Shown: positions 1-64,000, counted from the stretch's first letter. The stretch: 64,000 nucleotides of DNA from Thermoplasmata archaeon (GCA_049591535.1 JBAWFC010000042.1:437-64436); one strand, 5' to 3'. The notes: generated from the letters alone by a model not told the origin. Translations and numbers: made by a program.

Positions 1-518
1 GTCAGGGCGAGCACCCCGGCCTTCGCGGCGGCCGAGTGGGCCGTTCCGGGCCCGGCCATCCAGGCGTACGCCGCCACGATGTTCACGATCGACGGAGTCG
101 GGGACTTTCGAAGCAGCGGGAGCGCCGCCCGCGAGCAGTAGAACGTACCGTCGAGGACGATCCCCACGACCGCCCGCCATCCGTTCGGGGTGATCTTCTC
201 CGCGGGGGCCACGAAGTTCCCCGCCGCGTTGTTCACGAGTACGTCGAGCCGTCCGTATTCCGATCGCACGACGTCGAGGAGACGGTCGACCTGCTCCGGG
301 ACCCGGACGTCGGTCGGGACCTCGAGCACGCGAGCGCCCTTGCCCCGGAGCTCCGCGGCGCCGGCGGCGAGGTGCTCGGCCGACCGACTCGCGATCGCGA
401 GGTTGAATCCGTCCTGGGCGAGGGCGGCGCCGATGGCGCGGCCGATGCCGGTGCCCCCGCCGGTAATGAGAGCGACCGGCTTCGCATCGTGCCGCGGGGC
501 CGGCGGGGTCGTCGCCAC
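1..518 (-). CDS. Short-chain dehydrogenase/reductase (SDR); 3' end lies outside the window
   Basis: My own reverse-strand translation from GTG at 518 reads VATTPPAPRHDAKPVALITGGGTGIGRAIG...LDVLVNNAAGNF...SIVNIVAAYAW. It has the TGxxxGxG Rossmann motif and the NNAG motif. It is absent from the ORF track because there is no stop codon inside the window. Confidence 0.75.
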   Translation of the reverse strand, partial: MATTPPAPRHDAKPVALITGGGTGIGRAIGAALAQDGFNLAIASRSAEHLAAGAAELRGKGARVLEVPTDVRVPEQVDRLLDVVRSEYGRLDVLVNNAAGNFVAPAEKITPNGWRAVVGIVLDGTFYCSRAALPLLRKSPTPSIVNIVAAYAWMAGPGTAHSAAAKAGVLAL

Positions 519-603
519 GTCGGGAGCGAGCCCGCAGGGGTCTAAATGCGTGGCGCGGAGGGAGCGCCCCGGCGCGCCCGAAATCCGGGCAGCGGGGGCG
601 ACG

Positions 604-933
604 TCAGCCCTTCGTGAGGGCGCCACGCAGCGCGCTCAGGTCCGAGGCCCCGAGGCCCCGACCAAGTCGTCCGTCCCGGCGAAACACGACCGCACCGTCT
701 CGGAATACGACGACGGTCGGAACGACCTCGACTCCGAATTGCTCCCAGAGAGGATCGTCGTCCTCCGTCAGGTCCGCGGTCGCGATCTCGAACGTGCCGG
801 AGCCGCGCAGGTTCTCGAACTCCGGAACGAACGACCGACAGAACGGGCACCAGTCCGCAACGAACGCGACCGCCCAGACTCCGGGTCGTCGCAGGCGGTC
901 CCCCTGGAACGCGTCCGGCCCCAGTCGCTCCAC
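604..933 (-). CDS. Thioredoxin-fold protein (WCPFC active-site motif)
   Basis: 109-aa ORF containing VAFVADWCPFCRSFVPEF. This is a CxxC redox motif in the context and at the length typical of a thioredoxin. Confidence 0.7.
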   Translation of the reverse strand: MERLGPDAFQGDRLRRPGVWAVAFVADWCPFCRSFVPEFENLRGSGTFEIATADLTEDDDPLWEQFGVEVVPTVVVFRDGAVVFRRDGRLGRGLGASDLSALRGALTKG

Positions 934-1120
934 CGTGCTTCCGCGGGGGCGTCGACCGGTCCGGTCGGCGGCCCTTCCTACGCCACCCAGCCGGTGAGGC
1001 TACTTGTCGCTGGCGTCGCCGCCGCGCGACCGTCGTCCGTTTCGACCCCCCGACCCGCGGCGAGGGCACCAACCGACCCGACTTGAACCGGCGCGCGGTC
1101 CTCGTCACCCCGGCGAACCC

Positions 1121-2200
1121 ATGACGACCTGGCGAGTCCCCACCGAGGCGCGGTCCGAGGAGATCTTCCCGGGCCCGATGGCGGGCACGGTGGAAGTTCA
1201 CCGGTTCGAGAGCCGGGTCCTGAAGGGAAACCCGTGGGGCGACCCCACGGAGCGCGACCTTCCGGTGTACGTCCCTCCCTCCGGCACCACGAAGGGGAGG
1301 CCGCTGCTGGTCCTGCTCAGCGGGTACACCGGCTCGGGGTGGTCGCACTTCCAGAAGGGAAAGTACCTCGAGGACTCTCTCGTTGGGCGCCTCGACCGCC
1401 TCGTCCGCACAGGCGGCGCCGCGGAAGCGGTGATGGTCGCCCCCAACTGCCTCACGACGCTCGGAGGGAGCCAGTACCTCAACTCCACCGCGACGGGCCG
1501 GTACGAGGACTATGTGGTGGAGGAGGTCGTGCCCTGGGTGCAGCAGCGGTACGGCACCGGCCCGACCGCGGTGCTCGGTACCTCGAGCGGGGGGTACGGC
1601 GCGCTGGTCCTCGCGCTCCGCCACCCCCAACTGTTCCGCGCGCTCGGATCGAACGCCGGGGATGCCTACTTCGAGTACTGTTACCTTCCCGACTTTCCGT
1701 CCGCGTTCCGCGAGCTGCGGAAGGACGGAGGACCCGAGGCGTTCCTGCGGGGCGTCTTCGAACGACCGGTGAGCGGCTTCGGCCCCGCGAGCCCGGTGGG
1801 GAAGACCCTCTCGACCCTCGCGTACGCGTCGTGCTACGGGCCGGTGGAGTCGGAACCCGGACGGTTCGAGGTCCCGTTCGACCTCGAGACCGGGGCGATT
1901 CGCCCGGAGGTCTGGTCCCGGTGGCTCGCCTGGGACCCGGTGCGCATGGTCGAAACCGAGCGGTACGCCGAAGCCGTCCGGAAGCTCGCGTACGTCTACG
2001 TCGACGGCGGCCTCCGAGACGAGTTCGGGCTCGACGTCGGCGCGCGCATCTTCGCCGCGGCGGCGCGTCGACAGGGCGCCACGGTCGACCTCGAGGAGTA
2101 CGACGGCATCCATTCCGACCGGGGTCCCCGGTACGACGTGATGATCCCGCGGCTGCTTTCCGCGCTGGGCTCCCCGGCGCCGCGCGCGGCGCCCTCGTAA
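1121..2200 (+). CDS. Putative esterase / alpha-beta hydrolase (enterochelin-esterase-like family)
   Basis: The protein-like sequence starts at MTTWRVPTEA (ATG 1121) inside track ORF 1004..2200. It contains LLVLLSGYTGSGW and a nucleophile elbow, GTSSGGYGAL. The Arg/Pro-rich N-terminal extension was discarded. Confidence 0.65.
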   Translation: MTTWRVPTEARSEEIFPGPMAGTVEVHRFESRVLKGNPWGDPTERDLPVYVPPSGTTKGRPLLVLLSGYTGSGWSHFQKGKYLEDSLVGRLDRLVRTGGAAEAVMVAPNCLTTLGGSQYLNSTATGRYEDYVVEEVVPWVQQRYGTGPTAVLGTSSGGYGALVLALRHPQLFRALGSNAGDAYFEYCYLPDFPSAFRELRKDGGPEAFLRGVFERPVSGFGPASPVGKTLSTLAYASCYGPVESEPGRFEVPFDLETGAIRPEVWSRWLAWDPVRMVETERYAEAVRKLAYVYVDGGLRDEFGLDVGARIFAAAARRQGATVDLEEYDGIHSDRGPRYDVMIPRLLSALGSPAPRAAPS

Positions 2201-2230
2201 CTTTAGTACCCGCCCGGATTCGCCGGGCCG

Positions 2231-2383
2231 ATGATCCGCGACGGGCAGATGATCTGCGACTCCTGCCAGAAGGTGATCACGCGGATCACCGACGTTCCCG
2301 CCGAAGGCTGGGAGAAGATGCACAACCTCTGTTCGGCGTGCTTCCTCGCCCTCGGAAAGGAATCCGTCCCGCGGATCACGTAG
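2231..2383 (+). CDS. Small zinc-ribbon-like protein (50 aa; CxxC...CxxC)
   Basis: Too short to be in the ORF track. It translates to MIRDGQMICDSCQKVITRITDVPAEGWEKMHNLCSACFLALGKESVPRIT. Third codon positions are almost all G/C, as in the neighbouring genes. Confidence 0.5.
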   Translation: MIRDGQMICDSCQKVITRITDVPAEGWEKMHNLCSACFLALGKESVPRIT

Positions 2384-2406
2384 CCCGGCGCCGTAGGGGG
2401 GCCCCG

Positions 2407-2952
2407 CTACGCGCCCGAGGGTCCCTCGAGCGGCACGAGCGCCTCGTCCTCGAACCACGCGAGTACGATGAAGTACCAGCTCACGAGGACGAGCAGCGGG
2501 AACTCCGCGAGCGCGGTGGCGTCCGTGGGTGCGATGACGGCTCCGCCGACCAGTTTTCGCTCCTCCCGCACCGGCTCGACGTGGAGGACCTCCCGGCCCT
2601 CCTCGGTCGTGACCTGCCAGGCCGGCAGGAGCAGACCGGCGCGGTGAAACCGGTACGCGCGGCCGCCGGTCACCTCGATCCGGTGGTACTGCCAGTGTAC
2701 CGAGAGGCGCAGCACGTTCGACGACGCTCCCTCCGCGCGGACCGTGACGGTCGGATTGAGGAATCCGGTCCGTTTCAGGGTCCACGCCCCGGCGGCGGTA
2801 CGGGCGGTCGTCAGGGAGCCCGTCCCCCCCTTCCATGCCATGGACGCGACCGCCTGGTCACCCGCGAGAAGTTCGAACTCGAGGGGTCGGTCGCCCCGCC
2901 GCAGCCAACGTAGGGACGTGGCATCGACCGAATCGAACGGTTTCTGCTCCAT
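2407..2952 (-). CDS. Hypothetical protein with a C-terminal hydrophobic segment
   Basis: The protein-like part starts at MEQKPFDSVD (ATG at 2952) within track ORF 2407..3144. No motif was recognised. The C-terminal segment FPLLVLVSWYFIVLAWF looks like a transmembrane helix. Confidence 0.5.
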   Translation of the reverse strand: MEQKPFDSVDATSLRWLRRGDRPLEFELLAGDQAVASMAWKGGTGSLTTARTAAGAWTLKRTGFLNPTVTVRAEGASSNVLRLSVHWQYHRIEVTGGRAYRFHRAGLLLPAWQVTTEEGREVLHVEPVREERKLVGGAVIAPTDATALAEFPLLVLVSWYFIVLAWFEDEALVPLEGPSGA

Positions 2953-2977
2953 CGCACGCTCAGCGTGCGAGAGGGTC

Positions 2978-3559
2978 TTAAGCCCGCGCGGCCGAGTCGG
3001 CGCGCGGTGCCGGGGAGGGCCGGCGGCTGGCGAGCTCCCGTTGGATCTCCGCGATCTCTTCGAGCGCTCGACCGATGTCCCCGGGGTCGTTCGGGGTCGT
3101 GAGGACCGGCCGGGGCCCACGCGGAGTGACCGGCGGCAGGACATCCTCGTCCCAGGGCGCGGCGGCGACGGAGGGGATCACGGGGTCGACGGAGATCGGG
3201 GCCGCTACCTTCGGGGGTACTACCTCGGGCGGGGGCCGGCCGAACTCGGCTCGGGAGAGGGGGGTCGCGTCGGTCGACGGGGCGGGTCTCGCGGTTTCGA
3301 CCTCCCCGGAGGGTTGGGGCTCGTCCGTCGCGAAGAACCAGGACAGTACCGTGCCGACCGCCGCTACGAACCCCAGGGTGAACAGGAGCCCGAACAGCGG
3401 GAAGTTGGCCGGCCCGAGCAACGGGGCGACGCGGTAGGCGACGTACCCTCCGACGAACAATACCACGGTGAGGACGGCGAGCGGCAGAGTGCGGATCAGT
3501 GCCGTACGGGGGTCCTCCACGGGCCCCGCCGCCTCCGTATCGCTCGTCCCGGTCGTCAT
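2978..3559 (-). CDS. Hypothetical membrane protein (2 predicted TM helices, Pro-rich linker)
   Basis: 193-aa ORF. Two hydrophobic helices (LPLAVLTVVLFVGGYVAY and FGLLFTLGFVAAVGTVLSWFF) are followed by a Pro-rich region and a charged helix, ALEEIAEIQRELA. Confidence 0.5.
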   Translation of the reverse strand: MTTGTSDTEAAGPVEDPRTALIRTLPLAVLTVVLFVGGYVAYRVAPLLGPANFPLFGLLFTLGFVAAVGTVLSWFFATDEPQPSGEVETARPAPSTDATPLSRAEFGRPPPEVVPPKVAAPISVDPVIPSVAAAPWDEDVLPPVTPRGPRPVLTTPNDPGDIGRALEEIAEIQRELASRRPSPAPRADSAARA

Positions 3560-3663
3560 CTCGCGTCCGCCCGTGGGGCCTCCCGACGGGGATGCGCGTC
3601 GCGAGCCATATTACTTGTCGGCCCTCCCGTCGGGACGCGAAATCGGTCCCGGCGGCCGGGAAT

Positions 3664-3677
3664 ACGTATAAATACGT
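3664..3677 (+). promoter_or_regulatory. TATA-box-like element (ACGTATAAATACGT) upstream of the 3707 gene
   Basis: This is the only AT-rich patch in the intergenic region. The arms ACGTAT/ATACGT are inverted repeats. It lies 30-55 nt upstream of the candidate starts at 3707, 3719 and 3731. Confidence 0.45.
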
Positions 3678-3706
3678 AGTTCGCAAAGTATTTCGAGCAC
3701 CCTCGG

Positions 3707-4360
3707 GTGCGGCGATTTATGCACGGAACGATGGAGCGAAGGACGGTCTACGCCATTACGGTGGTCGCGCTGCTGACGATTGCGGGCGGTTGGGTCTTTG
3801 CGGCGACGTTCGTCGACAACCATCCGCCGGCACAGAACTCGACCATCACGGTCGTGACGCCCAACGGAGCTTCCGAAGTCGTGCAGTCGACCCAGCTGAT
3901 CACCCTCTCGGACGCGTTGAACGGCCAGCTCATCGCCGCGGGCCAGCAGCCCGGCTCGGGGAACGGCCTCAACTCGACCTACGGAACGAACGTCGCGCTC
4001 GACCAGTGCACCGTGGCGAACTGCTCGGGCAACTTCTCGGCCGTCGACGCGACCTTCCAGACGCTGCACCAGGGCGACAGCGCGCTCCAGGTCGCCCTCC
4101 TCGTGAACCAGACCGATGTGGCCCAGGGCTTCGACATCCAGACGGAGGTCATTTACCAGAACAGCACGAGCCTCGCTACCGTCTTCGCGTTCGGCTCGGG
4201 GTACTTCGACACGAACACGACGCAGTTCGCGGGACACACGCTGTCGACCATCTCGGTGTTCCTGTACGTCGACCTCGGCACGGCGGCGACCTTCCCGCCG
4301 ATCGTGCAGAACATCGTCGTGACCGTCAACGCGTGTACCTCCGCGACCACCTGCCCGTAG
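3707..4360 (+). CDS. Secreted or membrane-anchored protein rich in N-glycosylation sequons
   Basis: It has an N-terminal signal anchor (VYAITVVALLTIAGGWVFAATF) and seven N-x-S/T sequons in 217 aa, plus Cys residues near the C terminus. The start codon is uncertain (GTG 3707, ATG 3719 or ATG 3731). Confidence 0.6.
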   Translation: MRRFMHGTMERRTVYAITVVALLTIAGGWVFAATFVDNHPPAQNSTITVVTPNGASEVVQSTQLITLSDALNGQLIAAGQQPGSGNGLNSTYGTNVALDQCTVANCSGNFSAVDATFQTLHQGDSALQVALLVNQTDVAQGFDIQTEVIYQNSTSLATVFAFGSGYFDTNTTQFAGHTLSTISVFLYVDLGTAATFPPIVQNIVVTVNACTSATTCP

Positions 4361-4489
4361 GCCCACGCCCGGGGAGGGGGGCGGATCCCCCCCCTCTCCC
4401 TACCCTTTCCTCCCGCCCGAAATTCTTGAGATCCCGAGTCCGGGGCGTCGGCCCCGCGCCTCGCCCCCACCGGGGCGTACGGGTCGTCG

Positions 4490-4855
4490 CTAGCGACCGG
4501 CGACGAGGTAGAGAATGCCGGCGATGAGGGTGAGTATCCCGGCGATGATCGCGAGCAGGCTGCCGGCGAATCCGAGGAACAGCCAACCCACGATCGCGAG
4601 CACCACGAGGACGGCACCGACCGCGACGCTCCCGTCCCCGTGCCGGCTCCGGCCCAGGACCGCGAAGAACCCGATCAGGAGCCCGAGAACGATGAAGATC
4701 ACCGACCCGGCCACCGAACCGAGCGCCTCGAGGTGGCGGCCCGTCGCGAGGAAGAGCACCCCGAGCACGAATCGGACGATCGCTGCGAGGACGAGCAGCA
4801 CCGCGGCGATCACCCCGAAGACCAGGGCCAGATGTCGGTCGCCCTCCGCGCTCAT
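4490..4855 (-). CDS. Small integral membrane protein (about 4 TM helices)
   Basis: The 121-aa ORF is almost entirely made of hydrophobic helices (LALVFGVIAAVLLVLAAIV..., LLAIIAGILTLIAGILYLVAG). Confidence 0.55.
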   Translation of the reverse strand: MSAEGDRHLALVFGVIAAVLLVLAAIVRFVLGVLFLATGRHLEALGSVAGSVIFIVLGLLIGFFAVLGRSRHGDGSVAVGAVLVVLAIVGWLFLGFAGSLLAIIAGILTLIAGILYLVAGR

Positions 4856-5119
4856 CCTCGGACCCCCGCCGGTCTACGGCCCCCGACGGGAGCGGCCGAG
4901 GACTTTACTTTTGGGAGCCCCCGGAATCGGAACGGCTCCCGGAGCGCGGGGGACTCGGGGCTCCGAGGGGAGGGGCGAGGCGCGCGATCCCCCGCGGCGG
5001 CGCGACCCGCGGGAGGGTCGTTCCCCCCGGGAGACTGTGGATTCGTGCGGCCCGCCGGGCCGCCACCGGGCTCCGTTCGCCCTCCCAAACCCTAAGCTCC
5101 CGAGGAGTTGAGGCGTTTG

Positions 5120-5821
5120 ATGCCGTCCCGGGGCTCCGCGAAGGGAATGCGCCGCGAGTTCGACCTCGAGGCCCCCGGATACGACCGGACCGCCCGCGCC
5201 TCGATGCCGGGCTACAGCGACCTCCACCGGACGCTCGTGTGGGGGATACCGTTCGTCCCTACGCGTTCGTTTCGGGTGCTCGAGCTCGGCGTGGGAACCG
5301 GAACCCTGACGGCGAAGATCATGGAGGAGTTTCCCCATGCCCAGCTGACCGGGGTCGACCTCTCGCCCCGCATGATCACCCGCGCTCGGGAGAAGTTGCG
5401 CCCGTATCGGGACCGAGTCGAGCTCGTCGCCGGTGACCTCGGTGCGTTCGCGGAGGAGACCTACGATGTCGTGGTCTCCGCCCTCGCCATCCATCACCTC
5501 GGAGACACGGAGAAGTGGCGGCTGTTCCGAAGGGTGCACCGGTGCCTCTCGCGGGAAGGCTACTTCGGGGATGCGGACGACCACCTCCCGGAAGACCCGA
5601 TCTTCGACACCCGGTATGCCCAGATCGCCTCGATGCTGCCCTCGCCCCGCGGCCGGAGTGGGGCGTGGACCAGCCCGCAAGAGGTCTGGCACGGGCACGA
5701 GAAGTTCGACCACCCCTCGACCCTGACCGCGGAGCTGGCGGCGCTGGAGCGCACGGGATTCCGTCACGTGGGAGTGCCGTGGCGGTTCTTCGGCCAAGCC
5801 GTCGTGTGGGCCTACCGCTGA
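5120..5821 (+). CDS. Class I SAM-dependent methyltransferase
   Basis: Motif I is VLELGVGTGTL, followed by GVDLSPRMI and VVSALAIHHL. The start was taken at ATG 5120 inside track ORF 5108..5821; ATG 5147 is also possible. Confidence 0.7.
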   Translation: MPSRGSAKGMRREFDLEAPGYDRTARASMPGYSDLHRTLVWGIPFVPTRSFRVLELGVGTGTLTAKIMEEFPHAQLTGVDLSPRMITRAREKLRPYRDRVELVAGDLGAFAEETYDVVVSALAIHHLGDTEKWRLFRRVHRCLSREGYFGDADDHLPEDPIFDTRYAQIASMLPSPRGRSGAWTSPQEVWHGHEKFDHPSTLTAELAALERTGFRHVGVPWRFFGQAVVWAYR

Positions 5822-5930
5822 GTGGGCCGGCGCGGGCGGGACTCGGGGGTGCGCGGCCGCGCCGAACGGTCCCCGGCGTCATCGACTTCGAGGCAAACCT
5901 TTTCTTGCGGTCCCCTCCTCCAACGCTCGT

Positions 5931-6038
5931 GGCCGGGATGGGGTAGCTTGGCCTATCCTGGGGGACTGTGGATCCCTCGACCCGGGTTCAAAGCGGCGCG
6001 GGGCCGAACCCCGCGCCCTGAGACTCTCGGTCCCGGCC
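5931..6038 (+). tRNA. tRNA-His (anticodon GTG) with encoded G-1 and a 32-nt insertion (putative intron) in the T-loop
   Basis: I folded it by hand. G-1:C73 pairs, and the acceptor stem is GCCGGGA/TCCCGGC. U8 is present, the D stem is GGGT/TCCT, and the D loop contains GG. The anticodon stem is GGGGA/TCCCT with loop CTGTGGA. The T stem is CCGGG(5982-86)/CTCGG(6026-30). The T-loop TTCAAA is interrupted by about 5993-6024, which contains a 9-bp hairpin. Confidence 0.8.
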
Positions 6039-6039
6039 C

Positions 6040-6918
6040 CTACGGCTTCTTCGCACGACGCGGCGGGGAGGCCCGTTTCGCCGTCGGCGGTACGCGTTCC
6101 AGCCGGTCGAGAGCCTCCGGAAGCTCGCTCAGGGTGTAGTCGGCCCAGCGGGCCCCCCATTTCTCGAGGTCGAGCGGGGTCAGCCCCCACCCCTTCAGGG
6201 TCGACGCGCGGCCGATCGGGGTGACCCCGGGCGTCGACTGGGCGGCTTCCATGTCGAACCGAGAATCCCCGACGAGGAACATCGGCACGCCGGGGTACCG
6301 CCGCCGGTACTCCGCGAGATGCTCTCGCTTGGTGCCGTCGGCGGACCCGAGCACCTCCTCGAACCAGTATCGGAGTCCCTCCCGTTCGAGCAGAAGGTCG
6401 GCCATCTCGGTCTCCGCCCCGGTCGAGACCGCGAGCGTCCACCGCTCCGAGCCGAGCCGTTTCAGGAGTTTCGGGATCTCGGGGAACGGCTTCGCCTTCG
6501 CGTACGCCTCGGTGACCTTGCGCTGGTGGAACGTGCGCGCCGTCGTGGCCCGGAGAGCCGCCGGCGCGGTGGGGTACAGCTGGGCCAGCTGGGCCTCGAA
6601 CGGCATCCCCGTCGTGGCGAGGTAGTGGATCCGACCCTCCTCGGGCGGGGTACCGAACGCCTTCAGGAGCACGTCCCCGGCCACGACGCTGATCAACGCG
6701 AGGTCGTCGAGGATCGTCCCATCGAGGTCGAAGACGACGACCCCGCGCTCGACCGTGACGGGGGCGACCGCTCCGGCGGGTCGGCCGACCGAGTGTCCCA
6801 CCTCCGCGAACTGACTCGTCGAAGCGACGAGGGGGAGTTCGGGGCCCTCGAAGGTCGGCGCCTCCCCCTCGGGGGGTGCGCTCTCCTCGGGGGCAGGCGA
6901 GCGCCGGGGTTCGGTCAC
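6040..6918 (-). CDS. HAD-superfamily hydrolase
   Basis: HAD motif I is VVVFDLDGTILDD, and the C-terminal MFLVGDSRFDMEAA matches motif IV. Only the C-terminal part of track ORF 6040..7842 is protein-like. The start is either GTG 6918, which has CTTTAAG about 27 nt upstream, or GTG 6801. Confidence 0.7.
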   Translation of the reverse strand: MTEPRRSPAPEESAPPEGEAPTFEGPELPLVASTSQFAEVGHSVGRPAGAVAPVTVERGVVVFDLDGTILDDLALISVVAGDVLLKAFGTPPEEGRIHYLATTGMPFEAQLAQLYPTAPAALRATTARTFHQRKVTEAYAKAKPFPEIPKLLKRLGSERWTLAVSTGAETEMADLLLEREGLRYWFEEVLGSADGTKREHLAEYRRRYPGVPMFLVGDSRFDMEAAQSTPGVTPIGRASTLKGWGLTPLDLEKWGARWADYTLSELPEALDRLERVPPTAKRASPPRRAKKP

Positions 6919-7026
6919 CCCCGGGTCGAGGTACGCGGGTTCTTTAAGGCGCGGACGGGCCCGCCTCGCCCTAATAGGGTCGGCGACATCCCCGGTAGCC
7001 GGTAGCTCCGACCGGCGGGTGGCGTC

Positions 7027-8343
7027 GTGCATCCCAGCCGTGTGATCCGAGGAAGGACGACCCGGCTGCTCGAGGGTCGTCGGATCCTCGTCGGGGTTTC
7101 CGGGTCGATCGCCGCCGTCGAGGTCCCGCGCATCGTTCGCGAGCTCATCCGGCACGGCGCCGACGTGCGCGCCGTGATGAGCCCCGAAGCGACCCGGATC
7201 GTGACCGCCGAGGCGCTCGAGTTCGCGACCGGACACCCGCCGGTCGTACAACTCACCGGGAACGTGGAGCACGTCACACTGCTCGGACCGGGAGAGGAGC
7301 AGACGGACCTCTATCTGATCGCCCCGGCCACGGCCAACACGATCTCGAAGATCGCCCACGGGATCGACGACACCCCGGTCACCTCGTGCGCCTCCGTCGC
7401 ACTGGGCGGAGGCGTGCCGATGCTCGTCGCGCCCGCGATGCACGCCCACATGGGACGGAACCCCGCGGTGAAAGAGAGCCTCGAGAAACTCCGGTCGTGG
7501 GGGGTCGGCGTGGTCACGGGCGCCTCGACGGAGGGGGAGGAGAAGATCGCGACGCCGGAAGAGGTGGCGGCTGCCGTGCTCCATCGGATCGCGCGCGGTC
7601 CCTGGGTGGGACGCCGGGTCGTGGTCATCGGGGGCGCCTCGCGCGAACGCCTCGACTCGGTTCGCTCCCTCACCAACGAGAGTTCCGGCGCCTCCGCCGT
7701 GGCGATCGCGACCCAGGCCCACTTCCGCGGCGCCGAGGTCGAGCTGTGGACCGGTGCGCTCCGGGTCGGTGTCCCTCCCTTCCTCAGTACTGCCGGCTGG
7801 CACAGCGTGGCCGACCTGCTCGCCCTCGCCCGGGAACGGCACGCGGTGCTCGCCTCCTGCGCCGCCGTGATCGTCCCCGCGGCGCTCTCCGATTTCACCC
7901 TCGACGCACGACCCGGCAAGATCCGCTCACGGGATCATTCCCGCCTTTCGCTCACGCTCCACCGGGCTCCCAAGGTCCTTCCCGAGCTACGTCGGCTCGC
8001 CCCCGCACCCCGCCGGCTCGTCGCATTCAAGCTCGCGGCCGGAGAAGGAGAGGACGCGCTGGAGCGCGAGGGGACCCGTCTCCGGAAGGAGAGCGGCGCC
8101 GATTGGGTGGTGGCGAACGACGTGGCGACGATGGGGAGCACCGAGACGAACGCCCTCGTGCTGACCCCCGACGGAGCCCACCATTGGCTCCGCGGTCCGA
8201 AGCCAGAGTTCGCGGGCCGGCTGCTGGACGAGATCGGAGCCGAGCTTCCGTCTCCCGCGTCGCCCGGACCGGTCGGCCCATCCGCCGCGACCGCCTCGCG
8301 ACACCGGACCCGGCCGCGCCGGTCCGTTCGGCCCCGCCGGTGA
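7027..8343 (+). CDS. coaBC: Bifunctional phosphopantothenoylcysteine decarboxylase / phosphopantothenate-cysteine ligase
   Basis: The N-terminal flavoprotein domain reads ILVGVSGSIAA...APATANTISKIAHGIDD. The C-terminal CoaB domain reads VVVIGGASRERLDSVRSLTNESSG...AAALSDF. The length of 438 aa is typical. Confidence 0.85.
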   Translation: MHPSRVIRGRTTRLLEGRRILVGVSGSIAAVEVPRIVRELIRHGADVRAVMSPEATRIVTAEALEFATGHPPVVQLTGNVEHVTLLGPGEEQTDLYLIAPATANTISKIAHGIDDTPVTSCASVALGGGVPMLVAPAMHAHMGRNPAVKESLEKLRSWGVGVVTGASTEGEEKIATPEEVAAAVLHRIARGPWVGRRVVVIGGASRERLDSVRSLTNESSGASAVAIATQAHFRGAEVELWTGALRVGVPPFLSTAGWHSVADLLALARERHAVLASCAAVIVPAALSDFTLDARPGKIRSRDHSRLSLTLHRAPKVLPELRRLAPAPRRLVAFKLAAGEGEDALEREGTRLRKESGADWVVANDVATMGSTETNALVLTPDGAHHWLRGPKPEFAGRLLDEIGAELPSPASPGPVGPSAATASRHRTRPRRSVRPRR

Positions 8344-8434
8344 TCGACCGTTCTCCCGGTCCGCCCTCGGAGGGTGCGGCTCCGGAGTTCCTGCCCCGGG
8401 ACGGCGTGGATACGACGCGAAGGGGCAGCGAAAC

Positions 8435-8449
8435 ATTCACACGGTGAAT
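8435..8449. promoter_or_regulatory. Palindrome ATTCAC-ACG-GTGAAT in the AT-rich region upstream of the ZIP transporter (candidate operator)
   Basis: It has perfect 6-bp inverted arms with a 3-nt spacer. A further TTCAC half-site lies at 8465-8469, and a TATA-like CTTAAGT sits about 35 nt upstream of the GTG start at 8520. Confidence 0.35.
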
Positions 8450-8519
8450 CAATGTTGTAGCATGTTCACAAACAAAACGCTTAAGTTCCCTCGAGCGTCC
8501 TCCCGTCCCCGGAGAGAAC

Positions 8520-9314
8520 GTGAGCGACTTCTGGATCTTCATGGCGCTGACCGCCGCGATGGGACTGTCGATCTTCCTCTCGCTACCGATCGTCTACAGC
8601 AAGCGGGCCCAGGGACGATGGGCTACGGGACTCAACGCGGCCGCGATCGGGATCCTGATCTTTCTCCTCGCCGACGTCTTCTCCGACGTCTCGCCCATCC
8701 TGTACCCGAACGGCTACGTCGCCAACCTGGGCTACTCGATCGCCTTCGGTGTGGCGTTCCTCGTCGCGTTCCTCGGCCTCTACGTGGTCGACAACCTGCC
8801 GCGCCGCGCCCCGCTCGGGACCGGCGCCGGTAGCGGCGGCGACGCGGACAAGGGCCCGCGGACGACCGCGCTCATCATTGCGCTCGGGATCGGTCTGCAG
8901 AACCTGACCGAAGGCCTCGTGTTCGGGGTCAACTGGACGGCGGGTGCGCTCGGCATCCTCGCGGTGGTGTTCCTCGGTTTCTTCCTCCAGAACGTGACCG
9001 AGGGCTTTCCCATCGCCTCGCCGTTCCTCGGCACCAACGCCCGGCGCGGGATCGGGATGATGGCCGGACTCTTCCTGGTCGGGGGCCTTCCGACCCTTCT
9101 CGGGGGAGCGATCGGGTACTACTGGAGCAACAGTCTGTTCCTCGTGATCTTCGACGCGCTCGCCATCGGGGCGATCGCCTACGTGATCCTCCCGATGCTG
9201 CGCGTCGCGTTCCGACCCCTCGAAACCCGGGAACTGTCGATCCGCCGCAACCAGCTCGTGTACATCGGCGTGATGCTCGGCTTCGTACTCGGGTTCGCGG
9301 TCAACGCGGTCTGA
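8520..9314 (+). CDS. ZIP-family (ZupT/GufA-like) divalent metal transporter
   Basis: It is a multi-TM protein. The segments LGIGLQNLTEGLV and FLGFFLQNVTEGFPIASP align with the ZupT HNxPEG motifs, but both His residues are Gln here. Confidence 0.7.
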   Translation: MSDFWIFMALTAAMGLSIFLSLPIVYSKRAQGRWATGLNAAAIGILIFLLADVFSDVSPILYPNGYVANLGYSIAFGVAFLVAFLGLYVVDNLPRRAPLGTGAGSGGDADKGPRTTALIIALGIGLQNLTEGLVFGVNWTAGALGILAVVFLGFFLQNVTEGFPIASPFLGTNARRGIGMMAGLFLVGGLPTLLGGAIGYYWSNSLFLVIFDALAIGAIAYVILPMLRVAFRPLETRELSIRRNQLVYIGVMLGFVLGFAVNAV

Positions 9315-9422
9315 GGTCGATCGCTCGCCGCGGGACTCGCGGGGTGTCTCGGGGGAAGCCGGCCGAGGATGCGGCGCGGCTCGCACGAGCCGCTATGTAC
9401 CTAGCGCGCTCGTAGGCGGCCG

Positions 9423-10205
9423 ATGCCCGATTCGGCACCCTCACCGATCGTGTCGGTGCAGGTGATGCAGGCGCTCGTCGCGCGCGAGCTCGTGGAGGGG
9501 TTCGGGCTCCCGGAGCGGCAGGCGGCGATCTTGCTCGGGATCGTTCCGTCCTCCGTGTCGCAGTACCTCTCCGGAAAGCGACTCGGTCCCACCCTCTCGG
9601 CCTACCTGGGGAACGACGAAGCACGTCGCATCGCGCGCCGCACAGCGCAGCAGCTGATGGCGGGGTCGGTCGGCTCGCGGGTGGTTCTCGAGGCGGCGAT
9701 CACCTTGAGCGAACGGTTCGGGCCCGCAGCTCCCCCCTCGGCATCGAGCCCGAAGGACGGGCTGAGCCCCGAGCTCCGACGCAAGGTCCCCGGTTGGCTC
9801 CGGAACCGGATCGCCGGCGAGCAGAATGCGGTCGCCGAATGCATGCGGCTCGCTCAGCGCTCGCGCGACGAGCTCACCCGCGCGCTCTTCCGACAGATCG
9901 CTTCCGACAGCCTCCGCCACGCGGAGATCGTGGCGTCGCTCGCGGCCTACCTGGACCGGGGGGTATCGTCGAGCGCGCCGACCGGGATCTCCCGCGCGGA
10001 CGTCGAACACCTGATCCGGCGGGAGCACGAGGCCGAGGCGACCAGCGAGGTCGACCTCGGCCCCGAGCTGGGCGGGATGATGCGGATCCTGTGGGACAGC
10101 ATGGAGTCGGACGAAAAGAAGCACGAGCACCTGCTCGAGTTGCTTCTCGAAGCCGGCCTCGCGGACCGCTCACCGGCCCGGAAGCGGGCGCCGCGCGGCG
10201 CCTGA
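9423..10205 (+). CDS. XRE-type helix-turn-helix protein with a C-terminal ferritin/rubrerythrin-like four-helix region
   Basis: The HTH reads ERQAAILLGIVPSSVSQYLSGKR. The C-terminal helices carry E / xxxH / E / ExxH-like residues: EQNAVAEC, DSLRHAEIV, REHEAEA and ESDEKKHEHLL. Confidence 0.55.
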   Translation: MPDSAPSPIVSVQVMQALVARELVEGFGLPERQAAILLGIVPSSVSQYLSGKRLGPTLSAYLGNDEARRIARRTAQQLMAGSVGSRVVLEAAITLSERFGPAAPPSASSPKDGLSPELRRKVPGWLRNRIAGEQNAVAECMRLAQRSRDELTRALFRQIASDSLRHAEIVASLAAYLDRGVSSSAPTGISRADVEHLIRREHEAEATSEVDLGPELGGMMRILWDSMESDEKKHEHLLELLLEAGLADRSPARKRAPRGA

Positions 10206-10274
10206 GCCGCCTCACCGGCGCCCGGCGACCGGCGCCCTTTATAGGTCGCCCGTATCCGCGCGCGGAGGATTCCA

Positions 10275-11408
10275 ATGGTCAAGCTCGCCGAATGGCGGGG
10301 GAAAGAGATCTTCCGGAGGTACGGCATACCGCTCCCGAAGGGCCAGGTGGCCCGTTCGGGCGTCGAGGCCGAGACCCTCACGCGGAGCGGAGCCGTTCCG
10401 CTGCCCTGCGTGATCAAGGCCCAGGTGCTGGCCGGGGGACGCGGAAAGGGGGGTGCGGTCCGGTTTGCGAACACCCCGGAAGAGGCGCGCGCGGCCGCCG
10501 AGGCGATCCTCGCGCTCGAATTCAAGGGCGAGAAAGTGCGGGAGGTGCTGCTCGAGGAGAAGCTCCCGATCGCGAAAGAGCTCTACCTCTCGTTCGCGCT
10601 CGACCGGGGCCTCCGCCTGCCCATCGTGATCGCCAGCGCCCACGGAGGCGTCGAGATCGAGGCCGTCGAGGACTCGGCGATCGAACGGACCCCGGTCCAC
10701 CCGTTCCCGGGTCTCGCGTCCTACGAAAAGCGGCGGGTCGCACAGGTGCTCGGTCTCACCGGCCCCCCCGCCAAGACGCTCGACCGGGTGCTCGATTCGC
10801 TGTGGACGCTCTTTGTCCGCGAGGACGCGGAGCTCGTGGAGATCAATCCGCTCGCCGTGGTCGGGGAGGGACTGGTCGCGCTGGACGCGAAGGTCATCAT
10901 CGAGGACGACGCCGCGTTCCGCCACCCCGAGTACGACGACATCCGGGACGACCGGACCCCGCTGGAGGAGGTCGCGCGGGAGAAGGGGATCGCCTTCGTC
11001 CAACTGGACGGAACGATCGGCGTGATCGCGAACGGCGCCGGCCTGACGATGGCGACGCTCGACGTGCTGAAGGAGTTCGGGGGCGACCCCGGGGTGTTTC
11101 TCGACCTCGGCGGAACCGACGACCCGAAGAAGGTCACCGAAGCGTTCCTCCTGATGGCCCAGGCGAAGCCGACGGCGGTGTTCCTCAACATCTTCGGAGG
11201 GGTCACCCGGTGCGACACGGTGGCGACCGGCCTCGTCGAGGCGATGAAGCAGGTGCCGGCGAACGAGCGCTTTCCGCTGATTGCCCGGATCCGAGGCAAC
11301 AACGAGAAGGAAGGGGTCGAGATCCTGCGCGCGGCCGGGATCACGTCCATCCCGACGTTGAAGGAGTCCGCCCAGGCCGTGGTCGCCGCGGCGGGAAGCA
11401 AGAAATGA
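10275..11408 (+). CDS. sucC: Succinyl-CoA synthetase (ADP-forming) beta subunit
   Basis: It has an ATP-grasp N terminus (KAQVLAGGRGKGGAV) and the ligase-CoA motif GVIANGAGLTMATLD. The length is 377 aa. Confidence 0.9.
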   Translation: MVKLAEWRGKEIFRRYGIPLPKGQVARSGVEAETLTRSGAVPLPCVIKAQVLAGGRGKGGAVRFANTPEEARAAAEAILALEFKGEKVREVLLEEKLPIAKELYLSFALDRGLRLPIVIASAHGGVEIEAVEDSAIERTPVHPFPGLASYEKRRVAQVLGLTGPPAKTLDRVLDSLWTLFVREDAELVEINPLAVVGEGLVALDAKVIIEDDAAFRHPEYDDIRDDRTPLEEVAREKGIAFVQLDGTIGVIANGAGLTMATLDVLKEFGGDPGVFLDLGGTDDPKKVTEAFLLMAQAKPTAVFLNIFGGVTRCDTVATGLVEAMKQVPANERFPLIARIRGNNEKEGVEILRAAGITSIPTLKESAQAVVAAAGSKK

Positions 11409-12289
11409 CGGTGCTCGTCGATGCGAATACCCGGGTCGTGGTTCAGGGGATCACCGGGCACCAGGGGACGGTCCACACCCGTCAAATGAAACAGTTCGGA
11501 ACCTCGGTGGTCGCCGGGGTCACACCGGGCAAGGCGGGGACGGAAGTCGAGGGCGTTCCCGTCTTCGACTCCGTCCGAGACGCGGTCGCCCGGACGAATG
11601 CGAACGCGGCGTGCATCTTCGTTCCGGCGCCGTATGCGAAGGATGCGCTGCTCGAGACCGTCGACGCCGGCATCCCGCTCGCGGTCATCGTGACCGAGCA
11701 CATCCCGTTCCACGACATGCTCGTGATGTACCACTACGCGCGGTCGAAGAACGCGCGGATCATCGGTCCCAATTGCCCCGGGATCGCCGCTCCCGGGAAG
11801 GCAAAGATCGGCATCATCCCGAACATCGTGTTCCGCCCCGGGCGCATCGGCGTCATCTCCCGCAGCGGGACCCTGACGTACGAGATCGTCAACGGGATCA
11901 AGGAACACGGGCTCGGGCAGTCGACCTGCATCGGCCTCGGTGGGGACCCGGTCGTGGGCACCTCGTTCGTGGACGCCCTTCCGCTGCTCCAGGCCGACCC
12001 CGAGACCGACGTCATCGTGATGGTCGGGGAGATCGGGGGAACCGCCGAGGAGGACGGCGCGGAGTACATCCGCCAGCACGTGACGAAGCCGGTCGTGGCG
12101 TACATCGCGGGCCGAAGCGCGCCCCCGGGAAAGCGGATGGGGCACGCCGGCGCCATCATCTCGCGGGGAAAGGGCACCGCCGAGACGAAGCTCGCCGCCC
12201 TCTCGGCCGCCGGCGCCCAGGTCGCCCGATTCCCCTACGAGATCCCGGACCTCGTCGCCCAGATCGTGGAGCAGCAGGCTCGGCGATGA
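11405..12289 (+). CDS. sucD: Succinyl-CoA synthetase alpha subunit
   Basis: It reads MTVLVDANTRVVVQGITGHQG...SRSGTLTYE...GHAGAII, which includes the phosphohistidine loop. Its ATG overlaps the sucC stop (ATGA). Confidence 0.9.
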   Translation: MTVLVDANTRVVVQGITGHQGTVHTRQMKQFGTSVVAGVTPGKAGTEVEGVPVFDSVRDAVARTNANAACIFVPAPYAKDALLETVDAGIPLAVIVTEHIPFHDMLVMYHYARSKNARIIGPNCPGIAAPGKAKIGIIPNIVFRPGRIGVISRSGTLTYEIVNGIKEHGLGQSTCIGLGGDPVVGTSFVDALPLLQADPETDVIVMVGEIGGTAEEDGAEYIRQHVTKPVVAYIAGRSAPPGKRMGHAGAIISRGKGTAETKLAALSAAGAQVARFPYEIPDLVAQIVEQQARR

Positions 12290-12516
12290 CTCCGCCCCGC
12301 GAGCGCCCCGCGCGCGGCGAGGAGGAGGCCGTCGAACCGTGCATCGTCCCGGGGTGCGGTTCCCCCTCGGTCCGACACCTCGCGCTCGCGGAGGCCCGCA
12401 AAGCGTTCTCGCAGCTCCCGGAGAAGGGACGGCGGGCCCCGCTCTGTCGCGACCACTACCGGGAGTGGAAGAAGTCGACCAAGGAAGCTCGCACGCTCGA
12501 CCGGCTCGGCTGGTAG
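12286..12516 (+). CDS. Small Cys/His zinc-finger-like protein (76 aa), translationally coupled to sucD
   Basis: Its ATG overlaps the sucD TGA (ATGA). It reads ...EPCIVPGCGSPSVRHL...APLCRDHYREWKKSTKEA, i.e. a C-x4-C ... C-x2-H pattern. It is the 3' part of track ORF 11611..12516. Confidence 0.55.
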   Translation: MTPPRERPARGEEEAVEPCIVPGCGSPSVRHLALAEARKAFSQLPEKGRRAPLCRDHYREWKKSTKEARTLDRLGW

Positions 12517-12552
12517 CGCCGCGTCCGCTCCCCCCGGAGCGCCGACACGGCG

Positions 12553-13710
12553 ATGGCAGGCGACGGCTGGGGAGCGGTGCGCCGGACCTGTCCTCCGGTA
12601 CGCACGATGCGTCGAAGTCGCCCTCCCTTCGCCGAAACGACCGGGCACCTCGAGGTCGACGGCGGTCGGATCTTCTACCGCGCGCTCGGTGGCCCCCGCC
12701 GGCCGACGGTCCTCGTCCTCCACGGGGGTCCGAGCGATCATCGATACCTGGCGATGCTCGCGGACCTCGTGCCGCGCGGATACCGCGTGGTGTGGTACGA
12801 CCAGCTCGGCTGCGGTCGCTCTTCGCGCCCGCGATCCTACCGGGAATACACGATGGAGACATTCGGGCGCCAGGCCGAGTCGGTCCGCCGCGCCCTCGGC
12901 CTCGGCCGACCCCACCTGTTCGGCCACAGTTGGGGCGGTGCGCTCGCCCTCGAAGCGGCGACGCTCTACCCCCGCAGTTTCCGGAGCCTCTCCGTATGCG
13001 GCGGGTTCGGGAGCGCTACCAGCTTCGGGAACGCCCTGCGCCGACACACCCATCGCTTGCCGCGGGCTCTTCGGGAGCCGATCGAACGGTACGAGCGCGA
13101 AGGGAACTACGTCTCCCCCGAATACCGGGCGGCGATCGCGGAGCGCCGTCGCGTGTACAGCACCGGGGTTCGGGTACTCCCGTACGAGTTCGCGGCCACC
13201 GCATCGGGGGTGAATCCGCGGCTCCTACGAGCCGTCTACGGACCGAACCGAGGGTTGCTCTCGCCGCCCGGGGGATTGCTCCGGGGCTGGGACCTTCGTC
13301 CCCGGCTCGCACGGATCCGTCTCCCGACCCTGATCATGTCCGGGGAGATCGGGGCCGGTCGGTACACCGCCCGGGACCTGCACCGCTGGCTGCCGAACTC
13401 CGAGCGGGTCACGTTCCCCGGCGCGGCACATCTCCCGTTCTACCAGTCCCGCGACCGGTTCCTCGAGACGATGCTCCGCTTCCTCGATGCGATTCCCTCG
13501 CCCGGCCCAACGCGGACGATCCGCCGAAGCGCTCCGGCCGGTGCGACGACCCGGCCCGACGGGCCGCGGCCGACTACTGCTTGCGCATCTTCTGGGCCCG
13601 CATGCGACGGCGCATCCGCTTCTTGCGCCACTTCCAGCGCATGTGGCCGCGCTTCTTCCAAACCCGCGAAGAACGTTTCATCCAGCCCGCGTCCGAACGG
13701 GCGCGGGTAG
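12553..13710 (+). CDS. pip: Proline iminopeptidase-type alpha/beta hydrolase (tricorn F1-like) with a low-complexity tail of about 70 aa
   Basis: It reads VLVLHGGPS...LGCGRS...FGHSWGG (nucleophile elbow)...GAAHLPF. The homology-like region ends near 13497. The frame has no stop codon until 13710. The start may be ATG 12607 instead. Confidence 0.75.
   Translation: MAGDGWGAVRRTCPPVRTMRRSRPPFAETTGHLEVDGGRIFYRALGGPRRPTVLVLHGGPSDHRYLAMLADLVPRGYRVVWYDQLGCGRSSRPRSYREYTMETFGRQAESVRRALGLGRPHLFGHSWGGALALEAATLYPRSFRSLSVCGGFGSATSFGNALRRHTHRLPRALREPIERYEREGNYVSPEYRAAIAERRRVYSTGVRVLPYEFAATASGVNPRLLRAVYGPNRGLLSPPGGLLRGWDLRPRLARIRLPTLIMSGEIGAGRYTARDLHRWLPNSERVTFPGAAHLPFYQSRDRFLETMLRFLDAIPSPGPTRTIRRSAPAGATTRPDGPRPTTACASSGPACDGASASCATSSACGRASSKPAKNVSSSPRPNGRG
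13574..13681 (-). CDS. rpl41e: Large-subunit ribosomal protein eL41 (L41e), 35 aa
   Basis: Found by hand; it is too short for the ORF track. It reads MKRSSRVWKKRGHMRWKWRKKRMRRRMRAQKMRKQ. The core MRxKWRKKRxRR matches eukaryotic and archaeal L41. A TATA-like TTATAAA lies about 38 nt upstream. Confidence 0.8.
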   Translation of the reverse strand: MKRSSRVWKKRGHMRWKWRKKRMRRRMRAQKMRKQ

Positions 13711-13719
13711 GGTCGTCGG

Positions 13720-13728
13720 TTTATAAGG
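13720..13728. promoter_or_regulatory. TATA-like element TTTATAAGG between the divergent rpl41e and the 13750 gene
   Basis: This is the only A/T-rich block in the 68-nt spacer. It lies 22-30 nt upstream of GTG 13750 (+) and about 38 nt upstream of ATG 13681 (-). Confidence 0.45.
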
Positions 13729-13749
13729 CTGCCTCGAACGCCATCGGCG

Positions 13750-14217
13750 GTGGACGGGCCGTTCGCGGGTCCTTATGTATCCGCCGCCGCTCGTTCGCGC
13801 GTGCTGAGCCCCGGGGACCTCGAGGTGAACGTGCTCGAGTTCCGCCAGCGGTCGTTCCAGTTCGAGCGGGCCGGGACGGTCGCGGGACGCGAGGTCGCGG
13901 TGTTCTCTCGGACCGAAACCGAGACCGAGACCCAGTTCCGACCAAAGCTCGTCCACCTGCGCGTGCTCGTCCCTTTGGAATGGGTCCTCTACGACGAGCC
14001 CAACGACCTGCTCCTCATCGCGCGGGACGGCACCACTCCGCCCGTGCGACTCACGGAGCCGGTGGTCGAGGTCGGCGCCGAGCGTACCGAATTCCAGGAG
14101 CAGGGGATGCCGTGGAAGCGGATCGGGGGACCCTCCGGCACCCTGGTCTACGCTCCACAGGAGCTCGCGGACGTGCTCCTGACGCCGGCCGCCCTGACCG
14201 CGCTGGGTCTCACCTGA
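13750..14217 (+). CDS. Hypothetical protein (155 aa)
   Basis: The composition is protein-like (LEFRQRSFQFERAGTVAGREVAVF...LVPLEWVLYDEPNDLLLIARDG) and third-position GC is good. No family was recognised. Confidence 0.5.
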   Translation: MDGPFAGPYVSAAARSRVLSPGDLEVNVLEFRQRSFQFERAGTVAGREVAVFSRTETETETQFRPKLVHLRVLVPLEWVLYDEPNDLLLIARDGTTPPVRLTEPVVEVGAERTEFQEQGMPWKRIGGPSGTLVYAPQELADVLLTPAALTALGLT

Positions 14218-14465
14218 CCGACGGCCGGCCGCAGACGCTCGAGCGAAGCGGGGCCGCCGACGCCTCCGGGGCCCGAGACGTGGCAAACGCGGACGAGTTC
14301 GGCCCGCGATCCCCGGCGCGGGGGCCGTTGGGCACTGGCCGAGAGGCAGAGACCCCCGACGACGGCGTCCGGCGTCACGGGTGACCGCCCGACCCCGAAG
14401 ATCCGTAGGAGGATCGGCGACCGATGCATCGAACGCCGGGCCGACTTGGGACTCGGGAGAAGCTC

Positions 14466-18166
<3,701 letters not shown>

Positions 18167-18904
18167 CGGTCGCAGAGGGCTCCCACGCGCAGGGAGAGCG
18201 ACCCCCTTCCCTCGCCGACCGCACGTCGAGACCGACGCTGAGGAGCCCGTTTTGCGTGGGATCCGGTTCGGCGGCCCGCCGGGCGTACGCAGGAGGTCCT
18301 CGGAAGGAGCCGCGGGACGCCGTCGCGTGGCCGGAGGCGTGGCCGGTCCGCGACCGTCCCTCTTCCCCGATCTCGAAATCTCCTTGACGGACATGTGCGC
18401 TGCCTTCCAGGGGTCATCGGCGGCGCGCTGCAGTTCCCAGCCGCGCGATGGCGGAGGTGGCTGACCCCTCCGCCGACCGGCCGATGCCGCCGGCGTGTGC
18501 GAGCGACGGGGCCGAACGAGACGGATTCGCTCCGGTCCGCCGATCCGGGCTCGGGGTCGGGGGTCCGGTGGTCGCGCCGCCGGGTCGCTGCGGCAGAGCT
18601 TCGCGTCTGCCCCCCCGGCGAGGCGGTCCCGGTCCCTTTGCGCCGAGATGCGTGGATCGTGTACGCTCGGGTCCCACCGCGGCCGGCGCCAGAGAGAAGG
18701 TCCGTCCGGATACGACCGCTCGGCACCGGGGGCCCCGGAATCGGCGCCGGGGATCTACGGATCCGGAGAGGACCGTCGAGACCGACCCGCAGCCCGGCGG
18801 GTCCCTGCTCTTGCCGTGGATGAGGAGCCGATCTCACCCGCGGGCACGAAGGGCCGCGTGTTCCGCAGAAGATGTAGGGGGAGGACGTCCGGGCGGCTCG
18901 TTCC

Positions 18905-20047
18905 TCAGAGGACGCCCATCTCAGTGAGCTTCTCGGGAAGATAATGTTCCGTAACGTAGTTCAGTCCGTACTTGGCGAGCGACTGCTGTTCTGCCTTCTT
19001 GCCGTTCTTCAGCATCAGCTCGATCTCGGCGCGCCAGTCCGCGGTGCCGAACCGCGGGTCCGTCAGCTCCGCCTGGAGGGCGCGGATGTCCTGCTCGGAG
19101 AGCTTGTCGGACGGCAGTTCGTAGTTCTCGATGTCCGAGGCAGTGATGCCGAGGAACTCCGCGGAAGGGGTCGCGAGGTAGCTCGAGAGGTGGGCCGTCT
19201 TGATCGCACCGTAGGCGACGCTCGCGAAGATGCGGAACGACCAGGGGTCCCCGTCGGTGAAGACCACGACGGGGAGCTTCAGCTCCTCCGTGATCCGCTT
19301 CAGGAACCGCCGGGTGGAGCGGGCGGGCTGGCCCTTGAGGTGCAGGAGGATCGCCTTCTGGTCCTCGTCGAAGTTGTTCTCGGCCAGCCGGTCGACCATC
19401 CCTCCGCACTCGATCGCGATCACGAACTTCGCGTTCGTGCTGACGAACTCGATCTTCTCCTTCTCGACGTTGAACGGAAGGGAGTACCCCCCGTCGCCGA
19501 CGTCGTCCTTGCAGTTGATCTTCTTGACCGAGCCCTTCCGGTTCTTCTCCTTGATCGTCAGGTCGCCGATGACCGAGGCGCCGTTCTCCTCGGGGTGGAG
19601 GCGGAAGTCCTCGCGCAGGCGTTCGCACATCACCTCGAGGTCCTCGACCAGGAGGTTCGACTCGTCCTCGGAGTGGAACTTCGCGTCCTCCCACGCCTCG
19701 CTGATGTAGTACATCTCCCGGAGGGTCGACGTCTTCTTGTCGCGGGCCATCTCGTTGATGAAATCGACGAGGTAGAACGTCCGCAGGAGCATCAGCGCGC
19801 CGTCGAGCTTCCGCGCGCTCCGGGTGCCCATCGCCTTGCCGAGGCGCCAGACCCCGTCGCGCGTCTGGAAGGAGAGATTCTGCTTGGTCCGCAGCGGCAG
19901 GCGCATCCGGGGGATCTCCCCGGCGTCCAGCTGGTGGTAGATCTGCTCGGCGAGCGCCAGCGTCGGCTTCAGGGCATCCGCCCGGATCTTCGGGAGGTCG
20001 CCGTCCTCACTCTTCGTCGCTGGCGGGCGCGCTCGTTTCGGCGGCAT
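18905..20047 (-). CDS. top6A: DNA topoisomerase VI subunit A (Spo11-like)
   Basis: It reads ...[11 protein letters not shown] (catalytic Tyr region)...[13 protein letters not shown]...[13 protein letters not shown] (Toprim DxD). The length is 380 aa. Confidence 0.9.
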
Positions 20048-22025
20048 CGTAATCCACCTCCCCTTCTTCGTTCCCGATGGCGGACTCGGCCGCCGCGGCT
20101 TCGGCGGCCTCGACGATCGTCCGCGGGAGACGGACGTCCCAGTCCCCGGGGAGCGGGTCGGCCCCCAGGACGTGCGACTCGTCGATCCCCGCGACGTACC
20201 AGTCGAAATCGCCCGCGTCCACCTCGGTGCGGGCGGGGAACGTGACCTCCAGCCGGGTCCGGCCGTTGGGGACGAGCTTCGGGAGGGTCCACCACGCGCG
20301 GCCGAGGCCGGGCTCCGTTCCCTCCGGCGCCGGGTCGAACGTCGCGAGCGCGAACTCGTCCGGCGGGATCTCGAGGAACAGTTCGAGCACCCGGGGGCGT
20401 GGGGTATAGTTGGTGATCTCGACGGGGACGCGAACTCCCCGGGTGTCCGACGCCCACTGGGTCTCGACGTTCACGACGTCCATGATCCGCGTGATCACGG
20501 GCGTCAGATCGGGCGTCGGCTTTCCGACGAGCCGGCTCGTCTTCTCCGCGAGCCGCGGGAGGATCCGCTGGATGATGGCGAACTTGTCGCTCGCGAAGTT
20601 CCGGCGGCTCATCCGGGAAAGGTGCGTGCGCAGGTGGCGCGCCGCCGCCTGGAGCGCGAGCGTCAGCTCCTTGTCGATCTCCGGGTCCTCGGCGACCGCC
20701 TCCTTCGCCTCGCTCGTGAACGGGATCTTCGTGGACGCGACGTGCACGAGGATCACTCCGGGACCCGACGGGATCCCCGAGCCTCCCTTCTGGTCGAGTC
20801 CGTAGCGTCGCCAGTCGAGCGTCGAGATCGCGTTGGTGATCGCGCATGCTCCCTGCTGGAACAGCAGAGGCACCCGGTTCGCGAATCGGAGGATCTGGAC
20901 CGGTTGGTCCGCCGGCAGCCCACCGCCGTAGACGAGACCGACCTCGACCATGAACGGGAACCCGCCCCGGACCTTCGGGGGTCGGCTCACCGGGGGCGCG
21001 TAGAATTCGGGTCGCAGGTCTCCGAGCACGTTGCGCAGGCCCCGCTTGATCAGCATCGCTCCGATGGGCGAGAGCGAATCCGATGAGGGCTGTACGAGGG
21101 TCGCGCCGTGCAGTGCGGCCAGGAGGTTCTCCTGGGCCTCGCCCTGGATCGACCCCGGGGACTGCGAGGGGCGTAAGCCCGAGCTCTCGAACACCTCGCG
21201 CCCGGCGCGTGGGCTGACCCCCGCGAGGTCCTTTGAGAGGAACTCGCCGAGGTTCGAGCGCTTCGTCGCCTTGAGAAGATAACCGAGCTCGCCGAGCTCG
21301 AGGCCGTGGGGGTGCGGCAGGCACTCCTTCGCCGCGGCCGGGAGTTCCTGGGCCGCCCGCTCGAACGTGACCCGGGTCCCGTCGGGTTCGACGAGGACGA
21401 TCCGGGCGTGCGGGTTGACGATCGCCGTCCCCCGGAGGTACTCGTACGGGGACTGTCGACCGCGGATGTACCGTGCCTTGATCACCAGCTCGACCCGCGT
21501 TCCGTGCGGCCGGTCCCAGAGGACGAGGTCCTCGGACACGACCCGCGGTTGGTTCTTCTGGGTGTCGATGACGAGGTCGAGGACGTGGGCGGCTTCCTCC
21601 TCCTCGACCTTGGAGGTGATGTGGGCGGGCCGGGCGGTCGTGAGGTTCGCGTACAGGACGGCGGCCGAGATTCCGATCCCCTGCTGACCCCGTGCCTGCC
21701 GGTTCGAGTGGAACCGGGAACCGTAGAGGAGGCGGGCGAAGACGTTCGGGATCTCCTTGCGGAGGATCCCCGGGCCGTTGTCGGAGATCGCGACCCGCAG
21801 GCGGTCCTCTCCCTCCTTCGACACCTCGACCACGACCTCGGGGAGGATCCGTGCCTCCTCGGCCGCGTCGAGGCCGTTGTCCACCCCCTCCTTGACGGTC
21901 GTGAGAAGGGAGCGCTGGGGGTTGTCGAATCCGAGGATCTGCCGGTTGCGTTCGAAGAACTCGGCGACGGAGATCTCCCGTTGCTTCGCGGCGAGTTGCT
22001 GCGCGATCGTCGGCGGGGGCGGCAC
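20007..22025 (-). CDS. top6B: DNA topoisomerase VI subunit B (GHKL ATPase)
   Basis: It has the Bergerat-fold motifs [19 protein letters not shown] and GQQGIGISA. It starts at GTG and overlaps top6A by 41 nt. The C-terminal tail is acidic. Confidence 0.9.
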
Positions 22026-22148
22026 TGGCGGAGGAGGGGCGCGCTCTCCGCTATAAGTCCCGTGTTGGAGTCGAGCGGTGGGTCGACCCGTCTCCCCGGA
22101 GATCCCCCTCCGACGCTCTTATTCTGTCCCCGGGTGCTCGAATCGCCG

Positions 22149-22919
22149 ATGGCGAGGTCCCCACCGAATCCGGACTGGACCGGGTGGCTGCGAAGTTGGG
22201 ACGAACAGCAGGAGTCGTTCAACATCGACCGGGAGCGGAGGTTCTCCGCCATGCTGGACGTCCTGGAAGCGACGCTGGGCCGCCGGTTCACCGCCCTGGA
22301 CCTCGGCTCGGGGCCCGGGTCGCTGAGCGCCCGTATCCTTCGCCGCTTCCCGTCCGCGCGGGTGGTCGCCGTCGACTACGACCCCGTGGTCCGTCGGATC
22401 GGGGAGGGCGCGCTGGGCACCGTGGGAGGACGGTTGACCTGGGTCGACGCGAAGCTCGGGAGTCCCGGCTGGTCCGAACGGCTCCCCGGACGGCGGTACG
22501 ACGCCGCGGTGAGCACCACCGCGCTCCATTGGTTGACCGCGGCCGCGCTGACCCGGCTCTACCGGGATCTCGGCCGTCTGGTCCGTCCCGGCGGGACGTT
22601 TCTCGACGGAGACCAACTGGGATGGGGAAAAAGTGAGCGAGAGCTCGCGCGGCTCGCGGAGCGGGTACGGGCCTCCCGCTCTTCTCACGCCCGGAGCGCG
22701 GCCCGGTGGGGCGGGTGGCGAAGGTGGTGGCGAGACGCGCGCCGGGTTCCGGCCCTCCGCGCGGCGTTTGCCGAGCACGATCGACGGGGGGCGAGTCATC
22801 CGGACCGGACGGACCTTTCGCTGGATCAGCATGTACGACGGCTTCGGGCGGCGGGTTTCCGCACCGTGGCCACGGTGTGGCAGGACCAGGAGAACCGCGT
22901 GCTGTTCGCTCGCCGCTGA
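22149..22919 (+). CDS. Class I SAM-dependent methyltransferase
   Basis: The protein-like part starts at MARSPPNPDW (ATG 22149) inside track ORF 21306..22919. Motif I is ALDLGSGPGSL, followed by VVAVDYDP and STTALHWL. Confidence 0.7.
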   Translation: MARSPPNPDWTGWLRSWDEQQESFNIDRERRFSAMLDVLEATLGRRFTALDLGSGPGSLSARILRRFPSARVVAVDYDPVVRRIGEGALGTVGGRLTWVDAKLGSPGWSERLPGRRYDAAVSTTALHWLTAAALTRLYRDLGRLVRPGGTFLDGDQLGWGKSERELARLAERVRASRSSHARSAARWGGWRRWWRDARRVPALRAAFAEHDRRGASHPDRTDLSLDQHVRRLRAAGFRTVATVWQDQENRVLFARR

Positions 22920-22945
22920 GCGGATCCCGAGTCGCCGCGAACGGT

Positions 22946-23767
22946 CTACCCGGCGGCCGGGCCGACGGAGCCGGGACGGGTTGCGAGATCGCGCAGGACC
23001 GGCCGGAACGGGCGCCATCGTGCCGCCGCTCGGAGGTCGATGTCGACCCGGAGGAGCTGTTCCTCCGGAGCGAGGTCGGGCGCCGCGATGGGCGTACCGT
23101 CGATCGGTTCGCCTCGCGCATCCCACGCGCCCGAACCACCGCCGAAGACGACCCCGTCCTCGACGCCGACCCGATTGACGAACGCCACCGGAAATCCGTT
23201 CTCGATGGCCCGGGCGGGGAGGAGGCGGGCGAACAGTCGCGCGCTCGTGACGGGAGACGCCGAGACCACGACGAGGAGCTCGGCGCCGCCCAGGGCGAGC
23301 GCCCGGGAGACTTCGGGAAAGAACACGTCATAGCAGATCTCGAGGCCCACCGAGCGGGCCGCGACCGGCACGGGTCGACTTTCGTCGGTCGGGGTGAAAT
23401 GGGCACCCTCTTCGAACGGGCCGAAGGTGGGTAAGTACCGCTTCACCTGCCTGTGGATCTCCCCGTCCGGTCGGACGGCGATCACGGCATTGTGGACCTC
23501 GCCGTGGCGCTCGGTCGAGACGATCGGCGTGCCGACGACGATCGTGGCCCGGGACTCTCGAGCTGCCGCGCGGAGCGCGGCCGTCGGGGCGTCCCCTTCC
23601 CTCAGGGCGAGGCCGTGGACCCGGTCCCCGATACGGTAGCCCGAGAGGAAGAGCTCCGGAAAGATCGCGAGGTCGCACGGCACAGCGCCCACCGCCCCCC
23701 GAAGCCGGTCGAGATTCCCGGCGAGGTCGCCCGGGCGGGGCGCCAGCTGCGCCAGCAGCAGCCGCAT
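22946..23767 (-). CDS. Carbon-nitrogen hydrolase (nitrilase superfamily)
   Basis: It reads MRLLLAQLAPRPGD...LAIFPELFLSGY (catalytic Glu)...RQVKRYLP (Lys)...GLEICYDVFFPE (Cys). The start is ATG 23767 inside track ORF 22946..24460. Confidence 0.8.
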   Translation of the reverse strand: MRLLLAQLAPRPGDLAGNLDRLRGAVGAVPCDLAIFPELFLSGYRIGDRVHGLALREGDAPTAALRAAARESRATIVVGTPIVSTERHGEVHNAVIAVRPDGEIHRQVKRYLPTFGPFEEGAHFTPTDESRPVPVAARSVGLEICYDVFFPEVSRALALGGAELLVVVSASPVTSARLFARLLPARAIENGFPVAFVNRVGVEDGVVFGGGSGAWDARGEPIDGTPIAAPDLAPEEQLLRVDIDLRAAARWRPFRPVLRDLATRPGSVGPAAG

Positions 23768-24273
23768 CAGTAGAAGTATCGGCGCACCGAGATAAGATAG
23801 ACGAAGAGAACGACGAAGACCAGGAACAACACCGTGATCGATCCGGTGAAGAACAGGTAGGCGGTCGTCGTGAAGATCAGGACGATCGTCGTCCAGAGCG
23901 CCCACGTTTCCTGGTTCCAGAGCGCGGTCGCGATCCCGAGCAATGCGGCGCCGAGGATGACGATGATCGCGGCGCCCCAGAGGTCGATCGAGGGGATCAG
24001 GTCGAGCGAGGTGGGAACGACGGGCCCGAGGTAGGACGAGAGCAGGAAGAGGAGACCGGCGAGCACGAGGACCACGGCGAAGATCGCGATCAGGACCGAA
24101 AGAACGGCGACCCCGATCGGACGGCGCGGGATCATCGACGTGGGCTCCCATCGGGGGGGGAGCCGGTCGAACGTTATCGGCCCGTTCGCCGACGCGGAGG
24201 AGTTGGTCGAAACAGACGACGATCCGCCCATCCACGTGGAACCCGTGCTCCGAAGAGTTCGAGCAGGTAACAA
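23767..24273 (-). CDS. Hypothetical membrane protein (about 4 TM helices)
   Basis: It has hydrophobic helices (IGVAVLSVLIAIFAVVLVLAGLLFLL and ITVLFLVFVVLFVYLI). Its stop overlaps the nitrilase ATG (TGATG). The true start may be an internal Met. Confidence 0.5.
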   Translation of the reverse strand: MLPARTLRSTGSTWMGGSSSVSTNSSASANGPITFDRLPPRWEPTSMIPRRPIGVAVLSVLIAIFAVVLVLAGLLFLLSSYLGPVVPTSLDLIPSIDLWGAAIIVILGAALLGIATALWNQETWALWTTIVLIFTTTAYLFFTGSITVLFLVFVVLFVYLISVRRYFY

Positions 24274-24686
24274 GTAGCTTTCGCTGGAGGGGTTCCTCTG
24301 GACGCGGTCCGAAGACCCAGCTCGCCCGGGAGCGGGCCGGGAACCTTTTCGGACCCGGTCTGCTCGGCGGCCCGCCGCGCGCGCGAACGTCGCAGGTCTC
24401 CGGGTCCGACGCGATCCCTACACTCCTGCGTTCCGCGAACGCATCACCGCGCGGGGCCACCGCTTCGAGTCCCGGCCAACAATCCGCGGGGACTCGCGCC
24501 GGTTATACGCCGTTTTTGCGGCCGCCTGACGTGCGAAGGACCGGCGATTGGCACCCTCCCCCAATGGAATTTTTTCGAGGGAAAACGCAGAGTTTTCGCC
24601 GTGGGCCATCGGATTCCGCAATACCGACGCGGCTCGCGACGAATATCTCAGCGACGATTATGTAGCGGGTGGTAATCAGCGGCACC

Positions 24687-27600
24687 ATGGCGCGTGTCCG
24701 GGTGCTCGCCTTGGTCGCCGTATTGATCGTCGTGGTGATGGTGGGTTCGTCTCTTGCAGCGTTGACGGCAGGATTGGGTGCGCCCGCGGGCGCGGCCGCT
24801 TCGCCGTTTTCGGTCAGCAGTTCCGCTCAATCCCAAGCGGTCGGTGCCACCTCCGGGAGCGTCGCAAATTCGGCGCAATCCGCGTCCACGACCCACTTCG
24901 CGACCGACGTAGCCCGAGCCGATCTGGTCAACCGGGCCCGTCAGGCCTTCATCGACAACAACGTCAGCTTGAACGACTTCTTCCCTCCCAATCTCAATGC
25001 CGCGCCGGGTCCAACGGGCGCTACCGACGGTCACATTGTTCCGCTCTACGACTACGCTGCAGCCCCCCTCGGCGTCTCGACGTTCGGGCTCGAGAACACC
25101 ACGGGGACGACCACGCCCTACATCCTGAACACCACGAGCCTACTGGGAACGTTCTCCACGAGCGACCCCGAGGGGCTGCAGGTGCTCTCGCCTTACTACG
25201 GAACGCTCCAGTCGTACGGAGACCAGCTCAACACCGTGCTCAACAACACCACGATCCTGGGCACCGGTGGGTACGACTTCTGGCTGCAGAATGTCATCAC
25301 CTACACATCGTCCACCAACACGCTCCGATTCGAGAACAACATCTGGAACTTCTCGAGCCCGAGCGGAATCTTCCCGTCGAACTCAATCCTTCACGGGTTG
25401 GGCCGGGTCGAATCGGAGGAGGTCTACGAGGAGAGCGGTCCGAGCATCACGATCGCCTATCCGTTCACCTTGGACCTCTACCTCAACACGACCGTGGGCA
25501 GCTACGACGGCTCCCCGTTCGTCAACGAGGCGTACTTCAACTACACCGTGATCAACGCAGCGGGTCAGGTCGTTTGTCCCACGACCGAACCGACCGGCGA
25601 GAGTTGCAGTAACGGCGCCGGTGGCCACGGCGGAATGTACGACAACGTCTACTTCAACTCCGCCACCAACGTTCCGTTCGGCTCCGCCGAGATCTCGGCC
25701 AACGGCGAGCAGTACACTCCGCTCGGCCTTCCCTCCGACATGGAGATGGACGTGGGCATCGGGCAGAGCGACGGCGCGAACGCGAACGTCGTCTACTCGA
25801 ACGCCACGGTCGGACTCTACACGCTGAACGCCACCACAGACACCTACCAGGCACCGCCGTCGGCCTACGACTTCGGCAGCGAGACCGGCGAGACCGGGGC
25901 CGGTGCCTCGGTATCTTGGGCCACCGTGAACGGGCAGCCTGTCGCCTACGAGCGGACCGGGCCGTCGCTCCTCACAGGGCTCTGGAACGTTACCGGGGGA
26001 ACGGACGGAGCGCCGTCGATCGGGACCGCCGCGGAGGGCGCCTTTGCCCTCAACTACGCGGGGGTCTCTCCGGGGAATGCCTTCCTCGCGATCGCGCAGG
26101 GCTCCGGCACCACGAACCAGGCGATGTTCCAGGTCGCACCGACGTTCGGATGGTTTACGGGCAAGGGCCAGTTGGGTCAGAACCTCTGGCTTCCGACCGG
26201 CAACTATACCGTGGAAGTGATGCTGAGCGGTTACAACCAACTGAACGAGAGCGTGTCCCTGACCGCCAACACGGCCCTCTCTGCCACATTGGTTCGAAGC
26301 GCGACCCCGACGGTGTATACACCGCTGTGGGCCTACTCTAACTCGGACCTCGCGAATCTCTCGACATCGGGCGCCGGCACATCGGGAAGTCCCTACGTGC
26401 TGCCCGGATTGCAGCCGGGTTCGTTGGCCCCCGTCTTCGCGATTCTGAACGACTATCTGTTCATCGTCTACTCGGGGATCTGGATCAACGCGACCACGGC
26501 GAATTTCCAGTTCAACCCCGCCCCGTCGCTCGAGATCACGGAGCCGACCTGGTGGTACTTCCAGACGGAGGGGCTCGCGGCCGCGTACGGCTCGACGTTG
26601 CTCTACAACCAGCTGCCGATGTACTTCTACCACACGTCGAATTTCGTTGTGGAGAACAGTGCCGGCATCGGACTATGGTCGTCGGATATCGAGGTCGGAC
26701 ACAACTACGCGGTGTACTGCAACCTCTGTTCGGATTCCCTCTGGGCCTCGAACACGTTCAACGTGTCGAGCGAGGGCATCGAGTTCCTGGGCTCGGGCAC
26801 TAGCCAGAACAACTACGTCTGGGGGAACACGTTCACGCCGTTCTCCGACCCGGCTGAGGGCGGCATGTCCGCCCCCTCGACCGGACTCGTGTTGTCCGAA
26901 GGCGGCGACCACATCTACAACAACGCGTTCTACACCAACCGGACCCTGACGTCGACGTCCACCACCCTCGTGAACGTCTTCGAGGCGGCCGGCGGCTACC
27001 AGCCGGCGTCGAACTCGGTCACCGTGAACGGTGTCGCCCTGACGGGCAGCATCCTCGGCGGACCGGTCCAGGGCGGGAACTACTACCGCGACTACGGTGC
27101 GCTGGCCAACCCGTACGGAGTGATTCCGTACGTCGGCCGACAGTCGAGTCCCACGGGCAGTGCGGGGATCGGCAGCGGCGGGGACTTCGCGCCGCTGACG
27201 CTTCTTCCCGGGAGCTGCAACCCGTGCCTCGAGACCGCCGGGTTGTACAAGGTGACGCTGACCGAGACCGGTGTCACGGCGAGCAAGACGTGGACGGCGA
27301 AAGTGATCGGCGTCCCGGTCTACGAACCGCTCCTATCGACGCTGTACACCTCGCCCGTCACCAACACGTCCACGACGACGCCGACGACGAGCCTTTCGTT
27401 CTGGCTACCGAACGGCACGTACGCGTTCACGGTCTCCACGACCGCGACGGGCATCGGGCCGGCGGGCAACGTCTGGTCGTTCTCGGTCAACGGGGCGGCG
27501 GTCAACCCCCCCACGATCGTGTTCGAGCCCACCTACGCCGTCACGTTCTCGGAGCACGGATTGCCGTTCGGTATCAACTGGCAGGTGACGGTCAACGGCG

Positions 27601-29324
27601 TGACGGGAACCGTGGCCGGGAACGGCGCCAACCAGAGCCTTTCGTTCTCGGAGGTCAGCGGTAGCTACGAGTACACGATCGCTCCGATCGCGGGATGGAC
27701 CCAGTCGACGCTACCCCCCAGCGGTTTCCTCACGGTCAGCGGGGCTCCGGTCGCAGAACCGAGAGTCCTCTACACCGAGGTGACCTATTCCGTGACGTTC
27801 TCCGAGAATGGGCTACCCGCCGGGCAGACGTGGGGCGTCACCCTCAACGGAGTGACCGGCTCCCTCACGACGGTCGCGGGGACTAACTCGATCGAGTTCA
27901 CTGGGGTGCCGGACGGGACCTACTCGTACTCGATCGCAGCGGTCTCCGGCTGGCACGAGAGCGCCGTGGCCGCGACAGGGATCGTGGTCGTGAACGGCGC
28001 GGCGGTGTCCGTCAGCATGACGTATACCGAAGTGACGTACTCGGCGACGTTCTCGGAGGAAGGCCTCCCCTCGGGACTGCCGTGGCAGGTCACGCTCAAC
28101 TCCGTCGAGAAGACGTTGACAACGGACGGAGGGACCGACAGCCTGACCTTCACCGGACTGCCCAACGGCACCTACTCCTACACGGTCGCCGACAACCCGG
28201 GCTACCACCAGAGCACGCTCCCGTACACCGGTAGCGTCTCGGTCGATGGGGCCGCGGTGTCGGAGCCGGCGCTCGTGTACGGGGTCACGACCTACTCGGT
28301 GACGTTCTCCGAGAGCGGGTTGCCGGTCGGCCTCACCTGGCAGGTGACCGTGAACGGAGTGCCGATGTCCACGGTGACCGACGGAGGGACCGACTCTCTG
28401 ACCTTCACGGGTCTCGCCAACGGTACCTACGCTTACTCGATCGCCGACAACGGTGGCTGGCACCAGACGACCCTCGCGTACGCAGGGACCGTCGGGGTCA
28501 GCGGCGCTCCGGTCGCAGAGCCGACGCTGGTCTACACGGCGGTGACCTACAAGGTGGCGTTCGTAGAGAGCGGCCTACCGACCGGGACCTCCTGGTCGGT
28601 CACGCTCGGTGCGCAGACGGTCTCGTCGACGACGACCAAGGTCGTCTTCCACCTCGTGAACGGGTCGTACACCTACTCGATCGGCCTCGTGGCCGGCTAC
28701 GAGCCCAAGACCGCGTCGGGGACCTTCGTCGTCGCCGCCACCCCGGTGAAGGTCTCGGTACCGTTCAAGGTCACGACCTACGTGATCTCGTTCAAGGAGT
28801 CGGGCCTTCCGTCCGGCACCTCCTGGAGCGTGACGCTCACGCCGAGTTCGGGTCCGCCGACCACGGTGACTTCGACCGTCGTGATGCTCCGGTTCCACGA
28901 GCCGAACGGGACCTACAACTACAGCGTGACGCCGATCTCGGGGTACCACATCAGCTCGGGGGCATACTCGGGCTCGGTGACGGTGAACGGGGCGGCGCCG
29001 GCGACGATCGTCGACCATTGGACGCTCGTGAAGTACGCCGTGTCATTCACGGAGACCGGGCTGCCCCACGGAACGAGCTGGCAGGTCGTGATCAACGGCC
29101 ATACCTACTCGACCACCGGCACGACCATCACGGTCAACCTGCCGAATGGGACCTACGCGTTCACGGTCTCGGCCGTCGGGTATACCGGGACCCCGAATCC
29201 GTCCAGCCCGTTGATCGTGAGCGGGGCGGCGGTTCCCGTGACGGTGAGCTTCGCGCCGGGGTCCGAACCGCGGCTCGTCGGGGCAACGATGCAGCTGCAG
29301 GCGGGAGTGAGCCGGGCCATCTAA
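24687..29324 (+). CDS. Large surface protein: signal anchor, thermopsin (peptidase A5)-like domain, parallel beta-helix region and 8-9 tandem ~85-aa repeats
   Basis: The region APLGVSTFGL...YGDQLNTVLNNT...YDFWLQNVITYTSSTNTLRFENNIWNFS aligns with S. acidocaldarius thermopsin (AGIASFGL...LQFNIVL...YWLQDV...LTFIDNVWNL). The middle region has PbH1-like NNYVWGNTF and IYNNAFY. The C terminus carries the repeats. It contains dozens of N-x-S/T sequons. Confidence 0.8.
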   Translation: MARVRVLALVAVLIVVVMVGSSLAALTAGLGAPAGAAASPFSVSSSAQSQAVGATSGSVANSAQSASTTHFATDVARADLVNRARQAFIDNNVSLNDFFPPNLNAAPGPTGATDGHIVPLYDYAAAPLGVSTFGLENTTGTTTPYILNTTSLLGTFSTSDPEGLQVLSPYYGTLQSYGDQLNTVLNNTTILGTGGYDFWLQNVITYTSSTNTLRFENNIWNFSSPSGIFPSNSILHGLGRVESEEVYEESGPSITIAYPFTLDLYLNTTVGSYDGSPFVNEAYFNYTVINAAGQVVCPTTEPTGESCSNGAGGHGGMYDNVYFNSATNVPFGSAEISANGEQYTPLGLPSDMEMDVGIGQSDGANANVVYSNATVGLYTLNATTDTYQAPPSAYDFGSETGETGAGASVSWATVNGQPVAYERTGPSLLTGLWNVTGGTDGAPSIGTAAEGAFALNYAGVSPGNAFLAIAQGSGTTNQAMFQVAPTFGWFTGKGQLGQNLWLPTGNYTVEVMLSGYNQLNESVSLTANTALSATLVRSATPTVYTPLWAYSNSDLANLSTSGAGTSGSPYVLPGLQPGSLAPVFAILNDYLFIVYSGIWINATTANFQFNPAPSLEITEPTWWYFQTEGLAAAYGSTLLYNQLPMYFYHTSNFVVENSAGIGLWSSDIEVGHNYAVYCNLCSDSLWASNTFNVSSEGIEFLGSGTSQNNYVWGNTFTPFSDPAEGGMSAPSTGLVLSEGGDHIYNNAFYTNRTLTSTSTTLVNVFEAAGGYQPASNSVTVNGVALTGSILGGPVQGGNYYRDYGALANPYGVIPYVGRQSSPTGSAGIGSGGDFAPLTLLPGSCNPCLETAGLYKVTLTETGVTASKTWTAKVIGVPVYEPLLSTLYTSPVTNTSTTTPTTSLSFWLPNGTYAFTVSTTATGIGPAGNVWSFSVNGAAVNPPTIVFEPTYAVTFSEHGLPFGINWQVTVNGVTGTVAGNGANQSLSFSEVSGSYEYTIAPIAGWTQSTLPPSGFLTVSGAPVAEPRVLYTEVTYSVTFSENGLPAGQTWGVTLNGVTGSLTTVAGTNSIEFTGVPDGTYSYSIAAVSGWHESAVAATGIVVVNGAAVSVSMTYTEVTYSATFSEEGLPSGLPWQVTLNSVEKTLTTDGGTDSLTFTGLPNGTYSYTVADNPGYHQSTLPYTGSVSVDGAAVSEPALVYGVTTYSVTFSESGLPVGLTWQVTVNGVPMSTVTDGGTDSLTFTGLANGTYAYSIADNGGWHQTTLAYAGTVGVSGAPVAEPTLVYTAVTYKVAFVESGLPTGTSWSVTLGAQTVSSTTTKVVFHLVNGSYTYSIGLVAGYEPKTASGTFVVAATPVKVSVPFKVTTYVISFKESGLPSGTSWSVTLTPSSGPPTTVTSTVVMLRFHEPNGTYNYSVTPISGYHISSGAYSGSVTVNGAAPATIVDHWTLVKYAVSFTETGLPHGTSWQVVINGHTYSTTGTTITVNLPNGTYAFTVSAVGYTGTPNPSSPLIVSGAAVPVTVSFAPGSEPRLVGATMQLQAGVSRAI
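27246..29270 (+). repeat. Tandem coding repeats, period about 231-288 nt (8 clear units plus 1 degenerate unit) inside the thermopsin-like gene
   Basis: Units start at 27246 (degenerate), 27534, 27786, 28038, 28293, 28548, 28779 and 29034. The consensus is Y-x-V-T/S-F-x-E-x-G-L-P-x-G-x-x-W-x-V-T-x-N-G...N-G-T-Y-x-Y-x-I/V...G-A-x-V. Confidence 0.85.
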
Positions 29325-29483
29325 CGCGATCCGGATCCCGACCCTCGGCGGGCCGAGCGGCCGCCGAAACCCCTTCCCAGCGATACGGGTCCTCGGGTCC
29401 GCCTCTCCGGTGTCGGGGTTCTGCTTTCTCTGCGGCCGAAACCCAGCTTCGCAGCCGCTCCACGCGGGAGGGATGCCCTCGCA

Positions 29484-30512
29484 CTAGAACCGGCGTTCCG
29501 CGGCGCCCCGCGCCAGGAGATCGAGCAGGTGGTGGTACGGCCCCGGGGGAATCGGGTCGAGGGCGCGGACCGCCCGTTCGGCCCACTGCGTCGCCTGGAG
29601 CGCCACGACGCTCGCCGCGCCGGTCATGTCCGTGAGTTCCCGTAGGCGCAGCAGATGCTTCGTCTTCTTGCGGCGCAGTTGGAACAGCCCCTCGAACTCC
29701 GCCTGGCGCTTCGGGTCCAGCCGGTCGAACGCCTCGAGCGAGACGAGCGTCGGGTTTCCCTCCCGGAGGTCGGTATACAGTGGCTTCCCGAGGAGGTCGG
29801 AGTCCCCGTAGACGTCCAGGAGGTCGTCCCGGATCTGGAAGGCGACGCCGAGGGATCGGCCGTAGGTCGTCAGGGCGTCGGCGAGGGGCGGGGGCACCTC
29901 GGAGATCTCGGCGACCGAGGAGAGTGCCGCGGCGATGATCGCGGCGGTCTTCCGCTCGACGATGCGGAAGTAGTGTTCGCGTCCCGTGGAGAGGTCGAAG
30001 CGGGACGACTCCTGGAGGACCTCTCCCTCGACGAGGTCGGCGCACGCTTCGCCGCACTTGAGGATGATCGACCGGGGGTACTCGGCCGCGAGCTCGAAGG
30101 CGCGCACGAAGAGGTAGTCCCCCGAGACGATCGCGAGCGGGATCCCGAACGTCCGCGGCATCGACGGCCGTCCCCGCCGGGTCTCGGCGTGGTCGATGAC
30201 GTCGTCGTGGACGAGCGTGGCCGTGTGGATCAGCTGGAACGCAGCGGCGAGCGAGTGGATCGGTCGGGTCGACTCGGCCCCGAGGGCCCGGTGGGCGACC
30301 GCCATGAGGAGCGGGCGGACCCGCTTGCCGCCGGTGGAGCAGGCGTAACGGGCCGCCTCGGTGAGCTGCGCGTAGGTGGACCCCAGTACCTGGTGGAGGC
30401 GCCAGTCGATGTCGGAGAGGTCGCGGACGAGCACCGGCAGGAGCTCGGAGACCTGTCGCAGCGCGTCGGGCCCGAACGTCTCGGTGACGAGGGCCTCGAG
30501 CGACGGCTCCAT
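29484..30512 (-). CDS. Polyprenyl diphosphate synthase (trans-isoprenyl; probably medium or long chain)
   Basis: The FARM motif is LVHDDVIDHAETRRG and the SARM motif is FQIRDDLLD. The residue 5 positions before FARM is Ala (IHTATLVHDD). The start is ATG 30512 (MEPSLEAL) inside track ORF 29484..30716. Confidence 0.85.
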   Translation of the reverse strand: MEPSLEALVTETFGPDALRQVSELLPVLVRDLSDIDWRLHQVLGSTYAQLTEAARYACSTGGKRVRPLLMAVAHRALGAESTRPIHSLAAAFQLIHTATLVHDDVIDHAETRRGRPSMPRTFGIPLAIVSGDYLFVRAFELAAEYPRSIILKCGEACADLVEGEVLQESSRFDLSTGREHYFRIVERKTAAIIAAALSSVAEISEVPPPLADALTTYGRSLGVAFQIRDDLLDVYGDSDLLGKPLYTDLREGNPTLVSLEAFDRLDPKRQAEFEGLFQLRRKKTKHLLRLRELTDMTGAASVVALQATQWAERAVRALDPIPPGPYHHLLDLLARGAAERRF

Positions 30513-30541
30513 CCCCTCCGTCGAGGCCGGGGCGGGACTCG

Positions 30542-31642
30542 TCACGACCGCCCTCCGAGGCGGGAGGGCCACCGCAGCCGCATCATCGAATCCAGACCGG
30601 ACGCCCCGATATATCGCATCCCCAGCGCCAGGAGGGGGTCGATCGCCGCAAACCGGTCCCCGAACCGTTGGATCCGGGACGCTCGCTCGAGCGGGGCGTA
30701 GATCGCTCCCCGCCACGCGGGGTCGTACTCCCCGAGGGAGGTGCCGTCGCGTGCGTGGCGGGCCGCGACCCCTCCCGCGAGCCAGCCGCTCAGCATCGCG
30801 GTCGGGATCCCCCCACCGTTCGTCGCCATCACGAGGTTCGCCGCATCACCGGCGAACAGCGCGCGACCGCGGACCAGGCTTTCGGGGGGCGGACCGATCG
30901 GGACCCACCAGTGGGTTGGGTCCCGTGCCCGGCCAAGACCTTCGGCGGAGAGGAAATCGTCCAGGAGGCGGTCGAGCGAGCGCCCGGGAGGCGGCCGCGT
31001 GATCCCGAGGCCCACGTTCGCATCGTGGGCGCGGGGGAACTGCCACGCGTAGCCTCCCGGGGCGATATGCCCGAAATGGAGGTCGATCCCGTCGGTCACC
31101 GACCCGTCCACGGTCGCGGTGATCATCCGGAACAGCTCCCGGTGCGGGGCGAACCCGACGGACCGGCCGATCGTCGAGAGCGGGCCGTCCGCGGCGACGA
31201 CGCTCCGCGCCCGGACGCTCGTTCCCCCGGCGAGACGGACCTCGTCGTCGTGGAGGCCCGTGACACCGACCGGGTGGCGGAGCTCTGCGCCCGCGCCCTC
31301 GGCGCGGTACGCGAGGGCCTTGTCGAACGCGCGGCGGGAGACGGTGTATCCCGACAGCGGGAAGCGGAAGCGGTGGCCGTACGGCGAGACGCAGGTCATC
31401 CAGCGGGTCTCTCGAAGGACCGTACCGGAGGGAATCTCGAACGCCCGGCCGATCAGCTCCGGGCAGCCGAACAGGTCGGTCAGTTCCGCGGCCGACGGAA
31501 CGAACTCCCCGCACTGTACGGGGTGGCCGAGTTCCGGTCGATGGTCGAGGAGGAGCGTGGTCGCGCCCGCCTCGGCGGCCGCGCGCGCCGCGAGGGCGCC
31601 GGCCGGCCCGGCGCCGACGACCACGACATCGAACGCCTCCAT
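30542..31642 (-). CDS. Geranylgeranyl reductase-family flavoprotein (prenyl-chain reductase)
   Basis: It has the FAD-binding motif DVVVVGAGPAGA, and FAGDAANLVMATNGGGIPTAMLSG is typical of the GGR family. The length is 366 aa. Confidence 0.8.
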   Translation of the reverse strand: MEAFDVVVVGAGPAGALAARAAAEAGATTLLLDHRPELGHPVQCGEFVPSAAELTDLFGCPELIGRAFEIPSGTVLRETRWMTCVSPYGHRFRFPLSGYTVSRRAFDKALAYRAEGAGAELRHPVGVTGLHDDEVRLAGGTSVRARSVVAADGPLSTIGRSVGFAPHRELFRMITATVDGSVTDGIDLHFGHIAPGGYAWQFPRAHDANVGLGITRPPPGRSLDRLLDDFLSAEGLGRARDPTHWWVPIGPPPESLVRGRALFAGDAANLVMATNGGGIPTAMLSGWLAGGVAARHARDGTSLGEYDPAWRGAIYAPLERASRIQRFGDRFAAIDPLLALGMRYIGASGLDSMMRLRWPSRLGGRS

Positions 31643-31646
31643 CCGC

Positions 31647-33245
31647 TCACGCTCCGACGCTCACGAAGTGGTAGGCCGCCGCCTGGATCGCACCGAGGAC
31701 CGGTTGCGGGTAGAGACCGACGAGGACGATCATCGCCGCGATCAGCGCGATGGTCGTCGCCCGGCCGTAGCCCAGCCCGCCGAGTGCGAGAGCCGGGGGC
31801 CCCGACGCGCCGACGACGGCGCCCGCCCTGGCGGGTTCCGCGACCGGCGGTGCGTCGAAGAACATGACCTTGAGGACCCGGGCGTAGTAGAAGACCGACA
31901 GCGCACTGTTCAGCAGCCCGGCGACCGCGAGCCAGATGAACCATCCCTGGGCGTCGACCGCGGCACTGAACAGTACGAACTTCGAGACGAAGCCGATCGT
32001 CAGCGGCACTCCCGCGAGCGAGAGGAGCATGAGCGCGAAGGAGGTGCCGAGGAGCGGCCGTCGGACGCCGAGCCCCTTCCAGTCCGAGATCAGCGGCCCG
32101 ACCCCGAGCGCGGCCACCGCGCCCACGACGAGGAACGCCCCGGTCTTCATCAGTACGTGCGCGAACACCTGGAGGGTCGCCCCCGCGAGCGCGGGGCCGG
32201 TGCCGATGGCGATGCCGATGAGCATGTATCCGGCCTGGCTGATCGAGGAGTACGCGAGCATCCGCTTCATCTCCTTCTGGAGGAGCGCGAGCACGTTCCC
32301 GACCGTCATCGTGAGGACCGCGAGGACCGCGAACGAGACCTGGAAGCTCGCTCCGAGCGCGACCGAGCCGCCGAACAACCCGTAGCCGCTGGACCCGGCC
32401 GTCCCGACCACGAGGACGGGCCCGAGGAAGACGAGGAAGAATGCGAACACCCCGATCTTCTTCGTCCCCCCGGCCAGGAACGCGGAGACGTCGTCCGGAG
32501 CGCCGTCGTAGACGTCGACCGCCCACGCGTGGAACGGCACGAGCGTCACCTTGAACGCGAGGCCCGCGATGAGTAGACCGTAACCGAGCAGCACCAGGAT
32601 GGGGTAGCCGACCGCCGCGGCCGCCTCCCGGATGAGGTAGAGGTTGGTGGTGCCGTACGCGCCGAACAGGAGCGACGCGCCGAAGAACGAGAGGACGGTC
32701 GAGAGGGCGCCGATGACGAAGAACTTCATCGCCGCTTCGACCCCGCGAAGGTCCTTGCGGGTGTAGGCGACGAGGAGGTACGACGCGATGCTCGTGACCT
32801 CGATGGCGAGCAGGAGGAAGACCAGGTCGGAGGCGATCGCGACGAGGAGCATCCCGAGGGTCGCGAGAAGGAGGAGCCCGTAGAAGATCGAGGCGCCGCG
32901 TTCGTTCGACGGCCGGCTGGTCGACGCGAGGCAGACGAGGAACGCCGCGAGGAGGAAGATCCCCTGGAAGATGAGGCCGAACGACGTGAACGTGTAGAGC
33001 GGGGCGGTCCCGACGGCCGGCAGCACGTCGATCTGGCTCGACGGGATCGTCACGAGGAACGCGAGCGGCGCGAACCCGAGGTCGGCGATGACGAGGAGGA
33101 GGGCGCCGAGGGTGGCGGCCGCTCCGATCCCCCCGACGACCTCGATCCGGCGGACGTTGAGCACGTCGAGCAGGAAGATCAGGAGCGTCCCCGCGAGCAG
33201 AAGGATCTCGGGGAGGAAGGGGGCCGCGAACGCAACAAACGTCAT
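31647..33245 (-). CDS. nuoN: NADH-quinone oxidoreductase (complex I-like) subunit N
   Basis: It is a 532-aa antiporter-like polytopic membrane protein and the last gene of the nuo array. KMLAYSSISQAGYM is typical of the NuoN/ND2 class. Confidence 0.85.
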   Translation of the reverse strand: MTFVAFAAPFLPEILLLAGTLLIFLLDVLNVRRIEVVGGIGAAATLGALLLVIADLGFAPLAFLVTIPSSQIDVLPAVGTAPLYTFTSFGLIFQGIFLLAAFLVCLASTSRPSNERGASIFYGLLLLATLGMLLVAIASDLVFLLLAIEVTSIASYLLVAYTRKDLRGVEAAMKFFVIGALSTVLSFFGASLLFGAYGTTNLYLIREAAAAVGYPILVLLGYGLLIAGLAFKVTLVPFHAWAVDVYDGAPDDVSAFLAGGTKKIGVFAFFLVFLGPVLVVGTAGSSGYGLFGGSVALGASFQVSFAVLAVLTMTVGNVLALLQKEMKRMLAYSSISQAGYMLIGIAIGTGPALAGATLQVFAHVLMKTGAFLVVGAVAALGVGPLISDWKGLGVRRPLLGTSFALMLLSLAGVPLTIGFVSKFVLFSAAVDAQGWFIWLAVAGLLNSALSVFYYARVLKVMFFDAPPVAEPARAGAVVGASGPPALALGGLGYGRATTIALIAAMIVLVGLYPQPVLGAIQAAAYHFVSVGA

Positions 33246-33249
33246 CGAC

Positions 33250-34725
33250 TCACGTCCCCGGCCAGCCCTTGATCGGCGAGTTCACGATGACGTTCACGAG
33301 GAGGCTCGGCAGGATGCCGAAGAGCACGGTCAGGGCGACCAGGAGCCCCATCCCCACCCCTTCGTACCAGGGCACGTCGTGCACCCCGGGCGGGATCGCC
33401 CGCGGCGGCCCGAACAGGACCCGCTGCATCATCCAGAGGTAGAACCCCGCCGTGACGACGAGGACCACGAGGGGGATCAGGACCCAGTACCCGAGCCCGT
33501 TCCAGGTCGCGAGGAACGCCGTGAACTCCGCAGGGAAGCCGATCAGCGCGGGCAGTCCCAGCGAGGCGAGCGATCCGGCCATGATCAGGGTCGATAACCT
33601 CGGCGCGCTCGGCGTGATCCCGCCGAGGGTCGTGATGTCGCGGGTGCCGTACTGGTGATGGAGGCTGCCCGACGCCATGAACAGGAGCGCGCTGACGATC
33701 CCGTGGGCGAACATGAGGAGGACCGCCGCGAGAAGCCCGAGGGACGAGTCGAGGGCGATCGCGAGGAGCACGATCCCCATGTGGTTGATCGACGAATAGG
33801 CGACCATCCGCTTGATGTCCCGCTGCGACAGCGAGAGGACCGAGCCCCAGATGATCGTCAGGAACGCGATCACGAAGAGGAGGGGCTGCGTTGAGTGGAG
33901 TCCGCTCGGGAGAACCTCGACCGCCCAACGGATCAACCCATATCCCCCGAGCTTGAGCAGGAGACCGGCCAGGAGGACCGACCCCCCGGTCGGGGCCTCG
34001 ACGTGCGCGTCCGGCAGCCACGTGTGGAACGGCACGATGGGGAACTTGACGGCGAACCCGAAGAACAGGGCGAGGAAGAGGAACGTCTGGACGACCGGCG
34101 AGAGGCCCCGCGCCGCGGCGTAGACGGCCGAGAAGTCGAACGACCGGGCGCCCGAGTAGAAGACGAGCGCGAGCAGGCCGACGAGCATCACGATCGAGGC
34201 GACGTGGGTATACACGAAGAACTTCAGCGCGGCGTACCGGCGGTTCGGCCCGCCCCAGTAACCGATGATGAAGAACATCGGCACGAGGACCGCTTCCCAG
34301 AACAGGAAGAACAGGAGGATGTCGAGCGCGACGAACACGCCGAAGCACCCGAGGCAGGTCAGCATGACGAGTCCGAAGTACGCGGCCGGCCGATGCGTCT
34401 CACCCCACGAGTAGACGACCGTCGCGATCTGGAGGACCGCGGTCAGGAGGATCAGGACCAGCGAGATCCCGTCGACGCCGACCGAGTAGTCGACGTGCAT
34501 CCACGCGAGGTGGATCCACGCGTACGTCTCCGTGTCGGAGAAGCCGGGCACGAGGGCCCCCGAGTACCCGGGCCAGCCGGGGTACCCCAGGAAGAGGAAG
34601 CCGACCTCCGCGAGGAAAACGACCGAGGCGGCGAGAGCGACCCATCGGGCCATCGTACCGGCGAGGAACGTCGCCACCGTCCCGACGAGCAGGGTCGCGA
34701 GGATGATCGAGATCAGCGGTAGCAT
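33250..34725 (-). CDS. nuoM: Complex I-like subunit M
   Basis: It is a 491-aa antiporter-like subunit with FPIVPFHTWLPDAHVEAPT and KRMVAYSSINHMG. Confidence 0.88.
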   Translation of the reverse strand: MLPLISIILATLLVGTVATFLAGTMARWVALAASVVFLAEVGFLFLGYPGWPGYSGALVPGFSDTETYAWIHLAWMHVDYSVGVDGISLVLILLTAVLQIATVVYSWGETHRPAAYFGLVMLTCLGCFGVFVALDILLFFLFWEAVLVPMFFIIGYWGGPNRRYAALKFFVYTHVASIVMLVGLLALVFYSGARSFDFSAVYAAARGLSPVVQTFLFLALFFGFAVKFPIVPFHTWLPDAHVEAPTGGSVLLAGLLLKLGGYGLIRWAVEVLPSGLHSTQPLLFVIAFLTIIWGSVLSLSQRDIKRMVAYSSINHMGIVLLAIALDSSLGLLAAVLLMFAHGIVSALLFMASGSLHHQYGTRDITTLGGITPSAPRLSTLIMAGSLASLGLPALIGFPAEFTAFLATWNGLGYWVLIPLVVLVVTAGFYLWMMQRVLFGPPRAIPPGVHDVPWYEGVGMGLLVALTVLFGILPSLLVNVIVNSPIKGWPGT

Positions 34726-36669
34726 CTAGCCCCCTCCGAGCCGTGCGAGAAGGTAGGGTCCGACGATCAGCAGCAGGACGAACAGTCCGAGCAGCCCGGC
34801 GATCACGTAGGCGGCGTAATCCGACACGACCCCGGACTGCGCCGACCGCAGGCGGTCGCTCATCGCCGCGAACATCCGCTCGAGTCCGCGGACGGTCCCG
34901 TCGATCACGAACCGGTCGAAGAAGTCCGCGGCACGGGAGATCGTGTAGACGGCTCGCAGTCCGATCCAATCATACCCGACCTTGAAGTAGTAGCGATTCA
35001 GCAGGAGCCGCCGGACCGGCTGGGCCGAGCTGCTCTCGGCCAGCGCGTAGACGCGTCCGTTGCCGTAGAGCGACCAGGCGAGCCCGATCCCCCCGAGGCC
35101 CAACGCCACGCTCACCGAGGAGAGCGCCAGGTCGGTCGTGCCGAACACGGGCGGGATCCCGGGGACGCCGTTCCCGTGCAGGAGCAGCGACTGGAAGCCG
35201 GGCAGGAAGATCAGGAGACCGGCGAAGACCGCGAACCCCGAGAGGATCACGAGCGGGACCTGCATCACCCAGGGCCCCTCGTGGGCCTCCGGAAGGGTCG
35301 CGTCGCGCGGCCCGTCCCCGGAGAAGGCGAGGAACCACGCCCGGAAGATGTAGTACGCCGTCAGGAACACCGCGGCGAACGCGAGGAGGAAGAACGGCCA
35401 GTAGAGCGGGTGGGCACCGAGCTGGGAGTAGACCGCCGAGAGGATGTCGTCCTTGCTCCAGAACCCGGCGAACGGAGGGATCCCGGCGAGGGCAAGGCCC
35501 CCGATCGCGAACGCGGTCGCTGTGAGCGGCATCCGTTTGCGGAGGCCCCCCATCTTGAACAGGTCCTGCGTCCCGATCGCGTGGATGACCGAGCCCGCCG
35601 CGAGGAACAGCAGGGCCTTGAAGAACGCGTGAGTGAACAGGTGGTAGAGCCCCACCATCGCGAAGCCCGCGCCGATCGCGAGGACCATGTACCCGAGCTG
35701 ACTGATCGTCGAGTACGCGATCACCCGTTTGATGTCCGGATGGACGACCGCCATCGTCGCGGCGAAGAACGTCGTGAACCCGCCGATCGCTACGATGACG
35801 AGCTGGTCGGTCGGAGTGAACCCGAGGAAGACGCTGGTGATCGCGAGAAGGTACACCCCCGCCGCGACCATCGTCGCCGCGTGGATCAGCGCCGAGACCG
35901 TCGTCGGGCCTTCCATCGCATCCGGTAACCACACGTGGAGCGGGAACTGTGCGCTCTTCCCCGCCGCGCCGCCGAGGATCAAGAGGCCGGCGATCGTGAG
36001 GACCGTCGTGTTGCCTCCCATCGCGCCGGCGAGGAAGGGGGAACTGCCGTTCGCGAAGACGAAGCCGTTCGCGGCCCATCCGCCGGCCGGGCCCGCGAGC
36101 GAGTAGGTCGAGAAGTACAGAAAAATGCCGAGAAGGAACAGGACGTCCCCGACCCGTGTGACCAGGAACGCCTCCTTCGCCGCGCTGGCGGCGCTCGGCT
36201 TCTCGTAGTAGAATCCGATCAGGAAGTAGGAACAGACCCCGACCAGCTCCCAGAACAGAAAGAACTCGAGCAGGTTGTTGGCGATGACGAGGCCCGTCAT
36301 CGACGCGAGGAAGAGCGAGAGCTCGGCGTAGTAGCGCGGGAGCCCGTGGTCGTGGTGCATGTACCCGATCGAGTACACCATCACGAGGAACCCGACCACC
36401 GTGACGACGATCAGCATCAGGGACGACAGCGGGTCGACCAGCGTCCCCATGACGAGCGAAAAGCCGTGGGGGAACGGTCCCGGGGCCGGAGGTAGGTGGA
36501 GCCAGGTAAACTGGACGTTGGTGTAGGTGCCGGGGCTCAACATCTCTCCGACGCCGATGAGCACGCCCAGGACCATCGCGGCCCCCGCGAACCCCACGGC
36601 GAGCCAGCCGCCCCACTCCCACCGTTGCAGACGGGTGCCCGCGAGGCCGACGAGGACGAACGAGAGCAC
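34726..36669 (-). CDS. nuoL: Complex I-like subunit L
   Basis: It is 647 aa with SAQFPLHVWLPDAMEGPTTVSALIHAATMV and KRVIAYSTISQLGYM, and it has the C-terminal extension typical of NuoL. Confidence 0.9.
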   Translation of the reverse strand: MLSFVLVGLAGTRLQRWEWGGWLAVGFAGAAMVLGVLIGVGEMLSPGTYTNVQFTWLHLPPAPGPFPHGFSLVMGTLVDPLSSLMLIVVTVVGFLVMVYSIGYMHHDHGLPRYYAELSLFLASMTGLVIANNLLEFFLFWELVGVCSYFLIGFYYEKPSAASAAKEAFLVTRVGDVLFLLGIFLYFSTYSLAGPAGGWAANGFVFANGSSPFLAGAMGGNTTVLTIAGLLILGGAAGKSAQFPLHVWLPDAMEGPTTVSALIHAATMVAAGVYLLAITSVFLGFTPTDQLVIVAIGGFTTFFAATMAVVHPDIKRVIAYSTISQLGYMVLAIGAGFAMVGLYHLFTHAFFKALLFLAAGSVIHAIGTQDLFKMGGLRKRMPLTATAFAIGGLALAGIPPFAGFWSKDDILSAVYSQLGAHPLYWPFFLLAFAAVFLTAYYIFRAWFLAFSGDGPRDATLPEAHEGPWVMQVPLVILSGFAVFAGLLIFLPGFQSLLLHGNGVPGIPPVFGTTDLALSSVSVALGLGGIGLAWSLYGNGRVYALAESSSAQPVRRLLLNRYYFKVGYDWIGLRAVYTISRAADFFDRFVIDGTVRGLERMFAAMSDRLRSAQSGVVSDYAAYVIAGLLGLFVLLLIVGPYLLARLGGG

Positions 36670-36737
36670 CGAAAGGAGCGGGACGACGAACGCCCAATCG
36701 AACAGGAGGGTGAGCGAAGCCGTGACCTATCCCCTCC

Positions 36738-37055
36738 CTACAGTTTGAGGTCGTTGGCGCGGGCGACATTGATGGTTCCCTTGAGCCGGTTCAACGCGAG
36801 GACGATGGCGAGCCCGACCGCGACCTCGGTCGCCGCGAACCCGATGAGGACGACGGCGATCGACTGGCCGGAGAGGCCGTTCCCCGTCGCCGGGAACGCC
36901 GCGAAGTAGACGAAGTTCAGGATCGCGGCGTTCATCGCGATCTCGATCGAGATCAGGAGTAGGATGAAGTTCCGCCGGGTCAGGATACCGAAGATCCCGA
37001 TCCCGAAGAGCGCGGCGGAGAGCCCGAGGAGCCCGGTGAGGGCGAGCTGGGTCAC
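36738..37055 (-). CDS. nuoK: Complex I-like subunit K
   Basis: It is 105 aa starting at GTG 37055 (VTQLALTGLLGLSAALFGIG...IGFAATEVAVGLAIV). Its GTG overlaps the nuoJ stop (GTGA). The rest of track ORF 36738..37739 is an artefact. Confidence 0.85.
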   Translation of the reverse strand: MTQLALTGLLGLSAALFGIGIFGILTRRNFILLLISIEIAMNAAILNFVYFAAFPATGNGLSGQSIAVVLIGFAATEVAVGLAIVLALNRLKGTINVARANDLKL

Positions 37056-37540
37056 TCGCGCCCCTCCCGCACCAGGTAGATCGCGCCCGCGACCCCGGAG
37101 AGCATGATGAGACCGAGCAGGAGCAGCCACGGGCCGTTCGGGCCGAAGAGGTTCTGGGAGAGTGCCGTCGGGTCGTACACCTGGATGGTCGACGTCGACT
37201 GGGGAAGTTCTCCGACCGCGGAGACGAGGAACACGAAGGTGACGAACGCGAGGGCCAGCGGGATCGGGCCGATGCCGGTCACCGCCTCGCGCGAGAAGAT
37301 CCGCTTGCGGGTCGTCATGATCCCGAACAGGAGCAGGATCGTGACCGCGCCGGCGTAGACGCCGAGCTGGAGGACCCCGAGGAACGGGGCGTCGAGGAGG
37401 AAGTAGATCGCGGAGAGGTCGACGAAGAAGATCGCCACCCAGAGGATCGTGTGGACGAGCTCGCGGACCAGCAGGGCCGCGACCGCGGTGACGATCGCAA
37501 CGGCGGCGAGGCCGAGGAACGCCAGTTCCTCGAGGCTCAC
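37052..37540 (-). CDS. nuoJ: Complex I-like subunit J
   Basis: It is 162 aa starting at GTG 37540 (VSLEELAFLGLAAVAIV...GVLQLGVYAGAVTILLLFGIM). Its GTG overlaps the nuoI stop (GTGA). Confidence 0.8.
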   Translation of the reverse strand: MSLEELAFLGLAAVAIVTAVAALLVRELVHTILWVAIFFVDLSAIYFLLDAPFLGVLQLGVYAGAVTILLLFGIMTTRKRIFSREAVTGIGPIPLALAFVTFVFLVSAVGELPQSTSTIQVYDPTALSQNLFGPNGPWLLLLGLIMLSGVAGAIYLVREGRE

Positions 37541-38316
37541 TTCCGCGTCCCCCAGAACAAGCACTCTTTGGGACAGACGCTGATGCAAGTGCCGCAGCGC
37601 ACGCAGTCCGAGTCGTTGATGACCGGCTCCTTCCAGATCCGCTTCGTCTGCTTCTCCCCGGGCTTCGCCTCGACCTTGGGGATGTCCAGCATCGTGATGC
37701 ATTGCGTAGGGCAGTCGCGCGAACACGCGTTGCAGCCAATGCAGAGCGGAGGGTCCAGCAGGATCGCGTCCTCGTTGGCCGGCCGTTCGAGCCGGATCGG
37801 GTTCATCGGCAGCTTGTGCTGGAAAACCTCGTACAGCTTCGCGGGCGAATAGACCATCTCCGAGCGCCGGGTCGTCGAGAGCTCGTAGCGGGTCGTCATG
37901 GTGAGGCACCCTTCAGGGCACGCGTCGGAGCAGAACCCGCAGTAGCTGCACTTCCCGTAGTCGATCTCGGGGCACTTCTTCGGATGCTTCGGGTCGCCCC
38001 CGGGAACGCTGACCATCTCGATGCAGAGGTCCGGGCACGAGAACGCGCACAGGTTGCAGCTGATGCAGGTTGCGACGTTCAGCGCATGCACGCCCCGGTA
38101 GTTGTCCCAGACGTGGCCGACGCCGATCGGCTTGCCCGAGGCGACCCGGACGTCGTCGCGGAACTTCGGGTCCTCGAGGCGCTCGAACGGGTAGACGATC
38201 GTGGACGGGCGAATGAGGCTTTTCGCGAACTGCCGGGCAGCGGTCGCCATCGGCCGTGCGATGAACAACACGGGGTTGTCCTTCGGCTTTTCCTTGGCGC
38301 TGACCGGTGCGGACAT
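37537..38316 (-). CDS. nuoI: Complex I-like subunit I with an extra C-terminal 2x[4Fe-4S] ferredoxin domain (four CxxCxxCxxxCP motifs)
   Basis: The four motifs are CISCNLCAFSCP, CSYCGFCSDACP, CIGCNACSRDCP and CVRCGTCISVCP. The start is probably ATG 38316 (MSAPVSAKEK), 14 nt downstream of the nuoH stop; the start at 38352 is an alternative. Confidence 0.85.
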   Translation of the reverse strand: MSAPVSAKEKPKDNPVLFIARPMATAARQFAKSLIRPSTIVYPFERLEDPKFRDDVRVASGKPIGVGHVWDNYRGVHALNVATCISCNLCAFSCPDLCIEMVSVPGGDPKHPKKCPEIDYGKCSYCGFCSDACPEGCLTMTTRYELSTTRRSEMVYSPAKLYEVFQHKLPMNPIRLERPANEDAILLDPPLCIGCNACSRDCPTQCITMLDIPKVEAKPGEKQTKRIWKEPVINDSDCVRCGTCISVCPKECLFWGTRK

Positions 38317-38329
38317 CGATTCGGTACCC

Positions 38330-39460
38330 CTAGACCCCCACGGACGGGACACAGCCGAAAACGGGCAGGCACTTCACCGTGACGAGCACCGCCGCGAGGA
38401 AGACCGAGAGGAGGCTGAGCGGGATCATGCGGTTCCAGCCCACCCGGAGCAGCTGGTCCGTGCGGACGCGCGGCAGGGAGGCTCGGACCCAGACGAACAG
38501 CCCGAAGACGAGATACGTCTTCAGCATGAACCAGAAGATCCCGGCGAGCGGGAACGACGTGGCTGCGCTCGGGACCCACGTCGGCAGGGTCCAACCACCG
38601 AGGAACAGCAGCACCACCAGGATGCTGCCGACGAGCGCGCGGAGGTAGTCGGCCAGCATGAAGAACGCGAAGAGCATCCCGCCGTACTCGGTGTTCCACC
38701 CCTCGACGAGCTCGGCCTCGGCCTCGGGCAGGTCGAACGGGATCCGTTCCATCTCGGCGAGCATCCCCGCGACGAAGACGATGAGGGCCACGATGAGCGG
38801 GCCCCAGAACCAGTAGTTCTGCTGCTCGTAGACGATCGTCGTCAGGTCGAAGCTGCCCGAGACGAGGATCACCGCGACGACCGCCAGGAGGATCGGGACC
38901 TCGTAGGCGATCATCTGCGCGGCCGAGCGCATTCCGCCCATCAGCGAGTACTTGTTGTTGCTCGACCAGGCGCTGACGAAGATGAACAGTGGCGCGAAGG
39001 AGAAGATCGCGAGGGCGAGGAGCAGCGTGAGCGGGAGCGGCCCGGAGTTCCACCCCGTCGAGATCGGGAGGATCCCGAAGATGACCATGCTCGTCACCAT
39101 GTACGCGACGGGGCCCGAATAGAATCCGAGCGTGTCGGCGTCCCTCGGCTGGAAGGTGTTCTTGCGGAACAGCTTGAGCCCGTCGGCGAAGTTCTGGAGC
39201 AGTCCGGCGAAGCCGACGTGCATCGCGCCGCGTCGGTCCATGAAACGGCCGAGCAGCTTGCGCTCCCACCAGATCAGAAAGATGGTGTTGAGCATGCTCG
39301 CCGCGAGCAGGATCGCGGCGAAGATCAGGACCGAGAGCCCAACGATCAGGTCCGGATTCGTGATCACCGACCGCGGCGGGCCCGGGAGCACGGAGCCGAG
39401 CCCGCGGAGGAGCGCGCTCGAGAGGTCGTAGGAGACGGAATAGAGGGTGAGGGCGGTCAT
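38330..39460 (-). CDS. nuoH: Complex I-like subunit H
   Basis: It is a 376-aa polytopic protein with WWERKLLGRFMDRRG and FDLPEAEAELVEGWNTEYGG, which are NuoH/ND1 signatures. Confidence 0.9.
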   Translation of the reverse strand: MTALTLYSVSYDLSSALLRGLGSVLPGPPRSVITNPDLIVGLSVLIFAAILLAASMLNTIFLIWWERKLLGRFMDRRGAMHVGFAGLLQNFADGLKLFRKNTFQPRDADTLGFYSGPVAYMVTSMVIFGILPISTGWNSGPLPLTLLLALAIFSFAPLFIFVSAWSSNNKYSLMGGMRSAAQMIAYEVPILLAVVAVILVSGSFDLTTIVYEQQNYWFWGPLIVALIVFVAGMLAEMERIPFDLPEAEAELVEGWNTEYGGMLFAFFMLADYLRALVGSILVVLLFLGGWTLPTWVPSAATSFPLAGIFWFMLKTYLVFGLFVWVRASLPRVRTDQLLRVGWNRMIPLSLLSVFLAAVLVTVKCLPVFGCVPSVGV

Positions 39461-39466
39461 CGATCC

Positions 39467-40612
39467 CTAGCGGTCGACCTCCCCCACACAAACGTCGACG
39501 CTCCCCATGATCGGCGGGATATCGGCCACGTGGTAGCCCACGAGGTACTGTCGCGCGGCACTGAGGTTCGCGAACACGGGAGACCGGAACTTGACCCGAT
39601 ACGGGTGCTCGCCCCCGTCGTTGACTACGTAGGCCTGAGCCTCGCCGTGGGGCTCTTCGACCGCCGAGAAGCCGAGCCCCTTCGGGTAGTTCCGCTTGAG
39701 GAGGTATCCCTCATTCCCGATCGGCGCGTACGGAGCCCCGAGCCAGCGCGGCAACCGGTCGGCCAGGACGGGACCGGGGTGATGGTCGAGCCAGTCCACT
39801 ACCTGTCGGAGGATCCGGACCGACTGGCGCATCTCCTCCATCCGGACGAGATAGCGGGCCGTCACGTCCGCCCCGTCCGCCACGGCGACGTCGAACTCGA
39901 GCCGGTCGTACGCGGAATACGGCCGATCCTTCCTCAGGTCCCGCTGGACACCGGCCGACCGGAGCATCGGCCCCGTGACCCCGTGCGCCACGCAATCGTT
40001 CGCCTTGAGTAGGCCGAGGCCATCGCACCGCTCCCGGAAGATCGTCGAGCCCATGCACAGCTGGTCGTACTCGCCGAACCGGTCCGAGAGCCAGTCGAGG
40101 ACCTTCCGCGCCTGGTCGGTGAACGAAGGGGGAAGGTCGCTCCGGACGCCTCCGACCCGCATGTACTCGTAGGTCATGCGCGCGCCGGTGTAGCTCTGGA
40201 AGAGGTCCAGGACCAGGTCGCGGTCCCGCATGCCGTAGAGGAACGGGCTCATCAGCCCGAGGTCCTGCACGAACGCGGCGTACCACATGAGGTGGGACGC
40301 GATCCGCTGGAACTCGTCGCACAGCACCCGAAGGTACTCGGCGCGTTCGGGGGGATGCAAGCGGAGCGCCTCCTCGGCGGAGAGGATGTAGAGGTGCTCC
40401 CAGGAGAAGCCGGCGACGTAGCAGCACCGGTCCATGAGGGTGATCACCTCGTTGTAGTGCCGGTCCTCGCTGATCTTCTCGATCCCTCGGTGCAGGTACC
40501 CCATCTCGGGGTCGACGTCGAGGATCATTTCGCCGTCAATCTTGACCCGGAGGTTCCAGAGGCCATGCGTCATGGGGTGCTGGGGCCCCATGTTGATCCA
40601 CATCTCAGACAC
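39467..40612 (-). CDS. nuoD: Complex I-like subunit D (49-kDa type)
   Basis: It reads MWINMGPQHPMTHGLWNLRVKIDGE...YLHRGIEK...C-terminal DIPPIMGSVDVCVGEVDR. The length is 381 aa. Confidence 0.92.
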   Translation of the reverse strand: MSEMWINMGPQHPMTHGLWNLRVKIDGEMILDVDPEMGYLHRGIEKISEDRHYNEVITLMDRCCYVAGFSWEHLYILSAEEALRLHPPERAEYLRVLCDEFQRIASHLMWYAAFVQDLGLMSPFLYGMRDRDLVLDLFQSYTGARMTYEYMRVGGVRSDLPPSFTDQARKVLDWLSDRFGEYDQLCMGSTIFRERCDGLGLLKANDCVAHGVTGPMLRSAGVQRDLRKDRPYSAYDRLEFDVAVADGADVTARYLVRMEEMRQSVRILRQVVDWLDHHPGPVLADRLPRWLGAPYAPIGNEGYLLKRNYPKGLGFSAVEEPHGEAQAYVVNDGGEHPYRVKFRSPVFANLSAARQYLVGYHVADIPPIMGSVDVCVGEVDR

Positions 40613-41081
40613 GGCGCGACTTCACCTCCAGCTCCTCGGGCTCGTGGAGCTTGAACGAACGCAGGAGCGGGTGGAACGTGTATCCGTCCGGCATCAGGAG
40701 GTGGCGGAGGTCGGGGTGGTGGTCGAACGTGATGTCGACCAGTTCCCAGGTCTCCCGTTCGTGCCAGTTCGCGCTCGGCCAGACCGAGGAGGCGGTCTCG
40801 ATATGCGGGGCGTCCGCGGGAAGGTCCGCCGAGAGAAGGGCGTACTCCTTGCCCTCGTCCGACCAGACGACGTAGAACACCTCGCGATGGTCGACCCAGT
40901 CGATCCCGCCGACCATCGACAGATGGGCGAAGTGCAGGTCGTCGCGGATCGTGCGGAACAGGTCGAGGGCGCCGTCGGATCGAAACCGGACTCGGCCCGC
41001 AGTACCCGGGAACGGCTCCACGGCTACGAGGCGCTCGCCCAGCGTCGGAGCAAGTCGACGCGCGAGTTCGTCCGGCAGCAC
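40605..41081 (-). CDS. nuoC: Complex I-like subunit C (30-kDa type)
   Basis: It is 158 aa with SANWHERETWELVDITFDHHPDLRHLLMPD, a NuoC signature. It overlaps nuoD by 8 nt. Confidence 0.88.
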   Translation of the reverse strand: MLPDELARRLAPTLGERLVAVEPFPGTAGRVRFRSDGALDLFRTIRDDLHFAHLSMVGGIDWVDHREVFYVVWSDEGKEYALLSADLPADAPHIETASSVWPSANWHERETWELVDITFDHHPDLRHLLMPDGYTFHPLLRSFKLHEPEELEVKSRRV

Positions 41082-41118
41082 CGCGTTCCCCCTCGCAGGC
41101 GTTCGGCGGGCGTCCCGC

Positions 41119-41739
41119 CTACTCCTTGCGCTCCCGGATGAGGTCCTCGAGTTTTAGGATGCCATCGAGCATCGCCTCCGGCCGGGGAGGGCAGCCGGCG
41201 ATGTACACGTCGACAGGCACGAGTTTGTCGACGCCCGGGACGACCGAATAGGCAGTGCGGAACGGACCGCCGCCGGTCGCGCAGTTGCCCATCGCGATGA
41301 CCCACTTCGGCTCGGGCATCTGTTCGTAGAGCGTGATCAGTTTGTGGGCGACCTTCCAGGTGACCGTGCCGTTCACGATCATCAGGTCGCACTGCCGGGG
41401 CGACGAACGCGGAACCACACCGAACCGTTCCGCGTCCCACCGGGCTCCGAACGCCGCGGCGAACTCGATCGCACAGCACGCGAGGCCCCAGTGGAGCGGG
41501 AACAGCGAGTTCCGGCCCGCCCAGTTGAACACGGGTCGGATGACCTTCGCCTGGCCCTGCTCCGCGATGAGCGAGGAGAGCGCCTCCCGCGCCGCGGGCA
41601 GGAACTCCTTCGCCCGGAGGGTCTCGATCTCGATGAACGGGACCGCGGCCTGGCCGACCACCGGAAGTTCTCCCTCGAGCCGGAAGTTCTCTCCGGCCGC
41701 GGGTTTCGGGACGGCCACCTGCGCGGGCGGCGTCGTCAT
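41119..41739 (-). CDS. nuoB: Complex I-like subunit B (PSST type, N2 cluster)
   Basis: It reads [16 protein letters not shown]...[12 protein letters not shown]...[11 protein letters not shown]. The ATG at 41739 overlaps the nuoA stop (ATGA). Confidence 0.9.
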
Positions 41740-42101
41740 ACCACCCACCTCTTCTCACCGCTCAGCGCGTAGTAGATGCCCGTGATCGCGAGCGCGGTGA
41801 ACGCCACCGCAATGAACACGGGGTACCACGCGGAGTTCGCGCCGCGGAAGGTGAGCGCCCAGAGGGCCAGGATGAATCCGAGGACGTCGACCGCGACGAA
41901 GACGATCGCGAACGTGTAGTGTTGGGTCGGAAAGTCGATCTGGGCCTCCCCCTCCGCCTCCTCTCCGCACTCGTAGGTCGTGAGCTGGAGGTACGATTGC
42001 CGACGTTTGGCGCCGAGTTGTCGGTTCGCGATGACGGACCCGACACCGAACGCCCCGGCGACGAGCACGAAGACGAGGAACGTTGTGGTTCCTGCTTCCA
42101 T
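41736..42101 (-). CDS. nuoA: Complex I-like subunit A
   Basis: It is 121 aa with 3 TM helices and the TYECGEE motif, and it is the first gene of the array. GGAGG lies just upstream of the ATG, and TTATTTAAC (42150-42158) is a candidate TATA box. Confidence 0.85.
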
Positions 42102-42239
42102 CGTCTCCTCCGTCCGCTCGCCGAGGACAACCGTTGGAACCTCTTGTCGTTATTTAACCTAAGCCGGCCGAGAGAGGAAAACTCCGCCGGCGTCACGTCG
42201 CGCAGCCGTTAAACGAGCCGCCCGGGTCGACCGGGAACC

Positions 42240-42884
42240 GTGCAGCCGAACAGTCTCCGAACTCCGTTCCGTCTCTCCGGACGGTACGTCGAACTCGTGC
42301 CGCTCGAAAAGGCGCACCGAGAGGGACTTCGCCGCGCCGCACGGAGCCCCGAGATCGGTCGGTACCTGCGCCACGGGCCAGGAGAGACCCTGGCCGACAT
42401 GGACGACCTGATCGACGAACTGCTGGTCGCGCAATCGGAGGGGACCGACCTCCCGTTCACGACCCGGACCCTGCCGGATCACACGGTCGCAGGGATGACC
42501 CGCTTCTTGCGGATCGACCGCGAGAGCCAATGGGTCGAGATCGGCGGGACGTGGCTCGATACCGCCCTCTGGCGGACGCCGGTCAACACCGAAGCGAAGT
42601 ACCTAATGCTACGGCACGCGTTCGAGGGGGAGAGTGCGCACCGGGTCCAGCTGCAAACGGACTCGAGAAACGAGCGCTCGCAGCGTGCGATCGCCCGTCT
42701 CGGAGCCGTTCGCGAAGGGGTCCTACGAGAGGACGTTCTTCTGGCCGGCGGATACTTCCGCTCCTCGGTGTACTTCAGCGTTCTCGCGACGGAATGGCCG
42801 GCGGTCCGATCCGGCCTCGAGGCGCAGCTCCGACGGCCTTGGACCGGCACGGCGCCGGGCGAACCCGCGAGCTCGCTCGGCTGA
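42240..42884 (+). CDS. GNAT-family N-acetyltransferase (RimJ/RimL-like)
   Basis: It reads YVELVPLEKAHREGL...TPVNTEAKYLMLRHAFE...HRVQLQTDSRNERSQRAIARLGAVREGVLR. It starts at GTG. Confidence 0.75.
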   Translation: MQPNSLRTPFRLSGRYVELVPLEKAHREGLRRAARSPEIGRYLRHGPGETLADMDDLIDELLVAQSEGTDLPFTTRTLPDHTVAGMTRFLRIDRESQWVEIGGTWLDTALWRTPVNTEAKYLMLRHAFEGESAHRVQLQTDSRNERSQRAIARLGAVREGVLREDVLLAGGYFRSSVYFSVLATEWPAVRSGLEAQLRRPWTGTAPGEPASSLG

Positions 42885-42947
42885 GATCGTCCGGCCCGGC
42901 GCGACTCGGCTCGGACCGCCGGTCCGGCGGGGGGGGGCGAGCGCGAG

Positions 42948-43739
42948 TCAGGGGCCGGGAAAGTGAGGTTTCCGCTTCTCCCGGAAGGCGCGAATTCCCT
43001 CGGGAAGTTCCGTGCCCTGGGCGGCTTCGACCGCGCCGCGCCGCTCGAGCATCATCTGCGTCTCCAGGCTTTCGCTGAAGGCCGAGACCATCAACCGCTT
43101 CATCCACCCGTAGGCGAACGTCGGCCCCTCGGCGAGCTCGGTGGCCCGCTCCCAGGCCCGTGCGTCGAGGTGCTTGGCCGGCACCACCTCGTGCAGGAGG
43201 CCAAGTTCCAGCGCGCGCTCCGCGGTGACCCGGGCGTTGGTGAACAGGATCTCCTGGGCGAGCCCGATGCCCAGGAAGTGTGGGAGGAAGTAGGTCAGTC
43301 CGCCGTCCGGCACCGCCCCGAGACCCGGAAACGCCGGCACGAGCACCGCGCCCTCGGCCGCGATCCTCCAGTCGGCCGCGAGGGCGAGCGAGAGGCCGCC
43401 CCCGGCGGCGACGCCGGGGAGGGCGGCGAGGACGGGCTTGCGCATCCCGACGATCTCTCGAATGGCGAGCTCCTGGCCCGCGGTCAGGTCGTGGAACAAC
43501 ATCGGCAACTCGCCCCGGACCCGGTGGTCGTCCATCGTCGCGACGTCCCCGCCCGCACAGAAGGCCCGGCCCTCCCCCGTGAGGATGACCGCCCGGACGG
43601 TCGGGTCCAGGGCGGCGGCCTGCAGCTCCTTGCGAAACTCGGCGAACGACGGTACGTCCAACGCGTTCAGCCGGTCGGGTCGGTGGATGCGGATCTCCAG
43701 GACGGCCCCTCTGCGCTGGGTTCGGATCGATTCCGGCAT
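42948..43739 (-). CDS. Enoyl-CoA hydratase/isomerase (crotonase) family protein
   Basis: It reads RPDRLNALD...VILTGEGRAFCAGGDV...PVLAALPGVAAGGGLSLALAAD. The length is 263 aa. Confidence 0.85.
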   Translation of the reverse strand: MPESIRTQRRGAVLEIRIHRPDRLNALDVPSFAEFRKELQAAALDPTVRAVILTGEGRAFCAGGDVATMDDHRVRGELPMLFHDLTAGQELAIREIVGMRKPVLAALPGVAAGGGLSLALAADWRIAAEGAVLVPAFPGLGAVPDGGLTYFLPHFLGIGLAQEILFTNARVTAERALELGLLHEVVPAKHLDARAWERATELAEGPTFAYGWMKRLMVSAFSESLETQMMLERRGAVEAAQGTELPEGIRAFREKRKPHFPGP

Positions 43740-43904
43740 AGTCCGACCGACTCGACCCTCTCCCGGGGGATATAGCTGGCGAACGCGCGACCGTTCCGAA
43801 TGCCCTTCGGGGGTCGAACCGCGGTGCCGACGGACCGAACCGGCGGGCTCACGGACCGTTTTCCCGAGCGCGGGCGACGGACTCCCGCTCGGGAACGGGT
43901 TGGA

Positions 43905-44132
43905 ATGCCGGCACGCGGGGAGGTGACGCGCCTCACGGGCCCGGTGACCGCCTACCGGCGCCGGGAGTTCCTTCGGGAAGCCGTCGAGTCGGCGGTGCGC
44001 CGTTCCTCGGGCGAGCTGGCGACCCAGTTCGTGGTCGTGAAGGATTTCGAGGATCCGCAGCTCGACGCCTATCTCGACGACAGCGGACCCCTTCCCTCGT
44101 TCCCCGAACAGCGGAGATCGGTCAATGGATAA
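43905..44132 (+). pseudogene. Possible remnant of a family-2 glycosyltransferase N terminus (weak)
   Basis: GPVTAYRRREFLREAVESAVRR...QFVVVKDFEDPQ loosely resembles the GT2 start (IPTYNR-EFL-EAIES....EIIVVDD). The ORF stops after about 75 aa with no catalytic core. Confidence 0.25.
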
Positions 44133-44187
44133 CCGCGGGTGGGGGGTGAAGAGTCGGGCGCTACAACCGAAGGTGCGAATCGGCCGT

Positions 44188-44418
44188 TCAGCCGCCCCAC
44201 TTCGGGGACCCGGGTTCGCCCGCCCGGGTCCGCACGATCTCGGGAATCTCGTAATCGAGGGTCTCCACGACCTTGTCTCCTACCGGCCGGCGCTCGAGAG
44301 CGATCCCCGCCCGCGACTCCAGGAAGGGGTACGAGCGATCCTTCTTGTCGACCCCGAAGGAGACGCCGTAATCGGAGAACAGGTACTGGAGGAACCGGCG
44401 TTCGGAATCGATCTTCAT
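44188..44418 (-). CDS. Hypothetical small protein (76 aa) downstream of the SPFH gene
   Basis: It reads MKIDSERRFLQYLFSDYGVSFGVDKKDRSYPFLESRAGIALERRPVGDKVVETLDYEIPEIVR. Codon usage is good, and no family was recognised. Confidence 0.5.
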   Translation of the reverse strand: MKIDSERRFLQYLFSDYGVSFGVDKKDRSYPFLESRAGIALERRPVGDKVVETLDYEIPEIVRTRAGEPGSPKWGG

Positions 44419-44452
44419 CGGAGTACGCGGCCCTCCGCCGGCGGCCCGTCGC

Positions 44453-45703
44453 CTAGCTCTTCGAATCGTCGGTTCGAGGGGGGCGGCGACGCTGGTCCGT
44501 CGGCGAGGAGGCCGTGTTGGTCGTGGACGGTGAGCTCGGGGACGGCGGGCGGTTCACCGGACCCGGGGGTGGAGGGGCGATCTCGTCCGCGTCCGGGAGC
44601 TCGGGTTCGGCCACGGCCTTGGGACCCTTACCCGAATAGGAACCGACCATCGACGTCGACTCCTCCGACTCGGCCTTGATCTCGTCCTCGATCGACTTGA
44701 TCTCGGTCAGGAGCTCCTCCTGCTTCGGGATCGGTCCGAGGATGTCGTCCATGGTGCCGATCCGCTTCTCGAGCTCGTCCAGAGTGTTCAGTCCGCGGTC
44801 CGGTACCTGCCGGCTCGTGCCGAGGTACTCCGAGGCGCCCTCCATCAGGCGCGAGAACTCGAAGGGGAACAGGATCTTCGTCGCCTGGCCGTTCCCGACC
44901 TGGGCGACCGTGTCCAGCGAAAGGACGGTGAGCGCCTTCGCGTCCAGTGTGCCCGCACCGAGCGCGAGGATCCGAAGGCGCTGCGACTCCCCCTGGGCCT
45001 CGAGGATGGTCGCGACCCGGGCCCCCTCCGCTTCGAGGATCTGGGACTGCCGGACGCCTTCGGCCTGAAGGATACGGGAGCGCTTCTGGCCCTCGGCGAC
45101 GAGGATGGCGCTGCGCTTCTCTCCGTCAGCGCGCAGCACGGCCGCGCGGCGCTGACGTTCCGCCGACGTCTGCTCCTCCATCGCGGTCTTGACGGGTCCG
45201 ACCGGGTCGACCTCCTTGATCTCGACCGCGTCGACGCGGACCCCCCACTTGTCGGTCGACTCGTCGAGGATGTCGCGGAGCCGCGTGTTGATCCGCTCGC
45301 GGTTGTAGAGGACCTCGTCCAGCTCCATGTCGCCGATGATCGACCGGAGCGTTGTCTGGGCGAGGGCGAGCGTGGCGACCTGGTAGTTCTGAACCTGGAA
45401 GATCGCCTTCGGCGCGTCCACGACCTTGATGTAGATGATCGCGTCAACGTTGGTCGGGGAGTTGTCCTTCGTGATCACTTCCTGGCGGGGGACCTCGAGG
45501 ACCTGCGTCCGCAGGTCGATCTTCAGGACCTGCGCGAGCGGGCTGACGAGGTTGAACCCCGGGTTGATCATCCGCTTGTACGACCCGAGCAGCGTGACGA
45601 TCCCCTGCTGGTACGGTTGGATCGTGTAGATCATCCGAGTGAGAATCACCAGGATGACGATGAACGCCAGAACGACGCCGACGATGACCCCCGTGTAATC
45701 CAT
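44453..45703 (-). CDS. SPFH/band-7 (stomatin/prohibitin-like) membrane protein with a long coiled-coil and Pro-rich tail
   Basis: It has an N-terminal TM helix, an SPFH core (QQGIVTLLGSYKRMINPGFN...VITKDNSPTNVDAIIYIKV...RSIIGDMELDEVL), then an EAEG/ILEAEG repeat helix. Confidence 0.85.
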   Translation of the reverse strand: MDYTGVIVGVVLAFIVILVILTRMIYTIQPYQQGIVTLLGSYKRMINPGFNLVSPLAQVLKIDLRTQVLEVPRQEVITKDNSPTNVDAIIYIKVVDAPKAIFQVQNYQVATLALAQTTLRSIIGDMELDEVLYNRERINTRLRDILDESTDKWGVRVDAVEIKEVDPVGPVKTAMEEQTSAERQRRAAVLRADGEKRSAILVAEGQKRSRILQAEGVRQSQILEAEGARVATILEAQGESQRLRILALGAGTLDAKALTVLSLDTVAQVGNGQATKILFPFEFSRLMEGASEYLGTSRQVPDRGLNTLDELEKRIGTMDDILGPIPKQEELLTEIKSIEDEIKAESEESTSMVGSYSGKGPKAVAEPELPDADEIAPPPPGPVNRPPSPSSPSTTNTASSPTDQRRRPPRTDDSKS

Positions 45704-45781
45704 GCGCTATCCTCCCCCGCGTGCGGTTCCGCTACCTCGGAGCCTGAGGTAACCCTTTCGCTCGCACGCCTCGCGCATGGG

Positions 45782-46249
45782 TCAGCTCGAGGGAGGGGTC
45801 TCTATCGGTTGGACCGTGACCGAAACGCCCTCCCCGTGGATCACGCGTACCCTGGTGCCGACCGGGATGGGTTGGTCGGAGCGCGCCGACCAGACCTCGG
45901 AGCGCACCTTGACCTTTCCGCGGAGCGTGTTGGGTTCGACCGGGGCGATGACGACCGCTTCCTCGCCGACGAGGCCTCCGCTCGTGGTGCTCATCGGTCG
46001 ATGCGTGGGAGCGACCCAGCGGTAGTACGGGATCTCGACGAGCGCCCCCACGATGGCGGCGACGATGACGAGCACGGGGCCAAGGTAACTGTCGAGGAGA
46101 ACGTTCGGCAGGAACAGGTACAGGAATCCCGCGGCGAGGACGATCGACCCCGGGATGAGCAGCAGTGCCCCCGGGTGGATCAACTCGAATGCGAAGAGGG
46201 CGATGCCCACGACCACGAGCAGGATGCCGATTGAGTCGTTAACGACCAT
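45782..46249 (-). CDS. NfeD-family membrane protein (C-terminal OB-fold)
   Basis: TM helices are followed by GEEAVVIAPVEPNTLRGKVKVRSEVWSARSDQPIPVGTRVRVIHGEGVSVTVQP, the NfeD C-terminal motif. It lies immediately upstream of the SPFH gene. Confidence 0.8.
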   Translation of the reverse strand: MVVNDSIGILLVVVGIALFAFELIHPGALLLIPGSIVLAAGFLYLFLPNVLLDSYLGPVLVIVAAIVGALVEIPYYRWVAPTHRPMSTTSGGLVGEEAVVIAPVEPNTLRGKVKVRSEVWSARSDQPIPVGTRVRVIHGEGVSVTVQPIETPPSS

Positions 46250-46319
46250 GGCACGAGAGCCGACGATAACGGGTCGGATGATAAGGTCGGCGCCGGCACC
46301 CGGGAGCCGGTCGTCCGGC

Positions 46320-46889
46320 TCACCGGATGTAATTCTGCGTGCTGGCGAGGTCGAATCGCGAGACCACCTTCAGCCGCTGCCCGTCCCCGGTGGGTGCGTA
46401 CGCCAGAAACGGGTAGAGTCGCCAGAGGTCGCCCTCGGCCATGCGGGTCGCGGGGTGGTCCGGCCCGAAGGCGGTGCGCGTGACATAGGCGGTGACCTTT
46501 CGGACCGCACGCTCGTCAATGTACCCGAGGGAGTGGAGATACTCGTGGGCGAGGATGACGTAGAGGAAGCTGTTCAGCTCGAGCGGCGAGGTCGCGTTCG
46601 TCCGCATCGCCTGGACGAGCCCCTCGTTGAGGACGATGAGGTTCCCCGTGACCTGCCAGTAGGCCCCGACGTACGGCGGGAGATTCGAGAGGCCCAGGCC
46701 AAGCCCGGGTCGTTCGATGCCGAGGACCCGGTGGACCGCGCCTCGTACCACGCGGAACACTCCGTCGTAATCCGCGTTCCCCTCGAGGGTATGGGAGAGA
46801 GGGAACGACCCGGGTTCGAGGACCGGCGCCGCAGCGGCGGAGGGCATGGTCGGGCCGCGTCCGCCGACGGTCATCAGGGTCCGCGTCAT
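46320..46889 (-). CDS. Putative zinc metallopeptidase-like protein (HExxH)
   Basis: It contains LYVILAHEYLHSLGY. The start was taken at ATG 46889 (MTRTLMTV), which has a TATA-like GATATAG 25-31 nt upstream, inside track ORF 46320..46949. Confidence 0.5.
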   Translation of the reverse strand: MTRTLMTVGGRGPTMPSAAAAPVLEPGSFPLSHTLEGNADYDGVFRVVRGAVHRVLGIERPGLGLGLSNLPPYVGAYWQVTGNLIVLNEGLVQAMRTNATSPLELNSFLYVILAHEYLHSLGYIDERAVRKVTAYVTRTAFGPDHPATRMAEGDLWRLYPFLAYAPTGDGQRLKVVSRFDLASTQNYIR

Positions 46890-47019
46890 GGATGAATGTA
46901 CCCCGGTAGGGCGGATATAGGCGTGGTTACGGCGGCACCACGTAGGCACCTCCGGGACCCTCGCACCTTCGCCGCCGCGGGGCCTACAGCCTAAAGGCGT
47001 CGCGGCGTACCCGACGTCG

Positions 47020-47808
47020 ATGCCCCGCCCCGAGGACGTGGTCTTCCCGCACCGCCGCGAGCGGACCGAGGACCGGAGGAAGGAGGGTCAGGATCGCAAG
47101 CTCCTCGACGAGTTCTTCGACCACGCTACCCTGCTGACGATCTCCCGCCTCGTCAACCAGGGGCAGTTCGAATCGATCGACTTTCCGGTCTCCACCGGGA
47201 AGGAAGGCGGGGTGTTCCGCGCGACCAAGGGCTCGGAATACCGCGCGGTCAAGGTGTACCGTATCGGGAACTCGACGTTCCGACACCTTCCGGCGTACGC
47301 TCTCGAGCAGCTCCGCCAGCAGACGAGCGTCCGGAACTACGGCGGGCTGATCATCGCCTGGACCCGCCGGGAGCACACGATCCTGGGACGACTTGCCGAC
47401 GCCGGCGTCCGGGCGCCGCATCCGTACGGCCATCTTCGCAACGTGCTCGTGATGGAGTTCATCCGCGATGGGGACGGCGCGGCCCCGAGGATCCGGGATG
47501 CGGTCATCGACGACCCCGCGGCCCTGTACGAGGACCTGGTCTCGCAGATCGGGGCGATGGTGCGCAAGGCGCATCTCGTCCACGGCGACCTCTCTCCGTA
47601 CAACACACTGTACTCGGAGGGTCGGGTGGTTCTCATCGACGTAGCGCAGGCGATGCCGACGGACCACCCCCAGGCGACGAAGCTCCTCGAACGGGACCTC
47701 TCGAACTACGCGAAGTTCCTGGGCCGACTCGGGGTCGACGTGGAGACCGCCGATTTCATGCACGCCGTCGGCGGGGACGCGATGACAGCGGCGGGAGCGG
47801 AGGCGTAG
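47020..47808 (+). CDS. rio1: RIO-type serine protein kinase (Rio1-like; no N-terminal wHTH)
   Basis: It reads STGKEGGVFRA...AVKVYR...LVMEFI...HLVHGDLSPYN...VLIDVAQA, the RIO kinase motifs. The length is 262 aa. Confidence 0.85.
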   Translation: MPRPEDVVFPHRRERTEDRRKEGQDRKLLDEFFDHATLLTISRLVNQGQFESIDFPVSTGKEGGVFRATKGSEYRAVKVYRIGNSTFRHLPAYALEQLRQQTSVRNYGGLIIAWTRREHTILGRLADAGVRAPHPYGHLRNVLVMEFIRDGDGAAPRIRDAVIDDPAALYEDLVSQIGAMVRKAHLVHGDLSPYNTLYSEGRVVLIDVAQAMPTDHPQATKLLERDLSNYAKFLGRLGVDVETADFMHAVGGDAMTAAGAEA

Positions 47809-47809
47809 G

Positions 47810-48394
47810 ATGCCGGTGCTCTATGCGCGGATCCCCGAAGACCGCGTCGGGGTCCTGATCGGCCCGGGAGGCCGCACGAAGCGGGAGATCCGGGAACGCA
47901 CCCAAACCCAGGTCGACATCGACGCGGACGAAGGGGAGGTCCGGATCACGGCCCCCGATTCCGACCCGATCCGGGCGATGAAGGCACGCGACATTGTCCT
48001 CGCGATCGGGCGCGGCTTCTCCCCGGAGCGGGCGATGCGCCTGCTGAAGGACAATACCTACCTCGGCGTTCTCGACATCAAGTTCACGACCGGCCACCGG
48101 GAGAAGGCGGCGCTCCGTCGGATCCGGGCCCGTGCGATCGGGACCCACGGTCGCGCCCGGTCCCGGATCGAGGAGCTCTCGGGCTGTTCGATGAGCGTCT
48201 ACGGGTCCACGGTCGCGCTGATCGGCGAGGAGGAGCAGCTCGAACGAGCCACGCGGGCGGTGGCGTTGCTCCTCAAGGGCAGCGAGCACTCGAGCGTGTT
48301 CCATTTCCTCGCCCGGGCGCGCCGGAACTCGGAGGTCGAGGAGCTCCTCGGCCGCGCGCTCCCCGACTCGCTGCCGGACGACGACGCGGAGTAG
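47810..48394 (+). CDS. KH-domain RNA-binding protein (archaeal Dim2/Pno1-like)
   Basis: It reads RVGVLIGPGGRTKREI (GxxG) with a second KH region, IGTHGRARSRIEELSG. It starts 2 nt after the RIO stop, which matches the conserved RIO-KH pairing. Confidence 0.8.
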   Translation: MPVLYARIPEDRVGVLIGPGGRTKREIRERTQTQVDIDADEGEVRITAPDSDPIRAMKARDIVLAIGRGFSPERAMRLLKDNTYLGVLDIKFTTGHREKAALRRIRARAIGTHGRARSRIEELSGCSMSVYGSTVALIGEEEQLERATRAVALLLKGSEHSSVFHFLARARRNSEVEELLGRALPDSLPDDDAE

Positions 48395-48399
48395 GCGCC

Positions 48400-49656
48400 G
48401 TGACCAAGACCGTCCCGCTGGATGCGCCGACCCTCGATTGGGCCAAGGGAGTGTTCGGCCGATACTACCGGACCGCACCGATCGAGCCTCCCGACCGACT
48501 CACGCGACGCGAGTTCGCCGCCTTCCCGTTCGCGACGGAGACGTTCATGCGACGGCACGCGACGCTGCGAACACCGGCCGAGTTTCGCGCGTTCCTCGCG
48601 GGCGAGGTGCCGCGCCACGTCTACTACTCGTCGGCCTACTACCGGCACCCGGCCGAACCGACGATGTCGGCGAAGGAGTGGCTCGGAGCGGACCTGATCT
48701 TCGACCTCGACTCCGACCACCTTCGCGGCGCGGAAACGCTCGACTACGCCGGCCAGCTCCGGCTCGTGAAGCGCCGTCTCGTGCAGCTCGTGGACGACTT
48801 CCTGTTCCGGGATTTCGGGGTGGACCCCGCGTCGACCGCGCTCGTCTTCTCGGGGGGACGCGGCTACCACGTCCACGTCCGGGCGGAGGGGCTCATCTCG
48901 CTGACGAGCCCGGAGCGCCGCGAACTGGTCGACTACGTGCTCGGGACCGGTGTCGAGGCGATGCGCGCCGTCGACACGCGGCGCGAAAGCCTGGACGTCG
49001 CGGCGGACGCGGGGGACGACCCGGGGAACGCTTCGAGGTCCGGGGGCCCGCCGCCGGTCCGCTACCTCGTTCGTCCGGACGCGCCCGGTTGGCCCGGGCG
49101 GACGACCCGGGCGATCCTCGAGCTGCTCGCGCGTTGGGAGGCGAACGGCCGGGCCGCGGCGGCTCAGGAGATGGTCGAGTTCGGGATCCCGCCGGCGAAA
49201 GCACGAAAGTGGGCCAAGCTCCTGGTCGACGAGGGAGGGGCCGCGAAGATCCGCGCGAACCTCACGCTGGACGTCTTCCCGAAGGACGTCCCCGCCGAGT
49301 TCCTCGAGGCGGTCGTCCCGCGGGCGGCGGTCGAGGTCCAGGGAGAGACCGACGCCCCCGTGACCACCGACATCCACCGTCTGATCCGGCTGCCGGGGTC
49401 GCTCCACGGGGGAACGGGTTTCCGGGCGGTGCCTCTCTCCCGCGACGCGCTCGACGGGTTCGACCCGTTCCGGGATGCCCTGCTCGCGCCGCTCGAGGAG
49501 GACCGCTGCCGCGTGACCTTCGCCCAGGAAGTGCGCTACCCGTTCCCGGGCGGGGAGGTCCACGGGACGCCGGGGACGACGGACGAGCTCCCTACGCCGG
49601 TGGCGCTTTTTCTGGTACTGCGGGGGGAAGCAACACTTCCGCCTTCACCGGCATGA
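48400..49656 (+). CDS. priS: DNA primase small (catalytic) subunit
   Basis: It reads REFAF...YYSSAYY...DLIFDLDSDHL (catalytic DxD)...SGGRGYHVHV...RLPGSLHGGTG. It starts at GTG and is 418 aa long. Confidence 0.88.
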   Translation: MTKTVPLDAPTLDWAKGVFGRYYRTAPIEPPDRLTRREFAAFPFATETFMRRHATLRTPAEFRAFLAGEVPRHVYYSSAYYRHPAEPTMSAKEWLGADLIFDLDSDHLRGAETLDYAGQLRLVKRRLVQLVDDFLFRDFGVDPASTALVFSGGRGYHVHVRAEGLISLTSPERRELVDYVLGTGVEAMRAVDTRRESLDVAADAGDDPGNASRSGGPPPVRYLVRPDAPGWPGRTTRAILELLARWEANGRAAAAQEMVEFGIPPAKARKWAKLLVDEGGAAKIRANLTLDVFPKDVPAEFLEAVVPRAAVEVQGETDAPVTTDIHRLIRLPGSLHGGTGFRAVPLSRDALDGFDPFRDALLAPLEEDRCRVTFAQEVRYPFPGGEVHGTPGTTDELPTPVALFLVLRGEATLPPSPA

Positions 49657-50596
49657 CGAGCCGCCCGATCTTCTCGATCGACCCCTCGATCGAGTCGCCG
49701 GCCTTCAACTTCCGGCTCTCGTTCCCGAACTCGAAACCGGGCACTCCGCCGAGGCTGCCGAGGGAGATCACGTCGCCGGGCTCGAAGGTGATCCCCGTCG
49801 ACAGGTGCGCTAGGATCTGCGGGATCCGGAAGATGTAGTCGGTGGTGTCGCCCTGTTGGCGCACGGTGCCGTTGATCTTGAGCTCCATCCGCAGCGGATA
49901 GACCTCTCCGACCTCCTCCTTCGGGACGACCCACGGGCCGACCGCCATCGTGCTGTCGAACCCCTTGCCCATGACCCAGTCGACCGCGCCCTCGGCCGGG
50001 TACTGGAGGTCCCGGTACCCCATGTCGAGCGCCACGGTGTAGCCGGCGACGTGCTCCATCGCATGGTCGGCGGAGATGTGCTTTCCGTGCTTCCCGATCA
50101 CGACCGCGAGCTCGAGCTCGACATCGGGGAACGCACCGGCCGGGTTGAGGACGATCGACTCGCTCGGCCCGGCGAGGCTGTTGAAGAACCGGGTGAAGAC
50201 GTACGGCTGCGGGGGAGTGGGCTTGTGCGTCTCGGCGACGTGGCTCTTCGAGTTCGCCGCGAGGCAGTAGATCTTCGTCCCGCGGACGACCGGCGCGAGG
50301 AGCTTGATCCCCTCCTCGGGTTTGAACAGGAACCGAGCTCCGGTCGCCGCCCGCGGGGTCCAGCCCATCTTGCGCCGGCGGTCGATGTACTCGAGGATCT
50401 TCTTCGTGATCTGGACCGAATCGGCCCCACCCTGGAAGAACTGCTGCATGTCGCGGAACCGACTCGGGTCGGCGCCCTTCACCGGGTTCACCCCGAAGTA
50501 GTCCCGGCAGGCGGTGTCGAGGTCGATGAACTCGTTCGAGTCGGTCATCATTCCGAAGTGGAACTGGTCGGCGAGGGTAAAGTGGACGAGCTTCAC
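49592..50596 (-). CDS. Fumarylacetoacetate hydrolase (FAH)-family protein
   Basis: It reads PDVELELAVVIGKHGK...GYTVALDMGYRD...KGFDSTMAVGPW...PGDVISLGS. GTG 50596 overlaps the upstream stop (GTGA). It is the 3' part of track ORF 49592..51271. Confidence 0.8.
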   Translation of the reverse strand: MKLVHFTLADQFHFGMMTDSNEFIDLDTACRDYFGVNPVKGADPSRFRDMQQFFQGGADSVQITKKILEYIDRRRKMGWTPRAATGARFLFKPEEGIKLLAPVVRGTKIYCLAANSKSHVAETHKPTPPQPYVFTRFFNSLAGPSESIVLNPAGAFPDVELELAVVIGKHGKHISADHAMEHVAGYTVALDMGYRDLQYPAEGAVDWVMGKGFDSTMAVGPWVVPKEEVGEVYPLRMELKINGTVRQQGDTTDYIFRIPQILAHLSTGITFEPGDVISLGSLGGVPGFEFGNESRKLKAGDSIEGSIEKIGRLVMPVKAEVLLPPAVPEKAPPA

Positions 50597-51324
50597 GGAC
50601 GGGCCTCGGGAGCCGAGGAACCGCCGTCGCGGATAACGGGTGCGACGGACGCCGCGGGCACGTAGGTGACGACGTAGCCTTCGCCGAGACGCTCGAGGGA
50701 GATCACCCGGAGGCCCACGGTCTCGTCCGGCCCGTTGGCCTCGGGTCCTCGGGCGACCGGGGGCGCGGTCGTGCCGCCGATCACCCGCGGAGCGTAGTAG
50801 ATGGTGAACCGGTCGAAGAGCCCTCCCCGGAGAACGCTCGAGAGGATCTCCGCACCGCCTTCGACCATCAGCCGTCGGATCCCGAGGCCGTGAAGCTGCA
50901 CGAACAGCTCGGCGAGGTCGACCGTCGTCCGGCCCGTGACGATCGTCCGGGTCGGCGGAGCGAACGACCGGGTGCACCGCTCGGACGTGGCGACGATCGT
51001 CGGAAGGCTCCCGTCCAGGACCCGCGCGCCGGCCGGCGTCCGCCCCGTGGAGTCGACCACGACGCGGGTCGGGGACGTACCTTCCGGCTGGCCGAGGAGG
51101 TCCCAGTGGACGCGCAGCGATGGGTCGTCCTTCACTACGGTGCCGACCCCCACCAGGAGCGCGTCGGCGTTCGCCCTCAGCTGTTGGACGCGTCGGAGGT
51201 CCTCGGGAGACGAGAGGAGGGCGCGCCGGCCGCCGGCGTAGGCGAGGCGACCGTCCGCGGACGACGCGCAATTGACCCAGACGGCCGGTCGGACCGCGGG
51301 GGCGTCGGGGGCCGCGTCCGCCAT
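50593..51324 (-). CDS. Diaminohydroxyphosphoribosylaminopyrimidine reductase (RibD C-terminal / archaeal riboflavin reductase type)
   Basis: It reads VNCASSADGRLA...RANADALLVGVGTVVKDDPSL...RVVVDSTGR...RLMVEGGAEILSSVLRGGLFD. The length is 243 aa. Confidence 0.75.
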   Translation of the reverse strand: MADAAPDAPAVRPAVWVNCASSADGRLAYAGGRRALLSSPEDLRRVQQLRANADALLVGVGTVVKDDPSLRVHWDLLGQPEGTSPTRVVVDSTGRTPAGARVLDGSLPTIVATSERCTRSFAPPTRTIVTGRTTVDLAELFVQLHGLGIRRLMVEGGAEILSSVLRGGLFDRFTIYYAPRVIGGTTAPPVARGPEANGPDETVGLRVISLERLGEGYVVTYVPAASVAPVIRDGGSSAPEARP

Positions 51325-51329
51325 CCGCG

Positions 51330-52805
51330 CTACCCCTTCGGTCGCAGCCGCGCCGCTTCCGTCTCGACCGCCTCGGTGGGCTCTCCGGCGGCCTTCAGGT
51401 CGTCCAGGTTGATCGCGACGTTGGCGAGCGCGCCCTCGGTCGCTGCCCGGAACAGGGCCAAGGCACTCACGAAGTCACTTCCGAGCGCCGGCTTCGTCCG
51501 TGCACGGACCGCTTCGAGTCGGACCGCGAGCTCCTGGGAGAGCCGTGCGGTCTCGAGCGGAACCGACGCCGCGCCCCGGAGCGTGGCCCGGTAGGTCGCC
51601 TCCACCGCGGCGTCGCCGGGTCGCTCCTTCCGCACCCTCCGGGCCGCTCGGACCGCCTCATACGATTGTGCGTCCTCCTCTACGAGCGCGAGCAGTCTTC
51701 GCCGACCGTCGTTCAGCACCTGCCGCACCTCCGCGAGCTCGTCGGGTGGTTTCGCCGGATCGATCGAGTAGGAGAGAACCATCTCTCCCAGCGCCGCGCC
51801 GAGCGCTCCCGCGGCGGCCGAGGCGCTACCGCCGCCCGGAGTCGGGGTGCGTGCCGCGAGACGGTCGCTGAACCCCGTGAGGCTCTCGCCGCCCCGGGTC
51901 GCCGCTTCGACGCCGCGGACCTTCCGTTCCAGGACGGCCGTCCGCTGGAAGGCGTGGAGCTGCAGGTAGTACTCGGCCGCGTCGAACAGCGCGTCCTCCG
52001 GGACCAGGCCCACGATCTCGGACTCCTCGATCCCGACCCCGTACCGTTGCGCCTCGCGCCGGACCGCCTCGAGCGCCCGATGGACCGGCGTCGTCCGGTA
52101 GTCGGTGAGGTTCATCGAGACCTGGGCGCGCTGCCGCTCGGGGATCTCGAAGCCGAGCGCCTTCACCTCGGGAAGGCCGCCGTCCCGGGCGCGGACGGTG
52201 CGAGCGATCTTCTTCGCGATCGCAACGTCCGGGGTCGTGAGATACGCGTTGAACGCGATGAGCACGGGACGCGCGCCGATGGCGACGGCGCCCGCGCTCG
52301 GGTGGACTTTCGGAGGCCCGAAGTCCGGCGCGCGGGCCGGGTCGGTGCCGATCGTGTCCCGTATCCCCTCGAACTGGCCTTCCCGAACCTTGGCGAGGTC
52401 GACTCGGTCCGGCCGACGGGCCGCGGACGCGTACAGGTAGACCGGGATCTCGAGCTCCTTCGCGACCCGCGCCCCCAGGCGCTCGGCGAGTCGCACCGCG
52501 TCCTCCATCGTCGACGTCCCGAGGGGAACGAACGGGACGACGTCCGTGGCGCCCATGCGCGGGTGCTCTCCGTGGTGTTGGGTGAGGTCGATCGTCGCCG
52601 TCGCGACCGACATCATCCGGAAGACCGCGTCCAGCAGCGCATCCCCCTCGCCGACGAGGCTGATGACGCACCGGTGGTGGGCCGCGTCGCGCTCCACGTC
52701 GAGCACGGTGACCCCGGCGACCTCGCGGGCCGCCGCGGCGATCCGTTCGACCTTCGCCGCGTCCTTTCCCTCCGAGAAGTTCGGAACGCACTCAAAGGGG
52801 CTCAT
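51330..52805 (-). CDS. ftcD: Glutamate formimidoyltransferase-cyclodeaminase
   Basis: It reads MSPFECVPNFSEGKD...HPRMGATDVVPFVP... and has a C-terminal cyclodeaminase helical domain (TPTPGGGSASAAAGALGAAL). ATG 52805 overlaps the fen1 stop (ATGA). Confidence 0.85.
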   Translation of the reverse strand: MSPFECVPNFSEGKDAAKVERIAAAAREVAGVTVLDVERDAAHHRCVISLVGEGDALLDAVFRMMSVATATIDLTQHHGEHPRMGATDVVPFVPLGTSTMEDAVRLAERLGARVAKELEIPVYLYASAARRPDRVDLAKVREGQFEGIRDTIGTDPARAPDFGPPKVHPSAGAVAIGARPVLIAFNAYLTTPDVAIAKKIARTVRARDGGLPEVKALGFEIPERQRAQVSMNLTDYRTTPVHRALEAVRREAQRYGVGIEESEIVGLVPEDALFDAAEYYLQLHAFQRTAVLERKVRGVEAATRGGESLTGFSDRLAARTPTPGGGSASAAAGALGAALGEMVLSYSIDPAKPPDELAEVRQVLNDGRRRLLALVEEDAQSYEAVRAARRVRKERPGDAAVEATYRATLRGAASVPLETARLSQELAVRLEAVRARTKPALGSDFVSALALFRAATEGALANVAINLDDLKAAGEPTEAVETEAARLRPKG

Positions 52806-53836
52806 TCCGGAGGTCCCCCGAACGTTTCGAGGAGGGTCTGATGCCCCCGGGCCTCGGAGGGGGTGGCGACCGCGGGTGGCCGCTGGCGGGCGCGGGCGAC
52901 GGCCGACCGGACCCGTTCCTCGGAGAATCCGTGTCCGTCGACCAGGATACGGCAGACCGCGTCCTCGTCGACGGGCCCGAACGCGAGCGGCACGACCTCG
53001 GTCGCGAGCGGGTGACGGAAGATCTCCGCGACCTCCTCCGCTTCGGTGGGTTCCAGGCCCACCTTCTCCATCGTCGCCCGGAACCCGAGGTGTTCCTGCA
53101 CGACCTTGAGCGCCTTCTTCGGCCCATAGCCCGCGGCGCCGTCGTTGAAGTCGGTGCCGATGATGACCCCGACCGCGATCAATTCGTCCCCGTCGATCCC
53201 GAGGCGGGCGAGGAGTTCGGTCCGGTCGACGAACTGGGCCCCCGGGGTCGAACCGCTTCGGCCCCGAGCGGCGAGGCCCCGAACGAGCCGCGGAGCGCCG
53301 AACAAGAGGGTATCGTAATCCTCCGAAGCGCTGGCCCACACCGTTCCCTTCGCCGACATCACCGCGGCCTGCGCCTCGCCCTCGCCCGGCGCCTGGACGG
53401 TCGGCACCCCCATTCCGCCGAGGAGCTGGGTGAGCTCCTCGACCATCGGTCGGGTCAATCGCGAGGTCTGTGCGGCCTTCCGGCGAGCGGTCTCGAGGTC
53501 GCCCGCGGCGAGCGCCTCCTGGTACTGCGACTCGGCCTTCTCCTTCGCGACGATCCGCTGCCGGATCGTCCCGGCCTTTCGCTCGGGTGGTTTGCCGTCA
53601 AAGACCCAGACCGGCAGGACCCCCTGCTGGAGCAGGGAGGTGGTACGGTAGAACGTGCCCATCAGATGACTCGTCACCCGGCCCTCGGGGTCGGAGAATA
53701 ATTGACCGTCCTTCTGCCGAATCGTCGCCAGGAACTGGTACGCCGCGTTGAAGCCGTCGACCGCCAGCGTCCGGCCGGCCAGAGCGTCCCAGGGAAGCTC
53801 CTGGGCGGCGACGAGGTCCTTGAGCGGGAGCCCCAC
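52802..53836 (-). CDS. fen: Flap endonuclease 1
   Basis: GTG 53836 gives VGLPLKDLV...LAVDGFNAAYQFL...PVWVFDGKPP...APGEGEAQAA...SEDYDTLLFG...GTDFN. The Arg/Pro-rich N terminus of track ORF 52802..54142 was rejected. Confidence 0.88.
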   Translation of the reverse strand: MGLPLKDLVAAQELPWDALAGRTLAVDGFNAAYQFLATIRQKDGQLFSDPEGRVTSHLMGTFYRTTSLLQQGVLPVWVFDGKPPERKAGTIRQRIVAKEKAESQYQEALAAGDLETARRKAAQTSRLTRPMVEELTQLLGGMGVPTVQAPGEGEAQAAVMSAKGTVWASASEDYDTLLFGAPRLVRGLAARGRSGSTPGAQFVDRTELLARLGIDGDELIAVGVIIGTDFNDGAAGYGPKKALKVVQEHLGFRATMEKVGLEPTEAEEVAEIFRHPLATEVVPLAFGPVDEDAVCRILVDGHGFSEERVRSAVARARQRPPAVATPSEARGHQTLLETFGGPPE

Positions 53837-54033
53837 GTCGTTCGCCGAGCGGAGTCGAGTACTTGGAGTTTTGCGGCGAGCGACCGGTACCTTCTCCGCC
53901 GGGGGTCCGGACACCCCCCCGGGCCCGGGCGCGTACGGGAACGAAATCGCGCGAGGCGGCCGTCCCGGAACCGCGGGACGTCCGGTTCCCCGTCCTCTAA
54001 AGAACCCGAGCCGAATGGGGTCGGGCGGTTCGC

Positions 54034-54831
54034 ATGGAGTTCTCGTGGCACGAAGAAGGGCCGCCCGAAACCAACTTCGGCGCCGGTTCGGTCGTGGTTT
54101 CCGCGTTCCCGAGCGCCGGACTCGCGACGATCGTCGCCGCACACTACATCGTGCGCTCGCTCCGGTTGCCCCGGATCGGCCGATTCGAGTCGCCGGATCT
54201 TGCTCCGGTCGCGGTGGTCCAAGCCGGACAGGTGAACCCGACGGTCCGTGTCTACGGTCGTCCCGACCTCGCGCTCGTCCTATCGGAGTTTCCGCCCAGT
54301 CCGGGCCAGGCGACCGCGATCGCGCGAACGATCCTCGATAACGCCGAGCGGCGCAAGGCGCGGGCCGTGATCTGCCTCGAGGGAGTCGTCCCGCATCCGG
54401 AGGTCGAGGGCGCCGATGGAACTCCGGACCTCGCGCCGTCGGACGAACAGGTCTGGGTCGCTTACTCCCGAAGGGATCCGGCGTTCGTCCGGGGGTTCGA
54501 GGCGGCGAAGGCGCGGACCCTCGAGGAAGGCGTCATCGGCGGCGTGTCGGGGGCGCTGCTGGTCCAGGGACTCGGGCGGAGCGTTCCGGTCGCGGTGCTG
54601 CTCGTGAGCGCCCGGGTCGCCGAGGGTCTTCCCGACCACCGCGCCGGAGCGGCGCTGATCGAGACGCTCGAACGGGTGCTCCCCGAACTCAAGATCGACA
54701 CCGGACCTCTCCGGGCCCAGGCCGAGCAGATCGAGAAGGCGCTGCGGGCCGTCATGAAGTCGGGACACGGCGCTCCGGGGTCCCCCGCGCCGGAACCCGA
54801 CCGGCCGGCGTCCCCCGAGATGTACCGCTGA
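54034..54831 (+). CDS. PAC2-family protein (proteasome-assembly-chaperone-like)
   Basis: It reads VVVSAFPSAGLATIVAAHYIVRSLRL...GVIGGVSGALLVQG. The layout is typical of archaeal PAC2/Pba proteins, but this is recognised from memory only. Confidence 0.55.
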   Translation: MEFSWHEEGPPETNFGAGSVVVSAFPSAGLATIVAAHYIVRSLRLPRIGRFESPDLAPVAVVQAGQVNPTVRVYGRPDLALVLSEFPPSPGQATAIARTILDNAERRKARAVICLEGVVPHPEVEGADGTPDLAPSDEQVWVAYSRRDPAFVRGFEAAKARTLEEGVIGGVSGALLVQGLGRSVPVAVLLVSARVAEGLPDHRAGAALIETLERVLPELKIDTGPLRAQAEQIEKALRAVMKSGHGAPGSPAPEPDRPASPEMYR

Positions 54832-54857
54832 TCGGGCCGGAGTCGCTCGGGGCGGGG

Positions 54858-55025
54858 TTACGGGAACGTGTCGGTGTACGTCAGCAGGTAGAAGGCGCCC
54901 AGGACCATCGCACCGATCTCGACCAGGATGGCGATGGGGTTCGAGGCGAACCAGACGACCGTCGCTCCGATGAGGATCGACGGGACGATCAGGAGGAAGA
55001 TGACCGTGAACCAGCGTCCGTCCAT
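54858..55025 (-). CDS. Small membrane protein (55 aa, 2 TM helices)
   Basis: It reads MDGRWFTVIFLLIVPSILIGATVVWFASNPIAILVEIGAMVLGAFYLLTYTDTFP. A TATA-like CCTTAAG lies 26-32 nt upstream of ATG 55025. Confidence 0.5.
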   Translation of the reverse strand: MDGRWFTVIFLLIVPSILIGATVVWFASNPIAILVEIGAMVLGAFYLLTYTDTFP

Positions 55026-55191
55026 CCTCAAGTACCGAGCCGGAGCCGTTCTTAAGGCTGATAGCCCGCCGCCCGTGGGTCCCCCGGAGCACTCGGCTCG
55101 CGCGCCCGCCTCCCCGACGGCGGCTTCGGCGCCCAGTCTCACCGACCCGCGGACGGGGGGGCTTGACCCCGGGCGCTGCTCGCTTCCCGGT

Positions 55192-56115
55192 TCAGAGGAT
55201 GGTGGGAGGCCGGGCTTCCGCCTCGACCTCGAACGTCAGCTCCACCTCGGCCTCCCGGCCGCCCACGGCGGGAAGGAGCGGGGGGAGCTCGGAAGGCGCC
55301 TCGGGGGCCGGTGGGACCACCCCGAGCGCGGCTATCTCGGCCGCGGGGATCCGGTTCATCGGTCCCTCTTCGACCGAACGGGTGATCTGCAAGGCCTCGA
55401 TCATCGCTTCGACCGGGGCGACGAACGAGGTTTCGATGTGGTGCTCGATGACGCTCGCCCAGTGGTGGGTGACGGCGGTGAACGGCGTTCGGCCCTGGGT
55501 CCGGACGAGGCTCTCGTTGTCGAGCGTCTGGATCGTGGCGTGACCCCGGGCGTGCCGCTCGACATACGAGTCGACGAACTCGAGCCGACCGATCGTTCGA
55601 TCGGCGACGGCCCGTCGCTCCCCTTCGCAGAGGAACGGTTTGATCACGAAGGCGCTCACGACCTCACAGTTGCGGCAGGCCGCGGCCAGGATGTGCGGGA
55701 AGGCTCCGCTCCCCGCGCCTCCGCCGAGGCTTCCCACGAGAATGACGAAAGTTGCCCCGCGGAAGATGCGGTCGAGAGCGGGTTCCGCCGCGCGAGCGAG
55801 CGTTCCGCCGACGACGGAGGAGCCGCCGGTGTCGGTTTCGGCGCCGGTGTCGGGCCCGAGGTAGACCCGACGATCGAACTCGTCGTACCCCTGGACCTTC
55901 GGGTCGCAATTGATCGCGACGGTCTCCAAGTGCCGAATGTGCTGACGCGCGATCTCACTTCCGACCCGAATCGCTCCGCCGCCGACAGCGACCAGAACGA
56001 AGCGAACGTCCTGACCGAGGCGAAGGTGGTCGGTCCACCCGTCCTCGATCGGTTCGCCGTATCCCAGCGCGGAGTTTCGGTCACCCGTCGTTCGCTCGGC
56101 CTCGTAGACTCCCAC
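55192..56115 (-). CDS. FtsZ/tubulin-superfamily GTPase-domain protein lacking a recognisable C-terminal (T7-loop) domain
   Basis: It aligns by eye with the FtsZ N-terminal domain: VAVGGGAIRVGS (T1), TVAINCD, VGSLGGGAGSGAFPHI (GGGTGTG signature), IKPFLCEGERR and TLDNESL. After about residue 215 there is no NxDFAD-type T7 loop, only an Ala/Pro/Glu-rich tail. It starts at GTG. Confidence 0.7.
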   Translation of the reverse strand: MGVYEAERTTGDRNSALGYGEPIEDGWTDHLRLGQDVRFVLVAVGGGAIRVGSEIARQHIRHLETVAINCDPKVQGYDEFDRRVYLGPDTGAETDTGGSSVVGGTLARAAEPALDRIFRGATFVILVGSLGGGAGSGAFPHILAAACRNCEVVSAFVIKPFLCEGERRAVADRTIGRLEFVDSYVERHARGHATIQTLDNESLVRTQGRTPFTAVTHHWASVIEHHIETSFVAPVEAMIEALQITRSVEEGPMNRIPAAEIAALGVVPPAPEAPSELPPLLPAVGGREAEVELTFEVEAEARPPTIL

Positions 56116-56154
56116 AACCTACCCCTGTACTGCCTTCCACGATCGTTCGTCCGA

Positions 56155-56655
56155 CTACCGCCCGACGACCCCCTTTCGCTCCAGGTCCTTGGCACTCTCC
56201 TGGAGGGCTCCCGCTTGCGTCCGGCTTTCGACCGCTTCGCGCACCGTTGCGCGAGCTCGGGCCACGAGCTCGTGGACCTTCATCTCGGACTCGCCGCGGC
56301 GGACGATCTCGGCGAGGAGGTCCCTCACCGGTCGGCCGTTCGCGATGTGCCGGGAGTAGGCCTCGAAGGCGGCGTACTCGTCCGGGCGTAGGCGCACGGG
56401 GACTTCGATGAAGCCCTCGGCATCCGCAGGGGGCGTTGGCGCGGTCGACAGAGCGCGGGAACGCAGGAATGCGTGCAGCGCTGCCCGCATCAGCTCCGAA
56501 CGGGTCTCGAACTCGCCGTTGGCCACGAACGAGTCGACCAGCTGGAGCTCCTTGCGGTTGCACCGTAGGGCGATGCGCGCATCCTCCGTTCCGTCCCGGC
56601 GGTCGTCCGGCTCCTGCGAGGGAGCGGATTTCCGCGACGAACCTTTGTCGAACAC
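56155..56655 (-). CDS. Tandem ribbon-helix-helix (CopG/Arc-like) DNA-binding protein
   Basis: RHH-1 is ARIALRCNRKELQLVDSFVANGEFETRSELMRAALHAFL and RHH-2 is IEVPVRLRPDEYAAFEAYSRHIANGRPVRDLLAEIVRRG. The preferred start is GTG 56655, which has TTTAAGTA 28 nt upstream; the track ORF extends to 56742 through AT-rich DNA. Confidence 0.6.
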   Translation of the reverse strand: MFDKGSSRKSAPSQEPDDRRDGTEDARIALRCNRKELQLVDSFVANGEFETRSELMRAALHAFLRSRALSTAPTPPADAEGFIEVPVRLRPDEYAAFEAYSRHIANGRPVRDLLAEIVRRGESEMKVHELVARARATVREAVESRTQAGALQESAKDLERKGVVGR

Positions 56656-56967
56656 AGCTACGCACAGGCATGTTAATTCCTGATACTTAAACAAACGCTC
56701 GATTGATTGACGTGAACGCGTGGCGTCGCGGGAACACATCATTTTCTGACGTGTCGAACAACATCTAGACCTCGTCGAACGCCTCGTATCCGCCCGGAGG
56801 GGTCAGTATAACACCGCCCCGGATCCGCGTCGATTCCGGGCCGATCGGGCATCGCGAAGGATTCGCGGTGCACGCACCCCAAACCCATCCTCTGGACGCC
56901 CCGCCCGCAGGCCCGAGTGCCGTTCTTCACGTCGCACGCTCTCGGGGCGAACCGGAGCTATGTTCGG

Positions 56968-56980
56968 TATAGATTCTATA
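56968..56980. promoter_or_regulatory. Palindromic TATA-like element TATAGA-T-TCTATA
   Basis: It has perfect 6-bp inverted arms in an AT-rich island of a GC-rich genome. It is followed at 56989-56998 by ATGCGCATTG, and no convincing ORF lies downstream on either side. Confidence 0.35.
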
Positions 56981-57345
56981 TACTAGTGATGCGCATTGGT
57001 ACTCCGTCAGCCGATGGGACGAGCTCGGGAGCCATGGACACGACGCGCGGCGTCGTTGTGGAAGCGGGTCTTCGGTCCCCCGGGGTCGCCTACCGCATCG
57101 GTTCGTCCGTCCCACGTGGAACCGCTGAGCGACCCGGTCGCTAGCTTCTGGGCCCGAAACCCGTAATCCTCGGTGGCACGGCCCCGCGGAGTTCCTACCG
57201 GACCGCTCCGACCCCTGGCCCTACGGTCCCCACTCTCGGTTCGCCACCGCTCCGTGGACTCTCGCCCTCCGAGGGCCGTCCTGGGTCTCGGGGGCGGGAA
57301 GATCTCCCTCGGACTCCTTCGCGTTCGAGAAGAGTCGGATCGGTC

Positions 57346-58134
57346 TCACAAGCCAGCCGTAGGAGGAGTTCCCTGACCCCCCGAAGGACCGGTCGTCGCT
57401 CCGGCCGAGGGGGGCGGAGTTGCGACAGGGGTGGTCCCAGGACTGGTTGGCGGGGGCGTGGCCGACGGGGGTCCGTTTACCGAGGGCGCCGCGGGGCGTC
57501 CCCTCGCCACCGCCACGTGCGCGTCGAGATAAGCCGCGAGGAGCAGGAAGTAGGAGATGAACAGGTAGGATGCAAGGTAGTCCACGGGTCCGATCAGGGA
57601 TTCCACCGAGAACGATCGCGCCGAGATGTCCCCGAGGATGGTGGGGAGATCTGCCGCCAACGCCTGGGCGACGAAGGCGGAGACGACCAGCGCCCAGAGA
57701 GAGGAGGCGATGAGGACGCCCTTACTGGGGCGCGTCACCAAGTGAAACACGAGCTGCGCGTACGTGACGAACGTCCCGAGGACGAACGAGCCGACGGCGG
57801 CGCCGAACAGCGCCTCGGCCCACAGGGGAGATCCTACGGAAGGGTACACGGTCAGGAGGACGAGCTCCGCCCCCGCGACGACGCCCGCGAGAAGGCTCAG
57901 GCCGAAGATCTGATTCGCCCGACGCACGCGCGCCCGGTGCAACTCATCCCATTCGTGCCTCCCGATCAGGAGGAACAATAGCCCCAGCAAGGTGACGACC
58001 GAAGGGAGCAGAAAGAGGAGGCTCGTTCCCGGTAGGAACGAGCCGGCGGTGAGGAGCGAGTACGCTTCGGCGCCTCCCTCTACCGCAAACCCAATCGATA
58101 GGATGGTAAGGCTGATCCGCAGATTGGTCGTCAT
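57346..58134 (-). CDS. Polytopic membrane protein with a Pro/Thr-rich C-terminal tail
   Basis: The start was taken at MTTNLRISLTILSIGFAV (ATG 58134) inside track ORF 57346..58422. It has about 6-7 hydrophobic helices and a PPSATPPPTSPGTTPVATPPPS tail. Confidence 0.55.
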   Translation of the reverse strand: MTTNLRISLTILSIGFAVEGGAEAYSLLTAGSFLPGTSLLFLLPSVVTLLGLLFLLIGRHEWDELHRARVRRANQIFGLSLLAGVVAGAELVLLTVYPSVGSPLWAEALFGAAVGSFVLGTFVTYAQLVFHLVTRPSKGVLIASSLWALVVSAFVAQALAADLPTILGDISARSFSVESLIGPVDYLASYLFISYFLLLAAYLDAHVAVARGRPAAPSVNGPPSATPPPTSPGTTPVATPPPSAGATTGPSGGQGTPPTAGL

Positions 58135-58374
58135 GCACCGCGCCGAGACCCTCCGGTACGTTGGGGTGGATTTGACACCTCCCCGTGCGCCGGACGGAGC
58201 GAGGCGGCAGGTTCGGTGCCGGGGGACCTGGGGGCGGAAGCGATTCGCCCGTGGGCCGTCCGGAACCCGGTGACGATCTCCGACCGCGGTCGACGGCCGG
58301 AGCCGCGGACCGTCCCGGCTTCGAGGGAGAGCGGTGGGGCCGAGCGGACCCGCCGCATGTGCCGATGTGTCATT

Positions 58375-58423
58375 ATGCGCATTGATGCGTATTGCGTCAA
58401 TTGACGTGCTATACGTCGTCAAT
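58375..58423. promoter_or_regulatory. Iteron-like motif cluster: ATGCGCATTG, ATGCGTATTG, the palindrome CGTCAATTGACG and a further CGTCAAT
   Basis: Read directly from the sequence: 58375-84 ATGCGCATTG, 58385-94 ATGCGTATTG, 58395-406 the 12-bp perfect palindrome, and 58417-23 CGTCAAT. The TATA-like TTTTATATAC at 58446-55 follows, upstream of the pilin gene. Confidence 0.45.
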
Positions 58424-58512
58424 CGCCGTTTCCGTAGACATCAACTTTTATATACAACATGCCGGCCATACCCTCACTCGCGGGTCAAACGACCCATCGG
58501 AGGAAAAGCGGA

Positions 58513-59097
58513 ATGAACGTCTTTGGACAGAGCGCGAGAAGTTGGAGAAAGGCGCGGAAGCGCGCGGTATCGCCGATCATCGCGACGATTTTGCTCGTCG
58601 CGATCACGGTCGTGCTGGCCGCAGTGCTGTACGTGCTCATCTCGGGATTGACGCACGGACCCGGTTCGGCCCCCCTCGGGACGAACTTCGGGTGGGGTCA
58701 GCCGGACAACGCCACGGGTACGGCCATCATCGGATGCACGGCGACCACGGCCCACTTCTGCTACAGCATTGAGATCGCGTCGGCGGGCGGAGGAATCACC
58801 ACGCCTTCCGTGGATCTCTCTCTGCGGAACGCCGCGGGCGGAACCGTGGGTTGGCCCTCTGGAGGCGTCACGATCTCGCTGGTCAGCCCGTCGAGCATTA
58901 ACGCGATCGCAACGTACTCTACCACGGCGAACACCTGGGCCCCGGTCGGGTCCTTCTCGGGCGCGTTCGCGAGCGGCCAGTCCATCGTGGTCTACACCAC
59001 GACCGGAACCAACAGCCAGGGCATGTTCGGCGACTCGATCGTAGCCATCGGCGGAAACGGCTACTCGGGCACGGTGGCCTCGGCGTCGTTCTCGTAG
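58513..59097 (+). CDS. Archaeal type IV pilin-like protein (class III signal peptide, Pilin_N/DUF1628-type N terminus)
   Basis: It reads MNVFGQSARSWRKARKRAVSPIIATILLVAITVVLAAVLYVLI, i.e. a charged n-region, a small residue, then a hydrophobic helix of about 22 aa. GGAGG lies 10 nt upstream of ATG 58513. The C-terminal domain is Ser/Thr/Gly-rich. Confidence 0.75.
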   Translation: MNVFGQSARSWRKARKRAVSPIIATILLVAITVVLAAVLYVLISGLTHGPGSAPLGTNFGWGQPDNATGTAIIGCTATTAHFCYSIEIASAGGGITTPSVDLSLRNAAGGTVGWPSGGVTISLVSPSSINAIATYSTTANTWAPVGSFSGAFASGQSIVVYTTTGTNSQGMFGDSIVAIGGNGYSGTVASASFS

Positions 59098-59117
59098 ACT
59101 CCGGACGCTCGGCAAGA

Positions 59118-59168
59118 CTCCGTCCCCTCGGAAGGGGGGCGGAGCGAACCACTTCCGACCCTCTTTTT
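59118..59168 (+). terminator. Imperfect GC hairpin plus a T5 run after the first pilin gene
   Basis: CTCCGTCCCC-TCGGAA-GGGGGGCGGAG (59118-59144) is followed by CTTTTTC (59162-59168). Oligo-T tracts are the usual archaeal termination signal. Confidence 0.35.
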
Positions 59169-59341
59169 CACTCGAACCTCCGGCGGCGGACCCGCCGGCA
59201 CGGGGCTCGGCTCGCGGACCTATAGAATGGGGCGACCCGGGGGCGAAAACCTCCTCACGATCCGTGGAATTTCGTCGGAACGTCTAAATACCCCGCGCCC
59301 GCCTATTCGAGAATACTCGTCTGGGAGGTACGGCCAAACGC

Positions 59342-60520
59342 ATGGTTCTTGGGCACCCCGTCGGCGGCCGTCGAGTCCCGCGAGGAGTTGCCCGATCCCG
59401 CCGCGGCCGCCGGTGGCGATCCCGACGTGGGGTGGCGGAAGTCGTTGCAACAATCATTCTCCTTGCGTTGACCGTCACCCTGTTCTCGGCGATCTTCGCG
59501 TTCGTTACTTCATTCCCCTCTCCGCCGTCCCAGTCTTCCAACCAGTTCCAAGCGACGTTGCAGTACGCGACGAACTCCTCAAGCCACGCCTCGCCGAAGC
59601 CGACCGCGATCAGCGGAGTGAGCATCCTGCATCTCGCCGGGCCCACCGTTTCCGTGGGCGCGCGGGTCTACCTCAAGTCCGCGAGCAATCCGAACGGGCC
59701 GGTCTTCCAGAGCGCGTACGTCACGACCTCGAACTGGAACCTGGGTCAGAGCTACAGCGTCGCGTTCCCCACGGGCCAGTACGACCCGCTGGGCGACAAC
59801 ATCACCGTCTACATCATCTCCCAGTCGACCCTCTTGTTCAGCGCGATCCTGCCCGGGCAGTCGATCGCGGTGCCGCCGACCTTCCTCTCGACCGCCGTCA
59901 CGCCGGGGAACCCCGACGTCGGGGCCGTCTTCAACGTCTCGACGGTGATCGCGGGAACCCCGAAGACCTACGGGACCTACATCACCCTCTCCGGGATTCC
60001 GGGCCTCACAGCGACGCCCGAGAAGATGACCTACAGCGCCACCACGGGCACGTTCTACTTCGTGGTGTCGGTCGCCTACGGGGCGACCACCGAGAACGGG
60101 ACCTACTACGCGTTCATCAACGCTTCGGGGACCAGCGGCGGGACCGCGAGTACCGGGGTCCCGATCACGTTCGTGACGCCGACGACCTCGACCGGCACCC
60201 TTGCCAGCGGCGGACCGACGGGTCTCCTGACCTCGACCCAGACGATCGTGACCTACACACCGAGCGCGACGGCCCAGTTCCGCATCTCCTGGACTCTCTC
60301 CTGCAAGACCGGGACCACGACCCCGACGCTGAAGGTCACCTGGACCGACCCGACGCTGGGGGCCCAATCCTACACGCTCTACGCGACTTCGATGGCCACC
60401 GGCGCCACAACGAACGGAGTGTACACGCTGGTGTCGACCGCGACCGTGATCACTATCACGGCCAGCGAGAACACTGGCTCCAACCGGATCTACGCGACCG
60501 TCTCCGTCAGCAACCCGTAG
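59342..60520 (+). CDS. Archaeal type IV pilin-like protein, large (392 aa)
   Basis: It has an Arg-rich n-region of about 30 aa, then RRG-VAEVVATIILLALTVTLFSAIFAFV. The globular part is Thr/Ser-rich with N-x-S/T sequons. TCTAAATAC lies about 55 nt and GGGAGGT 13 nt upstream of the ATG. Confidence 0.7.
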   Translation: MVLGHPVGGRRVPRGVARSRRGRRWRSRRGVAEVVATIILLALTVTLFSAIFAFVTSFPSPPSQSSNQFQATLQYATNSSSHASPKPTAISGVSILHLAGPTVSVGARVYLKSASNPNGPVFQSAYVTTSNWNLGQSYSVAFPTGQYDPLGDNITVYIISQSTLLFSAILPGQSIAVPPTFLSTAVTPGNPDVGAVFNVSTVIAGTPKTYGTYITLSGIPGLTATPEKMTYSATTGTFYFVVSVAYGATTENGTYYAFINASGTSGGTASTGVPITFVTPTTSTGTLASGGPTGLLTSTQTIVTYTPSATAQFRISWTLSCKTGTTTPTLKVTWTDPTLGAQSYTLYATSMATGATTNGVYTLVSTATVITITASENTGSNRIYATVSVSNP

Positions 60521-60713
60521 TCCGCGGAACCAACCCCGCGGCGGTCGCCGCAGTGACCCGGGTCCTGGTTTCGGTGAGGGGACGGCCCTTCTTCTCGTTC
60601 GACGAACGGCGCGGCGCCCCCGTTCGTTCGCTGGGACGAAACCGCCGGAGCGAGCGGGGGGGCCTGCCCTGGGACGGGGGGAGGCTCGGGGCAGATTCCG
60701 CGGACCCGTCGGG

Positions 60714-61796
60714 TCAGTTGGACTTTCCCGAAGGGAGCGGGGCGCTGCCGGACCGCGCCGATAGGTCTGCGCCACACTTCCAGCACGTCTTCTCGTTCGC
60801 GTAGACCACCGCGCCGCAGCTCGGGCAGCTGCCTTCCTTCGCGGCGGCGGAGGAGACCGGAGCGACGGCCGGGGGCCCGCGGCCCGGGGCCGCGGCGTTC
60901 GGCAAGGAGGGGGAAGAGTCCTCCGCCGGGGGCGGTCCGGCGGCCCGCCGCGCGGCGTCGGCGCGCGTGCGTTCGCGGCGCTTGAAGATCATGTAGATCA
61001 GGAGGACGAAGTAGAACGGAGCACCGAGGAACAGGAAGTCGTCGAAATAGAGGGTGAGCAGCAGGGACGCATAGGTCGTCGTGAAGTCTCCGACGACGGG
61101 TCCCTCGATCCCGTTGTAGGTGGGGTCGCCGACCAGGAAGATGTAGGCGAGCGCGTGCGTCGAGGTGTTGCTGACGGTGACGCTCATCTGCCAGTCCCAG
61201 ATCCCGACGCTGCCGATCGCGAGGTGGAACGAGACGTTGGTCTCGGTGGTTGTGTTGCTCGCGAAAGTGTAGTTGAGGATCGTGATCGGGTACGGCGCTG
61301 TACAGACCGGGGAGTCGTTTCCGGTGGCGCCCGGACAGCTCGATACGTACAGGTTGAGCCAGAGCGGGGTGGAATTCCCGGGAGGAACGTAGTTCGGAAA
61401 CACCGTCACCGTCCAGGTGAAGTTCGTCGACGTTCCGCCGACGTAGGGGGTCACCACGGCGTTCTGGAGTACGGCGCCGCCGTTCCCGCTCGGGAGGCTG
61501 GTGCTCGAGGAGGAGGCGGGCACGGGCGTCATGATGTCCTGCGTGATCACGAGGTTCGAGATCGGGGCGACCAGGAGAAGGATGACGAGGCCCGACAGCG
61601 CGAGGTAGCGCGGGGCCTTCAGCCCCGACCAGATCGGGACCGCGAGGCCGAAGAGCAGCATCGCCGGGATCGCGACGAGCGTGTCGACGTAGACGTAGGT
61701 CGCGAAGACCACGAGGATCGCGAGCGCGAGGAGGAGGGCCTTTCCGACGGGCTTCTGAAGGAAACGCCTAAAGCCGCTCGGCTGCTGTTGCTGCAC
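60714..61796 (-). CDS. Membrane protein with an extracytoplasmic sequon-rich domain and a C-terminal zinc ribbon
   Basis: It has three N-terminal TM helices, a domain with several N-x-S/T sequons, a fourth TM helix (FLFLGAPFYFVLLIYMIF), then a basic/Pro-rich linker and CPSCGAVVYANEKTCWKCG. Confidence 0.6.
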   Translation of the reverse strand: MQQQQPSGFRRFLQKPVGKALLLALAILVVFATYVYVDTLVAIPAMLLFGLAVPIWSGLKAPRYLALSGLVILLLVAPISNLVITQDIMTPVPASSSSTSLPSGNGGAVLQNAVVTPYVGGTSTNFTWTVTVFPNYVPPGNSTPLWLNLYVSSCPGATGNDSPVCTAPYPITILNYTFASNTTTETNVSFHLAIGSVGIWDWQMSVTVSNTSTHALAYIFLVGDPTYNGIEGPVVGDFTTTYASLLLTLYFDDFLFLGAPFYFVLLIYMIFKRRERTRADAARRAAGPPPAEDSSPSLPNAAAPGRGPPAVAPVSSAAAKEGSCPSCGAVVYANEKTCWKCGADLSARSGSAPLPSGKSN

Positions 61797-61830
61797 GGAA
61801 CGGGAGGCAAGGCCGGCCGCCCTTTATTAG

Positions 61831-63168
61831 GTGATGGCAGCGACCGATTCCAATTCCCTCGACGGGGCGTCCGGAGTGGCGCTGATCGTCCTCGACGGCC
61901 TCGGCGACCGGCCCCATCCGGACACCGGAGGGAAGAGCCCGGTCGAGGCGGCCGCGACCCCGAACCTGGACTCCCTCGTGCGCCGGGGCCGTTTCGGGCA
62001 GGTCGTCGTCGTCGGCCCCGGGATCGCCCCCGAGTCCGACGCCGGGGTCTTCGCGCTGCTCGGGTACGACCCTGTCCACGACTCTCCCGGGCGTGGCGTG
62101 CTCGAGGCGCTCGGGGTCGACGTACCCCTCTCGGTCGGCGACGTCGCCCTTCGACTCAATTTCGCGACGTGCGACGGGAGCGGCGCGATCCTCGACTCCC
62201 GCGTGGGCCGGTCGCTCTCGACCACCGAGGCGGAGGCCCTGGCCCGGAGCCTGACGACGGCGGACCTCCTGGCCGCCGACGGGATTCGCGCGGAGGTCCG
62301 CGCCACGGTGGGGCATCGGGGGGTCCTCTGGCTCCACCCGACCTCGGGGGGCCCGCTCTCTCCCCAGGTGTCGAACGCAGACCCGTTCTACGAGAAGGTC
62401 GGCGGCATGGGCCGGGCGCGACGGCCCACGGCCCCGACGATCCAGACCGTCGAGCCGCTCGATGGTACCCCAGAGGCAGCGCGAACGGCGCGGGCGCTCA
62501 ACCGGTTCCTTCCGGCGGCGGCCAACGCCCTGGCGGGCCATACGGTCAACGCCCGTCGTGCGCTCGCGGGCAAGAAGGTCGCCAACGCGTTGCTCGTTCG
62601 GAACGCCGGTACGCTGCCGGAACACCCCCTTCCGTCGTTCGTGACCGCGACGGGGATCCGCGGCGCGTCGCTCACGGAGATGCCGGTAGAGCGGGGCATC
62701 GCGCGGGTCCTCGGGCTCGAGGACCGGTACGTCGGGCCGATGGGCCCGGACCGCGATGCCGGATACCGGGAACGGGCCCGGATCGCCCGCGAGCTCCTCA
62801 ACGACCATCCGTTCGTCTACGTCCATTTGAAAGGCCCGGACGAGCCGGGCCACGACGGGAACGCGCTGCTGAAGCAGGAGGTCGTGGAAGCGATCGACCG
62901 TTCGTTTTTCGGCCCGTTCCTGGAAGGATTCGACCTCGAACGGTACCGGATCGCCGTCACGGCCGACCACGCCACACCGGCCGTGCTGAAGGGACACGCC
63001 GACGATCCCGTTCCGCTCCTCCTCGTGGGCGCGGGGGTGACGCCGGACGCTGCGGGGGGTTCGTGGGGATTCAGCGAGACGTCCGCGGCAAGGGGGTCCC
63101 TCGGGACGCGTGCCGGGGGTCAGGTCCTCTCGTTACTACTGCACCCCTCGGGCCGCACGTCCGCATGA
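61831..63168 (+). CDS. apgM: 2,3-bisphosphoglycerate-independent phosphoglycerate mutase, archaeal type
   Basis: It reads ALIVLDGLGDRP...TPNLD...PGIAPESDAG...VYVHLKGPDEPGHDG...VTADHATP. The length is 445 aa. Confidence 0.85.
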   Translation: MMAATDSNSLDGASGVALIVLDGLGDRPHPDTGGKSPVEAAATPNLDSLVRRGRFGQVVVVGPGIAPESDAGVFALLGYDPVHDSPGRGVLEALGVDVPLSVGDVALRLNFATCDGSGAILDSRVGRSLSTTEAEALARSLTTADLLAADGIRAEVRATVGHRGVLWLHPTSGGPLSPQVSNADPFYEKVGGMGRARRPTAPTIQTVEPLDGTPEAARTARALNRFLPAAANALAGHTVNARRALAGKKVANALLVRNAGTLPEHPLPSFVTATGIRGASLTEMPVERGIARVLGLEDRYVGPMGPDRDAGYRERARIARELLNDHPFVYVHLKGPDEPGHDGNALLKQEVVEAIDRSFFGPFLEGFDLERYRIAVTADHATPAVLKGHADDPVPLLLVGAGVTPDAAGGSWGFSETSAARGSLGTRAGGQVLSLLLHPSGRTSA

Positions 63169-64000
63169 AGGGTCGTGCGCTCGTCGTTCCACGAAGCCGG
63201 GGAGAGTTGGTCCGGCGGCGGCTGCGGGAGGAGGGCTTGCTCCGCCCCGACCGGACCATCTTGCGCGAGGGGGATCGTCTCGCCTTCCCGGTCGTGGAGG
63301 ACCGGCTCGTGCCCGAGGGCCTCGGGGAGCTCTCCGAGCGTGCGTTCGAGACCGCCCGGCCCGCGGGTCCGAGCGACTATCGGCAGCGGCTCTCCCGTAC
63401 TGTCCCGGACGTAGGGCGCCTCCCTCGGGCGTTCGATGTCGTCGGGGACATCGTCCTGATCCGGATCCCTCCCGAACTCGCGTCGCATGCCTCGGAGGTC
63501 GGGGAGGCACTCCTCGCCTTCGTACCGGGGGCTCGGGTCGTCGGTTCGGACCACGGGGTCCACGGCGCGGAGCGGCGCCGGTCGCTCGAGCGGATCGCGG
63601 GGGTCGGGGACTGGCGGACCCGTCACCGCGAGAACGGCGTCGAGATCGAGGTCGACCTCGAGCGAGCGTACTTCTCTCCCCGACTCGCGCGCGAACACTC
63701 CCGGGTGGCGGAAGAGGTCCGCGAGGGGGAGCGAGTGTACGACCTCTGCTGCGGGGTCGGCCCGTTCGCCCTCACGATCGCCCGGGGAGGCCATGCGGCC
63801 CGGATCACCGCCGTCGATTCGAACCCGGAGGCCGTCTCGCTCCTGCGAGTCGCCCAATCGCGCCGGCCGTTCGGAGCGCGCATCACCGTCGTCGAAGCGC
63901 GCGTCGAGGAGTTCGTGGGGGCCGCGGAACCCGTCGAGCGCGTCGTTCTGAACCTTCCCCACGAAGGGATTAAGTATCTACCCTCGGTGGCACGAACGGT
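63165..64000 (+). CDS. trm5: tRNA (guanine37-N1)-methyltransferase Trm5/Taw2-family (Met-10+ domain); 3' end lies outside the window
   Basis: My own translation from ATG 63165, which overlaps the apgM stop (ATGA), reads ...FDVVGDIVLIRIP...RHRENGVEIEVDLERAYFSPRLAREHSRV...VYDLCCGVGPFALTIA...VLNLPH. It is absent from the track because it runs off the window. Confidence 0.8.
   Translation, partial: MKGRALVVPRSRGELVRRRLREEGLLRPDRTILREGDRLAFPVVEDRLVPEGLGELSERAFETARPAGPSDYRQRLSRTVPDVGRLPRAFDVVGDIVLIRIPPELASHASEVGEALLAFVPGARVVGSDHGVHGAERRRSLERIAGVGDWRTRHRENGVEIEVDLERAYFSPRLAREHSRVAEEVREGERVYDLCCGVGPFALTIARGGHAARITAVDSNPEAVSLLRVAQSRRPFGARITVVEARVEEFVGAAEPVERVVLNLPHEGIKYLPSVART

What the first reader, a model, noticed from the sequence alone, without database searches (positions are those of the whole stretch)
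55192..56655. Tandem-RHH DNA-binding protein followed by a half-size FtsZ/tubulin GTPase: a candidate partition-like or cytomotive two-gene module
**Seen in sequence.** Two co-directional genes are separated by 39 nt.
- The upstream gene encodes two ribbon-helix-helix units in one chain, so a single polypeptide could mimic an RHH dimer.
- The downstream gene keeps every N-terminal FtsZ nucleotide-binding element: T1 GGG, AINCD, the GGGAGSG signature, the KPFxxEGxxR segment and the DNExL segment.
- It ends in an Ala/Pro/Glu-rich tail. It has no recognisable C-terminal domain and no T7 loop, which is the element that completes the GTPase site of the neighbouring subunit in FtsZ or tubulin filaments.

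**Established knowledge.** Bacterial type III partition systems pair a small DNA-binding adaptor (TubR) with a tubulin-like GTPase (TubZ) and an iteron centromere. Divergent FtsZ-like families have also been described in archaea.

**Inference.** This could be an adaptor plus truncated-tubulin module acting on the nearby repeat-bearing AT-rich islands. An RHH adaptor paired with a T7-less FtsZ core is not a combination I recognise as characterised.
Basis: partly seen in the sequence, partly recalled or inferred. Interest (0 to 1): 0.72.

Follow-up and report, generated by a model that had tools for sequence, protein, structure and literature searches.

The report
Short FtsZ in a cdrS-ftsZ2-like operon
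A group of soil Thermoplasmata archaea carries a cell-division-type operon in which the tubulin-like FtsZ gene has been reduced to its GTP-binding half, and it always sits between a CdrS-like DNA-binding regulator gene and a tiny membrane-protein gene; this is a new variant of a known archaeal division locus, not a plasmid-style DNA-partition system.

Summary
Two minus-strand genes, 39 nt apart, encode a 166-aa RHH protein (56155-56655) and a 307-aa FtsZ-like protein (55192-56115). The FtsZ-like protein keeps motifs T1-T6 and helix H7. It has no C-terminal domain and no NxDxxD T7 loop, and it ends in a disordered Pro-rich tail with a conserved terminal EVELTFEV peptide.

The partition interpretation is not supported:
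- The locus is chromosomal and lies among housekeeping genes.
- There are no iterons.
- The RHH protein's best family match is CdrS, the regulator co-transcribed with ftsZ2 in Euryarchaeota.
- A related Thermoplasmatota genome (Ca. Natronoplasma) has a clear tandem CdrS directly upstream of a canonical FtsZ.

New points:
- The module has three genes. A 55-aa two-TM protein (54858-55025) is always adjacent, even at 22-38% identity and in a different neighbourhood.
- Three conserved GTTCGAC boxes flank the RHH promoter and are a candidate operator.
- The second "RHH unit" is unproven.

Most likely this is a lineage-specific cdrS-ftsZ2 derivative whose one-faced FtsZ cannot form a normal filament. 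It would then act as a membrane-linked end-binder or modulator, or as a GTP switch. I could not test whether canonical FtsZ co-occurs. I found no description of the family.

The parts
56155..56655 (-). CdrS-like RHH protein gene (166 aa, GTG start). Res 24-68 (56452-56586) form the RHH unit. Res 81-125 (56281-56415) are a possible degenerate second unit. Res 126-166 (56158-56280) are a long conserved C-terminal helix ending in KDLERKGVVGR.
   Evidence: ORF and sequence. More than 360 homologues, mostly 166-181 aa, start with M/V-F-D. NCBIfam CdrS is the best hit in all 4 diverse members tested. AF2 model and Foldseek RHH hits.
55192..56115 (-). Short FtsZ gene (307 aa). The GTP-binding N-domain is res 36-211 (55483-56010). 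Helix H7 is res 212-249 (55369-55482). The disordered Pro/Ala/Glu-rich linker is res 250-289. The conserved terminal peptide EVELTFEV is res 290-297 (55225-55248).
   Evidence: Pfam and NCBIfam hits. AF2 model. Foldseek against PDB. Family alignments. Alignment with canonical FtsZ.
56116..56154 (-). 39-nt spacer between the two genes, with a purine-rich Shine-Dalgarno-like AGGGGTAGG (56118-56126) just upstream of the GTG. This is consistent with co-transcription (inference).
   Evidence: Sequence. The spacer is 37-39 nt in L003, L013 and L010, and the genes overlap in L008.
54858..55025 (-). 55-aa mini-protein gene with two predicted transmembrane helices. Conserved features are MDGR at the N-terminus, an F..NP loop and a G..YL.(T/S)Y C-terminus. 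It is always immediately downstream of the short FtsZ gene.
   Evidence: Alignments. Present in every locus examined. 121 clusters, all 37-79 aa (119 of the 120 listed are 54-79 aa), all Thermoplasmata where named, with adjacent locus tags. No Pfam hit.
56683..56692 (-). TATA-like box GTTTAAGTAT, 29-36 nt upstream of the GTG start. It implies a leaderless or very short-leader transcript (inference).
   Evidence: Invariant in five aligned loci. Found at -35/-36 in six loci.
56774..56780 (-). GTTCGAC box 1, at -125 from the start codon. Candidate operator for the RHH protein.
   Evidence: Conserved in position in window, L001, L002, L003, L013 and L010 while the flanking DNA is not conserved.
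56753..56759 (-). GTTCGAC box 2 (TGTTCGACACGTCAGAA), at -104 and 21 nt from box 1.
   Evidence: The exact 9-mer TGTTCGACA occurs only twice in the 64 kb window, both times here.
56647..56653 (-). GTTCGAC box 3. It overlaps codons 1-3 (GTG TTC GAC) at the predicted transcription start.
   Evidence: Related boxes occur in distant loci: TGTCCGACAAAA twice in L008 and GTGTCGGACA at the start codon of the Natronoplasma cdrS-like gene.
56803..56812 (-). Conserved 10-mer GTTATACTGA, upstream of box 1. It may be a second TATA-like element. Its role is unknown.
   Evidence: Invariant in five aligned loci. Absent from L013 and L010.
55048..55056 (-). TATA-like box CTTAAGAAC, 23-31 nt upstream of the mini-protein ATG. 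It suggests the mini gene has its own promoter (inference).
   Evidence: A similar (C/T)TTAAG box sits at the same distance in L001, L002, L003, L010 and L008.

Best explanation
This is a lineage-specific derivative of the archaeal cdrS-ftsZ2 cell-division operon. It occurs in a clade of high-GC soil and peat Thermoplasmata, probably Ca. Lutacidiplasmatales and relatives (the taxon is an inference).

Shown:
- An enlarged CdrS-family RHH protein is encoded 39 nt upstream of an FtsZ homologue.
- That homologue keeps the whole nucleotide-binding face (T1-T6) and H7.
- It has lost the C-terminal domain and the T7 loop.
- It carries a disordered linker and a conserved acidic terminal peptide.
- A 55-aa two-TM protein gene is an obligate neighbour.

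Inferred:
1. The RHH protein binds the three conserved GTTCGAC boxes around its own promoter and sets the expression of the operon, as CdrS and CdrL do for cdrS-ftsZ2.
2. The short FtsZ binds GTP. Having only the 'top' (nucleotide) face of a tubulin-fold subunit, it cannot supply a T7 loop to a neighbour and cannot propagate a canonical head-to-tail filament.
3. It therefore most likely docks through its GTP face onto the T7 face of a canonical FtsZ subunit or filament end. It would act as an end-binder, capper or modulator. Its C-terminal peptide would tether the complex to the membrane through the mini-protein, in the way FtsZ tails bind SepF, FtsA or ZipA.

A non-polymerising, membrane-tethered GTP switch is the fallback version of this model.
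For: Gene architecture and motifs.

Structure: the model gives an N-domain plus H7 and then disorder. Foldseek top hits are all FtsZ, with about 195 of about 305 residues aligned.

Distinct, constrained family:
- Full-length relatives of 302-321 aa align over res 21-303 down to 34% identity.
- There is then a sharp drop to canonical FtsZ, which matches only res about 35-185.
- E292, F295 and E296 in the terminal peptide are invariant in 43 sequences.

Three-gene synteny is kept at 31%, 38% and 22% identity in a different neighbourhood, and in the housekeeping context in 6 other loci. The mini-protein family has the same taxonomic range and adjacent locus tags.

CdrS link:
- NF058555 is the best NCBIfam hit for all 4 diverse RHH proteins tested.
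- In Ca. Natronoplasma a tandem CdrS (77 bits; unit 2 alone 40 bits) sits 58 nt upstream of a canonical Tubulin+FtsZ_C FtsZ.
- Our unit 1 matches its unit 1 at 19.7 bits, against 9.6 for the best of 2000 shuffles.
- Literature: cdrS-ftsZ2 are co-transcribed and conserved (PMC7439475, PMC8406309), and ftsZ2 is frequently found with parD (PMC8178401).

Operator: GTTCGAC sits at -125, -104 and +2 in six loci, with a TATA box at -36. Related boxes occur in L008 and Natronoplasma.
Against: - I could not determine whether these genomes encode any canonical FtsZ1, FtsZ2 or SepF. If they do not, the capper or end-binder model has no substrate.
- FtsZ2 ancestry rests on synteny only. The best non-family hits are mostly bacterial FtsZ. 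Two other archaeal FtsZ in the hit list have no RHH gene upstream.
- The CdrS match is far below the model's cut-off (24 bits against 100), and the protein is nearly three times the size of CdrS.
- The terminal peptide does not resemble the archaeal GID motif that binds SepF (PMC8178401).
- The mini gene seems to have its own promoter and is 75-167 nt away, so it is not in the operon.
- In three divergent members the GGGxGxG box is degenerate (GGR.., GGE..), so GTP binding may not be universal.
- An invariant P234/E236 lies where T7 would begin, so some trans-acting role cannot be excluded.
- No experiment or multimer model was available.
Confidence: 0.55

Rival explanations
1. GTP-sensing regulatory pair. 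The short FtsZ does not touch FtsZ filaments at all. It is a monomeric or dimeric GTP-binding protein that binds the long C-terminal helix of the RHH protein, or the mini-protein, and modulates transcription or a membrane process according to nucleotide state.
For: All nucleotide-binding loops are conserved while both polymer-specific elements are gone. The RHH protein has a strongly conserved C-terminal helix of about 40 residues with no DNA-binding role assigned. The two genes are tightly coupled (39 nt apart, or overlapping in L008).
Against: I know of no precedent for a tubulin-fold protein acting as a transcription co-factor. The FtsZ-like linker plus terminal peptide looks like a tethering device rather than a regulator interface. 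No interaction data exist.
Confidence: 0.15
2. A new kind of self-assembling filament. The short FtsZ polymerises through a non-canonical interface, for example the extended H7 with invariant P234/E236 or the tail. The filament would be anchored by the mini-protein and act as the clade's replacement for FtsZ2.
For: There is strong purifying selection over the whole length, including H7 and the terminal peptide. An invariant Glu lies at the position where T7 begins. FtsZl1 proteins, which also lack canonical filament elements, were proposed to possibly use a novel assembly mode (PMC2875224).
Against: The entire bottom face (T7, H8 and the C-terminal domain) is missing. In tubulin-family filaments GTPase activation requires that face (established knowledge). 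I could not run a homo-oligomer prediction.
Confidence: 0.12
3. Toxin-antitoxin-like division brake. The RHH protein is a ParD-type antitoxin (N-terminal RHH plus a C-terminal toxin-binding helix) that autoregulates the operon and neutralises the short FtsZ. When freed, the short FtsZ poisons FtsZ polymerisation.
For: The gene order is antitoxin-like first and effector second, with operator-like repeats at the promoter. Foldseek's best hits are ParD and PrpA antitoxins. TIGR02606 ParD is the second NCBIfam hit. An N-domain-only FtsZ would be expected to be dominant-negative (own knowledge of engineered FtsZ fragments and bottom-face mutants).
Against: The module is single-copy, vertically inherited and fixed at a housekeeping locus across a whole clade. 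There are no mobile-element neighbours and no PADLOC hit. Conservation is as high as for core genes. Canonical, non-toxic ftsZ2 genes have the same RHH partner (PMC7439475).
Confidence: 0.08
4. One reading: a type III-like (TubR/TubZ) partition or cytomotive module, in which the RHH adaptor binds nearby repeats and recruits the tubulin-like GTPase to move DNA.
For: A DNA-binding protein gene lies directly upstream of a tubulin-family GTPase gene. Three short direct repeats lie upstream.
Against: The context is chromosomal and housekeeping. There are only three 7-bp boxes at promoter positions and no iteron array. The 58.37-58.43 kb site is only a 2.5-copy 10-nt repeat. The GTPase lacks the parts needed for a filament. 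Foldseek's top 50 hits are all FtsZ and none is TubZ. The RHH protein is CdrS-like, not a TubR-type winged HTH.
Confidence: 0.03
5. A decaying remnant of ftsZ2 with no function.
For: The gene has lost a whole domain and the catalytic loop.
Against: More than 500 clusters have a near-constant length. Conservation extends to 34% identity with intact motifs and a conserved terminal peptide. Both neighbours are conserved.
Confidence: 0.02

Closest known systems
cdrS-ftsZ2 operon of Euryarchaeota (Halobacterium salinarum, Haloferax volcanii; PMC7439475, PMC8406309)
   Same: An RHH (CopG/ParD-like) transcription-factor gene lies immediately upstream of, and co-directional with, an FtsZ-family gene on the chromosome. 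CdrS is the best family match for the RHH protein. Conserved sites lie upstream of the promoter, in the range reported for CdrS motifs (41-110 nt upstream of the TSS).
   Different: CdrS is about 60 aa, whereas this protein is 166 aa with an extra region of about 100 residues. FtsZ2 is a full two-domain FtsZ with a T7 loop, whereas this protein has only the N-domain plus H7. A 55-aa membrane-protein gene is added. The CdrS model score is far below its cut-off (24 bits against 100).
Ca. Natronoplasma (Thermoplasmatota) tandem-CdrS + canonical FtsZ locus (L011)
   Same: Same phylum. An RHH gene lies 58 nt upstream of an ftsZ gene. The RHH protein is longer than CdrS, and a GT(C/T)(C/G)GAC-type box overlaps its start codon. 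NDK lies upstream, as in the distant short-FtsZ locus L008.
   Different: There, both RHH units are unambiguous and the FtsZ is complete (Tubulin+FtsZ_C, TIGR00065 327 bits). There is no mini-TM gene downstream.
Type III plasmid/phage partition, TubZ-TubR-tubC
   Same: A DNA-binding protein gene sits next to a tubulin-superfamily GTPase gene.
   Different: TubZ has a complete two-domain fold and forms treadmilling filaments. TubR is a winged HTH. tubC is an iteron array. The system is plasmid- or phage-borne (own knowledge). None of these holds here.
FtsZl1 / Tubulin_2 family (Makarova & Koonin 2010, PMC2875224)
   Same: A divergent FtsZ-like GTPase without the canonical C-terminal domain and with doubtful filament-forming ability.
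   Different: FtsZl1 lacks T6-H7 and carries a coiled coil and a helical C-terminal domain. This protein keeps T6 and H7, passes PF00091 and fails PF13809 (12.8 bits against 27).
Engineered FtsZ N-terminal-domain fragments and bottom-face 'capper' mutants; natural cappers SulA and MciZ (own knowledge; PMC8936486 and PMC11938149 discuss filament polarity and capping)
   Same: A subunit with an intact nucleotide face but no functional T7 face is expected to add to one filament end and block further growth.
   Different: Those are laboratory constructs or unrelated small inhibitors. Here the one-faced subunit is a conserved natural gene with its own linker, terminal peptide and membrane-protein neighbour.
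ParD-type RHH antitoxins
   Same: An N-terminal RHH is followed by a helical C-terminal extension. Foldseek's top hits are of this type.
   Different: There is no ParE-like toxin, no mobility, and the locus is fixed and vertically inherited.

Membership tests
Canonical FtsZ (TIGR00065 / FtsZ1-FtsZ2) | N-terminal tubulin/FtsZ GTPase domain with loops T1-T6 | tested here: met
   PF00091 scores 43 bits against a cut-off of 33, E 7.9e-11. G45, G46, N69, G131-G137, P160, F161, E164, R167 and N200 are shared with canonical FtsZ.
Canonical FtsZ (TIGR00065 / FtsZ1-FtsZ2) | C-terminal (FtsZ_C, PF12327) domain | tested here: not met
   No PF12327 hit. The AF2 model is disordered after res 249. Foldseek aligns only about 195 of about 305 target residues.
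Canonical FtsZ (TIGR00065 / FtsZ1-FtsZ2) | T7 synergy loop (NxDxxD) after H7 | tested here: not met
   There is no counterpart in the alignment with four canonical FtsZ. The motif is also absent from all family members.
Canonical FtsZ (TIGR00065 / FtsZ1-FtsZ2) | Full-length model score above the curated cut-off | tested here: not met
   TIGR00065 scores 59.2 bits against a cut-off of 295.2.
Canonical FtsZ (TIGR00065 / FtsZ1-FtsZ2) | Disordered C-terminal linker plus conserved terminal peptide (archaeal GID motif binding SepF) | tested here: inconclusive
   A linker and a conserved terminal peptide are present, but the motif is EVELTFEV, not GID (PMC8178401).
CdrS (NF058555) | Ribbon-helix-helix DNA-binding fold | tested here: met
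   For unit 1: RHH_1 scores 18 bits, and Foldseek finds ParD, NikR and Arc RHH domains with prob 0.99 and rmsd 1.0 A.
CdrS (NF058555) | Model score above the curated cut-off; small protein of about 60 aa | tested here: not met
   23.8 bits against a cut-off of 100. The protein is 166 aa.
CdrS (NF058555) | Encoded directly upstream of, and co-oriented with, an ftsZ2-type gene | tested here: met
   39-nt spacer, conserved in all loci examined. The downstream gene is, however, a truncated FtsZ.
CdrS (NF058555) | Regulates cell-division genes by binding a specific DNA motif | not testable with these tools
   Only conserved candidate operator boxes (GTTCGAC, three copies) were found.
Tandem (single-chain) RHH | Two RHH units in one polypeptide | tested here: inconclusive
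   Unit 2 has no family hit, no significant similarity to unit 1 and none to Natronoplasma unit 2. Only the helix-loop-helix secondary structure fits.
Type III partition (TubZRC) | Plasmid or phage location with an iteron centromere | tested here: not met
   The context is chromosomal and housekeeping. No iteron arrays were found.
Type III partition (TubZRC) | TubZ-type two-domain GTPase and a winged-HTH TubR | tested here: not met
   Foldseek's top 50 hits are all FtsZ. The partner is an RHH protein.
FtsZl1 (Tubulin_2, PF13809) | Match to PF13809; coiled coil and helical C-terminal domain; T6-H7 absent | tested here: not met
   PF13809 scores 12.8 bits against a cut-off of 27. T6 (LDNE) and H7 are present.
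CetZ / tubulin | Closest sequence or structure match to CetZ or tubulin | tested here: not met
   All 49 PDB sequence hits and the top 50 Foldseek hits are FtsZ.
Type II toxin-antitoxin / defence system | Match to a known toxin or defence model; mobile, patchy distribution | tested here: not met
   No PADLOC hit for any of the three proteins. The locus is fixed across the clade.

The most novel reading that the evidence does not exclude
A whole order-level clade of Thermoplasmata has replaced the constriction paralogue FtsZ2 by a natural one-faced FtsZ: the GTP face only, plus a linker and a terminal peptide. Together with a dedicated 55-aa membrane protein, it would act as a GTP-dependent, membrane-anchored end-cap or nucleator of FtsZ1 filaments. 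If no canonical FtsZ is present, it would instead assemble through an entirely new interface. Either way it would be the first natural single-domain tubulin-superfamily cytoskeletal component.
Probability: 0.3. Interest if true: 0.78.

Novelty: new variant of a known kind. Interest (0 to 1): 0.6.

Why it matters
Archaeal FtsZ-based division is still poorly understood, including what FtsZ2 does and how rings are anchored and regulated.

A conserved natural FtsZ with only the nucleotide face would be a ready-made probe of filament polarity and end-capping. So far these have been studied with engineered mutants and with unrelated inhibitors such as SulA and MciZ. Its obligate 55-aa membrane neighbour would also be a new candidate membrane tether.

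The locus also extends the cdrS-ftsZ2 regulatory paradigm into Thermoplasmatota, with a clear candidate operator that can be tested by EMSA.

If the clade has no canonical FtsZ, the finding would instead mark a lineage that has dismantled the Z-ring while keeping a GTP-binding remnant under strong selection.

Tried and rejected
- Iterons or a centromere. Direct, inverted and tandem repeat scans of 56100-57400 and 54000-60000 found only short two-copy chance matches.
- ncRNA in the 690-nt upstream gap. Rfam at E up to 1 gave only a sub-threshold ncS037 match (30.7 bits against 112). There is no tRNA nearby.
- Internal duplication in the RHH protein. hhalign of the two halves, a Smith-Waterman shuffle test, profile-versus-Natronoplasma-unit tests and single-unit Pfam/NCBIfam scans all failed to support a second RHH unit.
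- Second FtsZ in the window. tblastn with 124 canonical FtsZ found none. The only other hit (12868-13485) comes from a hydrolase part of one query.
- Canonical FtsZ in the same genomes. The single genome-contig scan returned only two close loci. Cluster look-ups of the best canonical hits gave no clade-specific FtsZ. The Lutacidiplasmatales paper and its supplements do not mention FtsZ, and neither do two other Thermoplasmatota papers.
- FtsZ1 versus FtsZ2 assignment by the context of archaeal hits. P0297 and P0320 have no RHH gene upstream, even among small uncalled ORFs.
- Defence or TA models. PADLOC gave nothing.
- Literature search for an N-domain-only archaeal FtsZ. Nothing was found.
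Full report
**1. What is there**

The finding's coordinates match two minus-strand genes exactly.
- 56155-56655 encodes a 166-aa protein from a GTG start. A longer 195-aa ORF exists, but the homologues begin at M/V-F-D.
- 55192-56115 encodes a 307-aa protein.
- The two are separated by 39 nt.

Third-position GC (0.79 and 0.83) marks these as the real frames in this 69% GC sequence. The exact protein is recorded in NCBI as a hypothetical protein of a 'Thermoplasmata archaeon' MAG.

The window is plainly chromosomal. It carries Topo VI, a Nuo complex I operon, thermopsin, a KatG-like peroxidase, an aquaporin, SPFH/NfeD, primase, RIO1, FEN1 and PAC2. The GC content, a relative's contig of about 2.2 Mb (longest contig listed for P0149), the thermopsin gene and aerobic respiration genes fit the description of Ca. 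Lutacidiplasmatales in PMC9287336. This assignment is an inference and was not tested.

**2. The FtsZ-like protein**

- Pfam PF00091 matches res 40-175 (E 7.9e-11).
- TIGR00065 matches only the first half of its profile, with 59 bits against a cut-off of 295.
- PDB sequence hits are all FtsZ and cover only res about 37-185.

An AlphaFold2 model built on 43 homologues folds res 39-249 with high confidence as S1-S6 plus a long H7 helix (212-249). It leaves res 250-307 disordered. Foldseek aligns about 195-200 columns to roughly 305-residue FtsZ cores (E 7.5e-11). Every one of the top 50 hits is FtsZ; none is TubZ, CetZ or tubulin.

In an alignment with four canonical FtsZ, the (L/M)INxDxxD T7 segment and everything after it have no counterpart. 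The nucleotide-contacting glycines, N69, P160/F161/E164/R167 and N200 are shared.

The truncation is a family trait.
- More than 100 listed relatives are 284-316 aa.
- A filter-free search of 1.84 billion representatives finds a compact family: about 26 representatives below E 1e-15. Its full-length members (302-321 aa) align over res 21-303.
- Scores then drop sharply to canonical FtsZ, which matches only the N-domain.

Across this family the tail ends in a conserved peptide, E-V-E-L-T-F-E-V. E292, F295 and E296 are invariant in 43 sequences. So the layout mimics FtsZ's 'linker plus C-terminal peptide', but the motif is not the archaeal GID motif that binds SepF (PMC8178401).

Two caveats apply. 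Three divergent members have a degenerate G-box. An invariant P234/E236 lies where T7 would begin.

**3. The RHH protein**

Unit 1 (res about 24-68) is a real RHH.
- RHH_1 scores 18 bits, just under the cut-off.
- NCBIfam CdrS is the best hit for all four diverse family members tested (E 3e-5).
- Foldseek's best matches are ParD, NikR and Arc RHH domains (prob 0.99, rmsd 1.0 A).

The claimed second unit (res about 81-125) has RHH-like helix-loop-helix secondary structure and an 'ANG' turn like unit 1 (read from the sequence). It has no statistical support.
- No family hit.
- No similarity to unit 1.
- No similarity to the second unit of a true tandem CdrS.
- The AF2 monomer does not form a ribbon.

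A long, strongly conserved C-terminal helix (res about 126-160) is unexplained.

**4. Context and conservation**

In six loci from related metagenomes and MAGs the order is RHH, short FtsZ, 55-aa ORF, then PAC2 on the opposite strand, then FEN1.

In the most distant members (short FtsZ 38%, RHH 31%, small ORF 22% identity) the neighbourhood is different. NDK, Sua5 and MetAP lie upstream and RNA polymerase genes downstream. The three genes nevertheless stay together.

The 55-aa protein has two predicted TM helices and conserved MDGR, F..NP and YL.TY motifs. Its family has 121 clusters, all 37-79 aa, all Thermoplasmata where named. Locus tags are adjacent to the other two genes. It appears to have its own TATA-like box. 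The unit is therefore a three-gene module.

**5. Cis elements**

The 690-nt upstream gap is mostly unconserved, but it contains sharply conserved islands.
- A TATA-like GTTTAAGTAT lies at -36, which implies a leaderless or near-leaderless mRNA.
- Three GTTCGAC boxes lie at -125, -104 and +2. The last overlaps codons 1-3.
- The spacing between boxes is 21 nt and 106 nt.
- The positions are identical in six loci.

The exact 9-mer TGTTCGACA occurs only twice in 64 kb, both times here. The distant L008 locus has TGTCCGACAAAA twice, between its TATA box and the ATG. The Natronoplasma cdrS-like gene has GTGTCGGACA at its start codon.

These are good operator candidates for the RHH protein. They are not iterons: no arrays were found.

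**6. Link to the known cdrS-ftsZ2 operon**

In haloarchaea the RHH regulator CdrS is co-transcribed with ftsZ2 and controls division, and the locus is widely conserved in Euryarchaeota (PMC7439475; PMC8406309). PMC8178401 notes that ftsZ2 is frequently found with parD.

The best named archaeal canonical FtsZ in my full-library search is from Ca. Natronoplasma (Thermoplasmatota). Its locus reads L7Ae, S28e, L24e, NDK, a 106-aa RHH protein, then FtsZ (Tubulin+FtsZ_C). That RHH protein is an unambiguous tandem CdrS: 77 bits with two matched stretches, and unit 2 alone scores 40 bits. Our unit 1 matches its unit 1 well above shuffles.

The simplest reading is that the present pair descends from a cdrS-ftsZ2 operon. 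The FtsZ gene lost its C-terminal half, and the regulator's second half diverged.

This ancestry rests on synteny. I could not label FtsZ1 and FtsZ2 references for a tree. Two other archaeal FtsZ hits have no RHH gene upstream.

**7. How it most likely works**

Shown: the architecture, the conservation and the candidate operators.

Inferred:
- The RHH protein autoregulates the operon through the GTTCGAC boxes.
- The short FtsZ binds GTP but has only the nucleotide ('top') face of a tubulin-fold subunit. It cannot insert a T7 loop into a neighbour or extend a canonical filament.
- By analogy with engineered N-domain fragments and bottom-face mutants (own knowledge), it would add to the T7-exposing end of a canonical FtsZ filament and stop or modulate growth.
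- Its terminal peptide would be held at the membrane by the mini-protein.

I give about 0.55 to the overall 'cdrS-ftsZ2-derived division module with a one-faced FtsZ' reading. I give about 0.3 to the specific capper or anchor mechanism.

The rivals and my probabilities are:
- GTP-sensing partner of the regulator: 0.15.
- A filament with a new interface: 0.12.
- A TA-like division brake: 0.08.
- A dead remnant: 0.02.

**8. Main gap**

I could not read whole genomes of this clade, so I do not know whether canonical FtsZ1, FtsZ2 or SepF co-occur. This decides between the branches above.

**9. Novelty**

RHH plus ftsZ is a known pairing. A conserved natural FtsZ reduced to the N-domain plus H7, with its own tail peptide and an obligate mini membrane protein, was not found in the searchable literature. 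It is distinct from FtsZl1/Tubulin_2.

I rate it a new variant of a known kind, with interest about 0.6.

Noticed in passing
window 54858-55025 (-): A conserved 55-aa two-TM mini-protein gene lies directly downstream of the short FtsZ. It is restricted to the same Thermoplasmata clade, has adjacent locus tags in NCBI MAGs, and has no Pfam family. I treat it as a third module component.
   Followed up: yes
window 56803-56812 (-): An invariant 10-mer, GTTATACTGA, lies about 30 nt upstream of the first GTTCGAC box in window, L001, L002, L003 and L005. It is absent from L013 and L010. It could be a second TATA-like promoter element. Its role is unknown.
   Followed up: partly
L011 5622-7011 (Ca. 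Natronoplasma sp., GCA_048620615.1): A 106-aa protein made of two clear CdrS-like RHH units in tandem sits 58 nt upstream of a canonical 336-aa FtsZ, after L7Ae-S28e-L24e-NDK. An inverted repeat GACGTATA...TATACGTC lies upstream and GTGTCGGACA overlaps its start codon. Single-chain double-RHH CdrS variants may be a Thermoplasmatota feature.
   Followed up: partly
window 55369-55482 (res 212-249 of the short FtsZ): H7 is predicted as one unusually long helix of 38 residues. Invariant P234 and E236 lie at the position where canonical FtsZ begins its T7 loop. The guanine-contacting Asp of canonical H7 is replaced by Ala and preceded by an invariant His-Trp.
   Followed up: no
window 56656-57345: There is an unusually long (690 nt), lower-GC intergenic region upstream of the RHH gene. 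Apart from the promoter-proximal 170 nt it is not conserved in related loci, and the upstream neighbour differs between loci (a 358-aa ORF with no Pfam hit here, read as a multi-TM membrane protein by eye only; an epimerase or pilin gene elsewhere). Rfam found nothing there.
   Followed up: partly
window 58459-59097 and 59342-60520 (+): Two adjacent genes have archaeal type IV pilin-like N-termini (Pilin_N in the related loci). They are Thr/Ser-rich, probably surface or adhesion filament subunits.
   Followed up: no
window 24669-29324 (+): A 1551-aa secreted-type protein has a thermopsin acid-protease domain and a PEGA domain. This fits an acidophilic lifestyle like that of Lutacidiplasmatales.
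   Followed up: no
window 58259-58402 (+): A weak Rfam match to Burkholderia sRNA ncS037 (30.7 bits against a gathering score of 112, E 0.033). It is almost certainly chance.
   Followed up: no
window 55094-55146: A 28-nt unit is repeated 1.9 times (81% match) in the GC-rich gap between the short FtsZ stop and the mini-protein promoter. The gap length varies from 75 to 167 nt among loci, and the repeat is not conserved.
   Followed up: partly
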